Source of the DNA: Escherichia coli
GTDB taxonomy: Bacteria > Pseudomonadota > Gammaproteobacteria > Enterobacterales > Enterobacteriaceae
Direction: 5' to 3' (one strand)
NCBI RefSeq assembly: GCF_029227855.1
Contig: NZ_CP074356.1
Length of the DNA: 64,000 nucleotides
Shown here: positions 1 to 64,000 of the stretch, piece after piece
How positions within the stretch are numbered: position 1 is the first letter of the stretch
Layout of the letters: the number at the start of each line of letters is the position of its first letter
Notes under the pieces: generated by a model
Databases searched by the model: none
Seen by the model: the letters and a program-made list of their open reading frames with translations, nothing else
Told to the model about the DNA's origin: nothing
Position numbers and translations under genes: made by a program

Positions 1-672
1 CGAAAGCGTGGCTGGTTTGGCGACAATCTCCTGATGTTCGCTGACCAGATCCGGCGTCTTAACCTGCAACACCGCACGCGCAATAACCGGTTCGCTGTCC
101 GGCACTTTTTCCGTTTTACGCTCGACCTGCGGGCGCGCGTTCACACGGGTTAGTTCAGGTTTCGGGCGAGCTGGCTGTGTTGAGACGCGCGGCTGCGTCG
201 GTGCAATGGCATGTAAATCTTCACTGGCGTAAGTCGCCAGTCTGGCCTGCTGTTCAGGTTTCGCCTGCGGCAACTGACTGATCAGCTCCTGCAACTGCGG
301 CGGCAACGGCGTGAGTTCCTGCTGCTGCGTCGGGCGTTGCGCCGCGTTTTGCACCACCGCTTTCGTCAATTGCTGGATAACCGGCGATGTTGCGACGTTT
401 CGCGGCTGCGGCGTGTCCTGATGCGGCGCGGCAGGTTGCGGAAGTAACAGCGCCATTAGCGCCTGCATCGCCACCGGATCGTTCTCCTGCGGGCGCGTCG
501 CCTGTTGCTGACTGGTTTTTGCGCTATGAACGCGCTCCGCCACCGCCGCGACCGCCATTTTCGGCAGGGTAAACGCGGGCGCGTTTTCACCGCTCACCGG
601 CGGTAAAATATCCGCTTTCAGCGACGCTGTTTCCGCAAGCGTTCCGAGCGTGGCAAGCAATGCCGGATTCAT
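1..672 (-). CDS. lafE: hook-length control protein FliK-like (Flag-2 LafE), N-terminal part only; gene runs off the window start
   Basis: Hand translation of the minus strand from ATG at 672-670 (overlapping the TGA of the upstream fliT-like gene) is open for 224 codons to position 1 (MNPALLATLGTLAE...), Pro/Gln-rich as in FliK N-termini; not in the ORF track because no stop lies inside the window. Assignment by position after fliS/fliT and composition. Confidence 0.5.
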   Translation of the reverse strand, partial: MNPALLATLGTLAETASLKADILPPVSGENAPAFTLPKMAVAAVAERVHSAKTSQQQATRPQENDPVAMQALMALLLPQPAAPHQDTPQPRNVATSPVIQQLTKAVVQNAAQRPTQQQELTPLPPQLQELISQLPQAKPEQQARLATYASEDLHAIAPTQPRVSTQPARPKPELTRVNARPQVERKTEKVPDSEPVIARAVLQVKTPDLVSEHQEIVAKPATLS

Positions 673-980
673 GACTTCTCCGAAAGTAAATTAACAATTG
701 AGTAGGCGAGCACACCTTCCTGATGCCGCTGATGCTGTTCCATACGCGCTTTCAACACTTCTGCGCGCTGCTCGCGCCGTTTAATCAGGGCATTAAACGC
801 GCCGTACAGCTGTGCCTTCACCGCATCCAACTGCGCCGCGTCGGTTTCCGCCGCCGCGTAATCGTGAAACTGGCGCATCAACTGCTGATGCAGTGCCGGA
901 AGGCGTCGCCAGCGTTGCTTGTCGAGGGCTTCATTCATCGCCTCGACCAATGCGAAAAGTTGCCTGCGTTGTTTTTCCAT
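669..980 (-). CDS. lafD: FliT-like flagellar export chaperone (Flag-2 LafD), 103 aa
   Basis: ORF track; small helical protein immediately downstream of fliS in the fliD-fliS-fliT order; start/stop overlap with neighbours. Assignment mainly positional. Confidence 0.45.
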   Translation of the reverse strand: MEKQRRQLFALVEAMNEALDKQRWRRLPALHQQLMRQFHDYAAAETDAAQLDAVKAQLYGAFNALIKRREQRAEVLKARMEQHQRHQEGVLAYSIVNLLSEKS

Positions 981-984
981 CGTC

Positions 985-1377
985 TTAACCCAGCTTGCCC
1001 GAAAGCCCTTCCCAGCCTTCGCGCAGGTTGCTTAAGATCAGCATCACTTCATCGATTTTCTCTGCCGACAATTCGCCGCTGGCTTCATACAATCGGTAAA
1101 CGCAGTGGTCATAGAGTCGCGAAAGGTTCACCACCAGCTCGCCGCCAGTTTCAAACTCCAGCGAACTGGTGAGCGCATTGAGAATGTCGATGCATTTATT
1201 GATGCTCTGGGCTTTCTTCTCGAAACGCCGCCCTTCAATATGGCTTTTGGCGCGTTCCAGCTCGTCCATCAGGCCAGAAAACAGCACCAGCACCAGTTCC
1301 AGAGGCGATGCCGCCGCAGTACGCGCCGCGAGATCGATCTCTTTATATTGCGAATAGCCGTCCTGTACTTGGTACAT
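985..1377 (-). CDS. lafC: flagellin-specific chaperone FliS (Flag-2 LafC), 130 aa
   Basis: ORF track protein MYQVQDGYSQYKEIDLAARTAAASPLELVLVLF... matches the FliS family by eye; located after fliD. Confidence 0.85.
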   Translation of the reverse strand: MYQVQDGYSQYKEIDLAARTAAASPLELVLVLFSGLMDELERAKSHIEGRRFEKKAQSINKCIDILNALTSSLEFETGGELVVNLSRLYDHCVYRLYEASGELSAEKIDEVMLILSNLREGWEGLSGKLG

Positions 1378-1399
1378 CTTTAGGGATATTCCTTCTGAG

Positions 1400-2716
1400 T
1401 TACGCGAATGCCGCCATGCTGGCTTTCATGGTGTACACCTCGACCAGCGTGTTGGTGTACTCCTCGAGATAACGGTCGTAGTTGGCGTTATAGGTATCAG
1501 TAAGCTGATCGCCTTCGTCCTGAATTTTGCTCATCTGATCGTCAATGTTCTGCTGGCGCAGGGTGATGATGCCGTTGCTGGAGTCCGTGTAGGTGTTAAT
1601 CAGGTCGTCCATCTGCGCTACCATGCTGTTGTCGCCAACGAAAATAGAGGTCAGACCGTCAGGATTTTTCGCCATTTCGTCGTTGAACTGGTCGGAGTCA
1701 ATCTGTAAGTGGCCGTGAGAATCGAGGGTGATGCCATAGTCAACAATCGACACGCCGTTGTAGCTGACATGGGCGATGTCATCGAGCTGGTTCGCCAGTG
1801 AACTGAGTCCGGCGTCGCCTGCAAATACCCCGGCGCTGGTACTGTCATCACCGTGAGTGGTTAGCGAATCAACCGTATCGATCAGGGTGTTATAGGCATC
1901 GACAAAGGTCTGCACTTTCTCCTGGCTGGCGCTGGAATCTTCGCTAATGTTAAAGGTAGTGAGGTCGCTGTCAGAATCGCTGACTTCGGTGAAAGTCATG
2001 GTGACGCCGGGGATCACATCATCAAACGTATTGCTGCTGTTTGTGATCTCAGGCCCCGTGGCGCTGCCAAGATGAATAATCGCGTCCTGAGCGGAGGAAA
2101 CATCCGTGGCAACGGGCGCGCTGGTGCTATCGTTGCTGCCGTCATGCCCCGTTACGCTCACCGAAAATGCGCTCTGCGCCCCGGTGCTATCGGAGGTGAG
2201 CATAATCGTGGTGGTGCCGTCGGTTTTTACCAGTGCCGCCGACACGCCCGGATTGTCATCAGAGTCGTTAATCGCATTCACCAGCTCGCTGGCGTCGATA
2301 AAACCGTCGCCGTCACCGTTCTGATCTGCCGCCGACAGATCAATATCCATGGTGCTGTCGCCCATCGTCAGTTCAAAAGTGCCGGTGGCGGAAAAGGTGT
2401 CGTCGCCCATACTGAACGTGGTTTGCTGCCCCTGCGCCAGTTGCTCAACGAAAAACGAGTAGCTTCCCGCCTGTGCCTGCGAGTTAGCGGAAACGGTCGC
2501 CGAGTCATTATTGCTGGTGGCGGCAAACGTCACCGGGCCGTCAGTATCGCTGTTCAGCGCGTCAACGGCGCTCTGAAAATCGCTCAACGCTGAGCTGAGC
2601 GAGTCCAGGCCGCTGCTTTCAGCGTCCAGCTCGGTCTGCTTCTCCTGCAAATTTGCCGCCTGGGTGGCGACATCCGCATAAGCAATTTCTTGCGCAATGG
2701 TTCTTGGGTTAATCAT
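1400..2716 (-). CDS. lafB: filament cap protein FliD/HAP2 (Flag-2 LafB), 438 aa
   Basis: ORF track; N- and C-terminal axial-protein heptads, Ser/Thr/Asp-rich central domain; GGAG Shine-Dalgarno before ATG at 2716. Confidence 0.8.
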   Translation of the reverse strand: MINPRTIAQEIAYADVATQAANLQEKQTELDAESSGLDSLSSALSDFQSAVDALNSDTDGPVTFAATSNNDSATVSANSQAQAGSYSFFVEQLAQGQQTTFSMGDDTFSATGTFELTMGDSTMDIDLSAADQNGDGDGFIDASELVNAINDSDDNPGVSAALVKTDGTTTIMLTSDSTGAQSAFSVSVTGHDGSNDSTSAPVATDVSSAQDAIIHLGSATGPEITNSSNTFDDVIPGVTMTFTEVSDSDSDLTTFNISEDSSASQEKVQTFVDAYNTLIDTVDSLTTHGDDSTSAGVFAGDAGLSSLANQLDDIAHVSYNGVSIVDYGITLDSHGHLQIDSDQFNDEMAKNPDGLTSIFVGDNSMVAQMDDLINTYTDSSNGIITLRQQNIDDQMSKIQDEGDQLTDTYNANYDRYLEEYTNTLVEVYTMKASMAAFA

Positions 2717-2747
2717 TGATGACTCCGGGTAACGATGTCAGGTTAAT

Positions 2748-2763
2748 GGCAAAAGGCGTGCCA
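2748..2763 (-). promoter_or_regulatory. candidate sigma54 (-24/-12) promoter for the lafB (fliD) operon
   Basis: Minus-strand sequence TGGCACGCCTTTTGCC matches TGGCACG-N4-TTGC; lies about 30 nt upstream of the lafB start codon. Confidence 0.5.
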
Positions 2764-2850
2764 ATATTTTTTATGTGAATAATCAATAGATTGAAAAACA
2801 GGCGGAAATGACGTTTCCGGTCTGGCGGAAAAAAGCCTGCCGCAGAAAGC

Positions 2851-2876
2851 ACAACACCGCCTGCAGGCGGTGTTGT
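2851..2876 (-). terminator. hairpin downstream of flagellin gene (possible intrinsic terminator)
   Basis: Perfect 11-bp inverted repeat acaacaccgcc/ggcggtgttgt with 4-nt loop; on the minus strand a T6 run follows about 14 nt after the stem, so the U-tract is not immediately adjacent. Confidence 0.4.
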
Positions 2877-2920
2877 TCGTGGCCGGGTAAGGCGTTTACG
2901 CCGCATCGGCAAGTCCGCCA

Positions 2921-3835
2921 TTACTGCAGCAGGCTGGAAACCATGCTGGACATGCTGTTGGACTGTTTCAGCATGGTGATGCCGGTCTGCATCAGCACCT
3001 GTTGTTTGGTCATGTTGGACGCTTCCGTCGCGTAGTCGGTATCCATGATGTTACCGATAGCAACTTCGGTGTTGTCCTGCATGCTGGTCAGGTTATTAGC
3101 CGTGTCGTTCAGACGGTTGATAGACGCACCCAGTTTGGACTGGATCTGAGACACGTCATCCATCGCGGTAGAGATGCTGGTGATCATCTGGTTAGCCGAG
3201 CCAGACGCAGTCAGCTCAGTACCGCCAGAAACGCCTGCGGTGCCCGTGGTGTCAGCCTGATCCGCACTAAAGGAGCTGCTGATAGCAGAAAGATCAGTCA
3301 CCAGGGTATTCAGCTGGCTTGAAATATTCACGGTCATGGTGTCGGAAGATTCCGCGCCCACCTGGAAAGTTACCGCGCTCTGGAACAGACCGTCAGTACC
3401 GGTGTTGCTGGTGCCGGAAACACCGAACAGGTTGGTGCCGCCGTAAGTGGTGTTTTGCAGCATGTCAGACATCTGCTGGCCCAGTTCGTCGTATTCGTCC
3501 TGCATCGCCTGCAGGTCGTCGTCGCTGTAGGTGCCGTTCGCTGCCTGAGTTGACAGGTCTTTCATACGACCCAGCACGTCAGACATTTCGTCGAACATGC
3601 TGTCAGCGGTTTGCAGCATCGCGGTGGCATCATTGATGTTGCTCAGCGCCACCCCCATACCGCTGGACTGTGCTGTCAGACGGTTAGCAATTTGTTTGCC
3701 TGCGGCGTCATCGGCAGAAGAGTTAATCCGGTTACCTGTCGCCAGGCGTTCCATAGATGTAGACAGAGAAGAGCTGCTTTTGCTGATTGCATTAACGGCG
3801 GCCATTGAGGCGTTATTGGTGTTAATAGATAACAT
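2921..3835 (-). CDS. lafA: lateral-type flagellin (Flag-2 LafA), 304 aa
   Basis: ORF track; start placed at internal ATG giving MLSINTNNASMAAVNAI... (flagellin N-terminus) with AGGAG Shine-Dalgarno; ends ...SSLLQ; the longer track ORF (from 3901) is an upstream in-frame extension. Confidence 0.9.
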   Translation of the reverse strand: MLSINTNNASMAAVNAISKSSSSLSTSMERLATGNRINSSADDAAGKQIANRLTAQSSGMGVALSNINDATAMLQTADSMFDEMSDVLGRMKDLSTQAANGTYSDDDLQAMQDEYDELGQQMSDMLQNTTYGGTNLFGVSGTSNTGTDGLFQSAVTFQVGAESSDTMTVNISSQLNTLVTDLSAISSSFSADQADTTGTAGVSGGTELTASGSANQMITSISTAMDDVSQIQSKLGASINRLNDTANNLTSMQDNTEVAIGNIMDTDYATEASNMTKQQVLMQTGITMLKQSNSMSSMVSSLLQ

Positions 3836-4271
3836 GATACTGCTCCTTGGGATTAATCGTTTTCGTTTCGATACCCTGTAAAAACGACACCTCGGGAGCA
3901 AACTTAAAACCGCCGTTAAAATTTTTTCGCCACGTATTATCCGATGCCACTTTTAGCTAAAAAAAAACAGAGTTTAAATTCAGATAAAAAGATTATTAGC
4001 AATATCTGCCACATGGCCAGGTATCAAAATATGTCTTTATCAATTGCTTGATATAGTTAAGATTATCATCAATTACCGCGTTTTCTTATCAATGTACTGA
4101 TGCCAAAATTTACATTGCGTTGCAAATAGTACACATTTGGCTATTGTACCTGTCCTGTCATTTCGTTACATTTCCACGCTATATAGTGATTAAGAATAAT
4201 CTTATCACCATAAAATTATTAATTATCACGCAGAAAAATCATCTTCTCAGGGACGTATAAGACTGTGCTTT

Positions 4272-5165
4272 ATGCAAAGCACTATCAGGAAACATTTATC
4301 CCTTGCTAAGGTAAACTCAACTATGAGTATTATTATCAACAACTGGCGGATGGACCCGTCGCTTAATGCCTTAATACATTGCGAAACGGGTGAAACACGT
4401 CGTCTCGGCGAATACCATTTTATTTTGCTGGAAACATTAGCAAAAAATGCCGATGTGGTTTTATCGCGATCTTATTTATGTGCCGAAGTATGGAAGAACC
4501 GCATTGTCGGCGGTAACAGCCTGCCGACGGCGATCCACGCTCTGCGCGTTGCCATTGATGATGACGGCAAGCAACAGAACATTATTAAAACTATCCCGAA
4601 AAAAGGGTACCTGTGCAATAAAGAGTATGTGTCTTTGCCGGAGTCATCGCCTGCGGAAGCGCTGATTATTACCGACCAGATACAGGAAACAGTACCAGAA
4701 GAGATATCTTCTACAACACCGCCTGTGCCTGTTAGAAAAAAACATAAAGGACTGATGGGGTTAGCGTTGACCGCGGCTGTTATATTTATTGGCTCGACCG
4801 TGGGGTATTCACACTTGAAAAGTACACCTGACGCCCCGCAACTGGTAAAAGAGTCAATTAACAGTCCAAGAATAAAAATATTTCATCTTAGTTCTGGAAA
4901 AGAAAATAATTCCGCACCGTTACTGTCACAAACCCTCGCACCAGGAAAAGACAAACTCGATAATTTATTGTCAGCGCATAATATGACAATGACAACCTAT
5001 TATAAATATGTTCGTAACCGACTGGAGAGTGATATTGTTCTGCGCAACCAGTGCAATGGTAGCTGGCAATTAACCTTTAATGTGGATGAGTGGCAGAATA
5101 GCGATATTAATAGCGCGATGTATCAGAATTTAGAGAAGTTGTTAAATACTGTGCAGAAATGCTGA
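4272..5165 (+). CDS. ToxR/CadC-like membrane-anchored transcriptional regulator (winged-helix OmpR-type DNA-binding domain, one TM segment, periplasmic domain); possibly the Flag-2 lafZ
   Basis: ORF track; N-terminal region ...YLCAEVWKNRIVGGNSLPTAIHALRVAIDD... resembles trans_reg_C winged helix; hydrophobic stretch GLMGLALTAAVIFIGSTVGY; AT-rich gene and upstream region. The true start may be the ATG at 4323. Confidence 0.6.
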   Translation: MQSTIRKHLSLAKVNSTMSIIINNWRMDPSLNALIHCETGETRRLGEYHFILLETLAKNADVVLSRSYLCAEVWKNRIVGGNSLPTAIHALRVAIDDDGKQQNIIKTIPKKGYLCNKEYVSLPESSPAEALIITDQIQETVPEEISSTTPPVPVRKKHKGLMGLALTAAVIFIGSTVGYSHLKSTPDAPQLVKESINSPRIKIFHLSSGKENNSAPLLSQTLAPGKDKLDNLLSAHNMTMTTYYKYVRNRLESDIVLRNQCNGSWQLTFNVDEWQNSDINSAMYQNLEKLLNTVQKC

Positions 5166-5180
5166 CGAGTGCCAATATCA

Positions 5181-5213
5181 GCCGGATGCGACGCTAAAGG
5201 CGTCTTATCCGGC
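5181..5213. repeat. REP (repetitive extragenic palindromic) element
   Basis: gccggatgcgacgctaaaggcgtcttatccggc, close to the enterobacterial REP consensus; sits between convergent genes. Confidence 0.6.
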
Positions 5214-5219
5214 TGATAA

Positions 5220-6197
5220 TTACCCCAATAAATTCCTCACCGTCTGACTGGAAATTCGCGCCTGACCATTCACCGCCTGCAATAAAACTTGATAGTTATG
5301 ATTGGCGCTATCCAGCACGCCGCCGAGATTTTCCGACGCCTGCACGGCGCTTTCCGTTTGCGGGAAGCGCGACATGCCGTCGATCAACTGCCGCGCCTTT
5401 TCCTGCTGTACCGCCATCTGCACACGCTGCTGATTAATGCTTTCTAACGTCTGAGAAATCCCCGCTCCGCCCTGTTGCAGGCTTTGCACTAAGCGGTCCG
5501 CCTGCGACGGTTCGGCAAAGGTTTTTAGTGGCATAAACGCTGATTTATCACCATCGGTGCGCACGCTTAGGGTGCTTTCAATGTTGGGCCACTGTTTTTC
5601 AGTGGTGGAGAAACTTATACCATCGGCGTTTTGATGCATCTGCACGCCCACGCGGCGCAGGGCGTTGGTCAGCCGCGTCTGGTACTGCCCAGCGCTGTCA
5701 TCCTCAGACAGCATCACCGCCGAAAGCTGAGTCTGCCGCCCGTCAGAGACGCTGAACATGCGCGTTCCCGGCGTGGGATTGTGTACGAGATTCGCCAGAT
5801 CCGGCGAGTGAAAAGTCACCCGCGCTTCCCCCTGCAACACTGGCTGCAACTGGCGGTCCACCGCACCGCCGGAAAGCGCGGTGCGTTTGTCCAGCATCTG
5901 CATCAGCGCCGAACTCTGCGCCTGCCCGCCCTTACGCTGGCTATGACGATAATCGAGCAACTGCTGCTCCAGTTGCCCGAGATAGTGATCCGCCTGCTGC
6001 AACGTGGTGAGCTGGTCGTTAAGCTGCACGCTGTAACGCTGCGGGCGAGTGGTAATCAGCGGCGAGGCCGGATATTCACTCGCCGTCGCCGGGAGTTTTT
6101 GCCGCACCTCCTGAGTGGGCGCAACGGTTGACGACGATACCGCAACGCTATGCGCGCCGCCGGTGGCGAGTGACGAAGATGTAAATCCGACCTGCAT
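5220..6197 (-). CDS. hypothetical Flag-2 protein, 325 aa, with flagellar axial-protein-like C-terminus (possibly lafW)
   Basis: ORF track; C-terminus ...NHNYQVLLQAVNGQARISSQTVRNLLG resembles the C-terminal helix of flagellar export substrates; directly downstream of flgL in the same orientation. Confidence 0.4.
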   Translation of the reverse strand: MQVGFTSSSLATGGAHSVAVSSSTVAPTQEVRQKLPATASEYPASPLITTRPQRYSVQLNDQLTTLQQADHYLGQLEQQLLDYRHSQRKGGQAQSSALMQMLDKRTALSGGAVDRQLQPVLQGEARVTFHSPDLANLVHNPTPGTRMFSVSDGRQTQLSAVMLSEDDSAGQYQTRLTNALRRVGVQMHQNADGISFSTTEKQWPNIESTLSVRTDGDKSAFMPLKTFAEPSQADRLVQSLQQGGAGISQTLESINQQRVQMAVQQEKARQLIDGMSRFPQTESAVQASENLGGVLDSANHNYQVLLQAVNGQARISSQTVRNLLG

Positions 6198-6213
6198 ACT
6201 GTTCCTGAAAGAG

Positions 6214-7143
6214 TTAGAGAACGCTGAACAAATTCAACTCACTCACTTTCGAGTAAGTCTTGAGGGTAGCTTCCATTGCTACTTCCAGTCCGGTAAAGGT
6301 GATCGACGCCGGGCCGTAATCGAGATCCTGTAATGAACCAATCAGCTCATCATTAGAGGTAGAGATATCGGTCTGCGCATCGCTCAACATCGACATGGTG
6401 TTCTGCGTCTCGCCGAGCGACGCAATCGAGGCGTTGAGGTTATCCGAGGCGGTGTCCACCACATCAACGGCGTTCTGAATATCGCTCTGCACCTGCGGAT
6501 CGGCCGGGTCAACGTTTGGGTCTTGCAACTCCTGGGAGAGCGAATTGAGCGTGTTGAGCACATCTAAATTGCTGCCGAAGAAATCGCTCGCCGCCACGTT
6601 GGTATCCACTTCCACGCCGTTCGACACCGTGGTCTGGCGGTGGTCGCTGTTGCCCTGATAGCTGTAGCTATCGGTCACGCCGTCGCCGTCATCGTCCACC
6701 GCCACAATCGGCGGCTGATCGTTGATAGTGCCGCCAAACACGTAGTGCCCGTCTTCGTCCTGATAGTTCAGCGCCGCGACCATTGATTCGGTGAGCGACT
6801 CAATATCCTGCCCGAGACTTGCGAGCGAATCGGCGGTATTGGTGCCATTCGCCGCTTCCAGCAGGTCGTCGCGCACCGCCAGCAGGCTGTTGTTGACGCC
6901 ATCAAGGATTGATTCCTGCTGACTTAACCCCGCCGACGCGGAGTCGATATTGCTCTGATACTGCTCAATCGCCGACTGTTGGCGGTTCAACTGGGTGATG
7001 CGCGTGGCGGCGATCGGGTCATCCGACGGCTGCAAAATCTGCTTGCCGGTTGCCATCTGCTCGACCACATGCGCCAGATCGCCGGAGAGATTATTAAAAC
7101 TTTGCGTCATCGAGACGTAGGTTTGTTGGGTGGTTACTTGCAT
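6214..7143 (-). CDS. lfgL: hook-associated protein FlgL/HAP3 (Flag-2 LfgL)
   Basis: ORF track; start moved to the internal ATG (MQVTTQQTYVSM...) preceded by a GGGAG Shine-Dalgarno, 14 bp after the flgK stop. Confidence 0.8.
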   Translation of the reverse strand: MQVTTQQTYVSMTQSFNNLSGDLAHVVEQMATGKQILQPSDDPIAATRITQLNRQQSAIEQYQSNIDSASAGLSQQESILDGVNNSLLAVRDDLLEAANGTNTADSLASLGQDIESLTESMVAALNYQDEDGHYVFGGTINDQPPIVAVDDDGDGVTDSYSYQGNSDHRQTTVSNGVEVDTNVAASDFFGSNLDVLNTLNSLSQELQDPNVDPADPQVQSDIQNAVDVVDTASDNLNASIASLGETQNTMSMLSDAQTDISTSNDELIGSLQDLDYGPASITFTGLEVAMEATLKTYSKVSELNLFSVL

Positions 7144-7157
7144 TTTCGCGCTCCCGC

Positions 7158-8534
7158 TTAGCTGCACATTTCCAGCACCGAATCGAAAATCTCGGCCCCG
7201 GCGGAAATGACTTTCAGATTGGCTTCATAAATTTGTTGATAGGTGATCAGGTTAACCGCCTCTTCGTCCATGCTGACGCCGCTGACGCTGCTCTGCTGGT
7301 TTTGCGCTGCGGAATAGACATTGGACGCGGCATCGACTTCCGTCTGGTTTTGCTGGCTGTAAATGCCGATATTGCTGATGATTGACGAGCACGCCTGCCC
7401 GACCGTCACGCTGCCGAGGTTGGCTATTTCCAGCGGTTCGGTGGAGATATTGATCAGCGCCTGGAGGTTGTCGCTGTTGCCGCTTTCGTCCGGCGAACTG
7501 GAGAACGCCAGCTCATCGGCGGTGATATCCGGGTTAACGGTCAGCGGGCCATCGGCGTTGCTGGCGTCATAAATAAACAGCGGCTCGCCGGGGTTACCGT
7601 TGAGATCGTAGCCCTGCGCCAGCTGGTTGTTAACCGCATCGGCGAACTGCGACGCCATACTGTTGATGGTGTCGGTCAGCGGCGTCAGCACGTCGTTTTG
7701 ATAATCAAACAGTGCGCCTAATGAACCGCCGGTGTCGGTAGTCATCGTCGAGGTGGTGCCAGCGAAAGTCAGCGACATGGTCGGCGTGCCGTCGGCGTTG
7801 GTTTCCAGCTCGATGGTCGAGCTTTGCTGCCCGCTCACCAGCGGTTGACCGTTTTTCAGGGTAACGTTGTAGTTGCCCTGGTCGTCGATATTGACCTGCA
7901 CATCCATCATGCCGCTCAGTTCTTCCACCATCTGATCGCGGGCGTCGTACAGCGCGGAGGCGTTATCGCCGTTGGCTTCGGCCTGAGCGATTTGCTGGTT
8001 ATAGCTGGCGATGCCGCTGGTGAGCGTGTTGATTTGCGACACCATTGCCTGCTGCTGGCTGATGAGTTCCGTGCTTTGCGAGTCGATGTAATCCAGCGTG
8101 TTGTCGATACGCAGCGACAGCGCCCCGGCTTCGCTGATCACCTGCTCGCGCAGGGCGGAATCATCGGGGCTGGTGGTCGCTTCGTTAAGGGCGGCGAAGA
8201 AGTTATCGAACCCGCCGCTCAGGCTGCTGTTATCGTCGTTCAGTACCGCTTCCAGTTGCGTGAGATACCCCTGCTGGGTGCTGTAATAGCCGTAATCACT
8301 GGCGGCATACCACACCTGATTCACCTGATACTGGTTAGAGACGCGGCGAATGCTGTCGACCTGCACGCCGTTACCGGCGCTGTTCGGCGAACCACCGCTG
8401 GCGCCGATGGTGCTGATCTCCGCCACCTGGCGGGTGTAGCCCGTGGTCATGGCGTTGGCGGTGTTTTGCGCCGTGACGTTCAGCTCCACCTGCGCGGTTG
8501 ATGCGCCGCTGTAGCCGATGTTAATCATATCCAT
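7158..8534 (-). CDS. lfgK: hook-associated protein FlgK/HAP1 (Flag-2 LfgK)
   Basis: ORF track, 458 aa; axial-protein N-terminus (...GASTAQVELNVTAQNTANAMTTGY) and C-terminal heptads. Confidence 0.85.
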   Translation of the reverse strand: MDMINIGYSGASTAQVELNVTAQNTANAMTTGYTRQVAEISTIGASGGSPNSAGNGVQVDSIRRVSNQYQVNQVWYAASDYGYYSTQQGYLTQLEAVLNDDNSSLSGGFDNFFAALNEATTSPDDSALREQVISEAGALSLRIDNTLDYIDSQSTELISQQQAMVSQINTLTSGIASYNQQIAQAEANGDNASALYDARDQMVEELSGMMDVQVNIDDQGNYNVTLKNGQPLVSGQQSSTIELETNADGTPTMSLTFAGTTSTMTTDTGGSLGALFDYQNDVLTPLTDTINSMASQFADAVNNQLAQGYDLNGNPGEPLFIYDASNADGPLTVNPDITADELAFSSSPDESGNSDNLQALINISTEPLEIANLGSVTVGQACSSIISNIGIYSQQNQTEVDAASNVYSAAQNQQSSVSGVSMDEEAVNLITYQQIYEANLKVISAGAEIFDSVLEMCS

Positions 8535-8610
8535 GTTGGATCCTTACCGGTAAATCGTGCCGGTTAAAAGCGGCGTTAGGTTGGGGATTCTTAAGTGGGA
8601 GGTGGTGCCC

Positions 8611-8910
8611 TCATTTATGCTTCGGCGACAACTGCTTCACAATCATCGCCGCGATCCCAATCCCGTGCTGCTGCGCCAGGGTGTTACACAACTCATCGTC
8701 ATAAAACCCCTGCATCATGCGCGCCGAATCGCTGTTAAACGGGTTATCTTTTGAATCAAACAACTCGTTGGTTTTACGCATCTCTTTGAGCATATTGCGT
8801 AAAAAAATCGCCTCAAACTGTTCGGCGGCCTGCCTGATATCATTGGCCTGAACCTTCGGCCCCATTAACGCATCGCTGCCGTCAATCCCGCCGCTGCCGT
8901 TAACTTTCAT
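8611..8910 (-). CDS. lfgJ: FlgJ rod-binding domain only (Flag-2 LfgJ), 99 aa; no muramidase domain
   Basis: ORF track; ...FEAIFLRNMLKEMRKT...MMQGFYDDELCNTLAQQHGIGIAAMIVKQL matches the FlgJ N-terminal rod-binding domain. Confidence 0.7.
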   Translation of the reverse strand: MKVNGSGGIDGSDALMGPKVQANDIRQAAEQFEAIFLRNMLKEMRKTNELFDSKDNPFNSDSARMMQGFYDDELCNTLAQQHGIGIAAMIVKQLSPKHK

Positions 8911-10025
8911 CAGATCACCTCCAGGTCGGCATCCAGCGCGCCCGCCTCATGCAGCGCCTGCAAAATCGACATAATGTCATCCGGCGTCGCGCCTAAACTG
9001 TTCAGCGCATTGACCAGCGTTTTCAGGCTGCTCGACTCCGGCAAACTCACCACGCCCGGACGGGCATGATTCACCGCGATATTGCTCTGCGGCGTTACCG
9101 CCGTGCGCCCGCCCGCAAACGCATTCGGCTGGCTGACGTTGCTGGTTTCGTTAATCGAGACGGTCAAACTGCCGTGCGACACCGCCGCCGCGTGCAGCGC
9201 GACGCCATCGCCCATCACCACCGTGCCGGTACGCGAGTTAAACACCACGCGGGCGTGGATTTTCTCCGCCTGCACCTGTACGTCATCCAGTTGCGACATA
9301 AACGCCACCCGCGCGCCGGGGCTGGTCGGCGCACGCACAGTAACGTTGGTGGAACTCTGCGCCGTGGCAATGCCGCCAAACGAGGCGTTGATCGCCGCCG
9401 CAATGTTGTTGGCGTCTTTAAACGACGGGCGTTTCAGGTTGAGGGTGATGGTATCGCCCATCTGAAAATCGCTGGGGATCTCGCGCTCCACCGTTGCGCC
9501 GTTAGGAATTAACCCGGCGGTTGGTGTATTAACCGTTACGCTCGAGCCGCTTGCCCCGGTGGCATTCATCCCACCCACCACCACGCTGCCCTGCGCCAGG
9601 GCATATACTTCGCCATCCGCGCCGTGCAACTGCGTAAGCAATAAAGTGCCGCCGCGAATACTTTTGGCATCTCCAATCGACGAAACGGTGACATCAATAG
9701 TCTGCCCGCGCGAGTACATCGGCGGCAATGTGGCGCTCACCGCCACTGCGGCGACGTTTTTCACCTTCGGGTCGATTTTATTCGGCAACTGCACGCCAAA
9801 CTGGCGCAGCATATTGGTGATGGTCTGGTTGGTGAATTTGACCTGGTTTTTATCACCGGTACCGTCGAGGCCGACCACCAGGCTGTAGCCGACCAGTTGG
9901 TTTTCACGCACGCCCTGTACGTTAACCAGCGACTCCAGCGATTGCGCCAGCGCCACGCCGGGCAGCGTCAGACTTACGGCGATCGCTGCGGCCTTTATCC
10001 AGTTTTGCATTGCACTCTCCGGCAT
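8910..10025 (-). CDS. lfgI: flagellar P-ring protein FlgI (Flag-2 LfgI)
   Basis: ORF track, 371 aa with signal peptide; FlgI family by eye; start/stop overlaps with neighbours. Confidence 0.9.
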
Positions 10026-10690
10026 TAAATCGGGAACAGAGGATGGTTAAACAACCGCGTCAGCCAGCCTGCGGCGTTGGCGTCGCTTAACGCGCCGCGT
10101 CCGGCATAGGAGATGCGGGCGTCGGCGATCCGCTGGGAGGAAACCGAGTTATCGTTCTGGATATCATCGGCGCGCACAAGGCCGCTTAAACGGATGTACT
10201 CATCGCCCTGGTTGAGGGTGAGCCATTTTTCGCCGCGAATTTCCAGGATGCCGTTGGGCTGCACCGCATGGACGGAAACAGTGATCTCCCCGCGCAGGCT
10301 GTTCTGCTGCTGGGAAGTGGCGCTGCCGTCAAAGTCGCGGTTCGCGTCGATGGAGCCGGAAAGCTTATCTTTGGTGTGACCAAAAATCGTCGGCGCGCCG
10401 ATGTTGACGGTGTTGTTTTTGCCGAAGTTGGTTTTCGCCTGTTTGCTCGACTGGGTGGATTCTTCGAGGATCACCGTCAGGATATCGCCCACGCGGTAAG
10501 CTCGCCGGTCGGCGGTGAGCGACCAGTTGTAGCCGGTTTCAAACACGCCCCCGGCACGCCCGTCTGCCGGAGGCGGCTCTTCGGTTTTCGGTGGCGCAAA
10601 GTATGCGTCGTCTTTTTTGACCAGAATGGCCTGCGATTCACACCCGCTAAGCAGGGGAAACAGCGCCACCAGCCAGAGATAATTTTTCAC
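10025..10690 (-). CDS. lfgH: flagellar L-ring lipoprotein FlgH (Flag-2 LfgH)
   Basis: ORF track, 221 aa; lipobox LLSGC; FlgH family. Confidence 0.9.
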
Positions 10691-10731
10691 GTTCTGCCTG
10701 TTTTAAATACAGTGAGTTATGCGCTTTTGTA

Positions 10732-10763
10732 GGTCGGATAAGACGCGTCAGCGTCGCATCCGA
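10732..10763. repeat. REP-like palindromic element in the flgG-flgH intergenic space
   Basis: ggtcggataagacgcgtcagcgtcgcatccgac; reverse complement resembles the REP consensus. Confidence 0.5.
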
Positions 10764-10772
10764 CATTTCGCC

Positions 10773-11558
10773 TTACAGCGTCTGGCTGATGTACTGCAAC
10801 ATATCGTCCGCCGCCGACACCATTTTGGCGTTCATCTCGTACGCGCGTTGCACCGTAATCATCGCCACCATTTCGTTGACGATATCCACGTTCGATCCTT
10901 CCAGCGCGTTGTCCTGCAAGGTGCCAAGCCCATCTTCACCCGGCACCCCTTCGGTCGGCTGGCCGCTGGCGGCGGTTTCCAGATAGAGGTTGTCACCCTC
11001 GGCAGAAAGCCCCGCCGGGTTAGCGAAGTTAACCAGCGTCAGTTGCCCTAACTCGGTCACGTCGCTGTCGCCAGGTAAGATCGCCGTCACCGTGCCGTCC
11101 TCACCAAAAGCAACATTAGTCGCCCCCGCCGGAACGTCGATTTCCGGCTGTAACGGCAAGCCTTGCGAGTTGGTCAGCACGCCGTCGGCGTTCACCTGCA
11201 AGTTGCCGTCGCGGGTATAGGCGATATCGCCGTTGGCCTTTTGCACCTGCAAAAACCCCTGCCCCATAATGGCGACATTCATCGCGTTGTCGGTGGTTTC
11301 AACGTTGCCTTCGGTGAAGGTTTTCTGAGTGCCGACAATGCGCACGCCGCTACCGAATTGCAGCCCGGTCGGCATGATGTTGTTCTGGTCGAGCATCGCG
11401 CCCGGCGCTTCCTGGGTCTGGTAGAACAGATCCTGAAACATCACCCGGTCGCGCTTGAAGCCGGTGGTGTTAACGTTGGCGATGTTGTTGGCAATCGCGC
11501 TCATTTCAGCATCCTGCGCCGAGAGGCCGGTTTTGCTGATCCATAATGCTGCGTTCAT
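10773..11558 (-). CDS. lfgG: distal rod protein FlgG (Flag-2 LfgG)
   Basis: ORF track, 261 aa; MNAALWISKTGLSAQDAEMSAIANNIANVNTTGFK... typical FlgG. Confidence 0.9.
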   Translation of the reverse strand: MNAALWISKTGLSAQDAEMSAIANNIANVNTTGFKRDRVMFQDLFYQTQEAPGAMLDQNNIMPTGLQFGSGVRIVGTQKTFTEGNVETTDNAMNVAIMGQGFLQVQKANGDIAYTRDGNLQVNADGVLTNSQGLPLQPEIDVPAGATNVAFGEDGTVTAILPGDSDVTELGQLTLVNFANPAGLSAEGDNLYLETAASGQPTEGVPGEDGLGTLQDNALEGSNVDIVNEMVAMITVQRAYEMNAKMVSAADDMLQYISQTL

Positions 11559-11584
11559 GGTGGTTTATTCCCTGGTGTCTGTTA

Positions 11585-12322
11585 TCACGAGCCGCGCAAT
11601 AAGCGGTTGCCCGCGTCGCTGATATCTTCGGCGGTTTTCATCATCTTGATCTGCGCCTCAAACTGGCGGTTCATGGCGATGGACGACATCATTTCGCTCA
11701 CCGCCGAGACGTTGCTGCCTTCGAGAAAACCGCCACTGACTTTGATATTTTCATCGCGCTGGGCCGGAACGCCGTCGGCAGTTATCAGCATCCCTTCAGG
11801 ATTTTTCGCCAGGTTAGCAACCGGAATATCCACCAGCTTCAGGCGGTCGATATCCATCGTCGCGGTCACGTCGCCGTCATCGGGCGTCACCGACAGCGTG
11901 CCGTCGCTGCCAAACGAGGCGATGGCGTTCGGCGGCAGAATGATCGGCCCGTTATCCCCCAGCACCAGATTGCCGTCGATGGTCAGTTGCCCCTGGTCAT
12001 CCTGCTGAATGTTGCCGTTGCGGGTGTAGACTTCGTTGCCGTTTTTATCCTGCACCGCAATGTAACCCGCGCCCTGAATCGCCACGTCCAGCGGGCGTTC
12101 GGTTTTCTCCGCAACACCGGTGCTGTCGTTCACGCCGCTGGCCCCTTCCTGCGCCATATAGCGCGTGTCGAAGCCGCCGCCTTTCACCTTGTCGTTGGTC
12201 GCCATCGCCATATCGGCACGAAAACCATTGGTGTTGACGTTCGCCAGGTTATTGGCGCTAATTTGCTGCTCGTACAGAGTCTGAGAAGCCCCACTCAGGG
12301 CGGTATAAATCAGGCGATCCAT
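11585..12322 (-). CDS. lfgF: proximal rod protein FlgF (Flag-2 LfgF)
   Basis: ORF track, 245 aa; rod-protein N-terminal motif. Confidence 0.85.
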   Translation of the reverse strand: MDRLIYTALSGASQTLYEQQISANNLANVNTNGFRADMAMATNDKVKGGGFDTRYMAQEGASGVNDSTGVAEKTERPLDVAIQGAGYIAVQDKNGNEVYTRNGNIQQDDQGQLTIDGNLVLGDNGPIILPPNAIASFGSDGTLSVTPDDGDVTATMDIDRLKLVDIPVANLAKNPEGMLITADGVPAQRDENIKVSGGFLEGSNVSAVSEMMSSIAMNRQFEAQIKMMKTAEDISDAGNRLLRGS

Positions 12323-13524
12323 TACATTGCCTGGAACAGCGCGTCATCGAGCTGCGTGCTGGTAGCGATAACTTTGGTGTTGGCCTGATAGTTACGCTGG
12401 GCGGTCATCAGGTTGACCAGTTCGCTGGTGATATCGACGTTAGAGCTTTCGAGCACGCCGGACGACAGCGTGCCGCAGGTGCCGGAGCCGGGAACGCCAA
12501 TCAGCGGGGTGCCGGACTCGCCCGTTTGTACCCACGCGGTGCCGCTCACTGCCTCCAGGCCGTTTTCATTCGGGAAAGTCGCCAGCACCACCTGCCCCTG
12601 CAACATGCGCTCGCCGTTGCTGTAGGTGGCGTAAACTTTGCCATCGTCATCAACCTGCACACCGTTTTGCGTTGCGGAGGCGTAGCCGTTGGCAGCGTTG
12701 GTGGTGACCGAGAAGTCCGAGCCGTATTGCGTACAAGTGGTGTAATCGACGGTTAAGTCGATGGGTGCGGCGGCGTCGGTCTGAAACTCAATGGTCTGTG
12801 GCGTGGTTGGCGAGGTCAGCTTCCCGGTATTCGGGTCGAAAGTTAAGGTCGTCGCCGGAACGCCAGTCTGCTGCTGACCGTCGAAGGTGTACTGCACTTC
12901 CCAGGTGTTTTCGCTGGTTTTGGTGAAATACTGGCATACCGAGTGTTCGTTACCTAATGAGTCATACACCGTGGTGGTGTAGCTGTCGGTGTACGAGCTG
13001 CTGTTGGTGGCGTCGAACGGTACGGTTGTACGGTCGATAGCTTCATCGCTGGCGTTGAAGTTAGCGGTAAAGGTCAGGCTGCTGCTGGCCTGCGCCGGGA
13101 TATTGCCGGTTTTGATCTGGATATCGGTGACCGTACCGGTTTGCAAAGTGCCGCTGTCATCGACCGGATACCCCTGCAAATAAGCGCCCGAGGCGTTGAC
13201 GATATAGCCGTTTTTGTCGGTTTCAAACGATCCGGCGCGGGTATAAGAAATGTTGCCCGCGCTGTCGCAGGTAACAAAAAAGCCATCGTTGTTAATCGCT
13301 AAATCGAGCGCGTTACCGGTGGAGACCAGCGAACCGCCACGCGAAATGCTCTGCGCGGTGCCTGCCACGCTGACGCCCATCGCCTGACTTCCGGCATACA
13401 TGGCGGAAAACTGGGTGGTCATCGACTTATAGCCCACCGTTCCGGCGTTGGCGATGTTGTTACTGATCCCGTCCAGCTGTTCGTTAACGGCATTCAGCCC
13501 CGTTGCGGCAATTTCATAACTCAT
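12322..13524 (-). CDS. lfgE: hook protein FlgE (Flag-2 LfgE)
   Basis: ORF track, 400 aa; axial N/C termini; position between flgD and flgF. Confidence 0.85.
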   Translation of the reverse strand: MSYEIAATGLNAVNEQLDGISNNIANAGTVGYKSMTTQFSAMYAGSQAMGVSVAGTAQSISRGGSLVSTGNALDLAINNDGFFVTCDSAGNISYTRAGSFETDKNGYIVNASGAYLQGYPVDDSGTLQTGTVTDIQIKTGNIPAQASSSLTFTANFNASDEAIDRTTVPFDATNSSSYTDSYTTTVYDSLGNEHSVCQYFTKTSENTWEVQYTFDGQQQTGVPATTLTFDPNTGKLTSPTTPQTIEFQTDAAAPIDLTVDYTTCTQYGSDFSVTTNAANGYASATQNGVQVDDDGKVYATYSNGERMLQGQVVLATFPNENGLEAVSGTAWVQTGESGTPLIGVPGSGTCGTLSSGVLESSNVDITSELVNLMTAQRNYQANTKVIATSTQLDDALFQAM

Positions 13525-13547
13525 TGTTTCGTCCTGTTAATTGATTC

Positions 13548-14261
13548 TTACGCCACATCACTGTCGGCATCGGGTACGCCAAACTGGCTAATCATGGTGA
13601 ACGGCACTTCGCCCACGCCTGCAACATTGAGCACCGGAGAGCTGCCGTCGAGCGGGATGCGTACATCTTCCACTTCGCCGGAAACTTCAATCGGCACCTC
13701 TTCTTCCCCGGTGTTGGTCACCACCGAGACGTCGTAATCACCCGGCGGGATACCGTAATCCGCCGGATTAATCGAGAAATCCACCTGGCCTGGCCCGACG
13801 GACGAACTGCCTTCCGGGATCAGCGACACCGTATAGTCATCGCCTGCGGCATCGGTAAAGTGGAGATCGGCGGTGGTACAGGCGTCGTCAAGCGTGGCGC
13901 GACCATTAATGGTCTGGTCGCTCACCTGCAAGGCGGTGGTCTGCACCATAATGTCGTCACCCACCAGGTTGCCGAGCGCCATTACCTGAATGTTGCTCAT
14001 CAGCACCGCGTTGGTGTTGGCCTGCACGCTCATCTCTTCCATCATCGCCACCTGCGCCATCGACGAAAGCTGGTCGATGTATTCGGTGGCGTCAGTCGGG
14101 TCGGTCGGGTCCTGGTTTTGGATCTCGGCGACAAACAGCGTCAGGAAGGTATCGACGGGCGAGCTATCGCTGCTGCTTGTCGTGTCGCTGGCCGCCACGT
14201 TGTTGCTTTCCGCCGTGGCGGTCGGCTGCGGCGATTGCGCATTCAGCGCCAGGGTATTCAT
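13548..14261 (-). CDS. lfgD: hook capping/assembly protein FlgD (Flag-2 LfgD)
   Basis: ORF track, 237 aa; FlgD-like N-terminus (…FLTLFVAEIQNQDPTDP…). Confidence 0.8.
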   Translation of the reverse strand: MNTLALNAQSPQPTATAESNNVAASDTTSSSDSSPVDTFLTLFVAEIQNQDPTDPTDATEYIDQLSSMAQVAMMEEMSVQANTNAVLMSNIQVMALGNLVGDDIMVQTTALQVSDQTINGRATLDDACTTADLHFTDAAGDDYTVSLIPEGSSSVGPGQVDFSINPADYGIPPGDYDVSVVTNTGEEEVPIEVSGEVEDVRIPLDGSSPVLNVAGVGEVPFTMISQFGVPDADSDVA

Positions 14262-14692
14262 CAGGCTTCTCCCAGTTTCAGCAGGCTTTGCTGCATACTT
14301 TTCACGTTGTTGAGCACATCGACGTTGGTTTCAAAATCGCGCGAGGCCGACATCATGTCCGCCATCTGTTCCACCACGTTGACGTCGGGATACCAGACAT
14401 CTCCGTTAGCATCCGCCAGCGGCGAATGCGGTTCATAGCGTTTCACCGCCCCGCCGGTTTGCAGCACGTCCTGCACCTGCACGCTGGCACCGTCAATGGC
14501 ATGGCGATGTGTACCCGCCAGCAAGCTGTGGTGATACACCGCCGCAAACACCGGGCTGCGCGCTTTATACGCCTGCGCCTCGCTGCTGGCGGGTGCATTG
14601 GCATTCGCCAGGTTACTGGCAACGGTATTCAGACGTAGCGTTTGCGCTGTCATCGCCGAACCGGAAATCTGATAGATATCAGTAAATGACAT
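14261..14692 (-). CDS. lfgC: rod protein FlgC (Flag-2 LfgC), apparently intact
   Basis: ORF track, 143 aa, MSFTDIYQISGSAMTAQTLRLNTVASNLANA...; no frameshift visible. Confidence 0.9.
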   Translation of the reverse strand: MSFTDIYQISGSAMTAQTLRLNTVASNLANANAPASSEAQAYKARSPVFAAVYHHSLLAGTHRHAIDGASVQVQDVLQTGGAVKRYEPHSPLADANGDVWYPDVNVVEQMADMMSASRDFETNVDVLNNVKSMQQSLLKLGEA

Positions 14693-14694
14693 GC

Positions 14695-15030
14695 TTATTT
14701 CCCTTCAATGGCCTCTCTGATGCCGCTGATTTGCAGATTCAGGAAGGTCAGACTGCTTTGATAATCCATACTATTTTGTGAAAACCGCGCCTGTTCGCTG
14801 TTCAGCTCCACGGTGTTGCCATCTTCCGACGGCTGCATCGGCACGCGGTACTGGACATCCACCGCCGCGTTATTTGCCCGTTGCATCTCCCTGGCAAAAT
14901 CAATATCTTTAGCCTTGAAATTTGGCGTATCGACGTTCGCCAGATTCGCAGTCAGTAGCTCGGTCCTCTCAAGACGTAACTTCACTGCCTGCGGATGTAC
15001 TCCCAATGCCTGTTGAAAACTGATCCCCAT
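14695..15030 (-). CDS. lfgB: rod protein FlgB (Flag-2 LfgB)
   Basis: ORF track; start moved to the internal ATG at 15030 (MGISFQQALG...) because the predicted sigma54 promoter would place the transcription start near the first ATG at 15060. Confidence 0.8.
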   Translation of the reverse strand: MGISFQQALGVHPQAVKLRLERTELLTANLANVDTPNFKAKDIDFAREMQRANNAAVDVQYRVPMQPSEDGNTVELNSEQARFSQNSMDYQSSLTFLNLQISGIREAIEGK

Positions 15031-15066
15031 TTCCTGCGTCACTCCTGCTTCAATCCGCATACGCTA

Positions 15067-15082
15067 GGCAATTACCGTGCCA
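15067..15082 (-). promoter_or_regulatory. candidate sigma54 (-24/-12) promoter for the flgB operon
   Basis: Minus-strand sequence TGGCACGGTAATTGCC matches TGGCACG-N4-TTGC; in the short divergent flgB/flgA intergenic region. Confidence 0.55.
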
Positions 15083-15111
15083 TTTTTTAAGTGACTGATG
15101 AGAAAGGGTTT

Positions 15112-15849
15112 ATGAGTTTTCAATTTTGCAGGCGGAAGTTTTATTTCCTCCTGGCGCTGGCCTTACCGGGCTACGCCGCCGTCTACCCCGTGCAACACAG
15201 CGCGCGGGAACAAGTCAACGCCCAGGTGCTGAATGCCGCGAGCCAGCAGATTGAATCGCTGGCGCAGCAGCGGCAGTGGCATGACTATCGCTACACCTTT
15301 AAGGTCTACATTCCCTCGCAGATTGCGACCGCTGCGCCCTGTGCTGCGGCACCCGGCGTCACGCTGACGTCGCCTGTGGACATCGCCCTCAACCGCATGA
15401 ACTTCACCGTCAGTTGCCCGCAAAGCTGGCAGATGAACGTGGCGGTGCGCCCGGATGTGCTGGTGCCGGTGGTGATGACAAAGTCACTGGTTGCCCGCGA
15501 TACGCCGCTCACGGCGAATGATGTGGAGCTGAAGCCCTACAACGTCAGCGCCCAGCGTCGCGATGTGTTGATGGAGCTTGATGACGCAATTGGTTTAAGC
15601 AGTAAGCACGCGCTGCAGCCGGGCAGGCCAATCACCAAAGAAGAGCTGGTCTCTCCGGTACTGATCGAGCGCGATCAGCCGGTGATGATTGTTTACCAGA
15701 ACGCGGGGATCACCGCCTCGATGCCCGGCGTGGCGCTGAAAAATGGCCGCAAAGGCGAGATGGTGAAAGTACGTAACGCAAGCAGCCAGCGGGTCATCAG
15801 CGCGATGGTGGCGGAAAGCGGCGTGGTGACAACGGTAAGCGCGGAGTAA
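15112..15849 (+). CDS. lfgA: P-ring assembly chaperone FlgA (Flag-2 LfgA)
   Basis: ORF track; start set at the ATG at 15112 (MSFQFCRRKFYFLLALALPGYAA, signal-like); divergent from flgB. Confidence 0.7.
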   Translation: MSFQFCRRKFYFLLALALPGYAAVYPVQHSAREQVNAQVLNAASQQIESLAQQRQWHDYRYTFKVYIPSQIATAAPCAAAPGVTLTSPVDIALNRMNFTVSCPQSWQMNVAVRPDVLVPVVMTKSLVARDTPLTANDVELKPYNVSAQRRDVLMELDDAIGLSSKHALQPGRPITKEELVSPVLIERDQPVMIVYQNAGITASMPGVALKNGRKGEMVKVRNASSQRVISAMVAESGVVTTVSAE

Positions 15850-15929
15850 TTTGCGCAGGCGATTAAAGTTTTGCCGCCTGTTAACCGCTTTACCGGAGTA
15901 ACACACCTTCAAACAGAGACGAGGTTGCG

Positions 15930-16205
15930 ATGAAAATCACCCCGACTATGCCAGGCAATCGCCCGACAGCCACAACGGCAGGCTCCAGCCAGCCGAGCAA
16001 AACTACGGCGACCACCACGACGCTGAGCGCCGACGACATTACCCAGGCGGGATTGCAGTCTGCCCAGCAAACGCTGAACGACCAGCAAGAGAGCGATATC
16101 GACAGCGATAAAGTGGCGCAAATGCAGGCGATGCTGGCCTCCGGCAGCCTGCAAGTGGACACCGAACAGTTAGCCAGCGACATGCTGAGTTTTTTCCAGA
16201 ACTAA
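15930..16205 (+). CDS. lfgM: anti-sigma-28 factor FlgM (Flag-2 LfgM)
   Basis: ORF track, 91 aa, Thr/Ser-rich N-terminus and FlgM-like C-terminus; between flgA and flgN. Confidence 0.75.
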   Translation: MKITPTMPGNRPTATTAGSSQPSKTTATTTTLSADDITQAGLQSAQQTLNDQQESDIDSDKVAQMQAMLASGSLQVDTEQLASDMLSFFQN

Positions 16206-16217
16206 GAGGCCGATGAA

Positions 16218-16646
16218 GTGAGTATCCGGTTACAACAGGTGAAGGCGTTGTTGCAGGGAATTCGTGACGATGACGCGCTGTATGATTCCCTGCGCGAACT
16301 TCTCCAGCGTCAGCGGATCTGCATGATTCGCCGCGCCAGCGAAGAGCTGCTGGCGGTAAACGAGGAGATAACCCATCACTATGAGCAGTTGCATGGGCAT
16401 AGCCATCAGCGGCACAGCCTGCTGAAAATGCTTAATGTCAGTGTAAATCGTGACGGTCTGGCGCAGGTTTTTGCCTGGCTTCCGGCGGTACAAAAAGCGG
16501 CAGCACAACAGTTGTGGCAACGCCTTGAGCAAAAAGCGGAACGCTGCAAAGCCTACAACGACAAAAACGGCGAGCTGTTGATTCGCCAGTATGAATTTAT
16601 TCAGTCTTTTTTAGGTAGCGAAGCTGATTTTCTCTATCAGGAATAA
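16218..16646 (+). CDS. lfgN: FlgN-like export chaperone (Flag-2 LfgN)
   Basis: ORF track, 142 aa; GTG start 9 nt after an AAGAGG Shine-Dalgarno; helical, positioned after flgM. Confidence 0.7.
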   Translation: MSIRLQQVKALLQGIRDDDALYDSLRELLQRQRICMIRRASEELLAVNEEITHHYEQLHGHSHQRHSLLKMLNVSVNRDGLAQVFAWLPAVQKAAAQQLWQRLEQKAERCKAYNDKNGELLIRQYEFIQSFLGSEADFLYQE

Positions 16647-16773
16647 CGCGAATACCTTCCCCCATCGCGGAAATGGATTTTCCGCCTGATTCACAATCCT
16701 TTGTTTTTGATTATAAAAATTCCCGGCACGCTTATTGCACATTCCGCAAAGTAATAAAGACTGGAAGCCACCT

Positions 16774-17703
16774 ATGAGTTTTATTGAATGTTACGAACCG
16801 GAATACGTGCGCAATTTTATGACGCAATATCCCGATTCGCCTTTGTACATCCGCAAGGTGTGGAAAAACGAGATTCGCCAGAGCCTGATGCTGACAGAGC
16901 CAGAAAGCTGCGAAGCGGTGCTCAACGATGCCAGGGCCTTTGATTTACAGCTCACCTACCGCCCGGCGGAAGATAATGCCGCAGAACTCTCCGCGCGCGA
17001 TGCGATAGTAAACCAGGTCATTTTGAGCACCCTTACGCTCCCCGATTTACCCCCGGAGCTTTCACTGTACGCCGTCGGGATTTTGCTCTCCCGCGCCAGC
17101 AAAATGCCGGGCAGAGACGGAGATATTCTTGCCCGCTTGACGACGCTGCCACAGGCGCTGGCCGCTCATGCACAAAAAGGCACGCTACAGGCACAGTTCG
17201 CCCAGTTGCCGCCTGTACCACAGCTGGCGCGCCAACTGGTGACGCTGCTCGGCAGTTGTGCGTTTGACTGGTCGATTCTGCCGGAAAGCCCGCGCAAAAC
17301 TTCCCTGCCGTTGCAGATGCCTTTGCTGGCGCTACATGACGCCAACAGCGAAGCCCTGTTGCAACAGCAGCTTCAGGCACAGTGGCAAACCACCTGGCAA
17401 CAGCATTTTGCCACCGCGCCCTGGATGATGTGTAACTGGCTGATTTACCGCGTTTACCATGAGGTGATTGGACAGGCAGACGGAGCAGATTATTGCCCGC
17501 TGGTGTGCGATTTTTATTTTATCCGCACGTTAATCAGTTTATGGACGCTGGATGGTTCTCCGCTGCGGAAGGAGGATATTTTCGCCCTTTTTGCGGTGTT
17601 TGAACGCTGGCGAGAGAGTGAAAATGCGCTGTTTATTCGCCAGCAAATTCAGTCGTTATGTGCCGCCGACCCGCTGCTTTCAGCGTTTTCGCTGCTGACG
17701 TGA
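16774..17703 (+). CDS. hypothetical protein, about 309 aa, in the flgA-flgM-flgN operon context
   Basis: ORF track (16735-17703); start placed at the ATG at 16774 (MSFIECYEPEY...) with a GGAAG Shine-Dalgarno; I recognise no family. Confidence 0.5.
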   Translation: MSFIECYEPEYVRNFMTQYPDSPLYIRKVWKNEIRQSLMLTEPESCEAVLNDARAFDLQLTYRPAEDNAAELSARDAIVNQVILSTLTLPDLPPELSLYAVGILLSRASKMPGRDGDILARLTTLPQALAAHAQKGTLQAQFAQLPPVPQLARQLVTLLGSCAFDWSILPESPRKTSLPLQMPLLALHDANSEALLQQQLQAQWQTTWQQHFATAPWMMCNWLIYRVYHEVIGQADGADYCPLVCDFYFIRTLISLWTLDGSPLRKEDIFALFAVFERWRESENALFIRQQIQSLCAADPLLSAFSLLT

Positions 17704-17717
17704 AGCCGCTCTCGATC

Positions 17718-17753
17718 GGTCCCCTCGCCCCTTCGGGGAGAGGGTGAGGGGCA
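17718..17753. repeat. GC-rich imperfect palindromic intergenic repeat, copy A
   Basis: ggtcccctcgccccttcggggagagggtgaggggca; its reverse complement aligns closely with the copy at 27433-27474. Confidence 0.6.
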
Positions 17754-17809
17754 AAGCACGCACAGCCCTCCTTACCCATCAAATTAACCCCTTAACTCAC
17801 CTAAACACC

Positions 17810-20281
17810 ATGCCAACACCAACCCTCATCAAAACACTCGCCACTCACCGCGAAAAACCGTTCGTCAGCGTCGTCACGCCCACATGGAACCGTAGCGCAT
17901 TCCTGCCGTACCTGCTCTATATGTACCGCTATCAGGATTACCCGGCAGACCGCCGCGAACTGGTCATCCTCGACGACTCGCCGCAAAGCCATCAACACAT
18001 CATCGACCGCCTGACCAATGGCACACCGGAAGCCTTTAACATCCGCTATATTCATCACCCGGAAAAACTGCCACTGGGCAAAAAACGCAACATGCTCAAC
18101 GAACTGGCGAGCGGCGAATACATCCTCTGCATGGACGATGACGACTACTACCCGGCAGATAAAATCTCTTACGCCATCGCCATGATGCAAAAACACCGGG
18201 CGCTCATCTCCGGTTCCGACCAGATCCCCATCTGGTACAGCCACATCAATCGCATCTTCCAAAGCCGCAGCTTTGGCTCACATAACATCCTCAACGGCAC
18301 CTTTTGCTATCACCGTAACTACCTGAAAAAGCACCGTTACGACGATGATTGTAATTTAGGCGAAGAGAAAAGTTTCACCAACAATTTCAGCGTTAACCCG
18401 CTACAACTGCCCGGCGAGCGCACGATTCTGTGTATCTCGCACAGTCACAACACCTTTGATAAAGATTTTATTCTCGGGGCTAGCACGCCAGTAAACGCGG
18501 CGCTTACGGATATCGTCCGCGATCCGCTGCTGCGCAATGCTTATCTGAGTCTGCATAACGCCACTCATCACCAGGCGATCGATCAGGTCGTACTGATCAA
18601 TCTGGATAAACGCCCGGATCGCTTACAGCAGATCCGTGAAGAACTCACATTGCTGTATATTCCGCCTGAGAAGATCACCCGCCTTGCCGCCAGTGAAAAT
18701 GAAAACGGTCAACGGGGTCGCCGCCAGTCACACTTGCAGGCGCTGCGCCTGGCGCAACAGCACGGCTGGCAAAACTACCTGCTGCTGGAAGATGACGCAG
18801 TTATTCTCAAGCAGGAGAAACATATTCAGGTACTGAACACGCTGCTCGCGAGCCTGGCGAAAATTCCCTGGCAGGTGATGATCCTTGGCGGCGAAATTTC
18901 GCAGGGAACGATGCTAAAAAGTTTGCCGGGGCTGGTGCACGCGCGGGACTGCCGCAAAGTGTGCGCTTATCTGGTGAACAGTCGCTACTACCCGCAACTG
19001 GCGCAGCAGATGAGCCACAATGAACACTCGCTGGAAGACGGCTGGCAGCCGCTGCTACGCGCCGACAAATGGCTGGCCTGTTACCCGAGCCTTAGTTATC
19101 AGCGACCGGGCTTTAGTGATATCGAGAAAAAAGTGACCGACAACATTGCTCACTATTTCAATAAGTTACCCGTTATCACAAAGCCATCCGCATTACCCAT
19201 CGCCGACACCATCGGCTTTTTTATGGAAACCTCCTTCCACTACGCGCTCTACCGCCCAATCATCACTGCTCTACAGGTGCAGGGGCAGAGCTGCACGCTG
19301 GTGATCAATGACCGCGTGTTTAAACCGTTTCTTGATGAGATGCTGGAAACACTGAAAAACATCGACGATCCGCAGCTTAAAGGAATGCGCTTATCTGAAA
19401 TGCAGGCACACGGTCAGCGGGTGAAATGCCTGGTCAGCCCCTACCACACGCCCGCGCTCAATGGCCTGGCAGCGGTGAACGTTCGCGCCATGTACGGCTT
19501 AGCCAAAGAGACGTGGAACCACGCCGACTGGAACCGTTTTTATCAACGCATTTTGTGTTACAGCCACTACAGCCAGCGGGCGCTGGCGCATTTCGGCAAT
19601 GCAAAAGCAGTCGGCAACCCGCGCTTCGACGCCTGGCATAACGGCACGTTTGCCCGCACTCTGCCGGAAAATATTCAACCCGATTCCCGTAAACCTACGG
19701 TGCTCTATGCCCCCACGTTTGGCGCATTAAGCTCCCTGCCCCACTGGGCAGAAAAATTAGGCCGCTTAAGTGGCAATGTGAATCTGATTTGCAAACTGCA
19801 CCACGGCACCTGCTCGCGCCCGGAAGAAGCGGCATCGCTGGCCCTGGCGCGCAGGCATTTAAAACAGCGCACCGACTCCGCCCGCCACACGCTGGCGCTG
19901 CTGGCAAAGGCCGATTACGTGCTGACCGATAACAGCGGCTTTATTTTCGATGCTATTCACGTTGATAAGCGGGTGATCCTGCTCGACTTTCCGGGCATGG
20001 CAGCGTTGCTCGACGGTGAGAAAAGTTACTCCACGCCGGAGAGCGCCGATCAGCAAATCCGCGAAATATTGCCGGTGGCTCATGATATGGCAGAGTTGCG
20101 TTACTTGTTGTCAGAGGCGTTTGACTGGGGGGCGGTGCAGGCGCGGCTTACGAAGATTCGCCATCACTATTGCGATGCGTTTATGGATGGCAAAGCGGGA
20201 GAACGGGCGGCGATGGTGATTGTGGAGGCGCTGGCGGACAAGGAATCGTCAGGGATATGTCGATATAATTCGATTTTTTAA
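17810..20281 (+). CDS. multidomain glycosyltransferase, about 823 aa: N-terminal GT2-like, central GT25-like, C-terminal CDP-glycerol glycerophosphotransferase (TagB/TagF-like)
   Basis: ORF track (17744-20281); start set at ATG 17810 (MPTPTLIK...). N-terminus VSVVTPTWNRSAFLP...LDDSP...CMDDDDYY (DXD motif); middle VVLINLDKRPDRLQQI...LLLEDDAVI; C-terminus TVLYAPTFG...KLHHGT...VLTDNSGFIFDAIHVDKRVI. Domain calls by eye, unverified. Confidence 0.7.
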   Translation: MPTPTLIKTLATHREKPFVSVVTPTWNRSAFLPYLLYMYRYQDYPADRRELVILDDSPQSHQHIIDRLTNGTPEAFNIRYIHHPEKLPLGKKRNMLNELASGEYILCMDDDDYYPADKISYAIAMMQKHRALISGSDQIPIWYSHINRIFQSRSFGSHNILNGTFCYHRNYLKKHRYDDDCNLGEEKSFTNNFSVNPLQLPGERTILCISHSHNTFDKDFILGASTPVNAALTDIVRDPLLRNAYLSLHNATHHQAIDQVVLINLDKRPDRLQQIREELTLLYIPPEKITRLAASENENGQRGRRQSHLQALRLAQQHGWQNYLLLEDDAVILKQEKHIQVLNTLLASLAKIPWQVMILGGEISQGTMLKSLPGLVHARDCRKVCAYLVNSRYYPQLAQQMSHNEHSLEDGWQPLLRADKWLACYPSLSYQRPGFSDIEKKVTDNIAHYFNKLPVITKPSALPIADTIGFFMETSFHYALYRPIITALQVQGQSCTLVINDRVFKPFLDEMLETLKNIDDPQLKGMRLSEMQAHGQRVKCLVSPYHTPALNGLAAVNVRAMYGLAKETWNHADWNRFYQRILCYSHYSQRALAHFGNAKAVGNPRFDAWHNGTFARTLPENIQPDSRKPTVLYAPTFGALSSLPHWAEKLGRLSGNVNLICKLHHGTCSRPEEAASLALARRHLKQRTDSARHTLALLAKADYVLTDNSGFIFDAIHVDKRVILLDFPGMAALLDGEKSYSTPESADQQIREILPVAHDMAELRYLLSEAFDWGAVQARLTKIRHHYCDAFMDGKAGERAAMVIVEALADKESSGICRYNSIF

Positions 20282-20359
20282 ACATGTCGTTGGAATACGT
20301 TTATGCCATCGACATGTTTTAGGGATATGTCGAAAAAACGCGATTTTTTAAACATATTT
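20251..20359. other. structured intergenic element: two ~39-bp direct repeats bracketing a 10-bp-stem hairpin, between convergent glycosyltransferase and cytidylyltransferase genes
   Basis: Direct repeats agggatatgtcga...cgattttttaaacat at 20251-20289 and 20321-20359; inverted repeat aaacatgtcg (20280-20289) / cgacatgttt (20310-20319) with 20-nt loop. Confidence 0.6.
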
Positions 20360-20410
20360 AACATAGCCAAACGGCAGACGGCATCATCTTCTCTCACCGC
20401 GGGAATTAAA

Positions 20411-20815
20411 TCAGTAGGTGGCTGATTTACCCCTAATCACCTCAATGATCCCCGTCGTCGATACCGATGGCGTACGGGGAAAATAGACCACCTCACAGAC
20501 ACACGAGAAATCGTCAAACTTCCCCGCCCAGTCATCGCCCATCACCAAAATATCCGCACCGTACCCCCGCAAATACTCCGCTTTCTGCTCCAGCGATTCC
20601 TCCAGAAATACGCCCTCCACGCACGCCAGCCCGGCGATAATCGCCATGCGGTCATCCTGATGGTAAACCGGTGCCCTGCCCTTTTTGGCGATGTTCAAGG
20701 CATCGGACGATACGCCGACCAGCAACCGTTCGCCCAGCGTGCGGGCGCGTTGTAAAAGGCGCAGATGACCGACGTGAAACACATCAAAGGTGCCGAAGGT
20801 GATGACCGTTTTCAT
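20411..20815 (-). CDS. glycerol-3-phosphate cytidylyltransferase (TagD-like), 134 aa
   Basis: ORF track; MKTVITFGTFDVFHVGHLRLL... (HxGH motif) and ...MGDDWAGKF...CEVVYFPRT..STTGIIE closely resemble TagD-type cytidylyltransferases; last gene of the fliE-fliJ operon. Confidence 0.8.
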   Translation of the reverse strand: MKTVITFGTFDVFHVGHLRLLQRARTLGERLLVGVSSDALNIAKKGRAPVYHQDDRMAIIAGLACVEGVFLEESLEQKAEYLRGYGADILVMGDDWAGKFDDFSCVCEVVYFPRTPSVSTTGIIEVIRGKSATY

Positions 20816-20817
20816 CG

Positions 20818-21252
20818 CTACTCCGCTAATTTATGCCGTAGCCAGCACTGAACGGCAATGTCATCCACCGCTTTTTGCGCTTTCGCCGTGGCGCTTTCCT
20901 GCTGCTCGCGGCGTTTGTCGTCCAGCGTCAGGACCACCACTTTCTCTTCGCACGCCGCCGCCGTCAGGTTTTTCTGCATTCGCGTGGCTTTGATGTTAGC
21001 CAGCGTTTTTTCCTGTTCCTGCCAGGCGATCACCTTGCGCAGGGTGCCTTTGTAGCCGCTGACGTTTTTCAGTGATTCCACCGACGCCGCCGCGCCCGCA
21101 GACGTTTTCTCTACCAGGTAGCCTAACGCCTTGATATTGTTGTCATAGCCCGCGCAGATCTGTTTTTGCTTTGCCAGCTCGACAGTTTTGTCTTTGACCG
21201 ATTTATCCCGCAGGCGCTGCAACTGCGCCAGGGTGTCGATGATTTGTCGCAT
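20818..21252 (-). CDS. lfiJ: FliJ-like export apparatus protein (Flag-2 LfiJ)
   Basis: ORF track, 144 aa coiled-coil protein downstream of fliI. Confidence 0.65.
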   Translation of the reverse strand: MRQIIDTLAQLQRLRDKSVKDKTVELAKQKQICAGYDNNIKALGYLVEKTSAGAAASVESLKNVSGYKGTLRKVIAWQEQEKTLANIKATRMQKNLTAAACEEKVVVLTLDDKRREQQESATAKAQKAVDDIAVQCWLRHKLAE

Positions 21253-21254
21253 GG

Positions 21255-22592
21255 TTACTGTTCTGCCTTTTTGGCACCAGGAAAGAGGATTTGCAGGCGG
21301 CTTTGCACCAGTTCCAGGGAGGCGGGTTCGCGCATCTCCTGGCGCAAAAATCGCTCGATAGCCGGGAACATTTTTACCGCTTTGTCGACGCTGGCGTCGG
21401 CACCTGCCACGTAGCCGCCGAGCGGGATCAGCGGTTTGATCTCCATATACGCGGCGTAGTTTTGCTTTAACGCACGGGCGGATTGCTGATGTTCCAGGCT
21501 GGTCACCTGATTCATGCAGCGGCTGATCGACTGGCCGATATCAATGGCCGGATAGTGCCCCGCTTCCGCCAGTTTGCGGGTTAATACGATATGCCCGTCC
21601 AGCACCGCACGGGCGCAGTCGACAATCGGATCTTGCTGGTCGTCGCCTTCCGCCAGCACGGTGTAGATTGCGGTCATCGATCCCGTGCTTTCGTTGTTGC
21701 CTGCGCTTTCGACCAGCTTGGGGATCATGCCGAATGCCGATGGCGGATAACCTTTGGTGGCGGGCGGTTCGCCGAGCGAGAGGGCAATTTCCCGCTGCGC
21801 CATCGCGTAGCGGGTCAGGGAATCCACCAGCAGTAAAACGTGATGCCCACGGTCGCGAAACCAGGCGGCGATGGAGTGGCACAGTTCGGTGGCTTTCAGG
21901 CGCATCAGCGGCGATTCATCGGCGGGCGCGACAACAACGATAGACTTTGCCAGCCCGTCCGCGCCCAGCGAGTGGTCGATAAACTCTTTCACTTCGCGCC
22001 CGCGTTCGCCAATCAGCCCGACCACCACAATGCCGGCTTTGGTCTGGCGGGTGATCATCCCCAGCAGCACGCTTTTCCCGACGCCACTGCCCGCCATCAG
22101 CCCGACGCGCTGGCCTTTGCCGATGGTCAGTAGGCCGTTGATCGCTTTCACGCCCACGTCCAGCGGTTCGTCCACTGAACGGCGGGTTAAGGGATTAACC
22201 GAGGGCGGTAGCGGCGGCAGAAGGTCGTTGCCGTTCAGGCGGCCTTTGCCATCCAGCGGTTCGCCGAGGCCATTCACCACGCGGCCTAACCAGCTTTCGC
22301 CAATCAGGATGTCGTGGGCTTTTTCTTCCGGGAAGACGCGCGCCCCCGCCATCAGGCCGACCGGCTGTTTAAAGGGCATTAAGTAGGTGATATCGCGATT
22401 AAAGCCCACGGCCTGCGCGTCGATAAGCGTGTGATTGGCGCTTTCGATGCGGCACAGCTGCCCGGTCATTAGCGGGCAGCCGACACTCTCCAGCAGGATG
22501 CCGTTTAGGCGCACCAGCCGCCCGGCGACGCGGGCCAGCGGGATCGACTCCAGCGAGCGCAGCGCGTTATCGAAAGCGGAAAAATCACTCAC
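21255..22592 (-). CDS. lfiI: flagellar export ATPase FliI (Flag-2 LfiI)
   Basis: ORF track, 445 aa; Walker A GSGVGKS and F1/T3SS-ATPase-like sequence. Confidence 0.9.
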   Translation of the reverse strand: MSDFSAFDNALRSLESIPLARVAGRLVRLNGILLESVGCPLMTGQLCRIESANHTLIDAQAVGFNRDITYLMPFKQPVGLMAGARVFPEEKAHDILIGESWLGRVVNGLGEPLDGKGRLNGNDLLPPLPPSVNPLTRRSVDEPLDVGVKAINGLLTIGKGQRVGLMAGSGVGKSVLLGMITRQTKAGIVVVGLIGERGREVKEFIDHSLGADGLAKSIVVVAPADESPLMRLKATELCHSIAAWFRDRGHHVLLLVDSLTRYAMAQREIALSLGEPPATKGYPPSAFGMIPKLVESAGNNESTGSMTAIYTVLAEGDDQQDPIVDCARAVLDGHIVLTRKLAEAGHYPAIDIGQSISRCMNQVTSLEHQQSARALKQNYAAYMEIKPLIPLGGYVAGADASVDKAVKMFPAIERFLRQEMREPASLELVQSRLQILFPGAKKAEQ

Positions 22593-23295
22593 CCTGAGAC
22601 TCCGGCGTTAGGGTTTCTTTCAGTGCGGTCATGCACTGTTCCAGGCGATGCTCGCAGCCGATATCCAGTTCTGATTTATCAGTGATCACCCGGCATTCCC
22701 CCGGCGGCAGATCCGGCGAAGGCGTCAGCCCCCATTCACTGACCTTTTCCGGCACCGCGTCGCGCAGGCGGTTAAATTCTTCCGTGCTCAGCATTACTTG
22801 CAGGGTCTCCGGCATCGCCGGGAAGGCCGCCAGTGCCTCTTCCACCAGCGCCAGCAACTGCGTCGGTTGCAGCGCCAGTTCGCAGCGGATCACCTGGCGG
22901 GTGACTTTTTCCACCAGTTGCAACAAATCTTCCCGCTGTTTACGTTCGATATGGGCGAGGAAGTCGTTCACTTTTCCGGTGATGGCTTCCAGCGGCTGCG
23001 CCGCCTCAACAAACTGTTTGCGCCCTTCATGCTGCCCGGCGAGGCTGCCTTCGGTGTAACCCTGGCGTCGCCCCTCGGCAAAACCTTGCTGATGACCTTC
23101 GCTAAAGCCCTGCTCCTGACCTTCGGTCATTCCCTGAGCAAAGCCTTTTTGCAGCCCTTCCTGAAAACCGTCCATCAACTGGCGCTGGTAATCGGCGGCG
23201 CTGATGCTGGCGGTGAGCGGTTCTCCGGTCACCGCACGCTGGCGCGGCGGGAAACGATGCAGGCGATAGCGCCCGCGCAGTGTTTCAATGGTCAT
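22585..23295 (-). CDS. lfiH: FliH export regulator (Flag-2 LfiH)
   Basis: ORF track, 236 aa; contains GFxEG-type repeats (GFQEGLQKGFAQGMTEGQEQGFSEGHQQGFAEG) typical of FliH; overlaps the fliI start. Confidence 0.7.
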   Translation of the reverse strand: MTIETLRGRYRLHRFPPRQRAVTGEPLTASISAADYQRQLMDGFQEGLQKGFAQGMTEGQEQGFSEGHQQGFAEGRRQGYTEGSLAGQHEGRKQFVEAAQPLEAITGKVNDFLAHIERKQREDLLQLVEKVTRQVIRCELALQPTQLLALVEEALAAFPAMPETLQVMLSTEEFNRLRDAVPEKVSEWGLTPSPDLPPGECRVITDKSELDIGCEHRLEQCMTALKETLTPESQGE

Positions 23296-23298
23296 GGG

Positions 23299-24309
23299 TT
23301 ACTCCGCCGTCTGTTCCGCAAAGAGCTGTAGCTGAATTTCGCCCGCCTCTTCCAGTTCACGGGCGATGCCCATGATTTCGCGGCGGATCTGTTCGATACG
23401 GCTGACCGGTACCGGCCCCAGACGCGCGGTAATGGCTTCCAGTTGCTGCGCCTGACGTTTTGGCATTACCGCGTAAATCGAGCGGCGCAGCAGGGCTTCG
23501 GTGCCTTTCAGCGCCACCGCCCAGTCTTCCATCGGCACTTCGTCAAGCAGACGTCGACGCACCTCTTCGTTCTGGCGGCTGAGGATAAAGAAGTCGTACA
23601 TCTCATCCTGAAGCTGCTCCAGCACCTCTTCGTCGCGCTCGCGCATCTGGTCGAGGATCACCTGCTGGTTGCCCTGGAAGCGGTTGACGATATCCGCCGC
23701 CTGTTTGATGCCTTTCACCTTCGAGCCGTGTTCCGAAAGCACCGACAGGCCGCGTTCGATCAGCCTGTCCAGTTCATCCACCACGTCGCGGTTGACGTCG
23801 TTGAGTTTCGCCACCCGATAGAGAATTTCGTTTTGCACCGATTCATTGAGATACGAGAGCACCGCCGCCGAGATTTCCGGCGTCAGAAACGCGAGGAACA
23901 CCGCCTGCAATTGCAGATGCTCTTCGGAAATCAGCATCGCTAACTGGCGCGGTTCCACCCATTGCAGGCGCGCCATCCGCGAGCGGATCTCATCGCCGTA
24001 GATGCCATTGATCACGCTGCTGGCGATCTCGGTGCCGAGGGCTTTGTTAAGAATGCCCTGCAACATGGATCGCGATGCGCCGTTGATCCCGCTCTGTTCG
24101 CGGAACTCGTCAAAGAAGTTATTGATCACTTTGCGCGCCATGCTGGTTTTAACGCCGGAAAGCCGCGCCATGTTTTCGCTCAGGCGCACCACTTCTTCGC
24201 GGCTGAGTTTTTGCATCACCGTCGCCGCCGCTTCTTCGCCAAGGCACAGCAGCAGGATCGCCGCCTGTTCCAGGTAGCTGTTGCTCTTATTTGTTGTCAA
24301 TTCGCTCAT
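23299..24309 (-). CDS. lfiG: rotor/switch protein FliG (Flag-2 LfiG)
   Basis: ORF track, 336 aa; FliG family by eye; overlaps the fliF end. Confidence 0.85.
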   Translation of the reverse strand: MSELTTNKSNSYLEQAAILLLCLGEEAAATVMQKLSREEVVRLSENMARLSGVKTSMARKVINNFFDEFREQSGINGASRSMLQGILNKALGTEIASSVINGIYGDEIRSRMARLQWVEPRQLAMLISEEHLQLQAVFLAFLTPEISAAVLSYLNESVQNEILYRVAKLNDVNRDVVDELDRLIERGLSVLSEHGSKVKGIKQAADIVNRFQGNQQVILDQMRERDEEVLEQLQDEMYDFFILSRQNEEVRRRLLDEVPMEDWAVALKGTEALLRRSIYAVMPKRQAQQLEAITARLGPVPVSRIEQIRREIMGIARELEEAGEIQLQLFAEQTAE

Positions 24310-25933
24310 TGCTGGTGATCCATTGTCTGAGAACTTCGGCTACGCGATCGGTGTCGCTCATGGCCAGTTTTTGCAGGAACTCGAGTTTCACTTCGAGGCC
24401 GGAACTCTGGGACGGCAGGCTGTCATCGCCGGGCAGCGACGGCAGGTCGACGTTTTTGCGCTCCTCTTCCGGCATGGCAATCCACGGTTCGCTGACAGCT
24501 TCCGGTTCTGGTGTGATAACCGGCGCACGCACCGCCGTCAGGCGTTTCATTACCGGGCGCACCACAAAGAACAGCAACAACAGCGCCAGCAGGCCGCAGC
24601 CAATCAGGCGTACCCAGGCCAGCACGCTGTCATCTTTCCACAGCGGAATAATTGGTTCGACCGGCACCGCCTGCGGGACAAAGTTAAGCAGCGATAAGGT
24701 GAGATTGTCACCGCGCTGGACGTCGATCCCGGCGGCATTGTTCAGCAACGCGGTCAGTTGCGCAGTCTGCTCCGGCTTCCAGTTTTTCAGCGCCGGGGCG
24801 TTTTGATTGAGCACCACCGCCACGTTGAGGCGTTTCACCGCAAAACCAGGATGCTGAATATGCTGGACGCTGCGGTCGTAAGAGTAATCGCGCTTGCTTT
24901 CGCTGTGTTTGGATAACGCTTCCGGTGAGCGGTTTTCTTCCGTACCGTTGGTCATCTGATTCGCCGCAACTGGCGGACGGTTGCTGAGTGAACCGGGCAC
25001 GCCCATCGCCACCTGATTGGTGTCGCTGTCCAGCACGCTCTCTTCGCGGTTGATTTTCGGCGCGTCGCCGTAGTGTTCCTGGGTTTCGTCGATGGTACTG
25101 AGGTCGAGATCCGGCATCACGCTGACGCGGTAATTCCCCGTACCAACCAGCGAATCCAGCACGTTCGCCACGCTGGCGCGGGTTTTGTCCTGAATATCTT
25201 TGAGGATCTGATCGCGTTTACGGGTTGCGGCAGAAACCGCCTCGCCTGCGCCAATGCCGTCGGTCAGCAGATTTCCCGCCTGATCGACGACGCTGACTTT
25301 GCTGGCCTGTAGCCCCGGAATACTGCCGGACACCAGATGCATAATGGCGTTGACCTGGTCCATATTCAGCTTCGCGCCATAGTGCAGGCGCACCACTACC
25401 GAGGCGCTGTTTTGTGGCTCATCGCTGACCACAAACGAGCTTTCTTCGTTGAGCGCCAGATGCACCCGTGCGCTCTCCACCGCGTCCAGCGACATAATGC
25501 TCTGCGCCAGCTCCCCTTCGAGGCTGCGTTTGTAGCGCACGTTCTGCACGAACTGGCTGCTGCCGAGCACTTCGTCTTTGTCCATCAGCTCGTAGCCGCT
25601 GGGCAATATCGCCTGCACACCTTTGGCGGCAAGGGTCATGCGCGTTTTCGACAGTTCACCTTCCGGCACCAGTATCTGCCCGCTCTGCGGGTCGATGCGA
25701 TAGCTGAGCTTTTCGCCGTCCAGCACGGTGACAATCTGCGACACGGGCAGATTTTCCTGGCGTCCGTAGAGCGAGACGTAGCCGCGATTACCGGTCCACA
25801 GCACACTAACGATAATCGCCGTTGCCGCCACGGCAAGCCCCACTCCCGCCATCAACGCCCAGCGTTTGTTATCTGCGAGGCGCAGTCGAAACGCCGGAAA
25901 CGCCTGGGTTAACTTCTTTATTTGTGCATTCAT
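24287..25933 (-). CDS. lfiF: MS-ring protein FliF (Flag-2 LfiF)
   Basis: ORF track, 548 aa; N-terminal TM segment, FliF family. Confidence 0.9.
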   Translation of the reverse strand: MNAQIKKLTQAFPAFRLRLADNKRWALMAGVGLAVAATAIIVSVLWTGNRGYVSLYGRQENLPVSQIVTVLDGEKLSYRIDPQSGQILVPEGELSKTRMTLAAKGVQAILPSGYELMDKDEVLGSSQFVQNVRYKRSLEGELAQSIMSLDAVESARVHLALNEESSFVVSDEPQNSASVVVRLHYGAKLNMDQVNAIMHLVSGSIPGLQASKVSVVDQAGNLLTDGIGAGEAVSAATRKRDQILKDIQDKTRASVANVLDSLVGTGNYRVSVMPDLDLSTIDETQEHYGDAPKINREESVLDSDTNQVAMGVPGSLSNRPPVAANQMTNGTEENRSPEALSKHSESKRDYSYDRSVQHIQHPGFAVKRLNVAVVLNQNAPALKNWKPEQTAQLTALLNNAAGIDVQRGDNLTLSLLNFVPQAVPVEPIIPLWKDDSVLAWVRLIGCGLLALLLLFFVVRPVMKRLTAVRAPVITPEPEAVSEPWIAMPEEERKNVDLPSLPGDDSLPSQSSGLEVKLEFLQKLAMSDTDRVAEVLRQWITSNERIDNK

Positions 25934-25937
25934 AGGG

Positions 25938-26279
25938 TTAGATCGACATACTCATCAGATCGTTAAATCCGGTGGCGATTTTGTTGCGCACCTGCACCAG
26001 CGCGGAGAACGAGAGCGACGCCTGCTGGCTGGCGATCATCGCACCTGCCAGGTCATCACTTTTGCCCGTGTCGACAGCCGTTTGCTGCTGCTCTGCCACC
26101 TGCTGGAACTGGTCTACGTGACCGAGCGCGCCACTCATAATGCGGTTAAACGAAACGTCAGGATTGGTGGAACTGAAGGTCATGGCGGGCAGCACCGGCG
26201 CCTGGGCGTTGGCCTGCATCCGCTGCACGTCCTGCATGATTTGCGCCTGCATGGTGCTGTTGATTGTGGTAATGCTCAT
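25938..26279 (-). CDS. lfiE: hook-basal body protein FliE (Flag-2 LfiE)
   Basis: ORF track, 113 aa; position upstream of fliF; FliE-like C-terminus. Confidence 0.75.
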   Translation of the reverse strand: MSITTINSTMQAQIMQDVQRMQANAQAPVLPAMTFSSTNPDVSFNRIMSGALGHVDQFQQVAEQQQTAVDTGKSDDLAGAMIASQQASLSFSALVQVRNKIATGFNDLMSMSI

Positions 26280-26293
26280 TTTTAACTTCCGGG

Positions 26294-27280
26294 TCAGGAG
26301 AAAACTTCGATACCTTGCTTGCGCATGGAGGCCAGTCGATAGCGCAGTGCGCGCGGGGTAATGCCTAACAGGTTGGCGATTTTGCTGCGGTTGCCCTGAT
26401 ATTTACGCATCAGGTCGGCGATATATTGATATTGCGCGCTTCGTCCGTGCTGGCCTAAATCGCAGGTTTCAGCAATGTGGACGGCGGGCTGAACAGGCCA
26501 TTGCAGTTCGCTGCGGTCGGCAACGTCCGTTTCCGGCAGGCCTAAGGCGTCCGGGTAAATTACGCCGTCGCGGTTTAAAATCATTCCCCGCTGAATGGCG
26601 TTCTCCAGCTGGCGCACGTTGCCGGGCCAGCGGTAATTGAGCAGCGCCCGGCGGGTAGATTCTGAAAGGGTGATATTTTTCACCAGCACCGTGGAGTATT
26701 TTTTAATAAATGACTCTGCCAGCGGAATAATATCGTTCAGACGTTCACGCAGCGGCGGCATGGTAATAGGGATTACCGCAAGACGATAATAGAGATCTTC
26801 ACGAAAACGCCCTTCGGCGACTTCCTGCTCAAGGTTTTTATTGGTACAGGCAATCAGGCGAAAATTGAGTTTAATTTGTCGGTTGCTGCCTAATCGCTCA
26901 ACCTGCTGTTCCTGCAATACGCGTAATATTTTGACCTGTAGCGCCAGCGGCATATCGCCAATTTCATCGAGCAATAAGGAGCCGTTATTCGCCAGTTCCA
27001 TTTTTCCTGGCACGCTGGCAATTGCGCCGGTAAATGCACCTTTGTCGTAGCCAAATAAGGTAGATTCCAGCATATTTTCCGGGATCGCCGCGCAGTTCAC
27101 GCCGACATAGGGTGCGCTTTCATTTTCACCAAAGGCTACGGTGTGAATATATTTTGCCACGCACTCTTTGCCCGCGCCGGTTTCGCCCTGAATGAGCACC
27201 GGCACGTTAAAGGCGGCGACACGCTTTGCCAGAGTAAAAGCGTTAATGCTGGAAGCGGCAGTTGCAATAAGTTCAGACAT
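26294..27280 (-). CDS. lafK: sigma54-dependent transcriptional activator without receiver domain (LafK-like)
   Basis: ORF track, 328 aa; AAA+ sigma54-interaction domain (GETGAGKE Walker A, GAFTGA-type loop) and C-terminal HTH; divergent from the fliM operon. Confidence 0.85.
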   Translation of the reverse strand: MSELIATAASSINAFTLAKRVAAFNVPVLIQGETGAGKECVAKYIHTVAFGENESAPYVGVNCAAIPENMLESTLFGYDKGAFTGAIASVPGKMELANNGSLLLDEIGDMPLALQVKILRVLQEQQVERLGSNRQIKLNFRLIACTNKNLEQEVAEGRFREDLYYRLAVIPITMPPLRERLNDIIPLAESFIKKYSTVLVKNITLSESTRRALLNYRWPGNVRQLENAIQRGMILNRDGVIYPDALGLPETDVADRSELQWPVQPAVHIAETCDLGQHGRSAQYQYIADLMRKYQGNRSKIANLLGITPRALRYRLASMRKQGIEVFS

Positions 27281-27432
27281 AGGGTGAACGATATAAGTAG
27301 CGACAGAAAACAGGATGTTCTGAAGCGTATCACCGGCGGGATTAACAAGTTCGAATTAAACGATAATAAAAATATTATTTGATGGTAAACAATGAGTTAG
27401 ATATTAATACTGTTAATTGCGACATCTGTGAT

Positions 27433-27474
27433 GCCCCCTCACCCTAACCCTCTCCCCGGATGGGGCTAGGGGAC
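27433..27474. repeat. GC-rich imperfect palindromic intergenic repeat, copy B (inverted relative to copy A)
   Basis: gccccctcaccctaaccctctccccggatggggctaggggac aligns with the reverse complement of 17718-17753, with small insertions. Confidence 0.6.
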
Positions 27475-27652
27475 AGACCGCAGACTGATTGGCGAAAATC
27501 ACTCCCATTAAGCAATTAATCGATTAATTATTTTTTCATCCTATTAATAATTTGCCCCTTTCACTCCCCCTCTATTTAATACCTCACCTTGTGTCACTGC
27601 CGGATTTGCGTGCACAAAATCGCCCATACCATTACAGCAGAGAAAGTAAGCC

Positions 27653-28504
27653 ATGCTGAAGTACAGTAAAACGCCAGGCATCTTTAAATTAGAAGGTAAT
27701 CGGCTCGGACGCCCCTACCATCGCCTGCCGACCCTGTTTACGGGGAATTTTGACGTGATTGATTCGCATCTGGGCAGCTACTTTCTCAAAAAGCATCGCA
27801 GCAATATCACCTTAAAAAAGATTGGCTGCGAAATGGATATTATTAATAAAAACGCCGAACTGATGGTTTCCCAGGTCGGGCATCTGGCGTTTGATATTGA
27901 TCGCTCCTTGCTGTTAATGCTGCTGGGCAATTTTTATGGTCTGGAGTCGTCTCTTGAAGAGGCGAAAGCCCATAACGGGTTGCCGACCAAAACCGAAACG
28001 CGTTTAAAAAACCGTCTGGCGCTGGATATCTGCACGCTGATATTTAATCTGCAAACCTCCGGTATTGCGCTGAAATTAAAACTGGACAGCAGCACGGTGA
28101 TTACCCACTGGGCGTATCAATTAACCTTTACCCTTGCGGACGATGAAGAGAGCAGTTTTCGTATTTTGCTCGACGACGCCCACACCGATTTTATTTTGAA
28201 TCTGATCCGCCACAGCGAGCACAGTAAACCGCAGCAGGTGGCGAAATCCGTTAATAAACCGGCCCTGATTAAAGAAATCATCCGCTCCCTGCCGCTGACC
28301 CTGAACGTCAAAATCGCCGAACTGTCGCTGAATGTCGCGGATCTCACGCAGATAAAAGCCGGGGATATTTTACCCATCTCGCTGGGAGAAACGTTCCCGG
28401 TGGCGATTGGGCAATCTGAATTATTTAGCGCCCTGATTGTGGAAGACAAAGACAAACTGTTTTTGTCGGAGCTGGCGGGCAAAAATGAGAATAGCCATGA
28501 GTAA
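27653..28504 (+). CDS. lfiM: flagellar switch protein FliM-like (Flag-2 LfiM), 283 aa
   Basis: ORF track; precedes fliN with an 8-bp overlap; C-terminal SpoA-like segment; shorter than E. coli FliM. Confidence 0.65.
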   Translation: MLKYSKTPGIFKLEGNRLGRPYHRLPTLFTGNFDVIDSHLGSYFLKKHRSNITLKKIGCEMDIINKNAELMVSQVGHLAFDIDRSLLLMLLGNFYGLESSLEEAKAHNGLPTKTETRLKNRLALDICTLIFNLQTSGIALKLKLDSSTVITHWAYQLTFTLADDEESSFRILLDDAHTDFILNLIRHSEHSKPQQVAKSVNKPALIKEIIRSLPLTLNVKIAELSLNVADLTQIKAGDILPISLGETFPVAIGQSELFSALIVEDKDKLFLSELAGKNENSHE

Positions 28505-28868
28505 GCAAGAAGATATTTTAGCCGGGGATTTTGGCCTCACCGATGAAGTTGCGCCTGTCGCGAAATCCGCCGACGCTGAAACGCTGGTCACCCGCCTGGA
28601 AGACCGCTTTTCCGACTCGATGACGCTGTTGAAACGCATTCCGGTGACCTTAACGCTGGAAGTGTCGTCGGTGGAAATTATGTTAGCCGACCTGCTAAAC
28701 ATCGACGACGACACGGTGATTGAGCTGGATAAACTCGCCGGGGAGCCGCTGGATATTAAAGTGAACAATATCCTGCTGGGCAAAGCAGAAGTGGTGGTGG
28801 TCAACGAGAAGTACGGCCTGCGCGTGCTGGAGTTTAACACCCGCGATATCAACGACCTGGCACCATGA
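28497..28868 (+). CDS. lfiN: flagellar switch protein FliN (Flag-2 LfiN), 123 aa
   Basis: ORF track (28437-28868); start set at ATG 28497 (MSKQEDILAG...); SpoA domain ...VELDKLAGEPLDIKVNNILLGKAEVVVVNEKYGLRV. Confidence 0.8.
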   Translation: MSKQEDILAGDFGLTDEVAPVAKSADAETLVTRLEDRFSDSMTLLKRIPVTLTLEVSSVEIMLADLLNIDDDTVIELDKLAGEPLDIKVNNILLGKAEVVVVNEKYGLRVLEFNTRDINDLAP

Positions 28869-29617
28869 AACGCCGCACTCAACTGACGCTCGGCCTTGGG
28901 CTGCTGGCGCTTGCGCCGCTGGCGTTAGCCCAGGGTGGCGATATTGCGCTGCTTAACGTGGTCACCCACGGCAACACTCAGGAGTACAGCGTCAAAATCC
29001 AGGTGCTGATTCTGATGACCCTCGTCGGTTTGCTGCCGACGATGGTGCTGATGATGACCTGCTTTACGCGCTTTATTATCGTGCTGTCGCTGCTGCGCCA
29101 GGCGCTGGGGCTGCAACAAACGCCGCCAAACCGCATTCTGATTGGTATTGCGCTCTCCCTCACCATGCTGGTGATGCGCCCTATTTGGCTCAATATTTAC
29201 GACCACGCGGTGGTGCCGTTTGAAAACGATCAGATTACCCTAACCGATGCGTTAAACACCGCCGCGACGCCGCTGAAACGCTTTATGCTGGCGCAGACCG
29301 ACAAAAAAGCGATGGCGCAAATCATGACCATCGGCGGCGCGAAGGGCAATGCCGCCGACCAGGATCTCACGATTGTGGTGCCTGCCTATGTGTTGAGCGA
29401 ACTGAAAACCGCTTTCCAGATTGGCTTTATGATTTACATCCCGTTTCTGGTTATCGACCTGATTGTCGCCAGCGTACTGATGGCGATGGGGATGATGATG
29501 CTGTCGCCGCTGATTGTTTCGCTGCCCTTTAAACTGATGCTGTTTGTGCTGATCGACGGCTGGTCGCTGACCATCGGCACGCTCACCACCAGCATTCGCG
29601 GGCTGGGGCTGGGCTGA
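28865..29617 (+). CDS. lfiP: export apparatus protein FliP (Flag-2 LfiP)
   Basis: ORF track, 250 aa; signal peptide plus conserved FliP transmembrane regions. Confidence 0.9.
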   Translation: MKRRTQLTLGLGLLALAPLALAQGGDIALLNVVTHGNTQEYSVKIQVLILMTLVGLLPTMVLMMTCFTRFIIVLSLLRQALGLQQTPPNRILIGIALSLTMLVMRPIWLNIYDHAVVPFENDQITLTDALNTAATPLKRFMLAQTDKKAMAQIMTIGGAKGNAADQDLTIVVPAYVLSELKTAFQIGFMIYIPFLVIDLIVASVLMAMGMMMLSPLIVSLPFKLMLFVLIDGWSLTIGTLTTSIRGLGLG

Positions 29618-29619
29618 TT

Positions 29620-29892
29620 ATGTTGACCGTAGACGTAGCCGCCGACATTGTCGCCAGCGGCATTAAAGTAGTGATTTTGCTGGTTTCGGTACTGGTAGTG
29701 CCAAGCTTGCTGGTTGGCCTGCTGGTGAGCGTGTTCCAGGCGGTGACGCAGATTAACGAACAGACCCTGAGTTTTTTGCCGAGGCTGATTGTCACGCTGG
29801 TGGTGCTGGGCGTGTGCGGTAAATGGATGATTATCCAGTTGCATGATCTGTGCATTCATCTGTTTACCCAGGCCGCCCTGCTGGTGCATTAA
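29620..29892 (+). CDS. lfiQ: export apparatus protein FliQ (Flag-2 LfiQ)
   Basis: ORF track, 90 aa, two TM helices; between fliP and fliR. Confidence 0.85.
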   Translation: MLTVDVAADIVASGIKVVILLVSVLVVPSLLVGLLVSVFQAVTQINEQTLSFLPRLIVTLVVLGVCGKWMIIQLHDLCIHLFTQAALLVH

Positions 29893-29893
29893 G

Positions 29894-30676
29894 ATGCGCA
29901 CAAGCGACGTTACGCAACTGATGGATCTGGCGCTGGGGCTGTGGTTTCCCTTCGTGCGCATTATGGCGTTTCTGCGCTATGTGCCGGTGCTGGATAACAG
30001 CGCCCTGACCGTGCGCGTGCGGATTATTTTGTCGCTGGCGCTGGCAATCATCATCACGCCGTTGATCCCCCATCCCATTCCCCACGATCTGCTTTCACTC
30101 AACAGCCTGATCCTGACGGTGGAGCAAATTTTATGGGGCATGTTGTTCGGGCTGATGTTTCAGTTTCTGTTTCTCGCGCTACAACTGGCCGGACAAATTC
30201 TCTCGTTCAATATGGGGATGAGCATGGCGGTGATGAACGACCCGAGCAGCGGCGCATCGACCACCGTGCTGGCGGAGTTAATCAACGTCTATGCGATCCT
30301 GCTGTTTTTTGCCATGGACGGGCATCTGCTGCTGGTAAGCGTGCTGTATAAGGGCTTCACCTACTGGCCGATTGGTAACGCGCTGCATCCGCAAACCCTG
30401 CGCACCATCGCGCTGGCCTTTAGCTGGGTGCTGGCGTCCGCATCACTGCTGGCGCTGCCGACCACCTTCATCATGCTGATTGTGCAGGGCTGCTTTGGCC
30501 TGCTCAACCGCATCGCGCCGCCGCTGAACCTCTTTTCGCTCGGCTTTCCCATCAACATGCTGGCGGGGCTGGTTTGCTTTGCCACCCTGCTCTACAACCT
30601 GCCGGATCACTATCTGCATCTGGCGAATTTTGTGTTGCAGCAACTCGACGCGCTGAAAGGTCACTATGGCGGATAG
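29894..30676 (+). CDS. lfiR: export apparatus protein FliR (Flag-2 LfiR)
   Basis: ORF track (29843-30676); start at ATG 29894 immediately after the fliQ stop; polytopic membrane protein. Confidence 0.85.
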   Translation: MRTSDVTQLMDLALGLWFPFVRIMAFLRYVPVLDNSALTVRVRIILSLALAIIITPLIPHPIPHDLLSLNSLILTVEQILWGMLFGLMFQFLFLALQLAGQILSFNMGMSMAVMNDPSSGASTTVLAELINVYAILLFFAMDGHLLLVSVLYKGFTYWPIGNALHPQTLRTIALAFSWVLASASLLALPTTFIMLIVQGCFGLLNRIAPPLNLFSLGFPINMLAGLVCFATLLYNLPDHYLHLANFVLQQLDALKGHYGG

Positions 30677-31805
30677 CAGCAGCGAAGAAAAAACAGAGAA
30701 ACCCTCGGCGCAAAAGCTGCGTAAAGCGCGTGAAGAGGGGCAACTGCCGCGCTCGAAGGATATGGGGCTGGCAGCGAGCCTGTTTGCAGCGTTTGTGGTG
30801 ATCTCCAGCAGTTTTCCGTGGTATGCCGATTTTGTGCGCGAGAGTTTTATCAGCGTGCATCAGTACGCGCAGGAGATTAATAACCCGCAGGTGATCGGTC
30901 AGTTTCTGCGCCACCACCTGTTAATTCTCGGCAAGTTTATCCTTACGTTGCTGCCGATGCCCGCCGCCGCGCTGCTCTCTTCGCTGGTGCCGGGCGGCTG
31001 GCTGTTTCTGCCGAAAAAAATCCTCCCGGATTTCAGCAAAATTAGCCCGTTAAAAGGCATTGGGCGTCTGTTTTCCAGTGAACATCTGGCGGAAACGGGA
31101 AAGATGACGGTGAAGTCTGCCGTGGTGCTGGTGATGCTGTGGGTAAGCCTGCGCAATAACTTTGCCGCCTTTCTCGGCCTGCAGGCGCTGCCGTTCAAAC
31201 TGGCGATGAATGACGGTTTGTCGCTCTACGCCAGCGTGATGCGCAACTTTGTCATCCTGTTTATTTTCTTTGCGCTTCTCGACGTGCCGCTGGCGAAAGC
31301 CCTGTTCACCAAAGGGCTGAAGATGACCAAACAAGAACTGAAAGAAGAGTACAAAAATCAGGAAGGCAAGCCGGAAGTGAAGGCGCGCGTGCGGCGGCTG
31401 CAACGGCAGCTGGCGATGGGGCAAATTCGCAAAGTGGTGCCAAAGGCCAACGTGGTGATCACCAACCCGACCCACTACGCCGTGGCGTTGCAGTATGACC
31501 AGTCGCGTGCCGCCGCGCCGTTTGTGGTGGCGAAAGGCACCGATGAAATCGCCCTCTATATTCGCCAGGTCGCTGCTGAAAGTCAGGTGGAAGTGGTCGA
31601 GTTCCCGCGGCTGGCGCGCTCGGTTTACTATACCACTCAGGTGAATCAGCAAATTCCTTTTCAGCTTTACCGGGCTATCGCCCACGTTCTGACCTACGTC
31701 CTGCAAATGAAACACTGGCGCGAGGGCGCACAGCCGCGCCCGGCCCTGAACAGACATATTTCCATTCCCAAAGAGGTGCTTAAACTGGATGGCGAAAACA
31801 ACTAA
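30666..31805 (+). CDS. lfhB: export apparatus protein FlhB (Flag-2 LfhB)
   Basis: ORF track, 379 aa; conserved NPTH autocleavage motif (…VVITNPTHYAVAL…). Confidence 0.9.
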   Translation: MADSSSEEKTEKPSAQKLRKAREEGQLPRSKDMGLAASLFAAFVVISSSFPWYADFVRESFISVHQYAQEINNPQVIGQFLRHHLLILGKFILTLLPMPAAALLSSLVPGGWLFLPKKILPDFSKISPLKGIGRLFSSEHLAETGKMTVKSAVVLVMLWVSLRNNFAAFLGLQALPFKLAMNDGLSLYASVMRNFVILFIFFALLDVPLAKALFTKGLKMTKQELKEEYKNQEGKPEVKARVRRLQRQLAMGQIRKVVPKANVVITNPTHYAVALQYDQSRAAAPFVVAKGTDEIALYIRQVAAESQVEVVEFPRLARSVYYTTQVNQQIPFQLYRAIAHVLTYVLQMKHWREGAQPRPALNRHISIPKEVLKLDGENN

Positions 31806-33882
31806 ATCGTTCCTCGCGCTGCTGCGCGGCGGCAATCTCGGCGTGCCGCTGGTCATTCTATGCATTCTGGCAATGGTTATTCTGCCGCTGCCGCCTGCGC
31901 TGCTGGATATTCTGTTCACCTTCAACATTGTGCTGGCGGTGATGGTGCTGCTGGTGGCGGTGTCAGCGAAAAGGCCGCTGGAATTCAGCCTGTTCCCGAC
32001 CATTTTGCTGATCACCACCTTAATGCGCCTGACGCTCAACGTTGCTTCTACGCGCGTGGTGTTGCTGCACGGGCATCTCGGCGCGGGCGCGGCGGGTAAG
32101 GTGATTGAGTCATTTGGTCAGGTGGTGATTGGCGGCAACTTTGTCGTCGGCTTCGTGGTGTTTATCATCCTGATGATCATCAACTTTATCGTCGTCACCA
32201 AAGGGGCCGAGCGTATTTCCGAGGTTTCTGCCCGCTTTACCTTAGACGCGATGCCTGGCAAACAGATGGCGATTGACGCCGATCTTAACGCCGGGTTGAT
32301 CAACCAGGCGCAGGCGCAAACCCGGCGCAAAGATGTTGCCAGCGAGGCCGATTTCTACGGCGCGATGGACGGGGCATCGAAGTTTGTGCGCGGGGATGCC
32401 ATCGCCGGGATGATGATTCTGGCGATCAACCTGATCGGCGGCGTCTGTATCGGGATCTTCAAATACAACCTGAGCGCCGACGCCGCCTTCCAGCAGTATG
32501 TACTGATGACCATCGGCGACGGGCTGGTGGCGCAGATCCCTTCTCTGCTGCTCTCCACCGCAGCGGCGATTATCGTCACCCGCGTCAGCGACAACGGCGA
32601 TATCGCCCATGATGTGCGCCACCAGCTGCTGGCAAGCCCGTCGGTGCTCTACACCGCCACCGGGATCATGTTTGTGCTGGCGGTTGTGCCGGGGATGCCG
32701 CATCTGCCGTTTTTGCTGTTCAGCGCCCTGCTTGGTTTTACCGGCTGGCGGATGAGCAAACGCCCGCAGGTGGCGGAGGCGGAAGAGAAAAGCCTCGAAA
32801 CACTGACCCGAACCATCACCGAAACCAGCGAGCAACAGGTCAGTTGGGAAACTATTCCGCTGATCGAGCCCATCAGCTTAAGCCTCGGCTACAAGCTGGT
32901 GGCGCTGGTGGACAAAGCACAGGGTAACCCGCTCACCCAGCGGATTCGCGGCGTGCGGCAGGTGATTTCTGACGGCAACGGCGTGCTGCTGCCGGAGATC
33001 CGCATTCGGGAAAACTTCCGCCTCAAGCCCAGCCAGTACGCCATTTTCATCAATGGCATTAAGGCTGATGAAGCGGATATTCCGGCGGATAAACTGATGG
33101 CCCTGCCCTCCAGCGAAACCTACGGCGAGATTGACGGCGTGCTGGGGAACGACCCGGCGTACGGGATGCCGGTGACCTGGATCCAGCCCGCGCAGAAAGC
33201 GAAGGCGCTGAATATGGGGTATCAGGTGATCGACAGCGCCAGCGTGATTGCCACCCATGTGAACAAGATTGTCCGCAGCTATATTCCTGATTTGTTTAAC
33301 TATGATGACATCACGCAGTTGCATAACCGTTTGTCGTCGATGGCACCGCGCCTGGCGGAAGATTTGAGCGCGGCGCTCAATTACAGCCAATTGCTGAAAG
33401 TGTACCGGGCGCTGCTGACCGAAGGCGTTTCCCTGCGCGATATTGTCACCATCGCCACCGTGCTGGTCGCCAGTAGTGCGGTGACCAAAGATCATATTCT
33501 GCTGGCGGCAGATGTGCGCCTGGCGCTGAGGCGCAGCATTACCCATCCGTTCGTTCGCAAGCAGGAGCTGACGGTGTATACGCTGAATAATGAGCTGGAA
33601 AATCTGCTGACCAACGTAGTGAATCAAGCGCAACAGGCCGGCAAAGTGATGCTCGACAGTGTGCCGGTGGACCCGAATATGCTTAACCAGTTCCAGAGCA
33701 CGATGCCGCAGGTAAAAGAGCAGATGAAAGCGGCGGGGAAAGACCCGGTGCTGCTGGTGCCGCCGCAACTGCATCCATTGCTGGCGCGCTATGCAAGGTT
33801 GTTTGCGCCGGGGCTGCATGTGCTGTCGTATAACGAAGTGCCGGATGAGCTGGAGTTGAAGATTATGGGGGCGCTGAGTTGA
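31789..33882 (+). CDS. lfhA: export apparatus protein FlhA (Flag-2 LfhA), full length
   Basis: ORF track, 697 aa; FlhA family N-terminal TM region and cytoplasmic domain. Confidence 0.9.
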   Translation: MAKTTKSFLALLRGGNLGVPLVILCILAMVILPLPPALLDILFTFNIVLAVMVLLVAVSAKRPLEFSLFPTILLITTLMRLTLNVASTRVVLLHGHLGAGAAGKVIESFGQVVIGGNFVVGFVVFIILMIINFIVVTKGAERISEVSARFTLDAMPGKQMAIDADLNAGLINQAQAQTRRKDVASEADFYGAMDGASKFVRGDAIAGMMILAINLIGGVCIGIFKYNLSADAAFQQYVLMTIGDGLVAQIPSLLLSTAAAIIVTRVSDNGDIAHDVRHQLLASPSVLYTATGIMFVLAVVPGMPHLPFLLFSALLGFTGWRMSKRPQVAEAEEKSLETLTRTITETSEQQVSWETIPLIEPISLSLGYKLVALVDKAQGNPLTQRIRGVRQVISDGNGVLLPEIRIRENFRLKPSQYAIFINGIKADEADIPADKLMALPSSETYGEIDGVLGNDPAYGMPVTWIQPAQKAKALNMGYQVIDSASVIATHVNKIVRSYIPDLFNYDDITQLHNRLSSMAPRLAEDLSAALNYSQLLKVYRALLTEGVSLRDIVTIATVLVASSAVTKDHILLAADVRLALRRSITHPFVRKQELTVYTLNNELENLLTNVVNQAQQAGKVMLDSVPVDPNMLNQFQSTMPQVKEQMKAAGKDPVLLVPPQLHPLLARYARLFAPGLHVLSYNEVPDELELKIMGALS

Positions 33883-33918
33883 TGCCTTTTAAGAAACACA
33901 ATACGATGACATCAATTT

Positions 33919-34314
33919 ATGACGTCAGGGATTGATAAGATGATGAAAACGCGTTTATTAATATCTCAAGCATCGAACATTATCACCATTAAAGGTCAAC
34001 CAGCCGCAGTGACATTTGAAGCCGATATCAACGCATTTCGCGGCAAATTTCTCAATGTAAATGGTTATTGCGACTTTGTAGCGACAAGCATTGAGGCGTT
34101 ATACCGGGAAGGTGAAAGTGCGCTGGATGAGTGGATGGCGGATTGTGAAGAGGACGGCATTGCCCCTTTTCGTGAAGAAGAGCAAAAACGCCTGACGCTT
34201 CGTGTTCCTCATCACATCGATTCACGACTGACCATTGTCGCCAGACAACATTCCATTTCAAAAAATCAGCTCATTGTTGATGTATTAGAACGTGAGTTTT
34301 CATCCCAGATGTAA
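33919..34314 (+). CDS. HicB-like/ribbon-helix-helix small protein (orphan antitoxin-like), 131 aa
   Basis: ORF track; C-terminal ...RLTLRVPHHIDSRLTIVARQHSISKNQLIVDVLERE resembles RHH (CopG/Arc) DNA-binding motifs fused to a HicB-like fold; no HicA-like partner seen nearby. Confidence 0.45.
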   Translation: MTSGIDKMMKTRLLISQASNIITIKGQPAAVTFEADINAFRGKFLNVNGYCDFVATSIEALYREGESALDEWMADCEEDGIAPFREEEQKRLTLRVPHHIDSRLTIVARQHSISKNQLIVDVLEREFSSQM

Positions 34315-34319
34315 ACAGG

Positions 34320-34348
34320 TCGGATGCCGTGTGGCATCCGATTTTTTT
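34320..34348 (+). terminator. Rho-independent terminator
   Basis: Hairpin tcggatgcc-gtgt-ggcatccga followed by ttttttt directly after the 131-aa ORF stop. Confidence 0.8.
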
Positions 34349-34370
34349 CCTGATCGTCAGTATTCTCCGT

Positions 34371-35129
34371 TTACAAAATCGTCTCTTCCGTCAAAATCCT
34401 GCGCGCGCCTAAAAAATGATCCTGCCAGAAAGGCTCAGCTAACCGACTTACCCGAATGGTTTCCCCCGTGCGCGGCGACTCGATAAACTGACCGTCTCCC
34501 AGATACACGCCCATATGATCGGCTATCTCGCGGCTGTGGATATGGAAAAACAGCAAATCTCCCCGGCGCAGGTCGTTGTTCGCCACAATCGTTGCCCGAT
34601 GGTAGTGATACATCTCATTAGCCGTACGCGGGAGCTTCGCCTCGAGGATCTTGTTGTAGGCATAAAAAACCAACCCGCTACAGTCGAAGCCTTGATCAGG
34701 CCGCGTGCCGCCCCAGACGTAAGGTTTGCCAAGCTGCTGCTCCAGGCGGTGAATCGCCACTTCGGTGATGTTGTGTAGATGGTCGCTGCTTAAGAAATGG
34801 TTGTTCTCCGCCAGCGCCTGCCAGCGTCTGTCACTCGCCTTGAGCGGCGCAGGAAACCATTCTGGATGCTGTTTTATCTGTTCGCGGTTGTGCTGGCGCA
34901 GCGCCTTTCTGCTTTCGGCATTGCCTTCCACAATGTAGCTGGCCTGCTTTTTCAGATGGGTTTGGTACTGTTTTAATAAACGCGCCCGGTTTTGCATCCG
35001 CTGGCGGGCGGCGTAGCTGAAAGAGATATGTGATGTGGTGGCGCTGGCGAGTAAAGGGAGCAAAACGCATAACGAAAACACGCCTGGATGCAGAAATCTG
35101 CCGTGAAAGAACGAAGACATGAAGGACAT
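34371..35129 (-). CDS. yafL: NlpC/P60-family peptidase YafL
   Basis: ORF track, 252 aa; signal peptide; NlpC/P60 catalytic region with Cys motif ...GFDCSGLVFYAY... Confidence 0.8.
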   Translation of the reverse strand: MSFMSSFFHGRFLHPGVFSLCVLLPLLASATTSHISFSYAARQRMQNRARLLKQYQTHLKKQASYIVEGNAESRKALRQHNREQIKQHPEWFPAPLKASDRRWQALAENNHFLSSDHLHNITEVAIHRLEQQLGKPYVWGGTRPDQGFDCSGLVFYAYNKILEAKLPRTANEMYHYHRATIVANNDLRRGDLLFFHIHSREIADHMGVYLGDGQFIESPRTGETIRVSRLAEPFWQDHFLGARRILTEETIL

Positions 35130-35420
35130 AAACTAGCTGAATGAAGGAGAGAATTTTAAAAGGTTGGGGGAGTAAACGGGATTATTAATTGCTTATTTGC
35201 ATATTAGTTACGAGGTTTCATAATCTTAGGAAATAAGTGATACATGCGCTTTTCGGACTAATGAAAACTGCCCCTGTGCTAAATTTGTAAACCCTGCGCC
35301 GACAGGCTTGCGTAAAACTCTTTTGGTGATAATGTGAGCCTTCCAAATCCAGACTATTCCGATTTGGGATCCATTTTGCCGTCCTGGCGTGTGTAACCGT
35401 TTTATCAAGGAATAAGCAGT

Positions 35421-36161
35421 ATGCGTAAAATCGCATTAATTCTTGCGATGTTGTTGATCCCGTGCGTTTCGTTTGCCGGTTTGCTGGGCAGCAGTAGCTC
35501 AACCACGCCAGTGAGCAAAGAGTATAAGCAGCAGTTGATGGGATCCCCTGTCTACATCCAGATCTTCAAGGAAGAACGTACGCTCGATCTCTACGTCAAA
35601 ATGGGCGAGCAATATCAGCTGCTCGACAGTTATAAAATCTGTAAATATTCCGGCGGCTTAGGGCCAAAACAGCGTCAGGGCGATTTCAAAAGCCCGGAAG
35701 GGTTTTATAGCGTCCAGCGTAATCAGTTAAAACCAGACAGCCGTTACTACAAAGCAATTAATATTGGATTCCCCAATGCCTATGACCGTGCGCATGGTTA
35801 TGAAGGGAAATACCTGATGATCCACGGCGATTGTGTTTCCATCGGCTGCTACGCGATGACCAATCAGGGTATTGATGAGATCTTCCAGTTCGTTACTGGT
35901 GCGCTGGTTTTTGGTCAGCCGAGCGTGCAAGTGAGTATTTACCCGTTCCGCATGACCGACGCCAATATGAAGCGCCATAAATATTCCAACTTTAAGGACT
36001 TCTGGGAGCAGCTGAAGCCAGGTTACGACTACTTTGAGCAAACCCGTAAGCCACCGACCGTTTCTGTGGTCAATGGTCGTTACGTGGTCAGCAAGCCGTT
36101 AAGCCACGAAGTTGTGCAGCCACAGCTGGCATCAAACTACACGCTCCCCGAGGCAAAATAA
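35421..36161 (+). CDS. yafK: L,D-transpeptidase-family periplasmic protein YafK
   Basis: ORF track, 246 aa, [20 protein letters not shown]...; YkuD-like catalytic region (…[14 protein letters not shown]…). Confidence 0.9.
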
Positions 36162-36899
36162 GCGCCATTCGCCTGGCATAATCTTTTGCCAGGTTTCATT
36201 GCCCGTCAGCGGCTGTGTTGCAATCACCGTGACCACATCATTCGGTGTGGTCTGCGAGCTGAAGTCGATTTCCACATCCTGATCCAGCAACGTTGCCACG
36301 CCAAACGGCGCACGACGGGTGATCCAGTGTAAATTAGTCGAGCAATACGCCATTACATAGCGCCCGTCAGAAAGCAGCATGTTGAAAACGCCCTTCTGCC
36401 GCAGTTCATCCGCCAGTGAGGCGATATATTTAAACACTGCCGCCATGTTGCCCGGTGTGCGCGGGTAACGCTGCGTTAATTTATGCAGGAGCCAGCAGAA
36501 GGCTTTTTCGCTGTCGGTTTCACCGACCGGGCGGAAGTTGCCGGTTTCCAGTGATTTATAGCCCGTCAGTTGCCCATTATGGGCATAAGTCCAGTTACGC
36601 CCCCATAACTCGCGGGTAAACGGGTGAGTATTTTCCAGCGCCACCTCGCCCCGATTCGCCTGGCGAATATGAGCCACCACCGAACAGGATTTTATCGGGT
36701 AGTCCTGGACAAGTTTGGCGATGGGGGAATTAAAGCTGGGTTGCGGATCTTTAAATGTGCGACAGCCTTTACCTTCGTAAAAGGTAATGCCCCAGCCATC
36801 TTTATGTGGCCCGGTTCCACCACCACGCTGTACAAGTCCGGTGAAACTAAAGCAGATATCGGTAGGGACGTTGGCGCTCATCCCGAGCAATTCGCACAT
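36132..36899 (-). CDS. yafJ: class II glutamine amidotransferase YafJ
   Basis: ORF track (36132-36914); start set at MCELLGM (N-terminal Cys nucleophile after Met); 3' end overlaps yafK convergently. Confidence 0.85.
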
Positions 36900-36960
36900 G
36901 GGTAACCTCCACAACAGCGGGAGCGCATGGCCCCCGGCGAAGATTGATTTAAGTATTTTC

Positions 36961-36997
36961 AGGTCGGATGCGGCGTAAACGCATTATTCGGCCTACG
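36961..36997. repeat. REP-like element
   Basis: aggtcggatgcggcgtaaacgcattattcggcctacg, close to the REP consensus; in the yafJ-gmhA intergenic region. Confidence 0.6.
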
Positions 36998-37003
36998 CCA
37001 GAC

Positions 37004-37582
37004 TTACTTAACCATCTCTTTTTCAATTAACTGGATCAGGATATGGATAACTTTAATGTGGATCTCCTGAATGCGGTCGGCATAACCAAAGTGCGGTACG
37101 CGAATTTCGATATCCGCTGTGCCAGCCATTTTACCGCCGTCTTTACCGGTCAGGGTGATCACTTTCATCCCCTTCTCACGCGCCGCCGCGATCGCTTTGA
37201 TCACGTTTGCAGAGTTACCGGAGGTGGAGATCCCCAGCAGTACATCGCCTTCGCGACCTACCGCTTCAACGTAACGGGAGAAAATATCATTGAAACCAAA
37301 ATCGTTACCGACGCAGGAAATATGACTAACGTCAGAAATGGCAATCGCCGGGTAGCCCGGACGGTTTTCACGGTAGCGACCGGTCAACTCTTCGGCAAAG
37401 TGCATAGCGTCGCAATGGGAGCCGCCGTTGCCACAGGAAAGCACCTTGCCACCGGCTTTAAAGCTGTCTGCTAACAGGACCGCCGCGCGCTGAATGGCGT
37501 GAATATTGGCGTCATCTTTTAAAAAGTTAGCCAGCGTTTCCGCCGCTTCGTTCAGTTCGTTACGAATAAGATCCTGGTACAT
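37004..37582 (-). CDS. gmhA: phosphoheptose isomerase GmhA
   Basis: ORF track (37004-37744); start set at [17 protein letters not shown]... (192 aa), SIS domain; the upstream in-frame extension is not real. Confidence 0.9.
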
Positions 37583-37821
37583 GAGGATATCCTTCAGCAT
37601 AAATGTAATAGACAAAATGCAGTGTACCGGATACCGCCAAAAGCGAGAAGTACGGGCAGGTGCTATGACCAGGACTTTTTGACCTGAAGTGCGGATAAAA
37701 ACAGCAACAATGTGAGCTTTGTTGTAATTATATTGTAAACACATTGCTAAATGTTTTTACATCCACTACAACCATATCATCACAAGTGGTCAGACCTCCT
37801 ACAAGTAAGGGGCTTTTCGTT

Positions 37822-40266
37822 ATGATGATTTTGAGTATTCTCGCTACGGTTGTCCTGCTCGGCGCGTTGTTCTATCACCGCGTGAGCTTATTTATCAGCA
37901 GTCTGATTTTGCTCGCCTGGACAGCCGCACTCGGCGTTGCTGGTCTGTGGTCGGCGTGGGTACTGGTGCCTCTGGCCATTATCCTCGTGCCATTTAACTT
38001 TGCGCCTATGCGTAAGTCGATGATTTCCGCGCCGGTATTTCGCGGTTTCCGTAAGGTGATGCCGCCGATGTCGCGCACTGAGAAAGAAGCGATTGATGCG
38101 GGCACCACCTGGTGGGAAGGCGATTTGTTCCAGGGCAAGCCGGACTGGAAAAAGCTGCATAACTATCCGCAGCCGCGCCTGACCGCAGAAGAGCAAGCGT
38201 TTCTCGACGGCCCGGTAGAAGAAGCCTGCCGGATGGCGAATGATTTCCAGATTACTCATGAGCTGGCGGATCTGCCGCCGGAGTTGTGGGCGTACCTTAA
38301 AGAGCATCGTTTCTTCGCGATGATCATCAAAAAAGAGTACGGCGGGCTGGAGTTCTCGGCTTATGCCCAGTCTCGCGTGCTGCAAAAACTCTCCGGCGTG
38401 AGCGGGATCCTGGCGATTACCGTCGGCGTGCCAAACTCATTAGGTCCGGGCGAGCTGCTGCAACATTACGGCACTGACGAGCAGAAAGATCACTATCTGC
38501 CGCGTCTGGCGCGTGGTCAGGAAATCCCTTGCTTTGCACTGACCAGCCCGGAAGCGGGTTCCGATGCAGGCGCTATCCCGGATACCGGGATTGTCTGCAT
38601 GGGCGAATGGCAGGGCCAGCAGGTGCTGGGAATGCGTCTGACCTGGAACAAACGCTACATTACGCTCGCACCGATTGCGACCGTGCTTGGTCTGGCGTTT
38701 AAACTCTCCGACCCGGAAAAACTGCTGGGTGGCGCAGAAGATTTAGGTATTACCTGTGCGCTGATCCCGACCACCACGCCGGGCGTGGAAATTGGTCGTC
38801 GCCACTTCCCGCTAAACGTACCGTTCCAGAACGGACCGACGCGCGGTAAAGATGTCTTCGTACCGATCGATTACATTATCGGCGGACCAAAAATGGCCGG
38901 GCAAGGCTGGCGGATGCTGGTGGAGTGCCTCTCGGTAGGCCGCGGCATCACCCTGCCTTCCAACTCAACCGGCGGCGTGAAATCGGTAGCGCTGGCAACG
39001 GGTGCGTATGCGCACATTCGCCGTCAGTTCAAAATCTCTATCGGTAAGATGGAAGGGATTGAAGAGCCGCTGGCGCGTATTGCCGGGAATGCCTACGTGA
39101 TGGATGCTGCGGCATCGCTGATTACCTACGGCATTATGCTCGGTGAAAAACCCGCCGTGTTGTCGGCTATCGTTAAGTATCACTGTACCCACCGGGGGCA
39201 GCAATCGATTATTGATGCGATGGATATCACTGGTGGCAAAGGCATTATGCTCGGGCAGAGCAACTTCCTGGCGCGTGCTTACCAGGGCGCACCGATTGCC
39301 ATAACCGTTGAAGGGGCTAACATTCTGACCCGCAGCATGATGATCTTCGGACAAGGAGCGATTCGTTGCCATCCGTACGTGCTGGAAGAGATGGAAGCGG
39401 CGAAGAACAATGACGTTAACGCGTTCGATAAACTGCTGTTCAAACATATCGGTCACGTCGGCAGTAACAAAGTTCGCAGCTTCTGGCTGGGCCTGACGCG
39501 CGGTTTAACCAGCAGCACGCCAACCGGCGATGCCACTAAACGCTACTATCAGCACCTGAACCGCCTGAGCGCCAACCTCGCCCTGCTTTCTGATGTCTCG
39601 ATGGCTGTGCTGGGCGGCAGCCTGAAACGTCGCGAGCGTATCTCGGCACGTCTGGGGGATATTTTAAGCCAGCTTTACCTCGCCTCTGCCGTTCTGAAGC
39701 GTTATGACGACGAAGGCCGTAATGAAGCCGATCTGCCGCTGGTGCACTGGGGCGTACAGGATGCGCTGTATCAGGCTGAACAGGCGATGGACGATTTACT
39801 GCAAAACTTCCCGAACCGCGTGGTTGCCGGGCTGCTGAATGTAGTGATCTTCCCGACCGGACGTCATTATCTGGCACCGTCTGACAAGCTGGATCATAAA
39901 GTGGCGAAGATTTTACAAGTGCCGAACGCCACTCGCTCACGTATTGGTCGCGGTCAGTACCTGACGCCGAGCGAGCATAATCCGGTTGGCTTGCTGGAAG
40001 AGGCGCTGGTGGATGTGATTGCCGCCGACCCGATTCATCAGCGGATCTGTAAAGAGCTGGGTAAAAACCTGCCATTTACCCGTCTGGATGAACTGGCGCA
40101 CAACGCGCTGGCGAAGGGGCTGATTGATAAAGATGAAGCCGCTATTCTGGTGAAAGCTGAAGAAAGCCGTCTGCGCAGTATTAATGTTGATGACTTTGAT
40201 CCGGAAGAGCTGGCGACGAAGCCGGTAAAGTTGCCGGAGAAAGTGCGGAAAGTTGAAGCCGCGTAA
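37822..40266 (+). CDS. fadE: acyl-CoA dehydrogenase FadE
   Basis: ORF track (37744-40266); start set at [20 protein letters not shown]... (814 aa). Confidence 0.9.
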
Positions 40267-40274
40267 TTGAATAA

Positions 40275-40299
40275 CGGAGCCGAAAGGCTCCGTTTCTTT
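40275..40299 (+). terminator. Rho-independent terminator after fadE (between convergent fadE and ivy)
   Basis: Hairpin cggagcc-gaaa-ggctccg followed by tttcttt. Confidence 0.75.
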
Positions 40300-40308
40300 A
40301 TCCGCTAA

Positions 40309-40782
40309 TTATTTAAAATTAAAGCCATCCGGATGGTTTTCCAGGCTGCCGGTCAACGCCGCGAACAGCACCGTTTTACCATCAATCGAAAGCGCATCGT
40401 TCACATTCAACCAGGTGAGTTTCTCTTGCGACGTTTTCTCATCAATGGTCGAGAACAGCCCCGTCATCTGATTAGATTTCTCGGACCACATCACAGCGAT
40501 ACGTTGCGAGCCACAGTCATGCGGTTTGCACGCGCTCATCACCTGATACGTCTCATCTCCCAACGTTACGGTTTGTGCAGGGGTATAAGTACCGCCTTTC
40601 ATCACCCAGGCAGGCAGCTTATGCCCTTGCACCATCTGATTAAACGCAGCTTTGGTGGTTTCGCCCTTTGCAAGGCTGCTAATGGTTAAATCATCCTGCG
40701 CCATTGCACTGGTGGCGATGACCAGAGCGGCGACTGTCGTTATTGCCTTAAACATCATTCCTCCCGAGCTTATCCTGCCCAT
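40309..40782 (-). CDS. ivy: inhibitor of vertebrate lysozyme Ivy
   Basis: ORF track, 157 aa, MGRISSGGMMFKAITTVAALVIATSAMA... with the CKPHDC motif. Confidence 0.85.
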   Translation of the reverse strand: MGRISSGGMMFKAITTVAALVIATSAMAQDDLTISSLAKGETTKAAFNQMVQGHKLPAWVMKGGTYTPAQTVTLGDETYQVMSACKPHDCGSQRIAVMWSEKSNQMTGLFSTIDEKTSQEKLTWLNVNDALSIDGKTVLFAALTGSLENHPDGFNFK

Positions 40783-40935
40783 GTTATTAACCTCCTAAAG
40801 CCTGGCGATAACACGATAATTTGCAAATCAGATATTTCCAATATCAGCATTTGTTATCAATTTATTCTGCGCTAAGGCAACTGCCTGATAAGGTGTTAGA
40901 GTTATAAAACCCTTCGCATAAAGGAGTTGTACACC

Positions 40936-41706
40936 GTGTCTGGTTTGAAGATTACGCTTTTACAGCAACCACTGGTGTGGATGGATGGTCCTGCCAACCT
41001 GCGTCATTTTGATCGTCAACTGGAAGGTATTACCGGACGCGATGTGATCGTTCTACCGGAGATGTTTACCAGCGGCTTTGCCATGGAAGCGGCAGCTTCG
41101 TCGCTAGCACAAGATGACGTAGTGAACTGGATGACAGCCAAAGCGCAGCAGTGCAATGCGCTGATTGCAGGCAGTGTTGCATTACAAACGGAGTCTGGTT
41201 CGGTTAACCGCTTTTTGCTGGTTGAGCCGGGCGGCACGGTACATTTTTATGATAAGCGTCATCTGTTCCGCATGGCAGATGAGCATCTACATTATAAAGC
41301 GGGCAATGCGCGAGTGATTGTGGAATGGCGCGGCTGGCGTATTTTGCCGCTGGTGTGCTACGACTTACGTTTTCCGGTGTGGTCGCGCAATCTCAACGAT
41401 TATGACCTCGCCATCTACGTTGCCAACTGGCCTGCTCCGCGCTCTCTGCACTGGCAGGCATTGCTGACGGCCCGCGCGATTGAGAATCAGGCGTATGTGG
41501 CGGGATGCAATCGCGTCGGCAGCGATGGCAACGGCTGCCATTATCGCGGTGACAGCCGGGTGATTAATCCACAGGGCGAGATTATCGCTACTGCCGACGC
41601 GCATCAGGCAACGCGCATTGATGCGGAGCTGTCGATGGTGGCATTGCGGGAATATAGAGAAAAGTTTCCGGCATGGCGGGATGCGGATGAGTTTAGGTTG
41701 TGGTGA
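40936..41706 (+). CDS. yafV: nitrilase-superfamily omega-amidase YafV
   Basis: ORF track (40927-41706); GTG start at 40936 nine nt after AAGGAG; carbon-nitrogen hydrolase family by eye. Confidence 0.8.
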   Translation: MSGLKITLLQQPLVWMDGPANLRHFDRQLEGITGRDVIVLPEMFTSGFAMEAAASSLAQDDVVNWMTAKAQQCNALIAGSVALQTESGSVNRFLLVEPGGTVHFYDKRHLFRMADEHLHYKAGNARVIVEWRGWRILPLVCYDLRFPVWSRNLNDYDLAIYVANWPAPRSLHWQALLTARAIENQAYVAGCNRVGSDGNGCHYRGDSRVINPQGEIIATADAHQATRIDAELSMVALREYREKFPAWRDADEFRLW

Positions 41707-41744
41707 GTGGGTGTTGTGTTTAGGGGCGGGGTAAGACTACGGGT

Positions 41745-41767
41745 CAGGGCAAGATTACGAAAGCCCG
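41745..41767. repeat. 23-bp direct repeat, left copy, flanking the IS256-family fragment
   Basis: cagggcaagattacgaaagcccg; 22/23 identical to 42121-42143. Confidence 0.6.
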
Positions 41768-41800
41768 GAGCCTGTCCATCATTCTGTGTAAATGCCTTTC

Positions 41801-42043
41801 TCAGAAGTGACCGTCAAGGCGGTCACCGAACTCGATAATAAAGCGACTCATCCCTATCCGCCAGTCCTGAAGTGGCATCGTCCATTTTTGCGACGCTGAC
41901 TGGAAAGCCAGCCACACCACTTTTTTCACCGACTCATCTGTCGGGAACACTTTCCGTTTCTTTATCGCATGTGTGATGATGCTATTCAGCGATTCGATTG
42001 CGTTAGTGGTGTAGATAACCTTGCGGATCGCCTCCGGGTACAC
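41801..42043 (-). pseudogene. C-terminal fragment of an IS256-family (Mutator-type) transposase
   Basis: ORF track 80 aa ...YTTNAIESLNSIITHAIKKRKVFPTDESVKKVVWLAFQSASQKWTMPLQDWR... matches the conserved C-terminus of IS256-family transposases; the N-terminal ~300 aa are absent. Confidence 0.6.
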
Positions 42044-42120
42044 GAAGAATGTGGCAACATTCGGCCAGTTTGCCCGCCAGCTGCGACTTATCTGCGGGTA
42101 CCGTGCATCCCATTCCTTCC

Positions 42121-42143
42121 CAGGGAAAGATTACGAAAGCCCG
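42121..42143. repeat. 23-bp direct repeat, right copy
   Basis: cagggaaagattacgaaagcccg. Confidence 0.6.
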
Positions 42144-43263
42144 CTCCCCGCAAGGACTGACGCCAGATAGTTTCTGTCCATGGCTGCTTTTCGCATCTTA
42201 CGTCTTAACCCTGCCTTGAATACCTTATCATTCGTCAAAATATTAATAGCGATGTGCCGTATCCCTGAAAATAATTCTGCTGCATTTCCTCTTCTTATTT
42301 TGCAGTCGTCTTCATTCATTACCACGTCCAGACGCCAGTGCAGCTTATTCTCCACGTGCCAGTGGTTTCGGATTGCTGTGGCGAACTTCTCTGCGGTTAA
42401 ATCAGCAGAACTAATATAATATCTGACCGCCATTTCTGGCTCTTTCTTTTGTTCTGCTATTATTGACCGAAAGGAGACTGCCACGCATAATTTCTTCAGA
42501 CCTTTCCATTCAAACGTGAAATCAATAAGTTCATCAGGGACATCGCAAACAATGTGAAGACGGATTTCTTCTCTGCCGTGACTCTTTTCACTCATTGCGT
42601 AACTGTCATGCTCTGGATTATTTAATTCTTTCAGCGGAAATTCTCGAAGGCTTTATTTAGCCGCCCCTGGTTTCCTTTTACAGCGAATAAATAATCACCT
42701 CCCTGTTTTTGTATCTTCTCTGCAATATCTTTCTGGCAACCCATCGCATCAGTTGTGATGATTTTTCCTTTAATATCCAGCATGTTAAGAAGTTCTGGGA
42801 TAGCTGTAATTTCATTGGATTTCTCATCCGTCCTGATCTGTCCGATGACCAGACTGTGCATTGTTGAGAACGCACTAATGACATGAATCGCTCCCTTGCG
42901 GCGACTCTTGTCATAAGAATGCCGGAGTGTTTTTCCATCAATTGCGATGACGTCTTTATCATCTGAAGTATGGCAATCTCGCATCCAGTTAATAAAGCAC
43001 TCGTGAAATTTTGCAGGACTGATACAGGATACAACTCTGGCGATGGTATCGTGAACAGGAATACCATTTTAAAAATCACCGTATTGTTTTAAAAAATCGA
43101 GATGTGTTTCCCCAAAATCCTCTATATCTTCCCAACCTTCCGCACCCGAAATAACAGCACAAATAGTCAACAGTAGAATATCCGATAATTTATGTTCCAC
43201 TTTCCAGGCTTGTCTGTAATCGGGGATAATAGAAATATGCCCCATCAATTTTTTAAGTTCTAT
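42131..43263 (-). mobile_element. ISAs1-family (H-repeat) transposase gene, inactivated
   Basis: Track ORFs 42631-42984 and 42131-42595 are consecutive parts of an ISAs1/H-rpt transposase in different frames; hand translation of 43263-42985 gives the N-terminus with ATA in place of the first ATG (an in-frame Met codon remains at 43245-43243), and an in-frame TAA at 43071-43069. Confidence 0.8.
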
Positions 43264-43483
43264 TTTGTTCTCCTTAATTATGTAAGGAGTATTTGATCAT
43301 GTATAAGCAATAAAAAACAGCTTTAGGTAATGAGGAATATCTCAATTTTTAAGCATAAAATGCGAATTATTTAGTACAAAAAAGCAGCGTTACGTGATCT
43401 TTCCCTGCACTTCACCCTAACTTTAATTTAACTTCAAGAAGTATTAAGGCCTCAATAGCGAACTTAATACTTCTTAAAGAATA

Positions 43484-43861
43484 TCACTCCTGACCAAAAT
43501 CTTTCCACACTAATGCATGAGACTTTGATTTATCACCCAAAAATTTACTTACATCTTTCCAAAGTAAAGAATTGCTATCGGTCGCAGTGACTATTGCCTC
43601 TATAAGCCCTGTAGCTACAACTGTGGCCAATTCATCATCAATCGAGACCATACCATCTTCGACATGTTTAAATATTTTTTCTCTTTCAATATCACCCATT
43701 TCATAAAAATTTTTTACAATCGTTTTTCCAATCTGAGAGAACAACATAACCACCGGTGGAGTTTCTGGATGCCAGTATTCATTAGCTAATGAGACTGTCT
43801 CAGACAAAACAGTGGAAAACGATGCCATTTTTTCTATATAATTAGCAATATATTGGTTCAT
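43484..43861 (-). CDS. putative immunity protein for the Rhs C-terminal toxin, 125 aa
   Basis: ORF track; small AT-rich ORF whose ATG overlaps the rhs stop codon; classic effector-immunity arrangement; family unknown. Confidence 0.5.
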   Translation of the reverse strand: MNQYIANYIEKMASFSTVLSETVSLANEYWHPETPPVVMLFSQIGKTIVKNFYEMGDIEREKIFKHVEDGMVSIDDELATVVATGLIEAIVTATDSNSLLWKDVSKFLGDKSKSHALVWKDFGQE

Positions 43862-46800
43862 TACTTGCCTCCCAAAGCATTCTGTAAATCCTGAAGAACG
43901 TTTTCTGCTGCTGCTCGATCCCCTGGAGATGCTGTTGGATTCTTATCCAACCAATCCTGTAAAGCCCTTGTATAATCCTGTGCTTTCAATACATGTCCTC
44001 TACCACCAACTTTTTCACCTGTGGCCAATTCATAACGAACAGCATCTGCTGTGCTTCCACTTCCTACTTTTGCATTTGGCCGATAAAGATCGTCTATAAT
44101 ATTTTTCAAATTTGAATCTGTAACGTCAGGTTTTCCCATCTTCTGTCGCAATTCATCTTTATACCGTTCATGCTGCATACGATCTCTTGCGCTATTCTCA
44201 TCTTCTGGTCCCCATCCTCCCGGGCTTCCCGTACTGCCACCACCCAGGCAGTTCTTCTCTTCCTCCGTCAAATCCTTCCCGACATTTGGATTCTCTTTTG
44301 ATGAATCATCATTTCCAAACACGCTGGAAAAAGCACCATAGGGATCTCGCCAGAATTCCATTTGACTTTGTGCATTTAATAATTCGGCTTCACCCTGCAT
44401 CTCCATACTTTTCTCAATCGCGTCCCCAACAGCCTCGCGATTGTTGTATATTATTATACCACCACCAATAACCACCGTACCGACTGCCGCACCGACTAAC
44501 ATCCCCGGAGGGCCTCCTACCGAACCGATCTCTGTACCTACTTCAGAACCAGTTCCCATGGCAGTTAATGCTCCTGCGCCCAACGCCGCACTTAATCCCA
44601 GCGGATCCAGCCGTTGCACCGGGTTCAGTGGATACGCATACAGGTTCCATCCCCCCTTCAGCCCAATCGGATCCTGGGTGATATACCTCCCCTGTAGCGG
44701 GTCATAGTACCGGTGACGGTTGTAGTACAGCCCCGACTCCTCATCATACTGCTGCCCCGGCAGACGGAGTGACTGTTGAAGGTGCTGCGTGCTTTCCTCT
44801 CCCAGCAGGTTTCCCCACTCGTCATACTCCCCGCGCCACGCCGTTTCCCCTTCCGGGCTGATAAGCGCCTGCGGCAGCCCACGGTGGTCACAGTGGTAAA
44901 GATGAAGTTTCCTCTCCGGGATGTATTCCGCCTCCAGTTGCGCCGCCATCTGTTCCGCCGTCAACCCACACTGTGCAAGCCACTGCTGGCTTTCTTCACT
45001 CACGCTGCCCTGCCGCAGTTCCCGCTCCAGCCTCCCCAGCATCACCGCCAGCTCCGCCGGTAGCGTCACACCCGTGTCCTCCTGCAACACCTCCGCCAGG
45101 CTACGGTGCCGCGCCTTCGCCTGTTCGCCATTCTCTGTTTCGATTCTCAGGAGCGGCGTGAAGCTCCCCGGCTGGTATACCGTCTGGATACGCGTGGTGT
45201 CGGTCTGTACCGTCGTCAGCCTGTCGCCGTCCCACCCGTACCAGGTCACCTCCGGTTTACGCGACAGCGACATCCACCCCGTCAGGTCACGCTCCCGCCG
45301 CCACACCCGTTTTCCCGTCCGGCGGCCCAGCGGGTCATAGAGGTAGCGGCTCTCCACCTGTGGCTCGCCGTGCTGTATCCGCGTGTAGAACACCAGGCGG
45401 TGCTGGCTGTCGTAATGGTAGTGGTGCGTCCGCTCGTCGTGCATCCGTATCACCCCTTCCGGGATACGGTCCGTCTTCTCCGCCAGCCTGCCGTATTCAT
45501 CGTAGCGGTAGACATAGTGCGCATCTTCCGTGATGCGGTTATCCGGCCACGCCGTGAGGGTGCTGTCCGGGTGCAGTTCCGGGTCCGGCAGCCGGTTTCC
45601 TGCCGGGTCCGTCGCATACGGGATATCAATGTCCAGGTTCGCTGCCGTGGTGTGGACGCCCGTCAGCCTTCCCGTGTCGCTGTAACGGTACTCCCGGCTC
45701 TCCTGCGGGCCGCTGATGCGAATTAGCTGTCCGTTGTCGTTCCAGTCGTAGTCACGGTCAAGCTGCGGAAGGTTCAGGTGCCTGCTCCGGAGCTGGCCGC
45801 TGGTATTCCAGGCGGTGGCAAGCTCATATGCCTCCCCGCCGAAGCTGCGGGCCGTCTCACGGTGCAGCCGGTCCCGCGTGTACTCGACCAGTGGCGTACC
45901 ACCCAGCTTCATTCCCGCAAGATAACCGCTGCCATACGTCAGCCACTCCACCGGCGGCAGACCGTCCAGCTCCTGACGGGTCGCCAGCCCCTGTTCGCTG
46001 TACGCGTGCTTCGTCTCATGCTCCCACAGCATCTCCCCCGTCTCCGGGTTCTCCACCGTCTGCCGTTCGCCCGTCAGGCGGCCTTTATCGTCGTGGCCGT
46101 AGTGGACCGCCACACGGTGGCCTTCGCTGATATGGCTGATTTCTGTCAGCCAGCCGTGCTCATCATACTGCCACTGCTCCGCCGGGTCGCCGTTCACCGT
46201 CCGGTGCGTGATGCGGTCCGACGCATCGTAATGCCAGAGGGTGATAAGTCCCTCGTCTTCACTGTGGACAAGCTGCCCTGTGGCGCTGTACCGGTAACGC
46301 TGCGTCCTGCCGTCAAAGCCGCGCTGCTCCGTCAGCCTGTCCACCGGGTCATACCGGAACGTGGACTGGCTGCCGTTCTCGTTGGTCAGCACGGTGATGC
46401 GCCCGGCAGCGTCATACCCCATGCTGCGCGTCAGACCGCCTTCCGTCACACTCACCGGACGCCCGCGTTTATCATATTCGATGGTGCTGCGTTTACCGTC
46501 CGGTGATATCGTTGCTGTCAGGTCGCCTGCGGCGCTGTACTCATAACGGGTTTCACGCCCCTGCGCATCCTTCTGACTGACCAGTTGGCCTCGCGGGTTA
46601 TAACTGCTGTAAGTGCTGATGCCTTCCTCCCGGTGAACGGCGATTTGTTGACCGTACCGGTCATACTCATACCGCGTCATGTACCCCGAGCAGTCCGTGA
46701 AGGCCCGAAGCTGACCGTACCGGTTTCGCGTTATTCTCCGCGTCACCCCGATTCCGTCTTCCACCGCGCCGGGCAGGCTACTGCGGGGGGAGTCATAAAA

Positions 46801-48360
46801 CCAGCGCGTAATGTTACCGTTGCGCGAGATCTCTTCTGCCAGTCGGCCCTGACGGTCATATTTCCGGCTGCTGCGTAAACCATCCGGATATGTCACTGAA
46901 GTCAGTTGCAACTGGCTGTTGTAACCATACCGTACCGTCCTGCCGTCCGGCAGTATCACTGAAGTCAGCTTTCCAGACGCCATATGCAGCCGGTACTCCG
47001 TCCGCCGTCCTGCCGCATCCGTCTGCGCCTTCAGCCTCCCCGCCTCATCATACTCGCTGCGGGTGATGCTCCCGTCGGCATGCTCCTTCTTCACCACACG
47101 CTTCAGGCCACCCCCGCCTTCCGTGTACAGCACCTCCCGCCGGTTCAGGCTGTCCGTGATGGTCACACGGTCCTGCCCGTACTCAAAGCGGTAGTCCAGC
47201 CCCTCCGGGTTGACCTGCTCCGTCACCCGCCCGGTATCATCATACCGGTAGCGGCTCTCCGGCCTCCCTGCATAATGGTGCGCCACCATCCGCCCGGCGT
47301 GCTCCGCATCATAAGTAAACCCGCGCACCTGCGTCCCGCTGCGGTCATACACCGCCCGCAGTTCTCCGCTGGCCGTGTACGTATAGCGCGCCAGCGGCGC
47401 AGTCGGCTGTTCATCCGGGTATGCCGGGTCGTGTGTCAGCCACACCGCCTCCAGCCGGATACCGTTATCGGCACCGTATTCTGTACCGGCGGGCAGCGTA
47501 TCGGGGAAAACCTGAGAAGAGGAAACAGAACGGGGACCGGCTGGAGAAGATAAAGAAGAGGCGCGCTGTTTACGGAAGGCTTCCGCCCGCTGCGCCTGCG
47601 TGCTCAGCGCCAGGTGAAAACAGCGGCCCGCGCCGTCCGTCACCCCCGTCACCGCACCCGCCACGTCACCCTCTGCCGCCCGGTGGAAGGCCAGCGTCCG
47701 CCCGAAGCCGTCCACCACGCCCGTCAGCACCCGGTATGCGGGCGGCTCCGGCGGCAGCACCTCGTCCGCCCCCGGCACCCGCTCCGGCCAGCCGAGCACC
47801 AGCCACTGCCCGGTTGTGCTGGCAGCCATCATATAGATGTGTGGACTCAGACGGACCGCTTCCGGCAACGCCCGCCAGAGCCGCGCAAGCGGGTGGCCTT
47901 TGTGCTGTTTCAGCACCCCGCACCGCGCCAGCCAGAACGACTCGCTGCGGCTGTAGCTTATCTCGCCGGGAAACAGGGGTTCAAAGTGAATGCTCCTGCC
48001 GCCGCTGTCGTTGAGTATCAGGCCTTCATCGCGTATCTGTAAGCGGATATCGAAGGGGGCTTTCCAGCCGGGACCAAACACCCCCACCGGCGCGGGCGTC
48101 CTGGTCCGGTAGCTGCTGTAGGCGCGGAAAAGAACAAACGGCAGCGGGCCGGACAGTGCCAGGTCGGTTTCAGCAGGCAGCACCTTCGCTCCCAGCAGCG
48201 GGTTTACCGGATTGCCATATTTCGGCGTGGCTTCCCCTGTGGGACACACCGAGCAGGCCACACCGGTTGGCGCACCTATCAGCACCCCTGCTGAACCCTG
48301 CACAATATCCAGTCCCTTGCGGGTCATGTCACCCTGCCGCGCCGCCGGTTTTCCACCCAT
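43861..48360 (-). CDS. rhs: PAAR-domain Rhs (YD-repeat) polymorphic toxin, 1499 aa, with variable C-terminal toxin domain
   Basis: ORF track; N-terminal PAAR motif ([11 protein letters not shown]...), long YD-repeat core, DPLGL core-end motif at 44593-44607 followed by a ~243-aa C-terminal domain of lower GC. Confidence 0.9.
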
Positions 48361-48435
48361 GAATCAATTCCTTCTGCTTTTAATATGGTTTATCTGGTCA
48401 CTGCACCAGTTCCGTTTTAATTTTTTGCACCTGAC

Positions 48436-50577
48436 TCAAAATTGCCGCATATCCGGCATTCCGGGGGGTAAATCTTTCGGCACAGGCGCATCCGGTACAG
48501 GTTGTGTGGCACCACAGTTCCAGTTAATCACCGGCGCATCACCGTTCACATCCGACTCTCCTTCCAGATGAATGTGCGTACCATTGAGAAATATGCTTCC
48601 GTCCTTCGTCAGCACCAACCTTGCCTTACCGCAGCAGAGTTCCAGATGCTCACCGGCAGAATAAACTGCTGTTTGTCCGGTGTTTTCCTTCATCGTCTTG
48701 CCCACCGAGAAGGTGACGTTATTCCCTACATTGACGCTGTAGCCCATTCCCACCATCAGTGATTTATGCAGCCCTACCTGTGAGGACTGCAACAACGCCA
48801 CCGAGGTATTCATGATGCCGCCTACCGTCGTCTGGTAAGCCACGCCCACCGTCAGCGCACGAATGATCCCCACCTTTTCAACCTGGTTTGAACCCACTTT
48901 GACAATCTGGTTGCTGCCTACCGTTTCCACCTGGTTGACACCAACCGTCTGTATCTGATTAACGCCAATGTTCTGGATCTGGTTATTGGTAACGGTGATC
49001 GCCTGGTTGTTACCTATTTTTTCGGCATGGTTGTTTATCACATCAGTGGTACGGTTATTCAGCACCTCGGTGTTCATGTTCTTCTGCGCGTGGATGTAGA
49101 CCTGTTCTTTCCCTGTCGCATCGTCAAACTTCAGTTCATTAAACCCGCTGCCCTTATAGGTTTTTGAACGAATGGTCATCTGCGTCTTTGTTCCCGGCAG
49201 GCTGCCGGGGGTGCGGTTTTCCTGGTGGTAGGTGCGCCCCATAATAATCGGCTGGTCCGGATCGCCGTTGAGGAAGTCCACAATGACTTCCTGACCCACA
49301 CGCGGTATCGCCAGGTTGCCAAAGCCGGTGCCTGCCCACGCCTGTGCCACACGGATCCAGCATGAACTGTCCTGGTTTGACGGGTTATAGCGGTCCCAGT
49401 TAAATTTCACCCGCACGCGGCCATGTTCATCACAGAAGATTTCTTCTCCTGCCGGTCCCGTCACGACGGCGCTCTGCGGGCCGTCCACCAGCGGTTTCAG
49501 CAACGGCTGTGGCCGCCATGTTCTGTCTGCCGGTATTACCGCAAAGTGGTTATTCAGCGTGGTACCTGAACCCCTGCGTCCCGGCACCGCCTGCGGCTGC
49601 TCGCCGTGCAGTTCACTTGCCACCACCTGCCATTCCCGGTTCAGGTTCGCCTGCGGATGCCCCGTCAGCGCAATTCGCCGTCCCGGCCATATCTCCGGCG
49701 AACGGCTTGTTCCGCGCGCCACTTCTGCGTTGTTTCGCCAGCCATCCATCTGCCAGCAGGCAAAGTTCTGCCCGTGGGCACCCTTGAAACGTCCGGGGTA
49801 GTCATACACTTCATACTGTGTGCGCTGGTAATCCTGGTGCTGGCCTTCCTGATCAAAACGCCCTGCCCAGCCGGGTCGTTTAAAGGTGTAGTCTTTGGTC
49901 ACCACGGAAGATGGGCGGATTTGTGCGCTGTAGAGGAACTGGCTGATGCATAGGGTGCTCACCTCGGTACGGGTGTTCGGATTCCAGGGGATCTCAAAGG
50001 ACTCCGGCAGATAACGCACGGTGTCGCACAGGACCAGGCTCTGGTCGGTACTTTTTTGCGCGTGCTCCTCATAAAAGAAGATGCCTTCCTCCGCCGCCAT
50101 CCGGCACAGGAAATCGTAATCGGTTTCGCCGTACTGGACACAAAACTCACGGGAAGGATGCGGCTCGCTGAACAGCGGACTCCACTCGGTCACCCCGTTT
50201 TCTTTCAGGATCGTCGCGAGTATGCTTTCGATGTCCTCATTCTGGAAGATACGGAAGTTCTGGCGCAGCCCTGTGCGCCACAGCGGTGGGCACACCTTCA
50301 TGCTGTACAGCATCTGGTTTTTGTCGTTCTCCCCCAGTTCAAACCAGGTCACCACACCTTTCACCCGGCGCTGTACGTCATCGCCCTGCCATACCGTCAG
50401 GTAGGCCATTTTGTCCAGCACCTGCGCAAATTCAAGGGAGAGAAACTGCTGGCTGACCAGAGAGAGATCGAGGGAAAAGAGCGAAGAGAGTGACTGGTTC
50501 AGATGAAAGGAGACCACCGCAAACGCGTCCGGTGGCAGGCCGTCCACTTCCAGCGTGAAACGTAATCCGGTTGACAT
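48436..50577 (-). CDS. vgrG: T6SS spike protein VgrG (TssI)
   Basis: ORF track, 713 aa; gp27/gp5-like sequence and beta-helix repeats (…VGSNQIVKVGSNQVEKVG…). Confidence 0.9.
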   Translation of the reverse strand: MSTGLRFTLEVDGLPPDAFAVVSFHLNQSLSSLFSLDLSLVSQQFLSLEFAQVLDKMAYLTVWQGDDVQRRVKGVVTWFELGENDKNQMLYSMKVCPPLWRTGLRQNFRIFQNEDIESILATILKENGVTEWSPLFSEPHPSREFCVQYGETDYDFLCRMAAEEGIFFYEEHAQKSTDQSLVLCDTVRYLPESFEIPWNPNTRTEVSTLCISQFLYSAQIRPSSVVTKDYTFKRPGWAGRFDQEGQHQDYQRTQYEVYDYPGRFKGAHGQNFACWQMDGWRNNAEVARGTSRSPEIWPGRRIALTGHPQANLNREWQVVASELHGEQPQAVPGRRGSGTTLNNHFAVIPADRTWRPQPLLKPLVDGPQSAVVTGPAGEEIFCDEHGRVRVKFNWDRYNPSNQDSSCWIRVAQAWAGTGFGNLAIPRVGQEVIVDFLNGDPDQPIIMGRTYHQENRTPGSLPGTKTQMTIRSKTYKGSGFNELKFDDATGKEQVYIHAQKNMNTEVLNNRTTDVINNHAEKIGNNQAITVTNNQIQNIGVNQIQTVGVNQVETVGSNQIVKVGSNQVEKVGIIRALTVGVAYQTTVGGIMNTSVALLQSSQVGLHKSLMVGMGYSVNVGNNVTFSVGKTMKENTGQTAVYSAGEHLELCCGKARLVLTKDGSIFLNGTHIHLEGESDVNGDAPVINWNCGATQPVPDAPVPKDLPPGMPDMRQF

Positions 50578-50746
50578 AGCAACCTCCGGGTTTAAGGAAA
50601 AACAGACAGTTCGCTGTTAAAGCGGCTGTAACAGTACAGTGTTACGCTTGCGTTCAGGCACGCTACCGCCGAAGTTTCCGGCATCCGCCATCTCCCGTGA
50701 ACGTAACCCCTTACTGACAACCTTTCTTTTTACGGCGTAATACAAA

Positions 50747-50778
50747 AACAGCATCCGGCCTAATAGCCGGATGCTGTT
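50747..50778 (-). terminator. Rho-independent terminator downstream of hcp
   Basis: 13-bp perfect inverted repeat aacagcatccggc / gccggatgctgtt with loop ctaata; on the minus strand it is followed by a T-rich run. Confidence 0.7.
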
Positions 50779-50786
50779 GGCTTAAC

Positions 50787-51305
50787 TTATGCTTCCAGCG
50801 GTGCGCGCCAGTCGTCGGCACCGGAGGTGCCAGACTTGACGTGTTCCCACTCTATTTTGCGGTAGGCCAGTGAAACTTCGAGCAACTGGGTGAACTCGCG
50901 TTTCGCCGGATCCTGGCAATGCGGCATATGCAGTTTCATATCGACAATCGTCGAATCGGTCAGGCGGGTGGTGAAATAATGCTCCTGTTTGCCTTCCACA
51001 GAGGTACGCCACCAGTGAAGTTCAGTGGTTGGCAGCATTTCGCCGGAGGCCAGTGCGTTGTACATCAGCGGAACAGCTTTGTTCAGCGCCACGGTAAAAA
51101 TGAACGGCTTGTGAGCACGCTGACCCGCAGGCTGGCCGGACTGAGGATCGGTCGGGACAGTAACGTTATGCAGGAATTCCTGCACCAGCATCTCGTCTTC
51201 GTGCCCCTGCACATAGATGTTGCCGACAGAATCAGCGGTAAATGCACCTGCAGTAATATTTCCCTGGGTCTGACCAGTGATGGAGATATAACACGGTGTT
51301 GGCAT
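50787..51305 (-). CDS. hcp: T6SS tube protein Hcp (TssD)
   Basis: ORF track, 172 aa, MPTPCYISITGQTQGNITAGAF... Confidence 0.9.
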   Translation of the reverse strand: MPTPCYISITGQTQGNITAGAFTADSVGNIYVQGHEDEMLVQEFLHNVTVPTDPQSGQPAGQRAHKPFIFTVALNKAVPLMYNALASGEMLPTTELHWWRTSVEGKQEHYFTTRLTDSTIVDMKLHMPHCQDPAKREFTQLLEVSLAYRKIEWEHVKSGTSGADDWRAPLEA

Positions 51306-52001
51306 TTGTAAACTCCTTGTTAACGTGGTTAATTACTACTTACAATGACCTGCCGTTAATCCCAGACAGGCAGATGCAGCTCACTTCACGGAACCGCATC
51401 ATTTTTCAGTATTTTTTACATACAAACCGAGCTAGAATTTACGGTTGTCGTAAAAACTATTTTTAAAATCATTAAATCTCTTATTCAGCAATAAGTTAAT
51501 AATATATATCTGGATAACCACACCCAACTATTCAAAGTCCGTATTGCCTCCATAAAATGGCCAAAGCTGAATCATGAATAAATATTGTATTTATCCTTTC
51601 TGAATTATCATTTTGATAATTTTTGAGATATTCCTTAAAAATACCCACTTAATCAATCACAAAACAAATATATAAACAAGCAATCATCAGATTAGCTTAT
51701 GTTTAATGAAATTATTTTATAATTCAATAAGTTACACAAAGTCTCTGTATTTAAATTATTGCCATAATACACCTGACGCGAATTGCACAGGTTCACACAA
51801 TCTATTTAACGCTTGCAGAATACCCCTCTTTACGATCGATAAAAAGTCCTTTTCTTATTTATTTTGAAGCGTAGAATGCGGGGTGATGAAGGAGTGGTGA
51901 TTTTATTTTCACCGCCATTATGGCGGCATTGCCGATATTTTTTTGCGGTACAAATATGCCGTGTTCATGGCCTGTACGAGATAACATGACGGATCACTTT
52001 T
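51306..52001. promoter_or_regulatory. AT-rich divergent control region between hcp and tssB
   Basis: About 700 bp, strongly AT-rich, between divergently transcribed hcp and tssB; GATC sites at 51835 and 51991; specific promoter elements not resolved. Confidence 0.4.
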
Positions 52002-52502
52002 ATGAGCAAAAAATTTGAAGGCAGCGTCGCGCCTCGCGAGCGTATTAATATATCGTATGTCCCAAAAACAGATGGCCAGACGGCTGAAGTTGAACTTCCG
52101 CTTAACATGCTCGTTGTCGGCGATACCGGAAATACGCAGGAAACATCCCCACTGGATGAACGTCAGGCAGTTTCCGTTAACAAGCACAATTTCGGTGCAG
52201 TGATGGCTGAAGCAGCCATTGGCCTCAATTTTACTGTCCCCGCCACGCTGAAGGGAAGCACAACAGACGATGAACTGAATGTGGCGCTGAATATCAAATC
52301 ACTGGATGATTTTTCACCAGATAGCGTGGCCCGGCAGGTTCCGGAAGTGAATAAATTGCTGGAACTGCGTGAAGCACTGACTGCACTGAAGGGGCCGATG
52401 GGTAACCTTCCGGCATTCCGTACCCAGCTCCAGGCATTGCTGGAAAATGAAGAGTCCCGCGAGCAGTTGCTCAAAGAAATCGGCCAGGTGAGCAATAAAT
52501 AA
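52002..52502 (+). CDS. tssB: T6SS sheath small subunit TssB (VipA)
   Basis: ORF track, 166 aa, MSKKFEGSVAPRERINISYVP... Confidence 0.9.
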   Translation: MSKKFEGSVAPRERINISYVPKTDGQTAEVELPLNMLVVGDTGNTQETSPLDERQAVSVNKHNFGAVMAEAAIGLNFTVPATLKGSTTDDELNVALNIKSLDDFSPDSVARQVPEVNKLLELREALTALKGPMGNLPAFRTQLQALLENEESREQLLKEIGQVSNK

Positions 52503-52537
52503 CCACCACTATTTCATTAAACAGGGGTTATCCAGGC

Positions 52538-52762
52538 ATGACGGCACACAAAAATATCTCCGGGACATACCACCTCTCTGTTGCAGACATTCTGCAGGTG
52601 GTTTACCAGGTATGTTTCAGCCCGTCCGTTGAAATCAACCAGGATGGTGTGGCTGCGCTGATTACAACACTGGATCGCCGTATCAGTGATCTATTGGATG
52701 AGATTATCCATTTTTGTGAGTTTCAGCAGAGCGCGTCGCACTGGCAGCGCGTACTTCACTGA
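52538..52762 (+). CDS. 74-aa ORF resembling the N-terminal segment of TssC (possible gene fragment or small paralog)
   Basis: ORF track; ...ITTLDRRISDLLDEIIHFCEFQQSASHWQRV parallels tssC ...IADIDERISRQMDVIIHAPAFQQVESFWRSL; weak Shine-Dalgarno; coding status uncertain. Confidence 0.3.
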   Translation: MTAHKNISGTYHLSVADILQVVYQVCFSPSVEINQDGVAALITTLDRRISDLLDEIIHFCEFQQSASHWQRVLH

Positions 52763-52812
52763 TGGCGAAAAGCCGGTTTCAGAAACACAGCTAAAACAGA
52801 AGGATTTTCAGT

Positions 52813-54288
52813 ATGTCTTTACAGGAAGAGGAACTCGTTTCCAGTCATGCCGGGCAGCCTGAGCAGGCATCGTCGCTGCTTGATCAAATCATGGCACAGA
52901 CCCGTATTCAGCCCGGTTCGGAAGGTTATGACGTTGCCCGCCAGGGTGTGACAGCCTTTATTGCCAGCATCCTGCAATCCACTGCATCTGCCGAACCGGT
53001 CAATAAACTGGCCGTGGACAGCATGATTGCAGATATTGATGAACGCATCAGCCGCCAGATGGATGTCATCATCCATGCGCCTGCCTTTCAGCAGGTCGAG
53101 TCGTTCTGGCGCTCACTGAAAACCATGGTGGATCGCGTTGATTTCCGTGAAAACATCAAGGTCAACGTGCTTCATGTCACCAAGCAGGAACTTCTGGAAG
53201 ACTTTGAGTTTGCGCCAGAAATTATTCAGTCCGGATTTTATAAGCACGTTTATTCGTCCGGTTTCGGACAGTTTGGCGGTGAACCCATCGCTGCCGTGCT
53301 GGGCGCTTATGAGTTCAAAAATACCGCGCCTGACATGAAACTGCTGCAATACGTCAGTGCCGTGGGCGCAATGGCGCACGCACCGTTCCTGTCCTCCGTT
53401 TCCCCGGAGTTTATGGGGCTGAACTCGTGGACCGAACTGCCTAATATCAAAGATCTTTATGCCATCTTTGAAGGTCCGGCCTACACCAAATGGCGCGCCC
53501 TGCGAGACTCGGAAGATTCGCGCTATTTAGGGCTTACGGCACCCCGCTTCCTGCTTCGCCAGCCTTATTCACCAACAGATAACCCTATTAAGAACTTTAA
53601 CTATCACGAAGATGTCAGCCGGAACCACGAAGATTATCTGTGGGGTAATACGGCCTGGATGCTGGCGTGCAATGTCGCAGACAGTTTTGCCAAATACCGC
53701 TGGTGTCCAAATATCATCGGTCCGCAAAGCGGCGGCGCAGTGAAAGATCTGCCGGTGCATCTGTTCGAAACGATGGGTCAGATTCAGGCCAAAATCCCAA
53801 CCGAGGTGCTGGTCACCGATCGCCGCGAATTTGAACTGGCTGAAGAGGGTTTTATCACCCTTACCATGCGTAAAGACTCTGATAATGCAGCCTTTTTCTC
53901 TGCAAACTCTGTACAAAAACCGAAGCACTTTCCGGGCAAAGACGCAGAAACCAACTATAAGTTGGGTACGCAGCTTCCTTATCTCTTCATCATCAATCGG
54001 TTAGCGCACTACATCAAGGTGTTGCAGCGTGAACAACTGGGGTCATGGAAAGAAAGGAGCGACTTAGAGAGGGAGCTTAATACCTGGATCCGTCAGTATG
54101 TTGCCGACCAGGAAAACCCGCCTGCGGACGTGCGCAGCCGCAAGCCTCTGCGTGCTGCCAGAGTTGAGGTTATGGATGTGGAAGGCGAACCCGGCTGGTA
54201 CCAGGTCGCGCTGAGCGTGCGGCCCCATTTTAAATTTATGGGGGCAAACTTTGAGCTTTCCCTGGTTGGCCGGTTAGACAGGGAGTAA
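52813..54288 (+). CDS. tssC: T6SS sheath large subunit TssC (VipB)
   Basis: ORF track, 491 aa. Confidence 0.9.
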   Translation: MSLQEEELVSSHAGQPEQASSLLDQIMAQTRIQPGSEGYDVARQGVTAFIASILQSTASAEPVNKLAVDSMIADIDERISRQMDVIIHAPAFQQVESFWRSLKTMVDRVDFRENIKVNVLHVTKQELLEDFEFAPEIIQSGFYKHVYSSGFGQFGGEPIAAVLGAYEFKNTAPDMKLLQYVSAVGAMAHAPFLSSVSPEFMGLNSWTELPNIKDLYAIFEGPAYTKWRALRDSEDSRYLGLTAPRFLLRQPYSPTDNPIKNFNYHEDVSRNHEDYLWGNTAWMLACNVADSFAKYRWCPNIIGPQSGGAVKDLPVHLFETMGQIQAKIPTEVLVTDRREFELAEEGFITLTMRKDSDNAAFFSANSVQKPKHFPGKDAETNYKLGTQLPYLFIINRLAHYIKVLQREQLGSWKERSDLERELNTWIRQYVADQENPPADVRSRKPLRAARVEVMDVEGEPGWYQVALSVRPHFKFMGANFELSLVGRLDRE

Positions 54289-54294
54289 CACGCC

Positions 54295-54708
54295 ATGATA
54301 CCGGATCGGGAAAGAACCACAGGTTCTCTTTTTGAGCGTATGGAAGCCTCACCGGCCAGAAACTGGCAAGGAAGCAGTATTCATGCGCTCAGGCAGTCCA
54401 TTCGCCAGAACCTGCGAAACATTCTTAATACCCGATCCGGTAGTTGCCGGGGTGCGCCTGAACTGGGCATTGATGAACCTGAAGGGGCTGAAAACTTCCG
54501 CGAATCAATGAGTCTGGCCATCGCGCAATGTATAGAACGCTATGAACCCCGGATCTCACACGCTGAAGTGCAGGCTGTGGTTTCATCCGCCGCCAGCCCG
54601 CTGGATATGACGTTTCGTATTACAGCCTGGGTGACATTTAACGAAACGCATGAGGTGCTTGAATTTGATATGGCACCGAATGGCAGCCAGCATTACCGGG
54701 TGGACTGA
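54295..54708 (+). CDS. tssE: T6SS baseplate protein TssE (gp25-like)
   Basis: ORF track, 137 aa; position after tssC. Confidence 0.8.
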   Translation: MIPDRERTTGSLFERMEASPARNWQGSSIHALRQSIRQNLRNILNTRSGSCRGAPELGIDEPEGAENFRESMSLAIAQCIERYEPRISHAEVQAVVSSAASPLDMTFRITAWVTFNETHEVLEFDMAPNGSQHYRVD

Positions 54709-54711
54709 CAA

Positions 54712-56562
54712 ATGGAATTTGAAGAACGCTATTTCCGGGAAGAACTCGATTACCTGCGCCAGCTTAGCAAGCTGCTGGCAACGGAAAAACCCCATCTGGC
54801 CCGCTTCCTGGCCGAAAAAGATGCAGATCCGGATATTGAACGCCTGCTGGAAGGGGTGGCTTTTCTTACCGGCAATCTCCGCCAGAAAATTGAGGATGAA
54901 TTCCCAGAACTGACGCACGGGCTTATTAAGATGCTATGGCCTAATTACCTGCGTCCGGTTCCGGCAATGACCCTTATTGAATATACGCCGGATATGGATA
55001 AGTCTTCTGTACCGGTGTTAATCCCCCGTAATGAGCAGTTTACAACCAACGCCGGGGAAATCAGAGTTGATGAAGTGCTGCCCTCTGATGCTAAAAAGGA
55101 GGAGCCTCCTCCCTGTACCTTCACCCTCTGCCGGGATATCTGGCTGCTGCCCGTTCGCCTGGAGCAGATTGAAAACCGCAGTACGCCCCGTAATGGTGTT
55201 ATCAACATCACCTTTTCGGTCGCACCGGGAACGGACTTCCGCACGCTGGATCTGAACAAACTTCGCTTCTGGCTCGGCAATGACGACAACTATACCCGTG
55301 ACCAGCTTTATTTATGGTTCTGTGAATACTTGCAGGGTGCCGACCTGACTGTGGGTGAACAGCATATTCGCCTGCCTGAGTTTATGCTGAAAGCTGTCGG
55401 TTTTGAGCCGCAGGATGCCATGCTGCCCTGGCCGAAAAACGTCCACAGCGGCTACCGGATCCTTCAGGAGTATTTCTGTTACCCCGATGCGTTTCTCTTT
55501 TTTGATCTTTGTGGTTGTCCGGCTTTGCCTGACGGATTGCAGGCGGAATTCTTTACCCTGCAACTGCGTTTTTCGCGCCCTTTGCCCGTGGACATCCGGC
55601 TGCGCCGCGATTCCCTGCGCCTGTATTGCGCACCTGCCATTAATTTATTTATCCACCATGCAGAAGCCATCACGCTGGACAACCGGCGGGCAGACTATCC
55701 GCTGGTTCCCAGCCGCCATTACCCACAACATTACGATGTATTTTCCGTTAACAGTGTGGTGAGCCAGGTCCAGGATATGTTCAGGAAAAAAGATCTGGGG
55801 CGTCCTGTTTCGACGCAGGCCGCGCGCCAGTGGCCAGCCTTTGAAAGTTTCAGCCATCAGATGGAATACAGCCGGAAGCGGGAAGTGGTGTACTGGCATC
55901 ACCGGACCAAAACATCCCTGTTCCATCGCGGCTTTGATCATACTCTTGCCTTTATACATGCTGATGGCAGTTATCCGTCAGATGAATCTCTGCTCAGTAA
56001 TGAAGTGGTTTCGGTATCGCTGACCTGTACCAACCGTGAGCTTCCGTCACAAATTCGTTCCGGCGATATCACCGGCACAACCGGTAAAAATGCGGCTGTT
56101 GCTTCATTTCGCAACATTACCCGCCCGACGCAACCACTCTGGCCGGTCATTGATGGCAGCCTGCACTGGTCCCTACTCTCCGCCATGAACCTGAATTATC
56201 TGTCATTACTGGATACGGACGCGCTGAAGCAGGTCATCGCCAACTTTGATCGCCACGCAATCCATCATCCGCAGACGGCGCGGCTGTCACAACAAAAGCT
56301 GGATGCCATTGAGCGTCTGGAGACTCGCCCTGTCGACCGCCTGTTTACGGGCATTCCCGTCCGGGGGCTGGCCTCCACGCTGTATCTGCACCCGGAGCCG
56401 TTTGTCTGTGAAGGGGAAATGTATCTGCTCGGTACGGTGCTTTCGCATTTTCTGTCGCTGTACGCCAGCGTTAACTCATTCCACATGCTGACCGTTGTGA
56501 ACACAGAAAGCCAGGAGACATGGAAATGGACGGAAAGAACCGGGCAGCATCCTCTTATCTGA
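54712..56562 (+). CDS. tssF: T6SS baseplate protein TssF
   Basis: ORF track, 616 aa. Confidence 0.85.
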   Translation: MEFEERYFREELDYLRQLSKLLATEKPHLARFLAEKDADPDIERLLEGVAFLTGNLRQKIEDEFPELTHGLIKMLWPNYLRPVPAMTLIEYTPDMDKSSVPVLIPRNEQFTTNAGEIRVDEVLPSDAKKEEPPPCTFTLCRDIWLLPVRLEQIENRSTPRNGVINITFSVAPGTDFRTLDLNKLRFWLGNDDNYTRDQLYLWFCEYLQGADLTVGEQHIRLPEFMLKAVGFEPQDAMLPWPKNVHSGYRILQEYFCYPDAFLFFDLCGCPALPDGLQAEFFTLQLRFSRPLPVDIRLRRDSLRLYCAPAINLFIHHAEAITLDNRRADYPLVPSRHYPQHYDVFSVNSVVSQVQDMFRKKDLGRPVSTQAARQWPAFESFSHQMEYSRKREVVYWHHRTKTSLFHRGFDHTLAFIHADGSYPSDESLLSNEVVSVSLTCTNRELPSQIRSGDITGTTGKNAAVASFRNITRPTQPLWPVIDGSLHWSLLSAMNLNYLSLLDTDALKQVIANFDRHAIHHPQTARLSQQKLDAIERLETRPVDRLFTGIPVRGLASTLYLHPEPFVCEGEMYLLGTVLSHFLSLYASVNSFHMLTVVNTESQETWKWTERTGQHPLI

Positions 56563-57608
56563 GTCCGGGAAATCCCCCGGCAGATAAAGAGCAGAATGAT
56601 CCGCTGGCACAGGTTTTTCATAACGCCTGCTCTTACAATTTTTTTGCGATGGCGGAGCTGTTGCACCGCCTGGCACAGGGTGAAAAGGGGACGCCGGAAT
56701 TATCCCTGCGCGACGATCCGGCACAGGAAACCCTGCGTTTCAGCGCCGATGCCAGCCTTGCGTTTCCCCTGAGTGATATAAGTGCGCTGAAACGGGATAC
56801 GTCAGGGGCATTCAGGATGACCACTACCTTTATGGGGTTACAGGGGAGCCAGTCGCCTCTCCCCGGTTATTACCTCGATCACCTGGCCTGGAAAGCGGTA
56901 CATGAACAAAGTCCGGTAGGTGATTTTCTGGATATGTTCAGCCACCGCCTGACCCAGTTTGTCTGGCATATCTGGCGTAAGTACCGCTATCACATCAGTT
57001 TTCGTAACGGCGGTGTGGATGCGTTCTCGCAGCGCATGTACTCCCTTGTTGGGCTGGGCCACCGCCAGCTTCGCGATAAGCTGGCGATTAATCACAGCAA
57101 AATGCTGGCGTATTCCGGGATCCCGGCAAATCCGGGACGATCCCCGGAAATAATCTGCGGTCTGGTGTCCCACTGTTTTGATTTGTCAGACGTGACGCTG
57201 CAAAACTGGCAACGTCGCAAGGTGGATATTGAACCGGATCAGCAAAATAGCCTGGGGAGTTATTCACTTAAAAATGGCGAAAAACTGGCAGGAAGATCGG
57301 TACTGGGCAACTTTGTTCTGGGTACACGGGTGCCCGATCTCAGCGGAAAATTCCAGCTCAGTATTACCAGCCTGACCCGAAAACAGTTCCTCTCTTTTCT
57401 GCCGTCCGGCGAAAACTTCCTGCCACTGACGATGTTTGTGTCCTTCATCCTGCGCGATCAGCTTGCCTGGGACTTACATCTGGGGCTGGCGCCGGAGCAG
57501 GTGGGCGCAATGCGCCTGGGCGATAACAAAAGTGCGCTGCTGGGCTGGACCAGCTTCCTCGGCACACCGGAAGAACGACCTTCAGTCACCATCAGGGTAC
57601 GGTCGTAA
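56520..57608 (+). CDS. tssG: T6SS baseplate protein TssG
   Basis: ORF track, 362 aa; overlaps the tssF 3' end; exact start uncertain. Confidence 0.8.
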   Translation: MEMDGKNRAASSYLSPGNPPADKEQNDPLAQVFHNACSYNFFAMAELLHRLAQGEKGTPELSLRDDPAQETLRFSADASLAFPLSDISALKRDTSGAFRMTTTFMGLQGSQSPLPGYYLDHLAWKAVHEQSPVGDFLDMFSHRLTQFVWHIWRKYRYHISFRNGGVDAFSQRMYSLVGLGHRQLRDKLAINHSKMLAYSGIPANPGRSPEIICGLVSHCFDLSDVTLQNWQRRKVDIEPDQQNSLGSYSLKNGEKLAGRSVLGNFVLGTRVPDLSGKFQLSITSLTRKQFLSFLPSGENFLPLTMFVSFILRDQLAWDLHLGLAPEQVGAMRLGDNKSALLGWTSFLGTPEERPSVTIRVRS

Positions 57609-57632
57609 ATTATGATAATCACGGAGCAGAAT

Positions 57633-58913
57633 ATGCCGGAAGAGAAACTACAGACGCTTTCATTGCAGGTCATTAACGGCAGTGAGCTGGAAAGCGGGCG
57701 GGCGGCGCGCTGTCTGTTCACACAGCAGGGAAATGTCGGCCATGGCCCCGAATGCCACTGGTCGGTACAGGATCGTCAGCAGAGCATTCCGGCTCAGGCT
57801 TTTACCGTTATCCTGCACGATGGCACATTTTGTCTGCGCCCGCAGACGGCACAACTGTGGCTGAACCAAGCAAAAGTCACAGCAACATCAGACCTGATAC
57901 AGCTGCGCCAGGGCGATGAGATCCAGATAGGGCGTCTGATGGTGAGGGTTCATCTGAACCGGGGAGATATCCCCCATTACGATGAGGAAATGGCCACTCC
58001 CGAAACCATCGTCACCAATCGCGATATGCTCACGGATACCCTGCTGTCAACGGAGGGTGCGCCACACTATCCGGGAATGACTCACCGGCATCAGCTTGCA
58101 GACACCGTGGTAAACGGTTTTTCTGCCGATCCACTCCAGGCTCTTCAGTCCGAAAGCCTGATTACCACGGGCGATCCGCTTTCAGGCATTGCGGCTGTCC
58201 GGCCATCGGCACCGCTGTCCGATCCGGCAAGTAATGGGGGGATCAATACGCCGTTTATGGATCTGCCGCCCATTTATGCCAGCCCCGGCGATCGTAATGA
58301 TGACGTCTCTGTGGCAGAAATGGCGCAACGCCACCTTGCGGTCACCCCCTTACTGCGCGGTCTCGGCGGTTCGCTTACCGTGAGCAATTCCGACGATGCG
58401 GATGATTTTCTGGAAGAGGCCGGACGAACGTTACAGGCCGCAATAAAAGGTCTGCTCGATTTGCAGCAACAGCGTAACAGCCTCTCAGACAAACATTTGC
58501 GCCCGCTGGAAGATAACCCGCTGCGCCTGAACATGGATTACGCCACCGCGCTCGACGTGATGTTTGCCGAAGGTAAAAGTCCGGTACATCTGGCGGCTCC
58601 CGCCGCTGTCAGTGAAAGCCTGCGCAATGTCCGCCACCACGAAGAAGCTAACCGGGCAGCGATTGTGGAGTCGCTTCGTGTCCTGCTGGATGCTTTCTCA
58701 CCACAAAATCTGCTGCGCCGCTTTGTGCAGTACCGCCGCAGCCATGAACTGCGCCAGCCGCTGGATGATGCCGGAGCATGGCAAATGTACAGCCATTATT
58801 ACGAAGAACTGGCCTCCGATCGCCAGCAGGGGTTTGAGATGCTGTTTAACGAGGTCTACGCCCAGGTCTATGACCGGGTGCTTCGTGAAAAACAGCGGGA
58901 GCCGGAAGCATGA
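57633..58913 (+). CDS. tagH: T6SS-associated FHA-domain protein (TagH/Fha)
   Basis: ORF track (57612-58913); start set at ATG 57633 after GGAG; N-terminal FHA-like domain. Confidence 0.7.
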   Translation: MPEEKLQTLSLQVINGSELESGRAARCLFTQQGNVGHGPECHWSVQDRQQSIPAQAFTVILHDGTFCLRPQTAQLWLNQAKVTATSDLIQLRQGDEIQIGRLMVRVHLNRGDIPHYDEEMATPETIVTNRDMLTDTLLSTEGAPHYPGMTHRHQLADTVVNGFSADPLQALQSESLITTGDPLSGIAAVRPSAPLSDPASNGGINTPFMDLPPIYASPGDRNDDVSVAEMAQRHLAVTPLLRGLGGSLTVSNSDDADDFLEEAGRTLQAAIKGLLDLQQQRNSLSDKHLRPLEDNPLRLNMDYATALDVMFAEGKSPVHLAAPAAVSESLRNVRHHEEANRAAIVESLRVLLDAFSPQNLLRRFVQYRRSHELRQPLDDAGAWQMYSHYYEELASDRQQGFEMLFNEVYAQVYDRVLREKQREPEA

Positions 58914-59434
58914 ACAGGAAGGCGTTTCTGGCCTGCGTGCTGATGTGCGTCATATTAACCGGCTGCGAAACGGCGAAAAAAATCAGCGAGGTGATCAAAA
59001 ACCCGGATATCCAGGTCGGGAGCCTGAAGGAGCAACCTTCGGAAATAACCGTCACCCTGCTGACCGAACCGGACACCAATACCAATGCGGAGGGTGAATC
59101 AGCCGCCGTGGATGTGCAACTGGTGTACCTGACTGACGACTCAAAATTGCTGGCAGCCGACTATGACCAGATAGCCAGTACGCCGCTACCGGATGTGTTG
59201 GGTAAAAACTATATCGACCACCAGGATTTCAACCTGTTGCCGGACACCATCAAAACCCTGCCGCCGGTAAAGCTGGATGAGAAAACGCAGTTTATTGGTG
59301 TCGTGGCCTATTTCTCCGATGACCAGGCCACTGAATGGAAACAAATCGAGACGGTGGAAGGAACCGGCCACCATTACCGCCTGCTGGTGCATGTACGTCA
59401 AAGCAGCATCGAAATGAAAAAAGAGGATGAATAA
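58910..59434 (+). CDS. tssJ: T6SS outer-membrane lipoprotein TssJ
   Basis: ORF track, 174 aa; lipobox LTGC; ATGA overlap with the upstream gene. Confidence 0.75.
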   Translation: MNRKAFLACVLMCVILTGCETAKKISEVIKNPDIQVGSLKEQPSEITVTLLTEPDTNTNAEGESAAVDVQLVYLTDDSKLLAADYDQIASTPLPDVLGKNYIDHQDFNLLPDTIKTLPPVKLDEKTQFIGVVAYFSDDQATEWKQIETVEGTGHHYRLLVHVRQSSIEMKKEDE

Positions 59435-59436
59435 TT

Positions 59437-60768
59437 ATGGCAACCACCCGCAACAAGGTGATGTGGCAGGAAGGGATGCTGATGCGCCCACACCATTTCC
59501 AGCAACAGCAGCGTTACAACGACTACCTGGATAACCAGCGTTTCCGGGCCATGAATGATTTATCCTGGGGATTTACCGAACTCACCCTCAACAATGAACT
59601 GCTGGCGCAGGGTAAGATCATGATTGACAGCGCGTCAGGCACACTGCCCGACGGCACCGTCTTTTCTATCCCCGACCAGGACGCACTGCCCGATCCGCTG
59701 CACCCGCAACATTTTCCGGACGAAAGAAGCCGCAATATTTACCTCGCTCTGCCGGTCGCCAGTGATGTGAGAAATGAAATCAGCGACGGGCGGCGAATCG
59801 GGCGTTACCGGCTGAATTATGCCGATGTCCGGGATCTGCATTCAGAAGAAGGTGACGCGCGAACACTGACGCTGGGTCAACTGACGCCGCGCATTATGAG
59901 CGGTGCAGAAGATATGAGCGCCTATATTACGCTCCCGCTTTGCCGTATCAGCGATCGCCATGCCGACGGCTCCCTGACGCTGGATGACGATTTTATCCCC
60001 TCCTGCCAGAATATTCAGGTCAGTAAGAAACTGCGTGTTTATCTCAAAGAGGTACAGGGGGCCATTGGCGGACGGGCAAGCGATCTGGCAAACCGCATTG
60101 GCTCTCCGGCGCAGAGCGGCATCGCGGATGTGGCGGAATTTATGATGTTGCAGTTACTTAACCGTAACCAGACCCGGTTTACCCATCGCGCTCGTCGATC
60201 CCAGCTCCACCCGGAAGATTTCTACCTTGATCTTGCCGGGTTGCTGGGTGAACTGATGACCTTTACCGAGCCGTCGCGCCTGCCCTGCCCGCTTGATGTG
60301 TATGATCATCATGACCTGACCAAAACATTTAAAACGCTGTTACCGGAAGTCAAACGGGCGCTGCATACCGTACTGTCGCCAAGAGCCGTTAATCTGCCGC
60401 TGCATCTGCGTGACGGTATCTGGCAGGCCGATATCCATGACACAGAACTGCTGCAATCTGCCACCTTTGTGCTGGCCGTGGCGGCAAACATGCCGGTCGA
60501 TCAGATCCAGCGCCAGTTTATCCAGCAGTCGAAAATTTCCTCGCCGGAAAAAATCCGCAATATGGTCAGTGTGCAGATACCCGGCATTCCATTGCGTGCC
60601 CTGATGGTGGCTCCCCGCCAGCTTCCTTACCATTCCGGGTTCAGCTATTTCGAACTCGACAAGAGCGGCCAGGCCTGGACAGAAATGGCTGCCGCCGGGG
60701 CCGTTGCACTGCATGTATCCGGCAGTTTCCCGGATCTGAACATGCAACTGTGGGCGATAAGAGGGTAA
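59437..60768 (+). CDS. tssK: T6SS baseplate protein TssK
   Basis: ORF track, 443 aa. Confidence 0.85.
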   Translation: MATTRNKVMWQEGMLMRPHHFQQQQRYNDYLDNQRFRAMNDLSWGFTELTLNNELLAQGKIMIDSASGTLPDGTVFSIPDQDALPDPLHPQHFPDERSRNIYLALPVASDVRNEISDGRRIGRYRLNYADVRDLHSEEGDARTLTLGQLTPRIMSGAEDMSAYITLPLCRISDRHADGSLTLDDDFIPSCQNIQVSKKLRVYLKEVQGAIGGRASDLANRIGSPAQSGIADVAEFMMLQLLNRNQTRFTHRARRSQLHPEDFYLDLAGLLGELMTFTEPSRLPCPLDVYDHHDLTKTFKTLLPEVKRALHTVLSPRAVNLPLHLRDGIWQADIHDTELLQSATFVLAVAANMPVDQIQRQFIQQSKISSPEKIRNMVSVQIPGIPLRALMVAPRQLPYHSGFSYFELDKSGQAWTEMAAAGAVALHVSGSFPDLNMQLWAIRG

Positions 60769-60772
60769 GACG

Positions 60773-61534
60773 ATGGATGAGGGGTCACTGTCTCTGCCAC
60801 CATTTACCGGACACCACGAAAAAAGCCAGCGCGACTATCATCTCGCGCTTCGTGGCAACAGCCTGAATCCGATGATCGACGCAGCCACGCCGCTCCTCGG
60901 TATGGTGATGCGCCTTTCAACCATGAACAGTCAGACGATGCCGGAGCATCTTTTTGCTCAGGTGGTGACAGATGTTCAGGCCGTGGAGCAACTGCTTCAG
61001 GAGCAGGGCTACGAACCGGGCGTGATTATCTCGTTTCGCTACATCCTCTGCACGTTTATTGATGAAGCGGCGCTCGGTAACGGCTGGTCGAACAAGAACG
61101 AGTGGATCAAGCAGTCATTGCTGGTCCATTTCCACAACGAAGCCTGGGGTGGAGAGAAAGTTTTCATCCTGCTGGAGCGCCTGATCCGTGAACCCAAACG
61201 TTACCAGGATCTGCTGGAATTTCTCTGGATCTGTTTTTCTCTGGGATTTCGCGGGCGCTACAAAGTGGCAGCACAGGATCAGGGGGAATTTGAGCAGATC
61301 TACCGCCGTCTGTACCACGTTCTGCATAAACTGCGCGGCGATGCCCCTTTCCCGCTGTTACACCAGGACAAAAAAACCCAGGGCGGGCGTTATCAGCTCA
61401 TCAGTCGCCTGACTGTTAAACATATTTTTTGTGGTGGCGTTGTCGTGCTGGCGTTGTTTTACCTGTTCTATCTGTTGCGGCTGGACAGCCAGACGCAGGA
61501 CATCCTGCACCAGCTAAACAAATTACTTCGATAA
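60773..61534 (+). CDS. tssL: T6SS membrane complex protein TssL (DotU-like)
   Basis: ORF track, 253 aa; C-terminal TM anchor. Confidence 0.8.
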   Translation: MDEGSLSLPPFTGHHEKSQRDYHLALRGNSLNPMIDAATPLLGMVMRLSTMNSQTMPEHLFAQVVTDVQAVEQLLQEQGYEPGVIISFRYILCTFIDEAALGNGWSNKNEWIKQSLLVHFHNEAWGGEKVFILLERLIREPKRYQDLLEFLWICFSLGFRGRYKVAAQDQGEFEQIYRRLYHVLHKLRGDAPFPLLHQDKKTQGGRYQLISRLTVKHIFCGGVVVLALFYLFYLLRLDSQTQDILHQLNKLLR

Positions 61535-61542
61535 GGACGTTT

Positions 61543-64000
61543 ATGATCCAGATTGATCTTCCCACGCTGGTAAAACGGCTGAACCTGTTCTCCCGCCAGG
61601 CGCTGGAGATGGCCGCCTCTGAATGTATGAGTCAGCAGGCAGCGGAAATTACCGTCAGCCATGTGCTTATTCAGATGCTCGCCATGCCACGCAGCGACCT
61701 GCGGGTTATTACCCGCCAGGGCGATATTGGCATGGAAGAGTTGCGCCAGGCGCTGACGGTGGAGAACTACACAACTGCCCGTTCTGCGGACAGCTACCCG
61801 GCATTTTCCCCGATGCTGGTTGAGTGGCTGAAAGAGGGCTGGCTGCTGGCGTCGGCTGAGATGCAGCACAGCGAATTGCGTGGCGGCGTGTTGCTGCTGG
61901 CCCTGCTGCATTCGCCGCTGCGTTATATACCGCCTGCTGCCGCCCGGTTGTTGACCGGCATTAACCGTGACCGTCTGCAACAGGACTTTGTACAGTGGAC
62001 ACAGGAGTCGGCGGAATCAGTCGTGCCGGATGCAGACGGTAAAGTCGCAGGCACACTGACGGACGCTGCTGACACCCTGCTTGCCCGCTACGCCAAAAAC
62101 ATGACCGCAGACGCCCGTAACGGCAGGCTTGACCCGGTACTGTGCCGCGACCACGAAATCGACCTGATGATCGACATTCTCTGCCGCCGCCGCAAGAACA
62201 ACCCGGTGGTGGTGGGCGAAGCAGGCGTGGGTAAAAGTGCCTTAATCGAAGGGCTGGCGCTGCGCATCGTGGCAGGCCAGGTGCCGGACAAACTGAAAAA
62301 CACCGATATCATGACCCTTGACCTAGGCGCATTGCAGGCCGGGGCGTCGGTGAAGGGCGAATTCGAAAAACGCTTCAAGGGGCTGATGGCGGAGGTCATT
62401 TCCTCTCCGGTGCCGGTCATTCTGTTTATTGACGAAGCACATACCCTGATTGGCGCGGGCAACCAGCAGGGCGGGCTGGATATCTCCAACCTGCTCAAAC
62501 CGGCGCTGGCGCGCGGCGAACTGAAAACCATCGCCGCCACCACCTGGAGCGAATACAAAAAATACTTCGAGAAAGATGCCGCCCTGTCGCGCCGCTTCCA
62601 GCTGGTGAAGGTCAGCGAACCCAACGCCGCCGAAGCCACCATTATTCTGCGTGGTCTGTCGGCGGTCTATGAACAGTCTCACGGCGTGCTGATTGATGAT
62701 GACGCCTTGCAGGCCGCAGCAACGCTGAGCGAACGTTATCTCTCCGGGCGTCAGTTGCCGGACAAAGCCATTGATGTGCTGGATACCGCCTGCGCCCGCG
62801 TCGCCATTAACCTTTCCTCGCCGCCGAAGCAAATCTCGGCGCTGACCACTCTGAGCCACCAGCAGGAGGCGGAAATTCGCCAGCTTGAGCGCGAGCTTCG
62901 CATCGGGCTGCGTACCAACACCTCACGGATGACCGAGGTGCTGGTGCAGTACGATGAAACGCTGACGGCGCTGGATGAACTGGAAGCGGCCTGGCATCAG
63001 CAGCAGGCGCTGGTCCGGGAGATTATCGCGCTGCGCCAGCAGTTGCTGGGCGTGGCAGAAGACGATGCGGCGTCGTTGCCGGACGCAGATGCCGCGGAGG
63101 ATACGCCGCCAGAGTCAGAGTCAGAGTCAGAGTCAGAGTCAGAGTCAGAGTCAGAACAGGATAATACCGGTGCCGTACCGGCTGATGAGGCCGACAGAGA
63201 ACAGCCGGAAGAGACCGCTGAAACAGTTTCCCCGGTACAGCGGCTGGCCCAGCTCACTGCCGAACTGGACGCCCTGCATAACGACCGGTTGCTGGTCTCC
63301 CCGCACGTCGATAAAAAACAGATTGCGGCGGTGATTGCCGAATGGACCGGCGTGCCGCTCAACCGCCTGTCGCAGAATGAAATGTCGGTCATCACCGACC
63401 TGCCGAAATTGCTGGGCGACACCATCAAAGGCCAAGACCTGGCGATTGCCAGCCTGCATAAGCATCTACTGACCGCACGCGCCGACCTGCGTCTTCCGGG
63501 ACGCCCGCTCGGTGCGTTCCTGCTGGCTGGCCCCAGCGGTGTGGGTAAAACCGAAACCGTCCTGCAACTGGCAGAGCTGCTCTACGGCGGTCGCCAGTAC
63601 CTGACCACCATCAATATGTCCGAATTCCAGGAGAAACACACCGTCTCGCGGCTGATTGGTTCGCCTCCGGGCTACGTTGGCTACGGTGAAGGCGGCGTAC
63701 TGACCGAAGCGATTCGCCAGAAACCCTACTCGGTAGTACTGCTCGATGAAGTGGAAAAAGCGCACCCGGATGTGCTCAACCTGTTCTACCAGTCGTTCGA
63801 TAAGGGCGAAATGGCAGACGGTGAAGGCCGCCTGATTGACTGCAAAAATATCGTCTTCTTCCTGACGTCCAACCTCGGCTACCAGGTAATAGTCGAGCAC
63901 GCCGATGACCCGGAAACCATGCAGGAAGAACTGTATCCGGTGCTGGCCGACTTCTTCAAACCTGCCCTGCTGGCGCGTATGGAAGTGGTGCCGTATCTGC
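61543..64000 (+). CDS. clpV: T6SS AAA+ ATPase ClpV (TssH), 5' part; gene runs off the window end
   Basis: ATG at 61543 after AAGGA; hand translation begins MIQIDLPTLVKRLNLFSRQALEMAA...; Walker A motifs GEAGVGKSA (~62215) and GPSGVGKTE (~63530); not in the ORF track because no stop lies in the window. Confidence 0.85.
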   Translation, partial: MIQIDLPTLVKRLNLFSRQALEMAASECMSQQAAEITVSHVLIQMLAMPRSDLRVITRQGDIGMEELRQALTVENYTTARSADSYPAFSPMLVEWLKEGWLLASAEMQHSELRGGVLLLALLHSPLRYIPPAAARLLTGINRDRLQQDFVQWTQESAESVVPDADGKVAGTLTDAADTLLARYAKNMTADARNGRLDPVLCRDHEIDLMIDILCRRRKNNPVVVGEAGVGKSALIEGLALRIVAGQVPDKLKNTDIMTLDLGALQAGASVKGEFEKRFKGLMAEVISSPVPVILFIDEAHTLIGAGNQQGGLDISNLLKPALARGELKTIAATTWSEYKKYFEKDAALSRRFQLVKVSEPNAAEATIILRGLSAVYEQSHGVLIDDDALQAAATLSERYLSGRQLPDKAIDVLDTACARVAINLSSPPKQISALTTLSHQQEAEIRQLERELRIGLRTNTSRMTEVLVQYDETLTALDELEAAWHQQQALVREIIALRQQLLGVAEDDAASLPDADAAEDTPPESESESESESESESEQDNTGAVPADEADREQPEETAETVSPVQRLAQLTAELDALHNDRLLVSPHVDKKQIAAVIAEWTGVPLNRLSQNEMSVITDLPKLLGDTIKGQDLAIASLHKHLLTARADLRLPGRPLGAFLLAGPSGVGKTETVLQLAELLYGGRQYLTTINMSEFQEKHTVSRLIGSPPGYVGYGEGGVLTEAIRQKPYSVVLLDEVEKAHPDVLNLFYQSFDKGEMADGEGRLIDCKNIVFFLTSNLGYQVIVEHADDPETMQEELYPVLADFFKPALLARMEVVPYL
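63112..63153 (+). repeat. in-frame hexanucleotide tandem repeat (GAGTCA)x7 inside clpV, encoding (Glu-Ser)7
   Basis: Seven perfect GAGTCA units, in frame with clpV from 61543. Confidence 0.9.

Follow-up and report, generated by a model that had tools for sequence, protein, structure and literature searches.

A probable three-layer insertion sequence scar beside yafV at the edge of a T6SS/Rhs island in Escherichia coli

In a 64-kb stretch of E. coli DNA, hereafter called the window, a 23-bp direct repeat is located next to the gene yafV at the edge of a T6SS/Rhs island. Judged by sequence comparison, this repeat appears to consist of two copies of the terminal repeat of ISEc1, one of which is orphaned and one of which is still attached to its element. 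Together with the DNA that they enclose, the two copies very probably form a three-layer insertion sequence (IS) scar beside yafV, which is composed of an ISEc1 stub, a piece of an IS1414-like element and a complete ISEc1. The scar is ordinary mobile-element wreckage at the island edge, both elements come from known families, and by itself it matters little. PGAP already treats both elements as pseudogenes, and a published IS list (PMC6963479) contains the ISEc1 copy. The scar does account for a repeat that might otherwise pass for the attachment site of an island or for an uncommon kind of target duplication. It resembles the IS graveyards at island borders, in which insertions of one IS into another and later deletions leave stubs that look like direct repeats. 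There is no difference in principle between the two; the local peculiarity is that IS1414-group elements repeatedly hit the first 63 bp of one ISEc1 end.

The direct repeats at the yafV junction

The last conserved backbone gene at this locus is yafV (40927-41706, plus strand), which codes for a 2-oxoglutaramate amidase and was identified by a CN_hydrolase domain (Pfam, E=4.8e-33) and by the annotation that RefSeq gives for the identical locus in strain 7/2. Its end is separated from the left repeat by 38 bp, which include the conserved flank GGGGTAAGACTACGGGT (41728-41744) adjoining the original ISEc1 end. On the other side of the scar, the first cargo of the T6SS/Rhs island is a gene for an Rhs core protein (43861-48360, minus strand; 'RHS element core protein' in RefSeq at the identical locus), beyond which island genes for VgrG, Hcp and TssB/C/F/G/K/L are found. 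Directly downstream of the Rhs core gene, the ORF list contains a small ORF of 125 amino acids (43484-43861, minus strand). It shows only a sub-threshold match to DUF7674 (E=4.6e-4; 20.7 bits compared with a cut-off of 27) and, judged by its position, probably encodes the immunity protein of the Rhs toxin tip. A 17-nt inverted repeat (43432-43479; 94% complementary, 14-nt spacer) is located immediately 3' of this ORF and just outside the far end of ISEc1, and may be the terminator of the ORF.

The left 23-mer (CAGGGCAAGATTACGAAAGCCCG, 41745-41767) and the right 23-mer (CAGGGAAAGATTACGAAAGCCCG, 42121-42143) are in direct orientation, differ by a single mismatch (C/A at position 6) and start 376 bp apart. 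They are separated by 353 bp (41768-42120), in good agreement with the initial annotation, which had described a segment of about 355 bp between near-identical 23-bp direct repeats; a minus-strand ORF of 80 amino acids (41801-42043) lies within this segment. When the window was searched for the 23-mer with up to three mismatches, the two copies were the only matches in the 64 kb, and 0.00 matches are expected from shuffled sequences.

The right 23-mer corresponds to the first 23 bp of a decayed ISEc1/H-repeat of the ISAs1 family (42121-43407, minus strand, 1,287 bp), which was recognized by its inverted repeats, its Pfam domains, RefSeq annotation and a published IS table. The inverted repeats CAGGGAAAGATTACGAAAGCCCGCT (42121-42145) and AGCAGCGTTACGTGATCTTTCCCTG (43383-43407) are 25 nt long and 80% complementary. 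The transposase is split into three ORFs (43248-43069, 42984-42631 and 42595-42131), on which the ISAs1-type transposase domains DDE_Tnp_1_assoc (PF13808, E=1.2e-19) and DDE_Tnp_1 (PF01609, E=5.7e-18 and 3.6e-9) are present. Members of the ISAs1 family are about 1.2-1.5 kb long and possess inverted repeats beginning with CAGGG, and target duplications of 0-10 bp have been reported for the family. With its size of about 1.29 kb, its inverted-repeat ends and its CAGGG start, the element in the window fits this description. It shares its length, the CAGGG termini, both transposase domains and the position just downstream of an Rhs core and tip with other ISEc1/H-repeat copies; unlike a typical ISEc1, however, it is a pseudogene in three ORF pieces, measures 1,287 instead of 1,291 bp, lacks a target duplication and has an orphaned 23-bp terminus 353 bp outside. 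No target-site duplication was detected for the complete ISEc1, as its flanks read TTCCTTCC and CACTTCAC; this is compatible with membership of the ISAs1 family, as recombination or deletion would be expected to remove a duplication. In RefSeq, the identical locus of strain 7/2 is annotated as 'ISAs1 family transposase, frameshifted; internal stop', and a near-identical intact copy in strain 746, with 9 differences in 1,291 alignment columns, as 'ISAs1-like element ISEc1 family transposase'. The copy of the window is also listed in the IS table of the ST38 strain 28Eco12 as an ISEc1 of 1,291 bp (PMC6963479), and the flanks given there are identical to those in the window. Other ISEc1 copies in E. 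coli become homologous to the window at 42120/42121 and open with the same 23-mer behind unrelated flanks.

The left 23-mer (41745-41767, minus strand) matches positions 1-23 of the transposase-distal inverted repeat of ISEc1, and a comparison with uninterrupted alleles and with the canonical ISEc1 end indicates that it is an orphan terminal stub. A 67-mer, in which the left flank of the window and the left 23-mer are continued by the ISEc1 body found after the right 23-mer, is present as a single uninterrupted piece in seven genomes. In the strains E04, 2014C-3075 and SCU-301, flank and 23-mer run into an ISEc1 that lies beside yafV as a single copy and has an intact transposase gene. This uninterrupted allele appears to be the state before insertion, and the left 23-mer is accordingly best read as the leftover of a resident ISEc1 end. 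Of the other four genomes with the 67-mer, PCN033 was examined; it contains a 57-bp ISEc1 end, followed by a 77-bp outer end of the IS and a complete ISEc1. The flank 41728-41744 is identical in the three uninterrupted alleles and in PCN033. The far ISEc1 flanks and the Rhs tips of the uninterrupted alleles differ from those of the window and are uninformative about the route by which the scar arose. The length of the repeat seems to be an accident of the point at which the IS was joined; the 'direct repeat' of PCN033 is 57 bp long and contains 2 mismatches. The appropriate annotation for 41745-41767 is a solo ISEc1 terminal repeat.

Further remnants of ISEc1 ends were observed near yafV. K-12 was considered as a clean empty site and rejected, as the only copy there is the degenerate end of an ISEc1 (TCGGGGTATTACTACGAAAGCCCG). 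The first 14 bases of the conserved flank (GGGGTAAGACTACG, 41728-41741) also open the degenerate ISEc1 end GGGGTAAGACTACGAAAGCCCG of K-12/RM7190-type strains (L001 3136-3160; L004 1639-1661), which is identical to the uninterrupted allele apart from the absence of 18 bp between TACG microrepeats. The 14-mer might instead be left over from an ISEc1 that is older still. Just upstream, GGGG runs enclose another indel, of about 11 bp. In E04, a 25-bp orphan of the other ISEc1 terminal repeat (AGCAGCGTTACGTGATCTTTCCCTG; L013 5309-5333) directly follows the far end of the complete ISEc1; it is the counterpart of the stub in the window on the opposite side, except that no foreign DNA separates it from the element.

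Of 5,426 E. coli genomes, 4,990 contain matches to a 67-mer that includes the 23-mer (median of 3 places each). Elsewhere in the genomes, the 23-mer is therefore a common motif unrelated to the fragment, which the initial annotation had itself named as the observation that would contradict its reading. That reading had two parts: the interpretation as an insertion or recombination scar at the island junction stands, but the implied assignment of the bracketing repeats to the IS256-family fragment does not, since the 23-mer is the terminus of ISEc1/H-repeat. The position of the repeats at the boundary between backbone and island is also what attL/attR-like sites left by an integrase-mediated insertion of the T6SS/Rhs island would show; such an origin is extremely improbable, however, because the repeats enclose 353 bp and not the island, whose other boundary is the tRNA-Asp gene aspV according to K-12 and SL124, and because the 23-mer is found at every ISEc1 end, yet just twice in the window. 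Attachment-site repeats of a genomic island were thus rejected as an explanation: they flank the whole island and originate from a tRNA 3' end, and neither applies to the 23-mers.

The trapped IS256-family fragment

The segment between the repeats (41768-42120, minus strand) is a 3' remnant of an IS1414-like element of the IS256 family, as revealed by Pfam and by alignment to relatives. Counted from the transposase-distal end of the IS, it comprises positions 1-353 of about 1,313. Its ORF (41801-42043) matches the Pfam family Transposase_mut (PF00872; E=1.7e-10, 40.8 bits with a cut-off of 21) at profile positions 324-377 of 379 only, that is, at the C-terminus, which confirms the earlier description of the ORF as the last 80 codons of an IS256-family transposase. 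PGAP calls this transposase a pseudogene, 'missing N-terminus'. The outer terminus of the fragment is intact (GAGCCTGTCCATCATTCTGTGTAAATG, 41768-41794) and contains the motif TGTAAA at 41787-41792, which has been described as a subterminal motif of IS256-family terminal repeats (PMC7780238). The homology of the relatives starts at 41768 (GAGCCTGTCC...) on an IncHI1B plasmid, on the CP52E chromosome, at another Rhs locus in 22AR0750 and in PCN033. As the same start base recurs in four unrelated contexts, position 41768 is the true terminus of the IS, and it is by this genuine outer terminus that the IS256-type element is joined to position 23 of the earlier ISEc1 end. The right edge of the fragment is an internal truncation which coincides with base 1 of ISEc1, and approximately 960 bp (about 73%) of the IS are gone.

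As in the IS256 family generally, the full-length relatives measure about 1.3 kb, have one transposase ORF and end with the inverse repeat ...ACAGGCTC on the other side. Over the length of the fragment, a full-length copy of 1,313 bp in CP52E is 95.8% identical. The fragment shares 95.5-96.0% identity with positions 1-353 of the other copies (353/353 bp) and 82% with IS1414. The element from which it derives has the termini GAGCCTGT...ACAGGCTC and the TGTAAA motif in common with IS1414, and the two are similar in size (1,313 and 1,315 bp). IS1414, however, carries astA/EAST1 inside its transposase gene, and the element of the fragment is distinct from it and about 18% diverged; no astA-like ORF was found in the fragment (best local score 28, compared with 211 in IS1414). 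In RefSeq, the element of the fragment is simply labelled 'IS256 family transposase'. Some match to this IS is present in 1,558 of the 5,426 genomes, a count which includes the distant relatives IS1414 and ISEc39. The scar locus has no evident present function and its coding sequences are broken. No Rfam family matched the region at E<=0.1, and no promoter-like sites were detected in it; one weak terminator-like hairpin is at chance level.

The remnant lacks its other end and so can have no target duplication of its own; related full-length IS1414 copies are flanked by 8-bp duplications. It is very unlikely that the repeats were created together with the fragment, either as a long target-site duplication or by the use of an IS piece as filler at a staggered break in an ISEc1 end. 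Both proposals could account for repeats that are direct, nearly identical and immediately adjacent to the fragment, and for the fact that the 376-bp unit, which was searched for with a 701-bp query across the E. coli genomes, is missing from most of them. However, IS1414-group copies duplicate 8 bp (GAACTCGA and GTCCATGG), as is typical of the IS256 family (PMC7780238), and 23 bp as an IS256-type target duplication was rejected because the relatives duplicate 8 bp. The left boundary is exactly an IS terminus and the right boundary exactly an ISEc1 terminus, which is the pattern of transposase-type junctions and not of random breaks. Moreover, neither proposal agrees with the difference between the copies at position 6 in the carriers examined or with PCN033, in which the repeat is 57 bp long with 2 mismatches and surrounds a 77-bp piece. 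The difference at position 6 is accounted for if the 23-mers stem from two different ISEc1 copies.

Distribution of the scar

The occurrence of the scar was determined in 5,426 complete E. coli genomes by searching with junction-spanning 80-mers, using a strict E-value and counting single-piece matches. The left junction was detected in 255 genomes, compared with 246 for the right one. Both are found once per genome, only on chromosomes and nearly always with at least 99% identity, and the whole 701-bp query is covered in 245 genomes, which is consistent with these numbers. A looser count with a 67-mer gave 575 genomes, which is too high, probably because alleles of other types were included by way of gapped or joined matches. 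In every carrier for which the context was fetched, the scar is located next to yafV. The carriers include the ST38 strains 28Eco12 and 266917_2, and others are labelled O102:H6, '405' or 'ST38'; those examined share the yafV alleles WP_000015780 or WP_000015781, which differ from the alleles of non-carriers. The simplest reading is that a single ancestral event was inherited clonally in a lineage that includes ST38. With about 250 carriers among the 5,426 complete genomes, the two unique junctions provide a clean clonal marker.

Individual carriers show further changes. SL124 (L017 3001-4146) still has the left junction with some of the IS remnant, but an IS1B is then followed straight by the tRNA-Asp gene aspV and by dnaQ; next to this IS1, everything between the remnant and aspV, including the complete T6SS/Rhs island, is deleted. 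Losses of this type probably account for some of the nine genomes which have the left but not the right junction. The carrier RIVM_C037884 has a 3-bp insertion in the right 23-mer (CAGGGAAAGATCATTACG...; L015 4394-4420), and its ISEc1 and Rhs tip are unlike those of other carriers.

Formation of the scar

The scar contains two junctions of the transposase type: the IS terminus is joined to position 23 of ISEc1, and the ISEc1 terminus is joined to position 353 of the IS. The most likely route to this arrangement, with about an even chance of being correct, is a nested insertion followed by recombination. In the first step, an IS256-type element would insert at a point 23 bp inside the end of the resident ISEc1. 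A second ISEc1 would then transpose into the inserted IS256-type element. Finally, the new ISEc1 would undergo homologous recombination with the old one's displaced body, by which the rest of the IS would be deleted. As the uninterrupted alleles have a single resident ISEc1, this route needs nothing more than that copy as its starting point. The final recombination would also leave a complete ISEc1 without target duplication, although other routes fit this observation as well. The mismatch of the two 23-mers at position 6 is likewise accounted for by this route.

No intermediate with a full-length IS at position 23 was found in the 5,426 genomes, and the reciprocal junction, in which the far end of ISEc1 is connected to the continuation of the IS, was present in none of them (0/5,426 at >=80% coverage), so that the second and third steps are inferred. 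A full-length IS beside yafV occurs only in the CP52E type (5 genomes), where it is joined to position 40 of the degenerate end and has no target duplication. The lack of the reciprocal junction counts in favour of a different course of events, which is a serious contender but falls clearly short of an even chance. According to this proposal, a tandem pair of ISEc1 was present, the IS was inserted at position 23 of the yafV-proximal copy, and the transposase of the distal ISEc1 caused an adjacent deletion from its terminus leftwards, by which the rest of the IS and the rest of the first ISEc1 were lost in one step. Tandem ISEc1 copies are in fact located next to yafV in many strains, in which the intact terminus of the second copy abuts a truncated first one (...GGAGTATTTGATC|CAAGGCAAGATTACG), and ISEc1 termini abut truncated IS copies at three points (353, 77 and about 501 bp). 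However, all three uninterrupted alleles with the exact flank of the window contain a single ISEc1 and no tandem, and the tandem-bearing strains carry a different, degenerate yafV-proximal end. Against both routes, transposition of ISEc1/H-repeat has reportedly never been observed experimentally, and ISEc1 activity of any kind is undocumented (PMC3032704). Nested insertion with subsequent recombination is the route preferred here.

Other junctions between IS elements and ISEc1 ends

In different strains, and always in one orientation, elements of the IS1414 group adjoin positions 23, 40, 57 and 63 of the yafV-proximal ISEc1 end (window 41767/41768; L008 2961-3001, CP52E; L016 4018-4151, PCN033; L012 2693-4023, LAU-OXA). 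A normal 8-bp duplication is found only at position 63, where the element is IS1414 proper; in LAU-OXA, IS1414 is located at the same locus with the 8-bp duplication GTCCATGG. These four junctions may represent a hot spot for insertion at this site, or they may have arisen through a number of IS-end deletions. At three points (353, 77 and about 501 bp), an intact ISEc1 terminus directly adjoins a truncated IS256-type copy whose missing half is not found beyond the ISEc1. The terminus-to-IS joints involve both ends of ISEc1, and orphan ISEc1 stubs are found on both sides of the element. Tentatively, and with a likelihood somewhat below even, the joints could be real footprints of the ISEc1/H-repeat transposase, produced by insertion or adjacent deletion, and the initial 63 bp at the yafV-proximal end of ISEc1 could in addition be a preferred target of the IS1414 group. 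The joints provide circumstantial sequence evidence that the Rhs-associated H-repeat has been mobile, or has at least been cut and joined at its termini, during the evolution of E. coli.

Additional rearrangements were noticed in individual strains. At a different Rhs locus with SymE genes in 22AR0750 (L009 3001-3520), a 3' remnant of the same IS256-type element, 501 bp long, ends at an ISEc1 of opposite orientation, which truncates it with its other inverted repeat (TAGGGAAAGATCACG) and borders at its far end on a fragment of an Rhs core. TUM1886 (L011 2737-4051) contains a full-length, intact IS1414 with the 8-bp duplication GAACTCGA inside an IS256 remnant of the window type. The record of this strain has 24 places which match the query for the full-length-IS intermediate, and IS1414 may be expanding in it. 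In CP52E, the sequence to the right of the full-length IS (GAACGAGAGTTAAATAATAAAAAGCCGGGAAGATTTGATATTCC; L008 4314-4360) is homologous to the unusual spacer of 190 bp that separates yafV from ISEc1 in strain 12689 (L006 1640-1700), which suggests further rearrangements among the regions downstream of Rhs tips.

Follow-up and report, generated by a model that had tools for sequence, protein, structure and literature searches.

Positions 42121-43407 (minus strand) of the 64-kb stretch of Escherichia coli DNA analyzed here (the window) almost certainly represent a full-length ISEc1 element, the 'H-repeat' (H-rpt) of Rhs elements, which extends from one inverted repeat to the other, carries a dead transposase gene and persists as an inert relic. 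We determined its identity, boundaries, lesions, population distribution and genomic context. The feature as such is already known, since the same pseudogene is flagged by RefSeq in about 100 genomes; the added value of our analysis lies in the exact element boundaries, the exact position of an indel, and the evidence for a stepwise and mostly recent decay.

Identity and boundaries of the element

We aligned the region with H-rptB of K-12 (yhhI, RhsB-associated) to set the limits of the element. The homology starts at 43407 and ends at 42121, with none beyond either limit, and the DNA identity is 95.8% over 1291 alignment columns. The element is 1287 bp long, the canonical 1291 bp less 4 bp lost by deletion. 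A repeat search found 25-nt terminal inverted repeats (IRs) exactly at the limits of the H-rptB homology (minus strand): the left IR, CAGGGAAAGATCACGTAACGCTGCT, at 43383-43407, and the right IR, TCTTTCCCTG, at 42121-42145, where it takes in the final transposase codons together with the stop. The two arms match at 20 of 25 positions, and their first 11 nt (CAGGGAAAGAT) match perfectly. The search for terminal inverted repeats that a preliminary description of this DNA had proposed as a check was thus positive.

Between the IRs lies the pseudogene of an ISAs1-family DDE transposase (42131-43263, minus strand), a disrupted ORF of 1133 nt that comprises 378 codons once repaired. Its lesion-repaired translation is identical to K-12 YhhI at 370 of 378 residues (98%), and scores 417 bits (E 3e-125, cutoff 70) against the NCBIfam model NF033564, 'ISAs1 family transposase'. 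YhhI itself contains the domains PF13808 (DDE_Tnp_1_assoc, residues 8-94) and PF01609 (DDE_Tnp_1). In strain JNEC-KY178, PGAP annotates a pseudogene at identical coordinates and on the same strand as 'ISAs1 family transposase; frameshifted; internal stop'. Taken together, the family match, the protein identity to YhhI and the DNA identity to H-rptB bear out the earlier assignment to the ISAs1-family H-repeats, and the PGAP call agrees with the earlier view of the gene as a pseudogene, a view that none of our observations speaks against. The window copy therefore resembles K-12 ISEc1/H-rptB in its 1291-bp architecture, in its ends and in both nucleotide and repaired protein sequence. Unlike H-rptB, it carries three inactivating or weakening lesions, has T for G at 42126 in the right IR, and lies at the T6SS-1/yafV locus, not between nikR and yhhJ.

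We compared the 8-10 bp beyond each IR and found no target-site duplication between the flanks GGTGAAGTG and GGAAGGAAT. The orthologous copy of strain 28Eco12 has been tabulated as ISEc1, 4160599..4161889, 1291 bp, and all the full-length ISEc1 copies tabulated for that strain have unmatched flanks (PMC6963479). Since the other 28Eco12 copies are unmatched too, the missing duplication is no argument against membership of the ISAs1 family; it does mean that a simple insertion event at 42121-43407 is not demonstrated. Our literature search on the IR/DR features of the ISAs1 family gave tangential papers only.

Three lesions in the transposase gene

All three lesions of the transposase gene are visible when it is aligned to the intact H-rpt copies of K-12 (H-rptB) and 19AR0646. 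The first replaces the start codon ATG with ATA (43261-43263, minus strand) and the second turns GAA (Glu65) into the nonsense codon TAA at codon 65 (43069-43071, minus strand); both copies used for comparison have ATG and GAA at these positions, in line with the earlier reading of the two sites. The third is the loss of 4 bp (GAAA) between 42643 and 42642 (minus strand), at about codon 207, which changes GAG GAA AAA TTT into GAG AAT TT. The resulting frameshift leads, 9 bp downstream of the deletion, to a premature TGA (42631-42633, minus strand). A frameshift had been predicted between 42595 and 42631. The frameshift itself holds but its bracket does not: this interval is the gap separating the two remaining open frames, and the mutation lies about 12 bp upstream of it.

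The three lesions differ in severity. AUA initiates translation in E. coli at about 1-2% of the AUG level (bioRxiv 10.1101/063800), so that lesion 1 is a strong hypomorph, or weak initiator, and not a null; PGAP takes ATA as the start codon in 28Eco12. From the native start the product is capped at about 64 N-terminal residues, and the transposase gene is dead in this lineage. One might ask if programmed recoding, that is, stop read-through combined with frameshifting, could still give a functional transposase, as programmed frameshifting is an established mode of expression in some IS families (IS1, IS3). We consider the chance of this negligible. A weak start, read-through and a change of frame would all be required together, ISAs1-family transposases are encoded by one continuous ORF, as in the YhhI, 28Eco12 and 19AR0646 copies, and the frameshift is a derived 4-bp deletion that is missing from the sister alleles.

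Distribution of the lesions among E. coli genomes

We searched 5,426 complete E. coli genomes with lesion-centred queries of 44 or 45 nt, for which a 28-nt seed was required, so that only lesion-bearing copies match. The ATA allele was present in 253 complete genomes, the TAA allele at this locus in 97 (exact 45-mer), and the deletion-junction 44-mer in 101; the TAA and deletion genomes were counted separately. Each of the three alleles occurs in at most one place per genome. In a megablast search of the same 5,426 genomes, positions 41800-43500 were 100% identical in strain JNEC-KY178 and were found at ≥80% coverage in 277 genomes. The whole window aligns to the JNEC-KY178 chromosome (NZ_AP045174.1) at 99.93-99.97% identity with few indels, and is therefore chromosomal DNA of a closely related E. 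coli strain. We sampled four of the lesion-bearing genomes, from Ireland, Germany, South Korea (a dog) and Egypt. In all four, the gene at this locus is labelled 'frameshifted; internal stop', and the element has the same two neighbours, the immunity gene and the IS256 fragment.

These data bear directly on whether the lesions are sequencing or assembly errors in an intact gene. The 4-bp deletion does lie within an A-rich run, GAGGAAAAATTT, which is a context prone to indel errors. Against this, the TAA and the deletion are seen again, once per genome, in complete genomes that were assembled independently (97 and 101, respectively), the four assemblies sampled from four countries each have both, and a loss of 4 bp is untypical of a homopolymer miscall. 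An artefact is therefore extremely unlikely, and the lesions are better taken as real mutations, which may serve as lineage markers.

Rhs and T6SS-1 context

The element occupies the distal edge of the aspV-side T6SS-1 island, where it follows a vgrG-rhs-immunity module in the same orientation. Upstream of it, on the same (minus) strand, are the genes for Hcp (50787-51305), beyond which the rest of the T6SS-1 cluster extends, and for the T6SS spike protein VgrG (48436-50577), the latter directly upstream of rhs. The Rhs core protein (43861-48360, minus strand) has 1499 aa, contains PF05593 (8 stretches), PF03527 and PF20148, and is named 'RHS element core protein' by PGAP. Its DPxGL motif is at about residue 1251 of 1499 and is followed by a variable C-terminal region; the core is 86.8% identical to that of the 19AR0646 rhs, and the C-termini are unrelated. 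An ORF of 125 aa (43484-43861, minus strand) overlaps the rhs stop and is presumed, from its position only, to be the cognate immunity gene. The left IR (43407) begins 76 bp past the stop of this ORF (43484).

The presence of H-repeats next to rhs genes has been known since Rhs elements were first characterized. The order of rhs, C-terminus/immunity and co-oriented H-rpt seen here is also found at K-12 RhsB, at RhsC/ybfD and in 19AR0646, and the window copy is thus like K-12 H-rptB in being downstream of, and co-oriented with, such a module. The placement next to an Rhs gene that had been noticed previously is well supported by this layout. The Rhs elements listed in the genome paper of E. coli W include one in the region b0215-b0221, the same locus as here (PMC3032704).

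With an E<=1 search, the C-terminal 144 aa of Rhs and the 125-aa ORF matched no Pfam family above threshold; the sole hit, a weak one of the 125-aa ORF, was to DUF7674 (20.7 bits, below the 27-bit cutoff). The C-terminal region of Rhs (43861-44600), which comprises about 250 aa after DPxGL, includes a hydrophobic, Gly-rich stretch. Between the 125-aa ORF and the left IR we also observed an AT-rich hairpin (43432-43479) with 17-bp arms that are 94% complementary and a 14-nt loop, which may be a terminator-like or a recombination-related structure.

Age and probable order of the decay

The copy of 28Eco12, a strain of ST38 (PMC6963479), is particularly informative. It occupies the same locus, and has in common with the window copy an identical left flank, the immunity protein WP_001077735.1, the IS256 fragment, the ATA start and GGG at codon 8. 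Unlike the window copy, it has neither the TAA nor the 4-bp deletion; apart from the ATA start, its 1137-bp CDS is intact, with 378 uninterrupted codons, and PGAP annotates it as an intact ORF under the name 'ISAs1-like element ISEc1 family transposase' (WP_024192499.1). At the corresponding position, 19AR0646 has an H-rpt copy with an intact ATG.

The window and 28Eco12 copies differ by five substitutions and the 4-bp deletion (99.3% nucleotide identity); on the branch leading to the window, four of these five are derived changes, the TAA among them. Over the adjacent island DNA (43500-50321), there are 4 differences in about 6,900 positions between the same two genomes. The H-rpt differences per base are thus about 6.7-fold above those of the adjacent DNA (Fisher p=0.007), an excess that is consistent with relaxed constraint. 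Among H-rpt copies dN/dS is 0.07-0.2, which indicates that the ORF was under purifying selection through most of its history.

Given that the TAA and the deletion occur in about 100 genomes and that 28Eco12 has ATA but is otherwise intact, the decay was stepwise and mostly recent. The start would have been weakened first (ATG to ATA), in a common ancestor of about 250 genomes, and the codon-65 nonsense mutation and the 4-bp deletion would then have been gained in a sub-lineage of about 100 genomes; we infer this order from the allele counts and five sampled loci. The preliminary description had called the decayed element old. For the decay this is contradicted by the restriction of the TAA and the deletion to only about 100 of 5,426 genomes, by the 28Eco12 ORF and by the low dN/dS. 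What is old is the occupancy of the island/yafV junction by ISAs1-family elements; the inactivation of this copy is young.

Other H-rpt copies allow further comparison. A decayed H-rpt past RhsC (ybfD, e.g. in WP3-W18-ESBL-08), which also follows an rhs/orphan array, likewise has GAA>TAA at codon 65, and this allele was found in 221 genomes (e.g. NZ_AP022003.1, 2831-3598). The ybfD copy differs in locus, has a large internal deletion and carries a different marker at 43081, 10 bp away from the TAA. We considered whether the TAA of the window copy was acquired by gene conversion from a ybfD-type copy, and rejected this because the marker at 43081 was not converted along with it and because no genome carries the TAA in two places. 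Judged from these sequences, the shared TAA looks like a recurrent mutation and not gene conversion.

Within the left IR, a 12-bp block (43383-43394) separates the window, 28Eco12 and 19AR0646 copies from the K-12 H-rptB and ybfD copies by 8-9 differences. Outside this block the two types share 95-97% identity, and with the window-type block the left end matches the right end over a longer stretch.

IS relics between the element and yafV

Downstream, the right IR abuts, with no spacer, the truncated end of a 353-bp IS256-family 3' fragment (41768-42120, minus strand). Its CDS (41801-42112) encodes the C-terminal 103 aa of the transposase, and the right end of the IS256 element is retained. The fragment matches PF00872 above cutoff (64.7 bits) and NF033543 with 70 bits, below the 150-bit full-length cutoff, as expected of a fragment; PGAP describes it as 'transposase; missing N-terminus'. 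Its identity is 95.5% with a copy carried by the E. coli plasmid pDETEC37 and 83% with IS1414.

Between the IS256 end and yafV (40936-41706, plus strand), the first core-genome gene past the island edge, we found a solo H-rpt right end of 23 bp (41745-41767, minus strand; CGGGCTTTCGTAATCTTGCCCTG). At the position that is T in the full copy (42126) it has G, as in K-12, and it aligns with the right end of the yafF (b4503) pseudogene that lies beside yafV in K-12. On this alignment the solo end is best read as a relic of an older resident H-rpt, a positional orthologue of the K-12 yafF end, and these 23 bp are the only trace of the older resident here. The window element is like yafF in that both are ISAs1-family remnants at the same island/yafV junction. 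It is unlike yafF, the relic of the older resident, in being a separate full-length copy, with the IS256 fragment between it and the solo relic. In O157:H7 an intact ISEc26 occupies the same junction. The presence of yafF in K-12 and of ISEc26 in O157:H7 at this one junction indicates that ISAs1-family occupancy of the island edge is widespread in the species, and the yafV edge of the T6SS-1 island appears as a long-standing landing or retention site for such elements, with nested IS relics.

The junction between H-rpt and IS256 exists in two forms, which we compared using NZ_CM132279.1 (7710-9134) and the window (41745-43407). In the first, that of the window, found in about 260 genomes, the H-rpt joins the IS256 element at a point 353 bp before the IS end. 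In the second, that of 19AR0646, the H-rpt is ATG-intact and the fusion point lies 77 bp from the IS end; this type of junction was found in 37 genomes. The solo end measures 57 bp in the 19AR0646 type versus 23 bp here, corresponding to a 34-bp deletion in the window exactly at the IS256 end.

A possible minimal history of this arrangement, wholly inferential, can be outlined as follows. An old H-rpt would have been resident at yafV, and would have been interrupted, 57 bp from its right end, by the insertion of an IS256-family element. A full element may then have been restored by a second H-rpt copy or through recombination with such a copy, and deletions of differing extent, anchored at IS ends, may have followed in different lineages. 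It is tempting to go further and to see in the downstream arrangement the footprint of real ISEc1 activity, so that the succession of ATA, TAA and deletion would be the later shut-down of an active copy. This stronger reading draws on two points: two lineages have a complete right end of H-rpt joined directly, with no spacer, to different internal points of the same IS256 element, and deletions of variable extent that are anchored at an IS end are what an active transposase would be expected to produce by intramolecular transposition (adjacent deletion). The fusion pattern resembles adjacent deletions but is not distinguishable from other routes of rearrangement, and we regard the footprint reading as unlikely.

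Possible residual function and mobility

An intact ISAs1-family element is moved by a DDE transposase acting on both inverted repeats. The element of the window is most simply viewed as inactive, a relic that would be inherited passively and vertically. If it retains any role, a plausible one would be to offer 1.3 kb of homology to other H-rpt copies in the genome; alternatively, it might act as a non-autonomous element, whose ends could in principle be recognized by the transposase of another copy.

The element had also been described as immobilised. This is correct insofar as its own transposase cannot be made, and goes too far insofar as both IRs are intact, which by sequence would in principle permit mobilization in trans. 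We therefore weighed the possibility that the element is non-autonomous yet mobile, its IRs being used by the transposase of another ISEc1 copy. In its favour, each IR is complete, and the agreement of the right IR, TCTTTCCCTG, with the left one is closer here than it is in K-12 H-rptB. Other H-rpt copies are common as well: the median number of H-rpt-matching places is 5 per E. coli genome, with 8 in the closest genome, and the ST38 strain 28Eco12 has several full-length ISEc1 copies (PMC6963479). On the other hand, each lesion allele is confined to one location per genome, which gives no hint of a past duplication of this copy, and the element lacks a target-site duplication. According to the E. 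coli W genome paper, H-rpt has not been seen to transpose (PMC3032704). On balance, mobility in trans is improbable, and a passively inherited relic remains our preferred reading. In a mobilome preprint on K-12 we found nothing pointing to ISAs1 circles.

We also considered a regulatory role for the truncated N-terminal peptide (59-64 aa), which might inhibit or otherwise regulate other ISEc1 copies. Such a peptide could run from ATA (43263) or TTG (43248) to the TAA, and the 59-aa ORF starting at TTG (43069-43248) persists. It would span most of the DDE_Tnp_1_assoc region, and truncated transposases are established inhibitors in other IS families (IS50 Inh, IS1 InsA). However, a third of the domain is missing, and the limitation of the TAA to about 100 genomes is what neutral decay predicts. 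Nor is there evidence of expression: in a scan of 41700-43900, neither promoter-like sites (8 found vs 5.2 ± 2.7 in shuffled sequence) nor terminator-like sites (3 vs 1.6) were above the shuffled level. A regulatory peptide is thus highly unlikely.

Other features of the window

We compared the window with 28Eco12 over 36243-50321 and observed a divergence of about 0.06% over rhs/vgrG (43500-50321) and of about 1% over yafV-ivy-fadE (36243-41500), with the shift falling near the island edge. This suggests that the recombination history of the T6SS/Rhs island differs from that of the core genes flanking it. At the other end of the window, positions 1-34000 hold a complete Flag-2 gene cluster (lateral flagella, lafA). 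Its flhB is annotated as frameshifted in JNEC-KY178, which is 99.9% identical; we rejected the pseudogene status that this annotation implied, as flhB is an intact 379-aa ORF here (30666-31805).

Follow-up and report, generated by a model that had tools for sequence, protein, structure and literature searches.

Within the T6SS-1 locus of Escherichia coli, a large Rhs protein ends in an extension of unusual composition and is followed by a small gene that overlaps its stop codon. The locus raises the question whether the two products form an interbacterial toxin and its antidote and, if so, what the toxin attacks. The preliminary description had proposed an uncharacterised T6SS effector-immunity pair. 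The evidence given below makes it very probable that the pair is genuine and belongs to an uncharacterised family. The fullest explanation, that the region is the cargo end of a T6SS-1 PAAR-Rhs effector together with its cognate immunity gene, is considered likely as a whole. The nature of the target and the chemistry of the toxin are proposed with less assurance.

Locus and layout of the Rhs protein

The window, that is the whole stretch of 64,000 nucleotides analysed, represents the E. coli T6SS-1 locus, with the gene order hcp-vgrG-PAAR/rhs on the minus strand. The T6SS-1 cluster is complete around rhs, with tssB, C, E, F and G adjacent, which bears out the T6SS context assigned earlier. 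Directly upstream of rhs lie vgrG (48436..50577, minus strand; 713 aa), encoding the spike protein (TIGR03361, E=5e-188; RefSeq), and hcp/tssD (50787..51305, minus strand; 172 aa; TIGR03344, E=1.7e-61; RefSeq). The rhs gene itself (43861..48360, minus strand) is an open reading frame of 1499 aa with a PAAR motif (residues 5-8), a YD-repeat core and a polymorphic tail, and is named 'RHS element core protein' in RefSeq. The NCBIfam model NF041261 (RHS_core) matches residues 1-1256 with 2498.8 bits (cut-off 2000), YD_repeat_2x matches the protein with E=1.5e-48, and TIGR03696 (Rhs_assc_core) covers residues 1179-1256. Both core models stop exactly at residue 1256, the end of the motif DPLGL (residues 1252-1256; 44593-44607, minus strand), which is the presumed autoproteolytic site; cleavage at motifs of this type is established for Rhs/TcC proteins. 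A PAAR motif with a YD-repeat core, a DPxGL end followed by a variable tail, and linkage to vgrG, hcp and the T6SS are the features of PAAR-Rhs effectors, and all of them are found here. An ISAs1 element, frameshifted, lies directly downstream of the cassette.

The position reported earlier for DPLGL is exact, and the extension of about 243 aa described beyond it measures exactly 243 aa (residues 1257-1499) and carries the 37-residue C-terminal end that had been quoted. The change in composition noted at DPLGL is likewise present: the GC content is 0.60-0.65 within the Rhs core, drops to 0.42-0.48 over the tail and reaches 0.33-0.36 for the 125-aa frame that follows. The tail is exchanged among E. 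coli genomes, as expected of the swapped cassette that had been suggested. Among 5,426 complete genomes of E. coli, 402 carry the toxin domain, many of which come from human hosts, and 267 contain the cassette at 100% identity. Both cassette proteins also have conserved homologues in distant taxa, with the gene order kept. This conservation, together with the identity among the 267 genomes, argues that the cassette is more than a chance arrangement.

The tail consists of a hydrophobic glycine-zipper module, a linker, and then the actual toxin. The N-terminal sub-domain (residues 1257-1355; 44296..44592, minus strand) is Gly-rich and hydrophobic and then helical; as described earlier, its start is rich in glycine (28% of the first 50 tail residues). 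Within it a 19-residue segment (residues 1286-1304; 44449..44505, minus strand) is predicted from hydropathy to form a transmembrane glycine-zipper helix, with a Kyte-Doolittle 19-residue mean of 2.16, which is transmembrane-grade, and GxxxGxxxG motifs. A flexible linker of 34 residues follows (residues 1356-1389; 44194..44295, minus strand) and forms the recombination junction. It matches the linker of CdiA-CT UPEC536 in a PDB sequence search (entries 5j5v, 5j43 and 8zyc; E about 6e-6), and the same linker stands ahead of this toxin and of Ntox28 toxins in other enterobacteria. The sub-domain found here (A; 97% nucleotide identity) precedes a different toxin in about 600 E. coli genomes, including SE11, and this toxin follows another sub-domain (B) in about 134, including E308; in SE11 and E308 the switches fall at the linker. 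Sub-domain and toxin domain therefore recombine independently of one another within E. coli, and the N-terminal sub-domain is exchangeable without the toxin domain, which is the mark of two-part regions of the CdiA-CT type. The toxin joined to sub-domain A in SE11 has no Pfam or PDB match and so gives no clue to the kind of cargo that the sub-domain carries. By analogy, and from the shuffling of modules, the hydrophobic sub-domain is a candidate entry or translocation module; that the tail is of two parts with one of them serving translocation is held with some confidence. The earlier view of the extension as a toxin consequently holds for the last 110 aa or so, and does not hold for the first 100 or so, which form a separable hydrophobic module followed by the linker.

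The toxin family and its partner gene

The toxin domain comprises residues 1388-1499 (43864..44199, minus strand). Structure prediction, suggested earlier as a check on both proteins, gave all-alpha AF2 models, with five helices for the toxin domain (pLDDT 90.5, pTM 0.83) and seven for the 125-aa protein (pLDDT 94.4). The domain has no match in Pfam, NCBIfam, PADLOC, PHROGs or the PDB, in agreement with the earlier failure to assign it to a known toxin family, and a fold search of the PDB with Foldseek returned no relative. None of the databases searched gives it a function, literature searches by accession retrieved no papers, and the toxin table of Zhang et al. (2012), searched for motifs such as GSGS and RxE, yielded no entry.

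The family is large and occurs in several phyla, being neither rare nor specific to E. coli. It comprises 2,244 clusters at 50% identity, with hosts among the Proteobacteria, Actinobacteria, Firmicutes and Planctomycetes. In all 150 of the matches listed the domain stands at the extreme C-terminus, in proteins of 120 to 2634 aa, and the scaffolds include PT-VENN/Fil_haemagg (CdiA), RHS, WXG100, PT-TG and PAAR; one carrier is a CdiA with CdiB encoded directly upstream. Secretion systems of types V, VI and VII thus make use of the family in several phyla. A C-terminal domain borne on such diverse trafficking scaffolds is what Zhang et al. (2012) use to recognise a polymorphic toxin.

Residues invariant or nearly so among 86 sequences are Y1426, R1427, G1433-S-G-S-T1437, R1442, E1444, H1456, K1459, W1470, D1481, E1486, N1487 and D1491, all of which are present in the E. 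coli domain. The Gly/Ser loop (GSGST) caps the N-terminus of helix 3 in the AF2 model. Identity across phyla is 50-70% over about 110 aa and averages 56% per column, and such values are high for polymorphic toxins. The family has a basic median pI of 9.4, the E. coli domain itself being near neutral at 7.0.

The start codon of the 125-aa gene (43484..43861, minus strand) shares its A with the end of the rhs stop codon TAA (TAATG), and GGAGG lies six bases ahead of it. The gene is as AT-rich as had been reported; from this arrangement it appears to be translationally coupled to rhs. Its product is acidic (pI 4.8; family median 4.7), soluble and all-alpha, without a transmembrane segment (maximum hydropathy 1.34). 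Its membership in Pfam DUF7674 is weak (PF24722, E=5.7e-4); the partner proteins of three foreign loci (L006, L008 and L009) match PF24722 at E<=1e-5, and the 125-aa protein and the foreign partners align as one family. The label of unrecognised family, given earlier to both proteins, accordingly stands for the toxin domain and applies only in part to the immunity protein. A PDB sequence search with the latter gave spurious matches to designed repeats only; Pfam gives DUF7674 no function, and a literature search found no paper that mentions the family.

In all 8 informative foreign loci, among them one from an actinobacterium, the toxin is directly followed by a gene for a DUF7674 homologue, as expected if the 125-aa frame is the cognate partner that had been supposed. 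A conserved small adjacent gene that co-varies with the toxin is a further property of polymorphic toxin systems (Zhang et al. 2012). As judged from synteny, the pairing with the toxin domain implies an immunity role for DUF7674.

Proposed target and activity of the toxin

Enclosure of the tail in a shell and self-cleavage at DPxGL are established for Rhs proteins. By extension, the tail of 243 aa would lie within the YD-repeat shell and be released by self-cleavage at DPLG|L. The hydrophobic module may then insert into the inner membrane of the target cell and carry the toxin domain into the cytoplasm. There the domain would work as a small all-alpha enzyme, its putative active site formed by GSGST, as an anion-binding loop, together with R1442, E1444, H1456 and K1459. 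The substrate would be a cytoplasmic molecule that bears phosphate, RNA or DNA being the most probable. In sibling cells the 125-aa DUF7674 protein would bind and block the toxin.

The target is likely to be cytoplasmic, given an immunity protein that is soluble and lacks a transmembrane segment. A CdiA protein (P0117) points the same way: ahead of this toxin it has an entry domain with 63% identity to the one in UPEC536, which is listed as FtsH-dependent and as the carrier of a tRNase (PMC11630599, Table 2). The invariant R, E, H, K and D residues, the Gly/Ser loop capping helix 3, and the pairing of a toxin that is basic in the family median with an acidic immunity protein incline the interpretation towards an enzyme and, as a best guess offered tentatively, a nuclease. 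The invariant D1481 and D1491 could equally well serve metal-dependent or non-nuclease chemistry.

It is possible, if somewhat doubtful, that the toxin is no nuclease but another enzyme acting in the cytoplasm, for example one that consumes nucleotides or NAD, or a stoichiometric inhibitor of a universally conserved target, such as a translation factor or ribosome that is modified or blocked. This would account for the unusually high conservation of the domain across phyla; a GSGST loop at the N-terminus of a helix suits a nucleotide phosphate as well as a nucleic-acid backbone, and no nuclease family is detectable for the domain by sequence or by fold. However, no particular alternative activity is positively supported, and the basic toxin with its acidic immunity protein, as well as the CdiA fusions to an entry domain known to carry a tRNase, are no less compatible with a nuclease. 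A bolder proposal, rather unlikely as it stands, is that the domain, of about 110 aa, is the first of a new toxin fold, and that its GSGST anion nest and R, E, H, K and D residues exert a chemistry new to interbacterial toxins on a universally conserved cytoplasmic molecule; Rhs proteins would deliver it by exchangeable transmembrane glycine-zipper modules. If true, the conserved target would explain the identity of 50-70% from E. coli to Actinobacteria and Planctomycetes, and the zipper modules would be T6SS counterparts of the CDI entry domains that lead into the cytoplasm.

If the toxin is a nuclease, a specific candidate is a very divergent Ntox28 domain, the tRNA anticodon nuclease of the UPEC536 type, with H1456 acting as H178; this is considered unlikely. 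The PDB sequence match to CdiA-CT UPEC536 (E about 6e-6) does reach as far as helix 1 of the toxin domain. Both domains have two N-terminal helices, a small hairpin and two C-terminal helices (AF2 model compared with PMC9086364), and in both a conserved His opens a helix after a GG turn (GGYWDH versus GGRGH). An AFDB protein 44% identical to the toxin domain (rank 40) is also named 'Bacterial toxin 28 domain-containing protein'. Against this, the Pfam model PF15605 matches none of 109 family members (24+85), even at E<=0.1, hhalign gives a probability of 0.4-0.8% between the family and Ntox28 alignments, and Foldseek with the toxin model returns neither 5j43 nor 5j5v. The Ntox28 motifs are D, K[DE], [DN]HxxE and E (Zhang 2012), and the active site of UPEC536 consists of D155, W176, H178 and E181 (PMC9086364). 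In the present family [DN]HxxE is replaced by HxxK (invariant H1456 and K1459) with no Trp ahead of the His, no conserved Asp stands at the counterpart of D155, and the C-terminal GxGI tail that binds CysK is absent. The PDB match entitled 'tRNA nuclease CdiA' was rejected as an assignment, as it rests largely on the linker and reaches the first toxin helix, not the core. Membership in Ntox28 was rejected on the HMM, hhalign and the motifs, and what remains is at most a generic resemblance of fold.

That the Gly-zipper segment is itself the toxic principle, forming a pore or dissipating the proton gradient in the manner of Tse5 and the CDI ionophores, with the C-terminal domain as an accessory, is very improbable. 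The transmembrane-grade segment 1286-1304 with GxxxGxxxG speaks for it, and glycine zippers are the only element common to the CDI ionophore toxins, whose immunity proteins are small and very hydrophobic (PMC11630599). The immunity protein here is instead soluble and acidic. Its family follows the C-terminal domain in Rhs, CdiA and actinobacterial contexts that have no hydrophobic segment, and the hydrophobic sub-domain recombines separately from the toxin and immunity genes; the Gly-rich stretch was therefore rejected as a pore-former.

Least probable of all is an inactive remnant beside a decayed IS element, without function in competition: the frameshifted ISAs1 directly downstream, the truncated rhs and partly deleted T6SS cluster of some genomes (E308), and the annotation of the toxin end as a separate 92-aa fragment in other genomes are in keeping with it, but here an intact rhs of 1499 aa with a coupled immunity gene stands downstream of intact vgrG and hcp and a full T6SS, in a cassette invariant in 267 genomes and retaining every family-invariant residue.

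Comparison with known systems

The toxin with its immunity protein, most plausibly acting in the cytoplasm, shares with the CysK-activated tRNA anticodon nuclease CdiA-CT UPEC536 (PF15605; 5J43/5J5V) a two-part C-terminal region and a nearly identical linker, NPN[IV]GKDLT..EK..LGG.GSG. Both toxins are small and all-alpha, in each a conserved His follows a GG turn, and both immunity proteins are all-alpha. However, the toxin domains are without detectable homology by sequence or profile, the present one has an extra helix with the motif GSGST...R.E, and its entry module is a predicted transmembrane glycine zipper, whereas the entry domain of UPEC536 is helical. The small, very hydrophobic membrane immunity protein of the ionophore or pore-forming toxins (CT-EC93 type, Tse5) is not matched here. 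Shuffling of sub-domain, linker and toxin offers a tractable system for how Rhs toxins delivered by the T6SS cross the inner membrane, and definition of the target would add a class of interbacterial toxin and give DUF7674 a function.

Novel C-terminal toxins have been described as PT1-9 (Nachmias et al., bioRxiv 10.1101/2021.10.19.465003) and STox (Nicastro et al. 2026, PMC12994826), recognised as short C-terminal domains without a Pfam match, on many trafficking architectures and with a conserved downstream immunity gene. The present domain has each of these properties and is likened to those groups by description, not by sequence. It is neither PT1 nor PT7, the structures of which were solved according to the preprint, since it has no PDB match by sequence or fold.

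The closest relatives in organisation are the PAAR-Rhs cassettes of Enterobacteriaceae, which include those of Salmonella and Serratia and Rhs-CT1 to CT10 of E. coli (Ma et al. 2017, as summarised in PMC6730261). They have in common with the present locus the order hcp-vgrG-PAAR/rhs, a YD-repeat core ending in DPxGL, a polymorphic AT-rich tail with an overlapping small immunity gene, and ISAs1/H-repeat sequences downstream. The toxin differs from the annotated DNase, RNase, deaminase and peptidase domains of these cassettes and would join their 'unknown' clan. The system is of an ordinary kind, and its toxin family is one never characterised before.

The rhs gene, its T6SS locus and its distribution in E. 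coli

ORF reading places the rhs gene, which encodes a protein of 1499 aa opening with a literal PAAR motif, at 43861-48360 (minus strand), and a small ORF of 125 aa at 43484-43861 (minus strand). By codon reading, the DPLGL motif at 44593-44607 (minus strand) corresponds to residues 1252-1256, and the NCBIfam models RHS_core and Rhs_assc_core both end exactly at residue 1256. In agreement with the preliminary description, a C-terminal tail of 243 aa lies beyond this core-end motif, and the composition shifts there from a GC content of 0.60-0.65 in the Rhs core to 0.42-0.48 in the tail. The small ORF is, as also described, AT-rich (GC 0.33-0.36) and overlaps the rhs stop, its start codon beginning with the final base of the stop codon (TAATG); GGAGG is located six bases upstream. 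Each feature of the preliminary description is thereby confirmed.

The chromosomes of E. coli strain 7/2 and of many further isolates match the region at 100% identity, and the whole cassette is present at an identity of at least 99% in 267 of 5,426 complete E. coli genomes. The cassette is linked to a T6SS: the RefSeq gene order comprises a complete T6SS cluster (tssB, C, E, F, G and others), hcp, vgrG, 'RHS element core protein' and 'hypothetical protein', and the identities of Hcp, VgrG and the Rhs core are supported by NCBIfam. The divergent intergenic region between hcp and tssB (51306-52001) has a GC content of 0.27-0.37 versus approximately 0.55 in its flanks, and presumably controls the T6SS-1 operons. 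On the 3' side of the cassette, RefSeq annotates a frameshifted ISAs1 element, then yafV-ivy-fadE. The ISAs1-family (H-repeat) transposase gene (42131-43263, minus strand) is directly downstream of the immunity gene, is frameshifted with an internal stop at about 43069, and is followed by a second transposase fragment (41801-42112, minus strand). E. coli Rhs elements usually end in such an ISAs1 (H-repeat) remnant.

Architecture of the tail and shuffling of its modules

The tail consists of two parts, sub-domain A (residues 1257-1355) and the toxin domain (1388-1499), joined by a linker (1356-1389). Its beginning is Gly-rich and hydrophobic, as anticipated: the first 50 residues contain 28% Gly, and residues 1286-1304 show transmembrane-grade hydrophobicity (Kyte-Doolittle 2.16) and glycine-zipper motifs. 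A PDB sequence search with the tail returned 'tRNA nuclease CdiA' (5j5v/5j43/8zyc, E about 6e-6), and the CdiA-CT of UPEC 536 was taken from its genome for comparison. The match covers the inter-domain linker (NPN[IV]GKDLT..EK..LGG.GSG...) and the start of the first toxin helix rather than the core, and was therefore rejected as toxin-core homology. The identical linker type occurs in other enterobacteria upstream of both this toxin and Ntox28 toxins (PF15605, the family of the UPEC 536 tRNase).

Among E. coli genomes the tail parts are shuffled at the linker. Sub-domain A is complete in 268 genomes, and about 600 more have DNA that matches it at 97% identity; in SE11, the one inspected of these, it forms an orphan with another C-terminal domain, and a DUF3969 gene comes next. 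In this orphan tail (SE11 locus L011, 3009-3590) sub-domain A and the linker are as in the window (97% nucleotide identity); an in-frame TAG breaks the other C-terminal domain (about 85 aa), which is unannotated and had no match in Pfam or PDB. The toxin and immunity DNA is found in 402 E. coli genomes, about 134 of which are without full-length sub-domain A; in E308, the one inspected of these, the toxin stands behind a different hydrophobic sub-domain. E308 (locus L012, 1998-4217) is also the one genome inspected at 95-99% identity. Its T6SS cluster is partly deleted, since the rhs gene lacks the N-terminus and abuts a truncated tagO beside tssA; the toxin end and an intact immunity gene are kept. 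Retention of an immunity gene after loss of the weapon merits population-level study.

The toxin domain and its DUF7674 partner

Searches of Pfam, NCBIfam, PADLOC, PHROGs and PDB sequences gave no match to the last ~112 residues, in line with the preliminary description, in which no known toxin family could be assigned. A first search yielded 96 relatives of the toxin domain (48-100% identity), and a profile search of 1.84 billion cluster representatives yielded 2,244 proteins at E<=1e-3, including 1,432 at E<=1e-10. The domain is at the extreme C-terminus in 150 of the 150 matches listed, in proteins of 121 to 2,634 aa. A Pfam scan of 85 full-length relatives identified PT-VENN, Fil_haemagg, RHS, WXG100, PT-TG and PAAR scaffolds, with none of the known toxin domains among its matches; CpnT-like and Hint scaffolds occur additionally among the AFDB matches. 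The AFDB hosts include Enterobacteriaceae, Vibrio, Neisseria, Xanthomonas, Acinetobacter, Rhizobium and Bdellovibrio as well as Streptomyces, Micromonospora, Paenibacillus and Planctomycetes. Across 86 sequences, Y1426, R1427, G1433-S-G-S-T1437, R1442, E1444, H1456, K1459, W1470, D1481, E1486, N1487 and D1491 are 92-100% conserved. Met1408 (44137-44139), which opens the conserved core (MxKP), is present in 86 of 86 members, and many 92-aa database proteins named 'type IV secretion protein Rhs' begin exactly there (P0001, P0022, P0027 and others); this may reflect a structural role alone, or the way in which broken rhs genes are annotated.

Structure prediction, proposed in the preliminary description for both proteins, gave confident models. 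The AlphaFold2 model of the toxin domain has five helices (pLDDT 90.5, pTM 0.83), with helix 3 capped N-terminally by the GSGS loop and H1456 at the start of helix 4; Foldseek found no solved relative (best E=1.6). The 125-aa protein is modelled as seven helices (pLDDT 94.4) and is without a transmembrane segment.

The 125-aa protein matches Pfam DUF7674 (PF24722) weakly (E=5.7e-4) and has few close relatives outside E. coli; genomic context is decisive for its assignment. A gene for a 120-140-aa protein lies immediately downstream of the toxin in 8 of 8 informative foreign loci (an enterobacterial orphan array, Rhs loci, a vgrG-linked locus, a CdiB/CdiA locus and an actinobacterium; a ninth contig, ending before the downstream gene, was left out of the count), and at several (L004, L005, L009, L015) the two genes share the final base of the toxin gene. 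Seven of the eight proteins match DUF7674 and the eighth is plainly homologous by alignment. Because a DUF7674-type gene thus directly follows the toxin throughout, DUF7674 is the predicted cognate immunity family, and the suspected uncharacterised effector-immunity pair holds at the level of gene pairing. The immunity family is acidic (median pI 4.7) versus the basic toxin domains (9.4). Identity among E. coli, Actinobacteria and deltaproteobacteria (alignments A2 and A5) is 50-70% for the toxin domain and drops to 15-35% for the cognate immunity proteins; judged from these alignments, constraint on the toxin greatly exceeds that on the inhibitor. Within the literature library searched, DUF7674 is mentioned in no paper.

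Two orphan-module arrays carry further genes. In L004 (3029-8573), Imm42 genes, this toxin with DUF7674 and a Tox-HNH-EHHH module are accompanied by SymE-toxin genes on the opposite strand. In L008 (1554-3789) two DUF7674 genes are in tandem, the first directly following another upstream gene and the second following the ORF of this toxin.

Rhs proteins enclose their tail in a YD shell, cleave themselves at DPxGL and are mounted on VgrG through PAAR. By analogy, the encapsulated tail would be freed by self-cleavage at DPxGL from an Rhs protein mounted on VgrG through PAAR. The hydrophobic sub-domain would serve passage across the target inner membrane, since it is exchangeable, is placed as the cytoplasm-entry domains of CdiA-CT are, and shares their linker. 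The toxin domain probably acts in the cytoplasm, because the immunity protein is soluble and the entry domain attached to this toxin in a CdiA protein (P0117) has 63% identity to the UPEC 536 entry domain. In PMC11630599 Table 2 the latter is given as FtsH-dependent, with a tRNase as its cargo. The conserved Gly/Ser helix cap and the R/E/H/K set suggest binding and chemistry on a phosphate group. Nuclease activity is the best single guess, tentatively held, and other chemistries are possible.

Comparison with Ntox28 and other known toxins

Ntox28 was tested as the sole concrete family lead. Membership is not supported: the Pfam Ntox28 HMM matched no member of the toxin family, and hhalign of the 24- or 86-sequence family alignment against that of Ntox28 gave a probability of 0.4-0.8%. 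The published Ntox28 motifs (D, K[DE], [DN]HxxE, E) and active site (D155/W176/H178/E181) are not reproduced, and the CysK-binding GxGI tail of UPEC 536 is absent. The likeness is limited to a helix-hairpin-helix order that corresponds loosely and a His that follows a GG turn; a very distant relationship is possible. One AFDB protein (A0A0X8D552, 354 aa), 44% identical to the toxin domain, is named 'Bacterial toxin 28 domain-containing protein' in UniProt, at odds with the scan, in which no family member matches Ntox28.

Identity with either of the two PTs whose structures are reported as solved in the preprint on PT1-9 was ruled out, as there is no PDB match by sequence or Foldseek. The toxin domain represents an uncharacterised family, which may coincide with an unnamed STox or PT1-9 group from published screens, and its immunity partner is a DUF-family protein. 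As a polymorphic Rhs effector with its immunity gene, the system is of a thoroughly known kind, and the pair is a sound, well-bounded target for experiment rather than a surprise.

Follow-up and report, generated by a model that had tools for sequence, protein, structure and literature searches.

How is an Rhs effector that follows vgrG immediately, carries a PAAR motif at its own N-terminus and has no adaptor gene beside it loaded onto the spike of a T6SS? The window analysed here, the whole stretch of 64,000 nucleotides, is E. coli chromosome with a T6SS-2 island adjoining the Flag-2 lateral-flagella cluster. Annotation was available from a 99.9%-identical genome for window positions 1-49954 and from a 98.8%-identical strain for positions 33968-64000. 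An earlier note on this DNA had read the Rhs N-terminus as a PAAR fused directly to Rhs, on which delivery by this VgrG would rely alone.

The vgrG-rhs locus is an unremarkable toxin module of the E. coli T6SS-2, of the hcp-vgrG-rhs-immunity kind described before (Table 1); its layout has been published for EHEC (z0266-z0269) and is thus already known. The first gene of the hcp-vgrG-rhs operon is hcp, and the hairpin that separates it from vgrG is probably h3R, the hcp3-vgrG3 regulatory element described in EHEC (PMC13141884). VgrG has Phage_GPD, Phage_base_V and Gp5_trimer_C domains, the gp27/gp5 core and beta-helix of a TssI protein, and its C-terminus carries a GDxPxINWNCG motif (aa ~679-689) and a proline-rich tail. 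Gene calls bear out the gene coordinates, the 75-bp gap and the direct vgrG to rhs adjacency reported in the earlier note, and its statement that no separate adaptor or chaperone gene lies between the two also stands, the gap leaving no room for one. The spacer is in frame with both genes and contains two in-frame stops. Downstream, the AT-rich immunity gene (36% GC) encodes a protein with a weak match to DUF7674 (20.7 bits, cutoff 27), and the transposase pseudogene beyond it is annotated in the 99.9%-identical genome as "ISAs1 family transposase, frameshifted; internal stop". In 1739 of 5426 complete genomes, a single place covered 80% or more of the 8-kb hcp-vgrG-rhs query. The locus is thus a common E. 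coli effector module with a published layout, and of little importance in itself.

Table 1. Features of the hcp-vgrG-rhs locus, in window coordinates.
Feature	Position	Strand	Evidence
hcp (TssD tube protein)	50787..51305	-	TIGR03344, 207 bits (cutoff 58.9); Pfam T6SS_HCP, E 5e-31
Hairpin between hcp and vgrG, GC-rich, 14-bp stem, then T-run	50747..50778	-	Terminator-like scan
vgrG (TssI spike, 713 aa)	48436..50577	-	TIGR03361, 625.8 bits (cutoff 186)
vgrG-rhs spacer, 75 bp, with AAGGA ribosome-binding site	48361..48435	-	Direct sequence reading
rhs, intact, 1499 aa	43861..48360	-	NCBIfam RHS_core (NF041261), 2498.8 bits (equivalog cutoff 2000)
Single PAAR repeat, Rhs aa 1-29	48274..48360	-	Sub-threshold PF05488 match; alignment to repeat 3 of full-PAAR relatives
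Tether, Rhs aa 30-50, conserved ACSVCP motif	48211..48273	-	Homology to Tse5-NT aa 29-47
DUF6531, N-terminal cage plug, aa 49-126	47983..48216	-	Pfam PF20148, E 6.5e-18
Rhs core, aa 1-1256, YD-repeat cage	44593..48360	-	NF041261; 10 RHS repeats; Rhs_assc_core aa 1179-1256
Gly-rich hydrophobic stretch, aa 1262-1306, start of C-terminal toxin region	44443..44577	-	Kyte-Doolittle
C-terminal toxin domain, aa 1390-1499, five-helix polymorphic-toxin module	43864..44193	-	Homologues; AlphaFold2 pLDDT 92.9
Immunity gene, putative cognate, 125 aa	43484..43861	-	ORF; position 3' of toxin; 1-nt overlap of start with rhs stop
ISAs1/ISEc1 (H-repeat) transposase pseudogene, flanks Rhs element	42131..43263	-	DDE_Tnp_1 fragments

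The literal PAAR motif is present at the Rhs N-terminus as P5-A6-A7-R8, and no other motif resembling PAAR or prePAAR occurs in any of the six frames across the 64 kb; the full PAAR domain, or cap, that the earlier note had supposed there is not borne out. The Pfam profile PF05488 (PAAR_motif) matched the N-terminus with 14 bits (cutoff 27; E 0.062), over aa 2-29 only and profile positions 21-51 of 70, and the full-length Rhs gave no Pfam PAAR match at E<=0.01. Relatives with three repeats score 64-140 bits with the same profile, and in the clade alignment Met1 of Rhs aligns with the start of their third repeat. Weak matches to solved structures fall on the same part of the fold: the Rhs N-terminus aligned with aa 70-98, the last repeat, of the PAAR-like tip SalCis10 (E 0.32), and a clade relative with aa 67-93, also the last repeat, of 4JIV (E 0.56). 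Rather than the canonical three-repeat cone of ~70-95 aa in a single chain, only one repeat was found. By these alignments, Rhs aa 1-29 makes up a third of a PAAR and corresponds by homology to repeat 3, the final one, of canonical PAAR domains. The DxxxH zinc-ligand position is occupied by K15 and there is no His within aa 1-50; Cys36 and Cys39 are conserved, but they are located in the tether.

The one-repeat form occurs in 113 of the 126 N-terminally intact clade representatives. Its sequence is conserved among 76 distinct N-termini, with G3, P5, A6, R8, D11, G22, S23, V26 and G29 invariant in the clade alignment, and the vgrG to rhs adjacency, the two genes 46-113 bp apart, recurs in E. 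albertii, Citrobacter, Phytobacter, Trabulsiella and two metagenomic lineages; the PAAR motif and the layout are therefore not due to chance. A single-protein scan of genome contigs yielded 22 close loci, and the three-repeat relatives were reached by an exhaustive search of representatives. In both forms vgrG lies directly upstream with no gene between. The three-repeat PAAR-Rhs relatives (for instance P0199 and P0180, metagenomic) have a homologous tether, PVNP junction, DUF6531 plug and cage, with vgrG 52 bp upstream and a homologous VgrG C-terminus that includes a GDxxxIxWNxG motif. They differ in ~60 extra N-terminal residues that form PAAR repeats 1 and 2, and in having His, His and Cys at the three DxxxH positions, whereas the one-repeat E. 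coli Rhs has K15. The VgrG C-terminal motif is kept in the partners of one-repeat and three-repeat Rhs alike; searching for homologues of the VgrG C-terminus brought up only 22 short fragments, not enough to align usefully. A mis-called start hiding upstream repeats was rejected on account of the in-frame stops 5' of the ATG, and at 13 other loci no in-frame PAAR-coding sequence was found upstream. The VgrG C-terminus was also rejected as the source of the missing repeats, the partner VgrG of a three-repeat Rhs having the same C-terminal organisation.

No gene for Eag/DUF1795, DUF4123, DUF2169 or a separate PAAR protein was found in the 64-kb window, and no adaptor or chaperone gene in the remainder of the T6SS-2 island as present in the 98.8%-identical strain; the search for Eag/DUF1795 and DUF4123 genes elsewhere in the island that the earlier note had proposed thus came back empty. 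That note had also named TM helices together with a prePAAR motif as the signs of a missing chaperone, and neither was detected. No TM helix was predicted in Rhs aa 1-300, where the 19-aa hydropathy maximum is 1.28 (below 1.6). A regular expression for AARxxDxxxH found no occurrence in the six frames of the window, K15 standing in place of the His, and the N-terminus has no prePAAR_I Pfam match. These absences of adaptors, TM helices and prePAAR are direct observations, as are the gene order, the gap, the domain content and the one-repeat PAAR. Because its N-terminus is free of a transmembrane segment, Rhs delivery is, as far as the sequence tells, without need of an Eag/DUF1795 chaperone, and none is encoded in the window or island.

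Behind the repeat, the tether (aa 30-50) is predicted to thread into the Rhs cage below the DUF6531 plug. Cleavage may occur between N50 and P51, before the PVNP sequence (P51, V52, N53, P54) that is invariant in the clade alignment. The claim that PAAR is fused to Rhs accordingly holds in part: the motif is at the N-terminus, but homology to Tse5 makes cleavage of the first 50 aa probable. In the mature protein they would be severed from the cage yet held non-covalently, so "fused" may not apply. The Rhs core (60-67% GC) ends in the autoproteolysis motif ...RLDPLGL and is recognised by TIGR03696 with 86 bits, as expected of an Rhs core. Beyond it, aa 1285-1306 form the sole TM-like segment of the protein (19-aa Kyte-Doolittle peak 2.16). 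The C-terminal toxin domain has 107 homologues, which occupy the C-termini of Rhs, CdiA(VENN), PAAR and pre-toxin-TG proteins, and no above-threshold Pfam or NCBIfam match was obtained for the toxin region or the immunity protein. The domain is a widely shared, uncharacterised polymorphic-toxin module.

We consider it likely that this Rhs is a Tse5-type effector of a standard T6SS-2 spike-effector operon, loaded by a delivery peptide of ~50 residues. VgrG docking, threading, N-terminal cleavage and C-terminal release are modelled here on Tse5 and on knowledge of the family. The aa 1-29 repeat, outside the cage, would dock onto the tip of VgrG, whose gene lies 75 bp upstream, while the aa 30-50 tether would enter the YD-repeat cage, be gripped by the DUF6531 plug, be cut at its junction with PVNP and remain bound. 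The hydrophobic toxin region would be enclosed by the cage, which would thereby act as its chaperone. After firing, autoproteolysis after ...DPLGL would free a toxin made up of a Gly-rich, entry-like segment and the five-helix domain, from which the 125-aa protein encoded by the next, overlapping gene would shield the producer.

Several observations count against this model. The cone on top of a VgrG trimer has three sides, which a lone PAAR repeat cannot build; the model therefore gives no structural account of docking. In addition, K15 occupies a zinc-ligand position. In EHEC, expressing VgrG3 and PAAR-PAARI together led to no secretion and no killing, and H-NS keeps T6SS-2 silent in vitro (PMC13141884). 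Threading and N-terminal cleavage are extrapolated from Tse5, whose N-terminal peptide has diverged, though the relationship is still recognisable. A linked AlphaFold2 model of the VgrG tip with Rhs peptides (the last 80 aa of VgrG and Rhs aa 1-33, each in triplicate, GGGGS linkers, 17-row alignment) reached a mean pLDDT of 29.8 and was not usable, so it speaks neither for nor against docking or a trimeric cap.

A complete canonical PAAR domain capping VgrG by itself, as the earlier note had it, would fit the literal tetrapeptide and the weak similarity to PAAR proteins, and the EHEC literature does name the gene PAAR-Rhs. We nevertheless hold it to be very improbable: the PF05488 match is below its cutoff and covers ~30 of 70 profile positions, merely ~29 residues stand ahead of the cage tether, true three-repeat relatives score far above that cutoff with Met1 aligned to their third repeat, and stops interrupt the frame upstream of the ATG. 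Almost no credence can be given to the idea of a prePAAR/TMD effector that lacks its Eag chaperone gene or has it at another place. AARQGD (aa 6-11) is similar to AARxxDxxxH over its first half, but the last motif position is K and the motif occurs nowhere in the window; moreover, aa 1-300 show no TM helix, there is no downstream PAAR domain or prePAAR_I match, and a DUF1795 gene is absent from window and island.

The repeat could instead be vestigial or auxiliary, with loading through contacts between the cage or plug and the VgrG C-terminus (its GDxPxINWNCG region or proline-rich tail), or with a stand-alone PAAR protein from elsewhere in the genome capping the spike. The inability of one-third of a PAAR to cap a trimer and the conservation of the VgrG C-terminal motif speak for this, as does the presence of A. 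baumannii Tse15 (8uy4/8uxt) among the structural homologues. Tse15 is a PAAR-less Rhs effector that binds VgrG by other surfaces. We judge this rather unlikely, as the repeat is strongly conserved with its nine invariant residues, and its retention at the extreme N-terminus in 113 representatives argues for a function; the Tse5 N-terminal peptide is described as needed for secretion (PMC10684867), and no further PAAR is encoded in the window or island. It is quite improbable that the one-repeat peptide is, rather than a degenerate PAAR, a distinct loading device, in which three Rhs peptides would form a trimeric cap or a single repeat would bind one face asymmetrically; in the trimeric variant the peptides might be contributed by separate Rhs paralogues or by rhs genes in tandem. 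If true, this would be a spike-loading mode not yet described, and it would account for the dominance of the one-repeat form in the clade and for the many E. coli "orphan" Rhs that share this N-terminus. A small but concrete and testable question is by what means, and in what stoichiometry, a single repeat of ~29 residues brings a 160-kDa cage to a trimeric spike.

Among chaperone-dependent systems, Salmonella Rhs1-SciW and P. protegens RhsA-EagR1 (PMC7773334) are likewise Rhs cages loaded on VgrG via an N-terminal PAAR-related region. They differ in having AARxxDxxxH, one or two TMD regions, a full downstream PAAR and an adjacent DUF1795 gene, all of which are absent here. The closest solved structure is P. 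aeruginosa Tse5 (8cp6, E 1.2e-116), and alignments to its chains A and B demonstrated that the E. coli Rhs has the same one-repeat PAAR-like architecture. Tse5 shares a "cryptic PAAR-like" N-terminal peptide of ~47-50 aa, a G-x-PVNP junction, the DUF6531 plug and Gly-rich hydrophobic segments of the C-terminal toxin kept inside the cage. Its shell chain begins at PVNP, corresponding to P51, and the locus order VgrG1c(PA2685)-Tse5(PA2684)-Tsi5 matches the vgrG-rhs-immunity layout. In Tse5-NT, disorder extends over aa 1-29 and the plug anchors aa 30-47 in the cage, with the cut between K47 and P48 (PMC10684867), and Tse5 is delivered via the adjacent VgrG1c with no chaperone or Eag named (PMC10684867; PMC12133291). 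In contrast to the E. coli Rhs, Tse5 has PVSH without the literal PAAR letters, K47 rather than N50 before the predicted cut, and a 149-aa pore-forming toxin rather than a 243-aa toxin region with an extra five-helix domain.

The T6SS-2 operon of EHEC O157:H7 EDL933, hcp3(z0266)-vgrG3(z0267)-paar rhs(z0268)-paarI(z0269) (PMC7216683; PMC13141884), shares species, island, gene order, Rhs core family and a short N-terminal PAAR motif right after vgrG; it too has an hcp-vgrG intergenic hairpin and no adaptor gene. Its toxin/immunity pair differs, z0269 being a 203-aa SLR/TPR protein unrelated to the 125-aa protein here. The EHEC literature treats the Rhs N-terminus as a PAAR domain, whereas we resolve it as one repeat of three. 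This corrects the literature: what is named "PAAR" in E. coli-type Rhs proteins amounts to a third of one, homologous to its last repeat, and relatives with all three repeats still exist.

The rhs gene follows vgrG directly in the T6SS-2 island, as the earlier note had proposed for a PAAR-motif Rhs behind a 75-bp gap, and both the gene coordinates and the spacer sequence bear this out. The spacer reads TGA-(72 nt)-ATG, with AAGGA 8 bases 5' of the rhs start; rhs and vgrG share a reading frame with two stops between them, and the spacer holds no gene because 75 bp is too short. The Rhs protein comprises DUF6531 (aa 49-126), ten RHS repeats and an Rhs-associated core with ...RLDPLGL at its end. 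GC content is 60-67% in the Rhs core and drops to 36% across the toxin tip and immunity gene, the classical Rhs signature. ISAs1/ISEc1 (H-repeat) remnants are typical beside Rhs elements; here the stretch between the transposase pseudogenes contains no orphan rhs-CT/immunity cassettes.

Features of the hcp-vgrG-rhs operon and its downstream flank
Feature	Position	Strand	Details
hcp	50787-51305	-	
vgrG	48436-50577	-	713 aa; TIGR03361, 625.8 bits vs cutoff 186
rhs	43861-48360	-	1499 aa; NCBIfam RHS_core equivalog, 2498.8 bits vs 2000, aa 1-1256
Gly-rich TM-like stretch	44443-44577	-	Rhs aa 1262-1306; directly after DPLGL cleavage motif
C-terminal polymorphic-toxin domain	43864-44193	-	~105 aa; Rhs aa 1390-1499
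Putative immunity-gene ORF	43484-43861	-	125 aa; start shares 1 base with rhs stop
ISAs1/ISEc1 (H-repeat) transposase pseudogenes	41801-43263	-	directly downstream of immunity gene

An 8-kb hcp-vgrG-rhs-immunity query matched E. coli chromosomes, with a match in 4153 of 5426 complete genomes, coverage of at least 80% in 1739 of these 5426, and identity of at least 99% in 162 records. Strain JNEC-KY178 is 99.9% identical to the window over both stretches searched (8000-32000 and 43400-51400), and its annotation (window 1-49954) runs from a Flag-2 lateral-flagella cluster through housekeeping genes yafL to yafV into the T6SS-2 island; for tssB-tssH, on the right side, the annotation is that of strain 144 (98.8% identity across window 33968-64000). 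The Flag-2 cluster (lafA, flg, fli and flh genes) is complete in window 1-33900, adjoining the island; its flhB carries a frameshift according to the annotation of the 99.9%-identical genome, and only remnants of the cluster are present in strain 144. Between tssB and tssC, a 74-aa ORF (52538-52762, +) weakly resembles the TssC/VipB N-terminus (E 5e-4 to 3e-3) and may be a TssC/VipB fragment or duplication. The vgrG-rhs architecture is already known: publications on EHEC EDL933 (PMC7216683; PMC13141884) list this operon as hcp3(z0266)-vgrG3(z0267)-'paar' rhs(z0268)-paarI(z0269), with reference to Journet & Cascales 2016 and Ma et al. 2017.

A strong hairpin (14-bp stem plus T-run, 50747-50778, -) lies directly past the hcp stop, 170 bp before vgrG, and is probably the hcp3-vgrG3 intergenic element (h3R) reported in EHEC to limit vgrG expression. 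Promoter-like sites within the rhs 3' end, upstream of the immunity gene (44096-44124 and 43847-43875, -), fit the report of an internal start of transcription at EHEC paar/paarI.

The earlier note had delivery rely on a PAAR cap, and a complete cap is not what the sequence encodes. The Rhs N-terminus amounts to the final third of a PAAR, and so is a PAAR domain only in part. Full-length Rhs gave no match to Pfam PAAR_motif at E<=0.01; the isolated N-terminus scored 14 bits, below the cutoff of 27, and aligned aa 2-29 to profile positions 21-51 of 70. Weak matches to proteins of solved structure involve their final repeat: Rhs aa 1-29 match the SalCis10 tip protein (aa 70-98 of 99, E 0.32), and the clade relative P0231 matches V. 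cholerae PAAR 4JIV (aa 67-93 of 93, E 0.56). The short one-repeat N-terminus is real, conserved and dominant in its clade. Searched exhaustively, 1.84 billion representatives gave 486 relatives, of which 126 align with an intact N-terminus; 113 of these begin no more than 4 residues from this Rhs's Met1 and 7 carry an extra ~47-60 N-terminal residues; the longer relatives have three PAAR repeats (64-140 bits, vs 14-29 bits for one-repeat forms). The clade alignment places Met1 in column 64, where repeat 3 begins, and G3, P5, A6, R8, D11, G22, S23, V26 and G29 are invariant. All 76 distinct one-repeat N-termini share an M-x(1-3)-KPAAR-like start, and in-frame upstream PAAR-coding sequence is absent at 13 loci. 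The DxxxH Zn-ligand position is K15 in this Rhs and variable across the clade, which argues against a Zn-centred homotrimeric cone.

Chaperone independence, also put forward earlier, held up throughout the island. Annotation of the near-identical genomes lists no DUF1795/Eag, DUF4123, DUF2169 or PAAR genes for the window. Beyond it, strain 144 carries tssM, VasL, a second hcp and three hypothetical proteins, with no Pfam matches to adaptor, chaperone or PAAR families among these island genes. Six-frame motif scans of the 64 kb found one PAAR-like motif, that of the Rhs N-terminus, and zero matches to AARxxDxxxH. Hydropathy over the N-terminal 300 aa of Rhs peaks at 1.28 (19-residue window), and therefore no TM helix is predicted there; the sole TM-like segment of the protein, aa 1285-1306, is within the C-terminal toxin region. 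The prePAAR motif and N-terminal TM helices that would imply a missing chaperone are therefore both absent.

One-repeat rhs genes also lie directly downstream of vgrG in E. albertii, Citrobacter, Phytobacter, Trabulsiella and two metagenomic lineages (gaps 46-113 bp), the remaining copies being orphans or members of tandem rhs-immunity arrays. The three-repeat relative P0199, part of a T6SS cluster, likewise begins 52 bp downstream of vgrG and lacks an adaptor, and the C-terminus of that VgrG is organised in the same way, GDxxxIxWNxG included. Direct vgrG-rhs coupling is thus ancestral, and VgrG shows no visible compensation for the lost PAAR repeats. Tandem rhs-immunity-rhs-immunity arrays of one-repeat Rhs occur at three loci from metagenomes or other genera, after a single vgrG (L036), with vgrG downstream (L030) or with no vgrG (L037), raising the possibility of several Rhs sharing one spike. 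Residues 14-19 (48304-48321, -) are RKGLDI in T6SS-2-linked E. coli and E. albertii Rhs and mostly x-x-GG-[PS]-I in orphan E. coli Rhs and other genera; this difference may be a VgrG-specificity determinant, with few independent pairs for co-variation.

The toxin region (aa 1257-1499) begins with the Gly-rich hydrophobic stretch, and aa 1354-1434 are similar (E 9e-6) to the region ahead of the CdiA-CT UPEC536 toxin domain; the pair resembles a module for membrane entry or translocation that stays within the cage. The C-terminal domain has no Pfam or NCBIfam family. It recurs C-terminally in Rhs, CdiA(VENN), PAAR and pre-toxin-TG proteins of Enterobacteria, Gilliamella, Vibrio, Neisseria, Cupriavidus and Parachlamydia. 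Its AF2 model is a confident five-helix bundle (pLDDT 92.9), weakly resembling the fold of the CdiA-CT UPEC536 tRNase.

On the best-supported reading, this protein would be an Rhs effector specific to its VgrG and independent of chaperones, with hydrophobic cargo shielded by the Rhs cage instead of an Eag protein. A linked-chain AlphaFold model of the VgrG tip with Rhs N-terminal peptides reached a pLDDT of only 29.8, too low to speak for or against docking. EHEC showed neither secretion nor killing, even with VgrG3 and PAAR-PAARI in trans (PMC13141884). Among solved structures, P. aeruginosa Tse5 (8cp6, E 1.2e-116) is the closest; its N-terminal chain, MSGLPVSHVGEKVSGGVISTGSPTVHVGSSAVGLADRVSACVPLVGK, likewise consists of one repeat plus a tether, and its shell chain starts at PVNPMLGSK, the counterpart of Rhs P51. 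By cryo-EM, Tse5 residues 1-29 are disordered and residues 30-47 sit within the cage, anchored by the DUF6531 plug; cleavage occurs at K47|P48 and is not required for killing (PMC10684867). By homology, Rhs aa 1-29 would be an exposed VgrG-binding element and aa 30-50 a tether, with N50|P51 a likely cleavage site. The Tse5 N-terminal peptide has been described as a 5-kDa PAAR-like domain required for secretion (PMC10684867), elsewhere termed a 'cryptic PAAR-like' domain (PMC7376260), and VgrG1c, encoded beside Tse5, is its export partner (PMC12133291).

Follow-up and report, generated by a model that had tools for sequence, protein, structure and literature searches.

Genes at the locus

The stretch of Escherichia coli DNA analysed here (64 kb in length and hereafter called the window) contains the E. 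coli T6SS-2 chromosomal island, which adjoins yafV-ivy-fadE, and in this region it is 100 % identical to E. coli strain 7/2. The genes of the island run in two opposite directions. The one way, we find tssB-tssC-tssE-tssF and other structural genes, and the other way hcp-vgrG-rhs together with a small open reading frame (ORF). The latter group is of key importance here and consists of the following genes:

50787..51305, minus strand: hcp (tssD), the tube protein, 172 aa (Pfam T6SS_HCP, 5e-31)
48436..50577, minus strand: vgrG (tssI), 713 aa, the first gene past the spacer (matches to Phage_GPD, Gp5_trimer_C and Phage_base_V)
43861..48360, minus strand: rhs core protein / effector, 1499 aa
43484..43861, minus strand: small ORF after rhs, a putative immunity gene (coordinates mapped from the strain 7/2 annotation, locus 19540-19917)

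Downstream of the hcp-vgrG spacer, vgrG, rhs and the putative immunity gene form a unit of 7.1 kb. Directly after the rhs/small-ORF pair lies a frameshifted pseudogene of an ISAs1-family transposase (window about 42131-43263, mapped from strain 7/2, L001 20138-21270). A decayed copy of the island can be found in E. coli 23CRST024 (L005, NZ_AP045783.1, 2819-4446), where hcp is truncated and continues into an rhs fragment. The junction in this strain keeps 37 nt of the spacer core, and both tssA and tssM are pseudogenes.

Structure and position of the hairpin

The first features met on leaving hcp are a hairpin and a T-rich tract, both of which lie on the same strand as the gene itself:

50747..50778, minus strand: predicted terminator hairpin with a 14-pair stem (13 Watson-Crick pairs and one G-U pair) and the loop ATTA (fold, shuffles, covariation and the EHEC orthologue, h3R region I)
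50739..50746, minus strand: T-rich tract TTTGTATT directly 3' of the stem, or TGTTTTTGTATT together with the TGTT of the stem

Read on the minus strand from 50778 to 50747, the hairpin is AACAGCATCCGGCT-ATTA-GGCCGGATGCTGTT, in which 13 Watson-Crick pairs and one closing U-G pair surround a loop of 4 nt. It starts 8 nt past the hcp stop codon, the position expected of a terminator, and ends 169 nt before the ATG of vgrG. Its stem is GC-rich (8 of the 14 pairs are G-C) and its loop is short, within the 3-8 nt that are typical of terminators. What follows 3' of the stem is TTTTTGTATT / TTTGTATTAC, or UGUUUUUGUAUU when the stem's own TGTT is counted, and with 6 T in the 8 positions of TTTGTATT it qualifies as the U-rich tract of a terminator. 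Read on the plus strand, the palindrome has GGCTTAAC after it and no T-run, and the signal would thus act in one direction only. Taken together, these features support the prediction of a canonical intrinsic terminator. An earlier note on this DNA had described a perfect 13-bp stem with a T-run between the hcp stop and the vgrG start, with both genes on the minus strand, and this description is correct in every detail.

The hairpin is also exceptional in its stability and length. As RNA, it has a minimum free energy of -26 kcal/mol versus a mean of -10.9 for its shuffles (z = -5.79), and none of 200 shuffles was as stable. It is the longest perfect hairpin of the whole window, block shuffles of which contained 0.36 stems of at least 10 bp and zero of at least 13 bp. 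The second-longest perfect hairpin (2851-2876) has an 11-bp stem, ACAACACCGCC TGCA GGCGGTGTTGT, and is located between two minus-strand ORFs, with a REP-like sequence, GCCGGGTAAGGCGTTTACGCCGCATCGGCA, beside it at 2883-2912. An Rfam scan of positions 48000-53000 at E-values up to 10 gave two chance-level matches (E = 5.7 and 6.9), both far under the gathering scores.

Conservation among relatives

The homologous hairpin could be aligned in 24 Enterobacteriaceae loci from about 12 genera, among which are Escherichia, Citrobacter, Yokenella, Buttiauxella, Atlantibacter and Superficieibacter, as well as Lelliottia, Trabulsiella, Phytobacter, Pseudocitrobacter and Enterobacter. In this alignment 92.8 % of the cells of the stem are paired, and double (compensatory) changes occur in 9 of the 15 pairs. 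Not one of 500 shuffles reached any of the five covariation measures, and in a control in which the partner columns were slid, pairing fell to 34-56 %. The variation, which is compensated, is found in the inner stem, and the outer stem (ACAGCAT / ATGCTGT) is conserved for the most part. Such covariation across genera shows that selection acts on the hairpin as an RNA structure. Moreover, nearly all of the 24 loci have a T-rich run (consensus TTTTTGTA) behind the stem, as judged by eye, which argues for termination and not for mRNA protection alone. The structure and position of the hairpin, the covariation of its stem and the conservation of the T-run are all direct observations.

The same kind of compensation can be seen within the species. 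E. coli 118UI and Combat2C1 (L003 and L004, about 4020-4190) have a diverged variant of the T6SS in the same place on the chromosome, and their hairpin has two compensated stem changes (G-C to A-U and G-C to U-A) next to an unchanged T-run. About 40 % of complete E. coli genomes have the same hairpin, with one locus per genome in 2195 genomes. The second "place" at which it matches in each genome most likely reflects a match of the palindrome to itself on the opposite strand. With one locus per genome, the hairpin is not a dispersed repeat, and it lacks the many scattered copies that characterize a REP or BIME repeat.

For a broader view, we turn to a comparison set of 80 hcp loci (one genome per species), in which Hcp is 81-100 % identical to that of the window. 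A hairpin was counted as terminator-like if it had a folding energy of -10 kcal/mol or better, a T-rich tail and an end within 110 nt of the hcp stop. By this measure 62 of the 80 loci have such a hairpin after hcp, versus about 13 (13.3) in dinucleotide shuffles, 6 on the reverse complement and 0 within the last 130 nt of the coding sequence. A terminator-like hairpin right after hcp is therefore the rule among the 80 loci with an Hcp at least 81 % identical to that of the window.

The orthologous hairpin of EHEC

The hairpin is already known and of an ordinary kind, as it is the orthologue of region I of h3R. The latter is the name given to the hcp3-vgrG3 intergenic region of EHEC O157:H7 EDL933 by Vazquez-Lopez et al. 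(Microbiol Spectr, April 2026; PMC13141884), and region I was described as a 32-base hairpin of 14 pairs at +8 of the hcp3 3' UTR (PMC13141884). In our alignment, the hcp-vgrG spacers of EDL933 and the window are identical at 226 of 232 nt (97 %), with 6 differences. Both lie in the same island (tssB / hcp-vgrG-rhs by yafV-ivy-fadE), and the stem, the T-run and the distance that separates the hairpin from the end of hcp are the same in both. The single difference in the hairpin is a loop base, as the loop is ATTA in the window and ATCA in EDL933 and most E. coli. The downstream rhs cargo, on the other hand, differs between the two.

A series of experiments has been reported for EHEC (all in PMC13141884). 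In the wild type, reverse transcription PCR across the hcp3-vgrG3 junction was negative, and hence no co-transcript was seen. When the divergent promoter was swapped, vgrG3 mRNA rose on induction, less than hcp3 mRNA did, and at the protein level Hcp3 was detected but VgrG3 and PAAR were not. Deletion of region I (31 bp) led to more read-through RNA at the junction, brought hcp3 mRNA down to 6 % and halved Hcp3. Likewise, in a gfp-h3R-mCherry reporter without region I, GFP (upstream) fell to half and mCherry (downstream) rose twofold. In size, deletion of the hairpin alone amounted to only about a 2-fold change, and on its own it gave only a small rise in VgrG3, whereas clear amounts of VgrG3 needed a 170-bp deletion of regions I and II. 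In the authors' model, hcp3 and vgrG3 are separate operons, the latter with its own promoter in the spacer (PMC13141884). Comparative evidence, RfaH and ops are not mentioned in that paper.

The earlier note had proposed that the terminator keeps hcp expression above that of the vgrG-rhs-immunity genes, and this proposal finds support in the EHEC orthologue through the junction RNA, the excess of hcp3 over vgrG3 mRNA and the reporter. Two points go beyond it. First, the hairpin stabilizes hcp mRNA as well, so that part of the Hcp surplus stems from stabilization. Since deletion of the hairpin in EHEC shows both effects, we take stabilization to be a second function and not an alternative one. 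Second, the hairpin is not the sole barrier in the spacer; the other element is an ops site inside a conserved block.

The ops site and its conserved surroundings

Between the hairpin and vgrG, three nested features can be distinguished:

50659..50670, minus strand: exact RfaH ops consensus GGCGGTAGCGTG on the sense strand (the sole match in the window, with 0.13 expected)
50633..50719, minus strand: conserved spacer block of ~90 nt, far better conserved than its flanks (alignments and covariance-model matches)
50655..50696, minus strand: near-invariant 42-nt core of the block, GGGAGATGGCGGATGCCGGAAACTTCGGCGGTAGCGTGCCTG

The ops (operon polarity suppressor) element has a 12-nt consensus, GGCGGTAGnnTG, and recruits the anti-terminator RfaH (PMC9562583; bioRxiv 10.1101/2025.02.08.637259). 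The site in the window is an exact match to this consensus and is separated from the hairpin by 76 nt and from the vgrG ATG by 81 nt. It lies on the same strand as hcp and vgrG and ahead of the 7.1-kb unit, in the position of an untranslated leader element that would be transcribed.

Exact ops sites were found in 17 of the 80 hcp loci, and sites with at most one mismatch in 20. They are positioned about +115 to +133 after the hcp stop, except in L028 (+332) and L073 (one mismatch, +264). The site is always behind the hairpin and never on the reverse strand, and it occurs once elsewhere in 400 kb. The variation between genera sits at the two N positions of the consensus. In E. coli 118UI and Combat2C1, as well as in the variant L010, the last G of ops is replaced by A (GGCGGTAGCGTA). 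This position is said to matter for pausing.

The presence of ops also sheds light on the second part of the EHEC region. As ops is located at +117 of the 209-nt spacer, the 170-bp deletion of regions I and II must have included it. Judging from the sequence, the inhibitory "region II" of EHEC thus contains a perfect RfaH ops site.

Searched for with a covariance model (R1, 83 sources), the surrounding block turned up in about 21 of the 80 loci and in every case directly behind the hairpin of hcp. In three of them (L020, L023 and L032, from Lelliottia and Citrobacter werkmanii; about 3020-3200), the terminator and the ops block are followed by small ORFs of unknown function and not by vgrG. 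With the block after hcp even where vgrG is not next, the module appears to travel with the hcp side, and the point at which cargo is swapped would lie after the module.

We considered other explanations for the conservation of the block, of which a structured RNA or riboswitch-like leader is the most obvious. Its covariation is no better than that of shuffles (1 pair with a double change, and 292 of 500 shuffles as high), its fold energy gives z = +0.4 versus shuffles, and Lelliottia keeps the core alone, without the long-range stem. We therefore prefer to read the block as ops plus flanking sequence conservation. CsrA binding at GGA motifs was considered as well, and the GGA of the first loop is not conserved. 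An ORF of 45 aa (50617..50754, minus strand), probably the annotated EDL933_0238, has its start inside the hairpin and extends across the ops core. Buttiauxella brennerae lacks its ATG, and Buttiauxella A111 has a 2-nt indel in it. As the reading frame is not conserved, we reject it as coding and regard it as most likely a spurious gene call. Inspection of the spacer by eye suggested no sigma-54, LexA, CpxR or OmpR sites.

RfaH and ops in other T6SS clusters

RfaH has been connected to T6SS genes before. Taillefer, Desjardins and Cascales (bioRxiv 2025, 10.1101/2025.02.08.637259) described a consensus ops1 between hcp and clpV in the Sci-1 cluster of EAEC, where mutation of ops1 or rfaH abolishes downstream, but not upstream, transcription. 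According to the same preprint, several enterobacteria have similar sites behind hcp, and ops elements are present in the EDL933 cluster as well. In addition, Hustmyer et al. found an RfaH ChIP signal at the T6SS loci of CFT073 lacking hns and stpA (PMC9765446). At the window locus, too, ops probably recruits RfaH, by analogy with these systems.

The Sci-1 spacer of EAEC 042 (L088, NC_017626.1, 24180-24309) also has a terminator, which the preprint describing ops1 (bioRxiv 10.1101/2025.02.08.637259) does not mention. It consists of a 10-bp GC-rich hairpin followed by ATTTTTATTTTTT (-19.7 kcal/mol, z = -4.5). The order of elements is the same as in the window, namely the hcp stop, 8 nt, the hairpin with its T-run, about 95 nt, GGCGGTAGCGTGCCTGA and the next gene, and GGCGGTAGCGTGCCTGA is identical to the window over 17 nt. 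Upstream of ops, GGGTTACG is present in both spacers. Otherwise the two loci differ, as Sci-1 is another T6SS cluster with another gene order and clpV downstream, its hairpin is unrelated in sequence, and it lacks the remainder of the conserved block. The order of terminator and then ops after hcp is hence found in at least two differently organized E. coli T6SS clusters, T6SS-2 (in the window) and EAEC Sci-1.

Proposed mechanism and alternatives

We consider it likely that a Rho-independent attenuating terminator, combined with mRNA stabilization, acts at the hcp 3' end and that RfaH is then loaded at ops for the vgrG-rhs-immunity genes. In this scheme, most polymerases from the H-NS-silenced divergent promoter of tssB/hcp would stop at the hairpin, with release at the T-run, and yield a short hcp mRNA, which the 3' hairpin would shield from 3' exonucleases. 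Termination and protection together would ensure that Hcp, of which each tube takes hundreds of copies, is made in large surplus over VgrG, Rhs and the immunity protein, of which a firing takes only a few. Polymerases that pass the hairpin, or that set out from an unmapped promoter within the 76 nt behind it, would meet ops and pause there. RfaH would probably load at this point and make them processive over the 7.1-kb unit and resistant to Rho, H-NS and pausing. As ops lies behind the terminator, RfaH could not weaken the terminator that sets the Hcp surplus.

Termination at the hairpin would be partial. This is suggested by the EHEC vgrG3 mRNA, which follows the promoter upstream of hcp3, by a spacer devoid of sigma-70-like sites in our scan (see below) and by the same order in Sci-1, where read-through is needed. 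Somewhat more tentatively, we put forward the possibility that the terminator makes up one conserved two-step module ("attenuate, then license") with the ops site that lies 76 nt further on. In this module, the ratio of Hcp to cargo would be set by the terminator on polymerase that is still unmodified, and RfaH would be loaded on the read-through fraction only, to take it through the long vgrG-rhs unit with its sensitivity to H-NS and Rho. One EHEC result counts against the full mechanism: plasmid constructs without the ops-containing segment raised VgrG3 and did not lower it (PMC13141884).

If the two-step module holds, the failure of promoter swapping and hns deletion to yield VgrG3 and Rhs in EHEC would find its explanation in RfaH as the missing factor. 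The ops site in region II would then offer a directly testable explanation of why the T6SS-2 cargo genes of EHEC cannot be switched on in the laboratory. The order of terminator and then ops after hcp is the one modestly new point, since both the EHEC paper and the EAEC preprint leave the two elements unlinked. The hairpin alone is an ordinary terminator that follows textbook operon logic, to which the covariation, its generality (62 of 80 loci) and the ops site in region II are our additions.

The main competitor of this mechanism, which we hold to be rather unlikely, is the published EHEC model, in which the hairpin is a full-stop terminator without any role for read-through and vgrG-rhs is an independent operon with its own promoter in the spacer. 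The negative junction PCR in wild-type EHEC agrees with this model, and promoter-prediction programs place a promoter in region II (PMC13141884). Our own consensus scan of the minus strand from 50577 to 50747, however, revealed no sigma-70-like site. The rise of vgrG3 mRNA on induction of the swapped promoter, which lies upstream of hcp3, also speaks against complete separation of the two genes, as does EAEC Sci-1, where the terminator and ops occur in this order within a unit whose downstream genes need ops1 and rfaH. Furthermore, since ops must be transcribed, a promoter in the spacer would have only the 76 nt ahead of ops as its possible location.

Less probable still is that the hairpin serves only as a 3' protective stem-loop, a decay barrier past which transcription continues, with processing and protection building up hcp mRNA. 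This reading draws on the drop of hcp3 mRNA to 6 % after deletion of region I and on T6SS4 of Y. pseudotuberculosis. There, as in the window, a GC-rich hairpin lies directly after hcp, and hcp mRNA is much more abundant than that of its neighbours. Mutation of the hcp4 stem-loop lowered hcp4 mRNA only and left downstream transcripts unchanged, and the authors interpreted it as a 3' protective loop (PMC12503267). With downstream transcripts unchanged in the mutant, the Y. pseudotuberculosis element acts as a stabilizer and not as a terminator. In EHEC, by contrast, loss of the hairpin gave more junction RNA and a doubled downstream reporter, and the T-run that follows the stem in the aligned loci (by eye) would be needless for a pure stabilizer.

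It is highly improbable that the palindrome acts at the level of DNA instead of RNA, be it as a REP-like repeat, as the scar of a mobile element or as an operator bound by a protein. Although GCCGGATGC resembles the start of E. coli REP sequences, there is one copy in the window and one locus per genome in the 2195 E. coli genomes, and the stem changes in sequence yet stays paired, including by G-U pairs that work only in the RNA of this strand.

The attenuating terminator with ops behind it, our preferred reading, fits a wider pattern. Hairpins between cistrons, be they attenuating terminators or decay barriers, set unequal mRNA levels for subunits that are needed in different amounts. The puf intercistronic stem-loop (cited in PMC12503267) is one such case, as an analogy of principle only and without any sequence relationship to the window hairpin. 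Terminator-like hairpins after hcp also occur in Photobacterium, Aeromonas, Providencia, Dickeya and Halomonas, with hairpin sequences that are unrelated to the one in the window.
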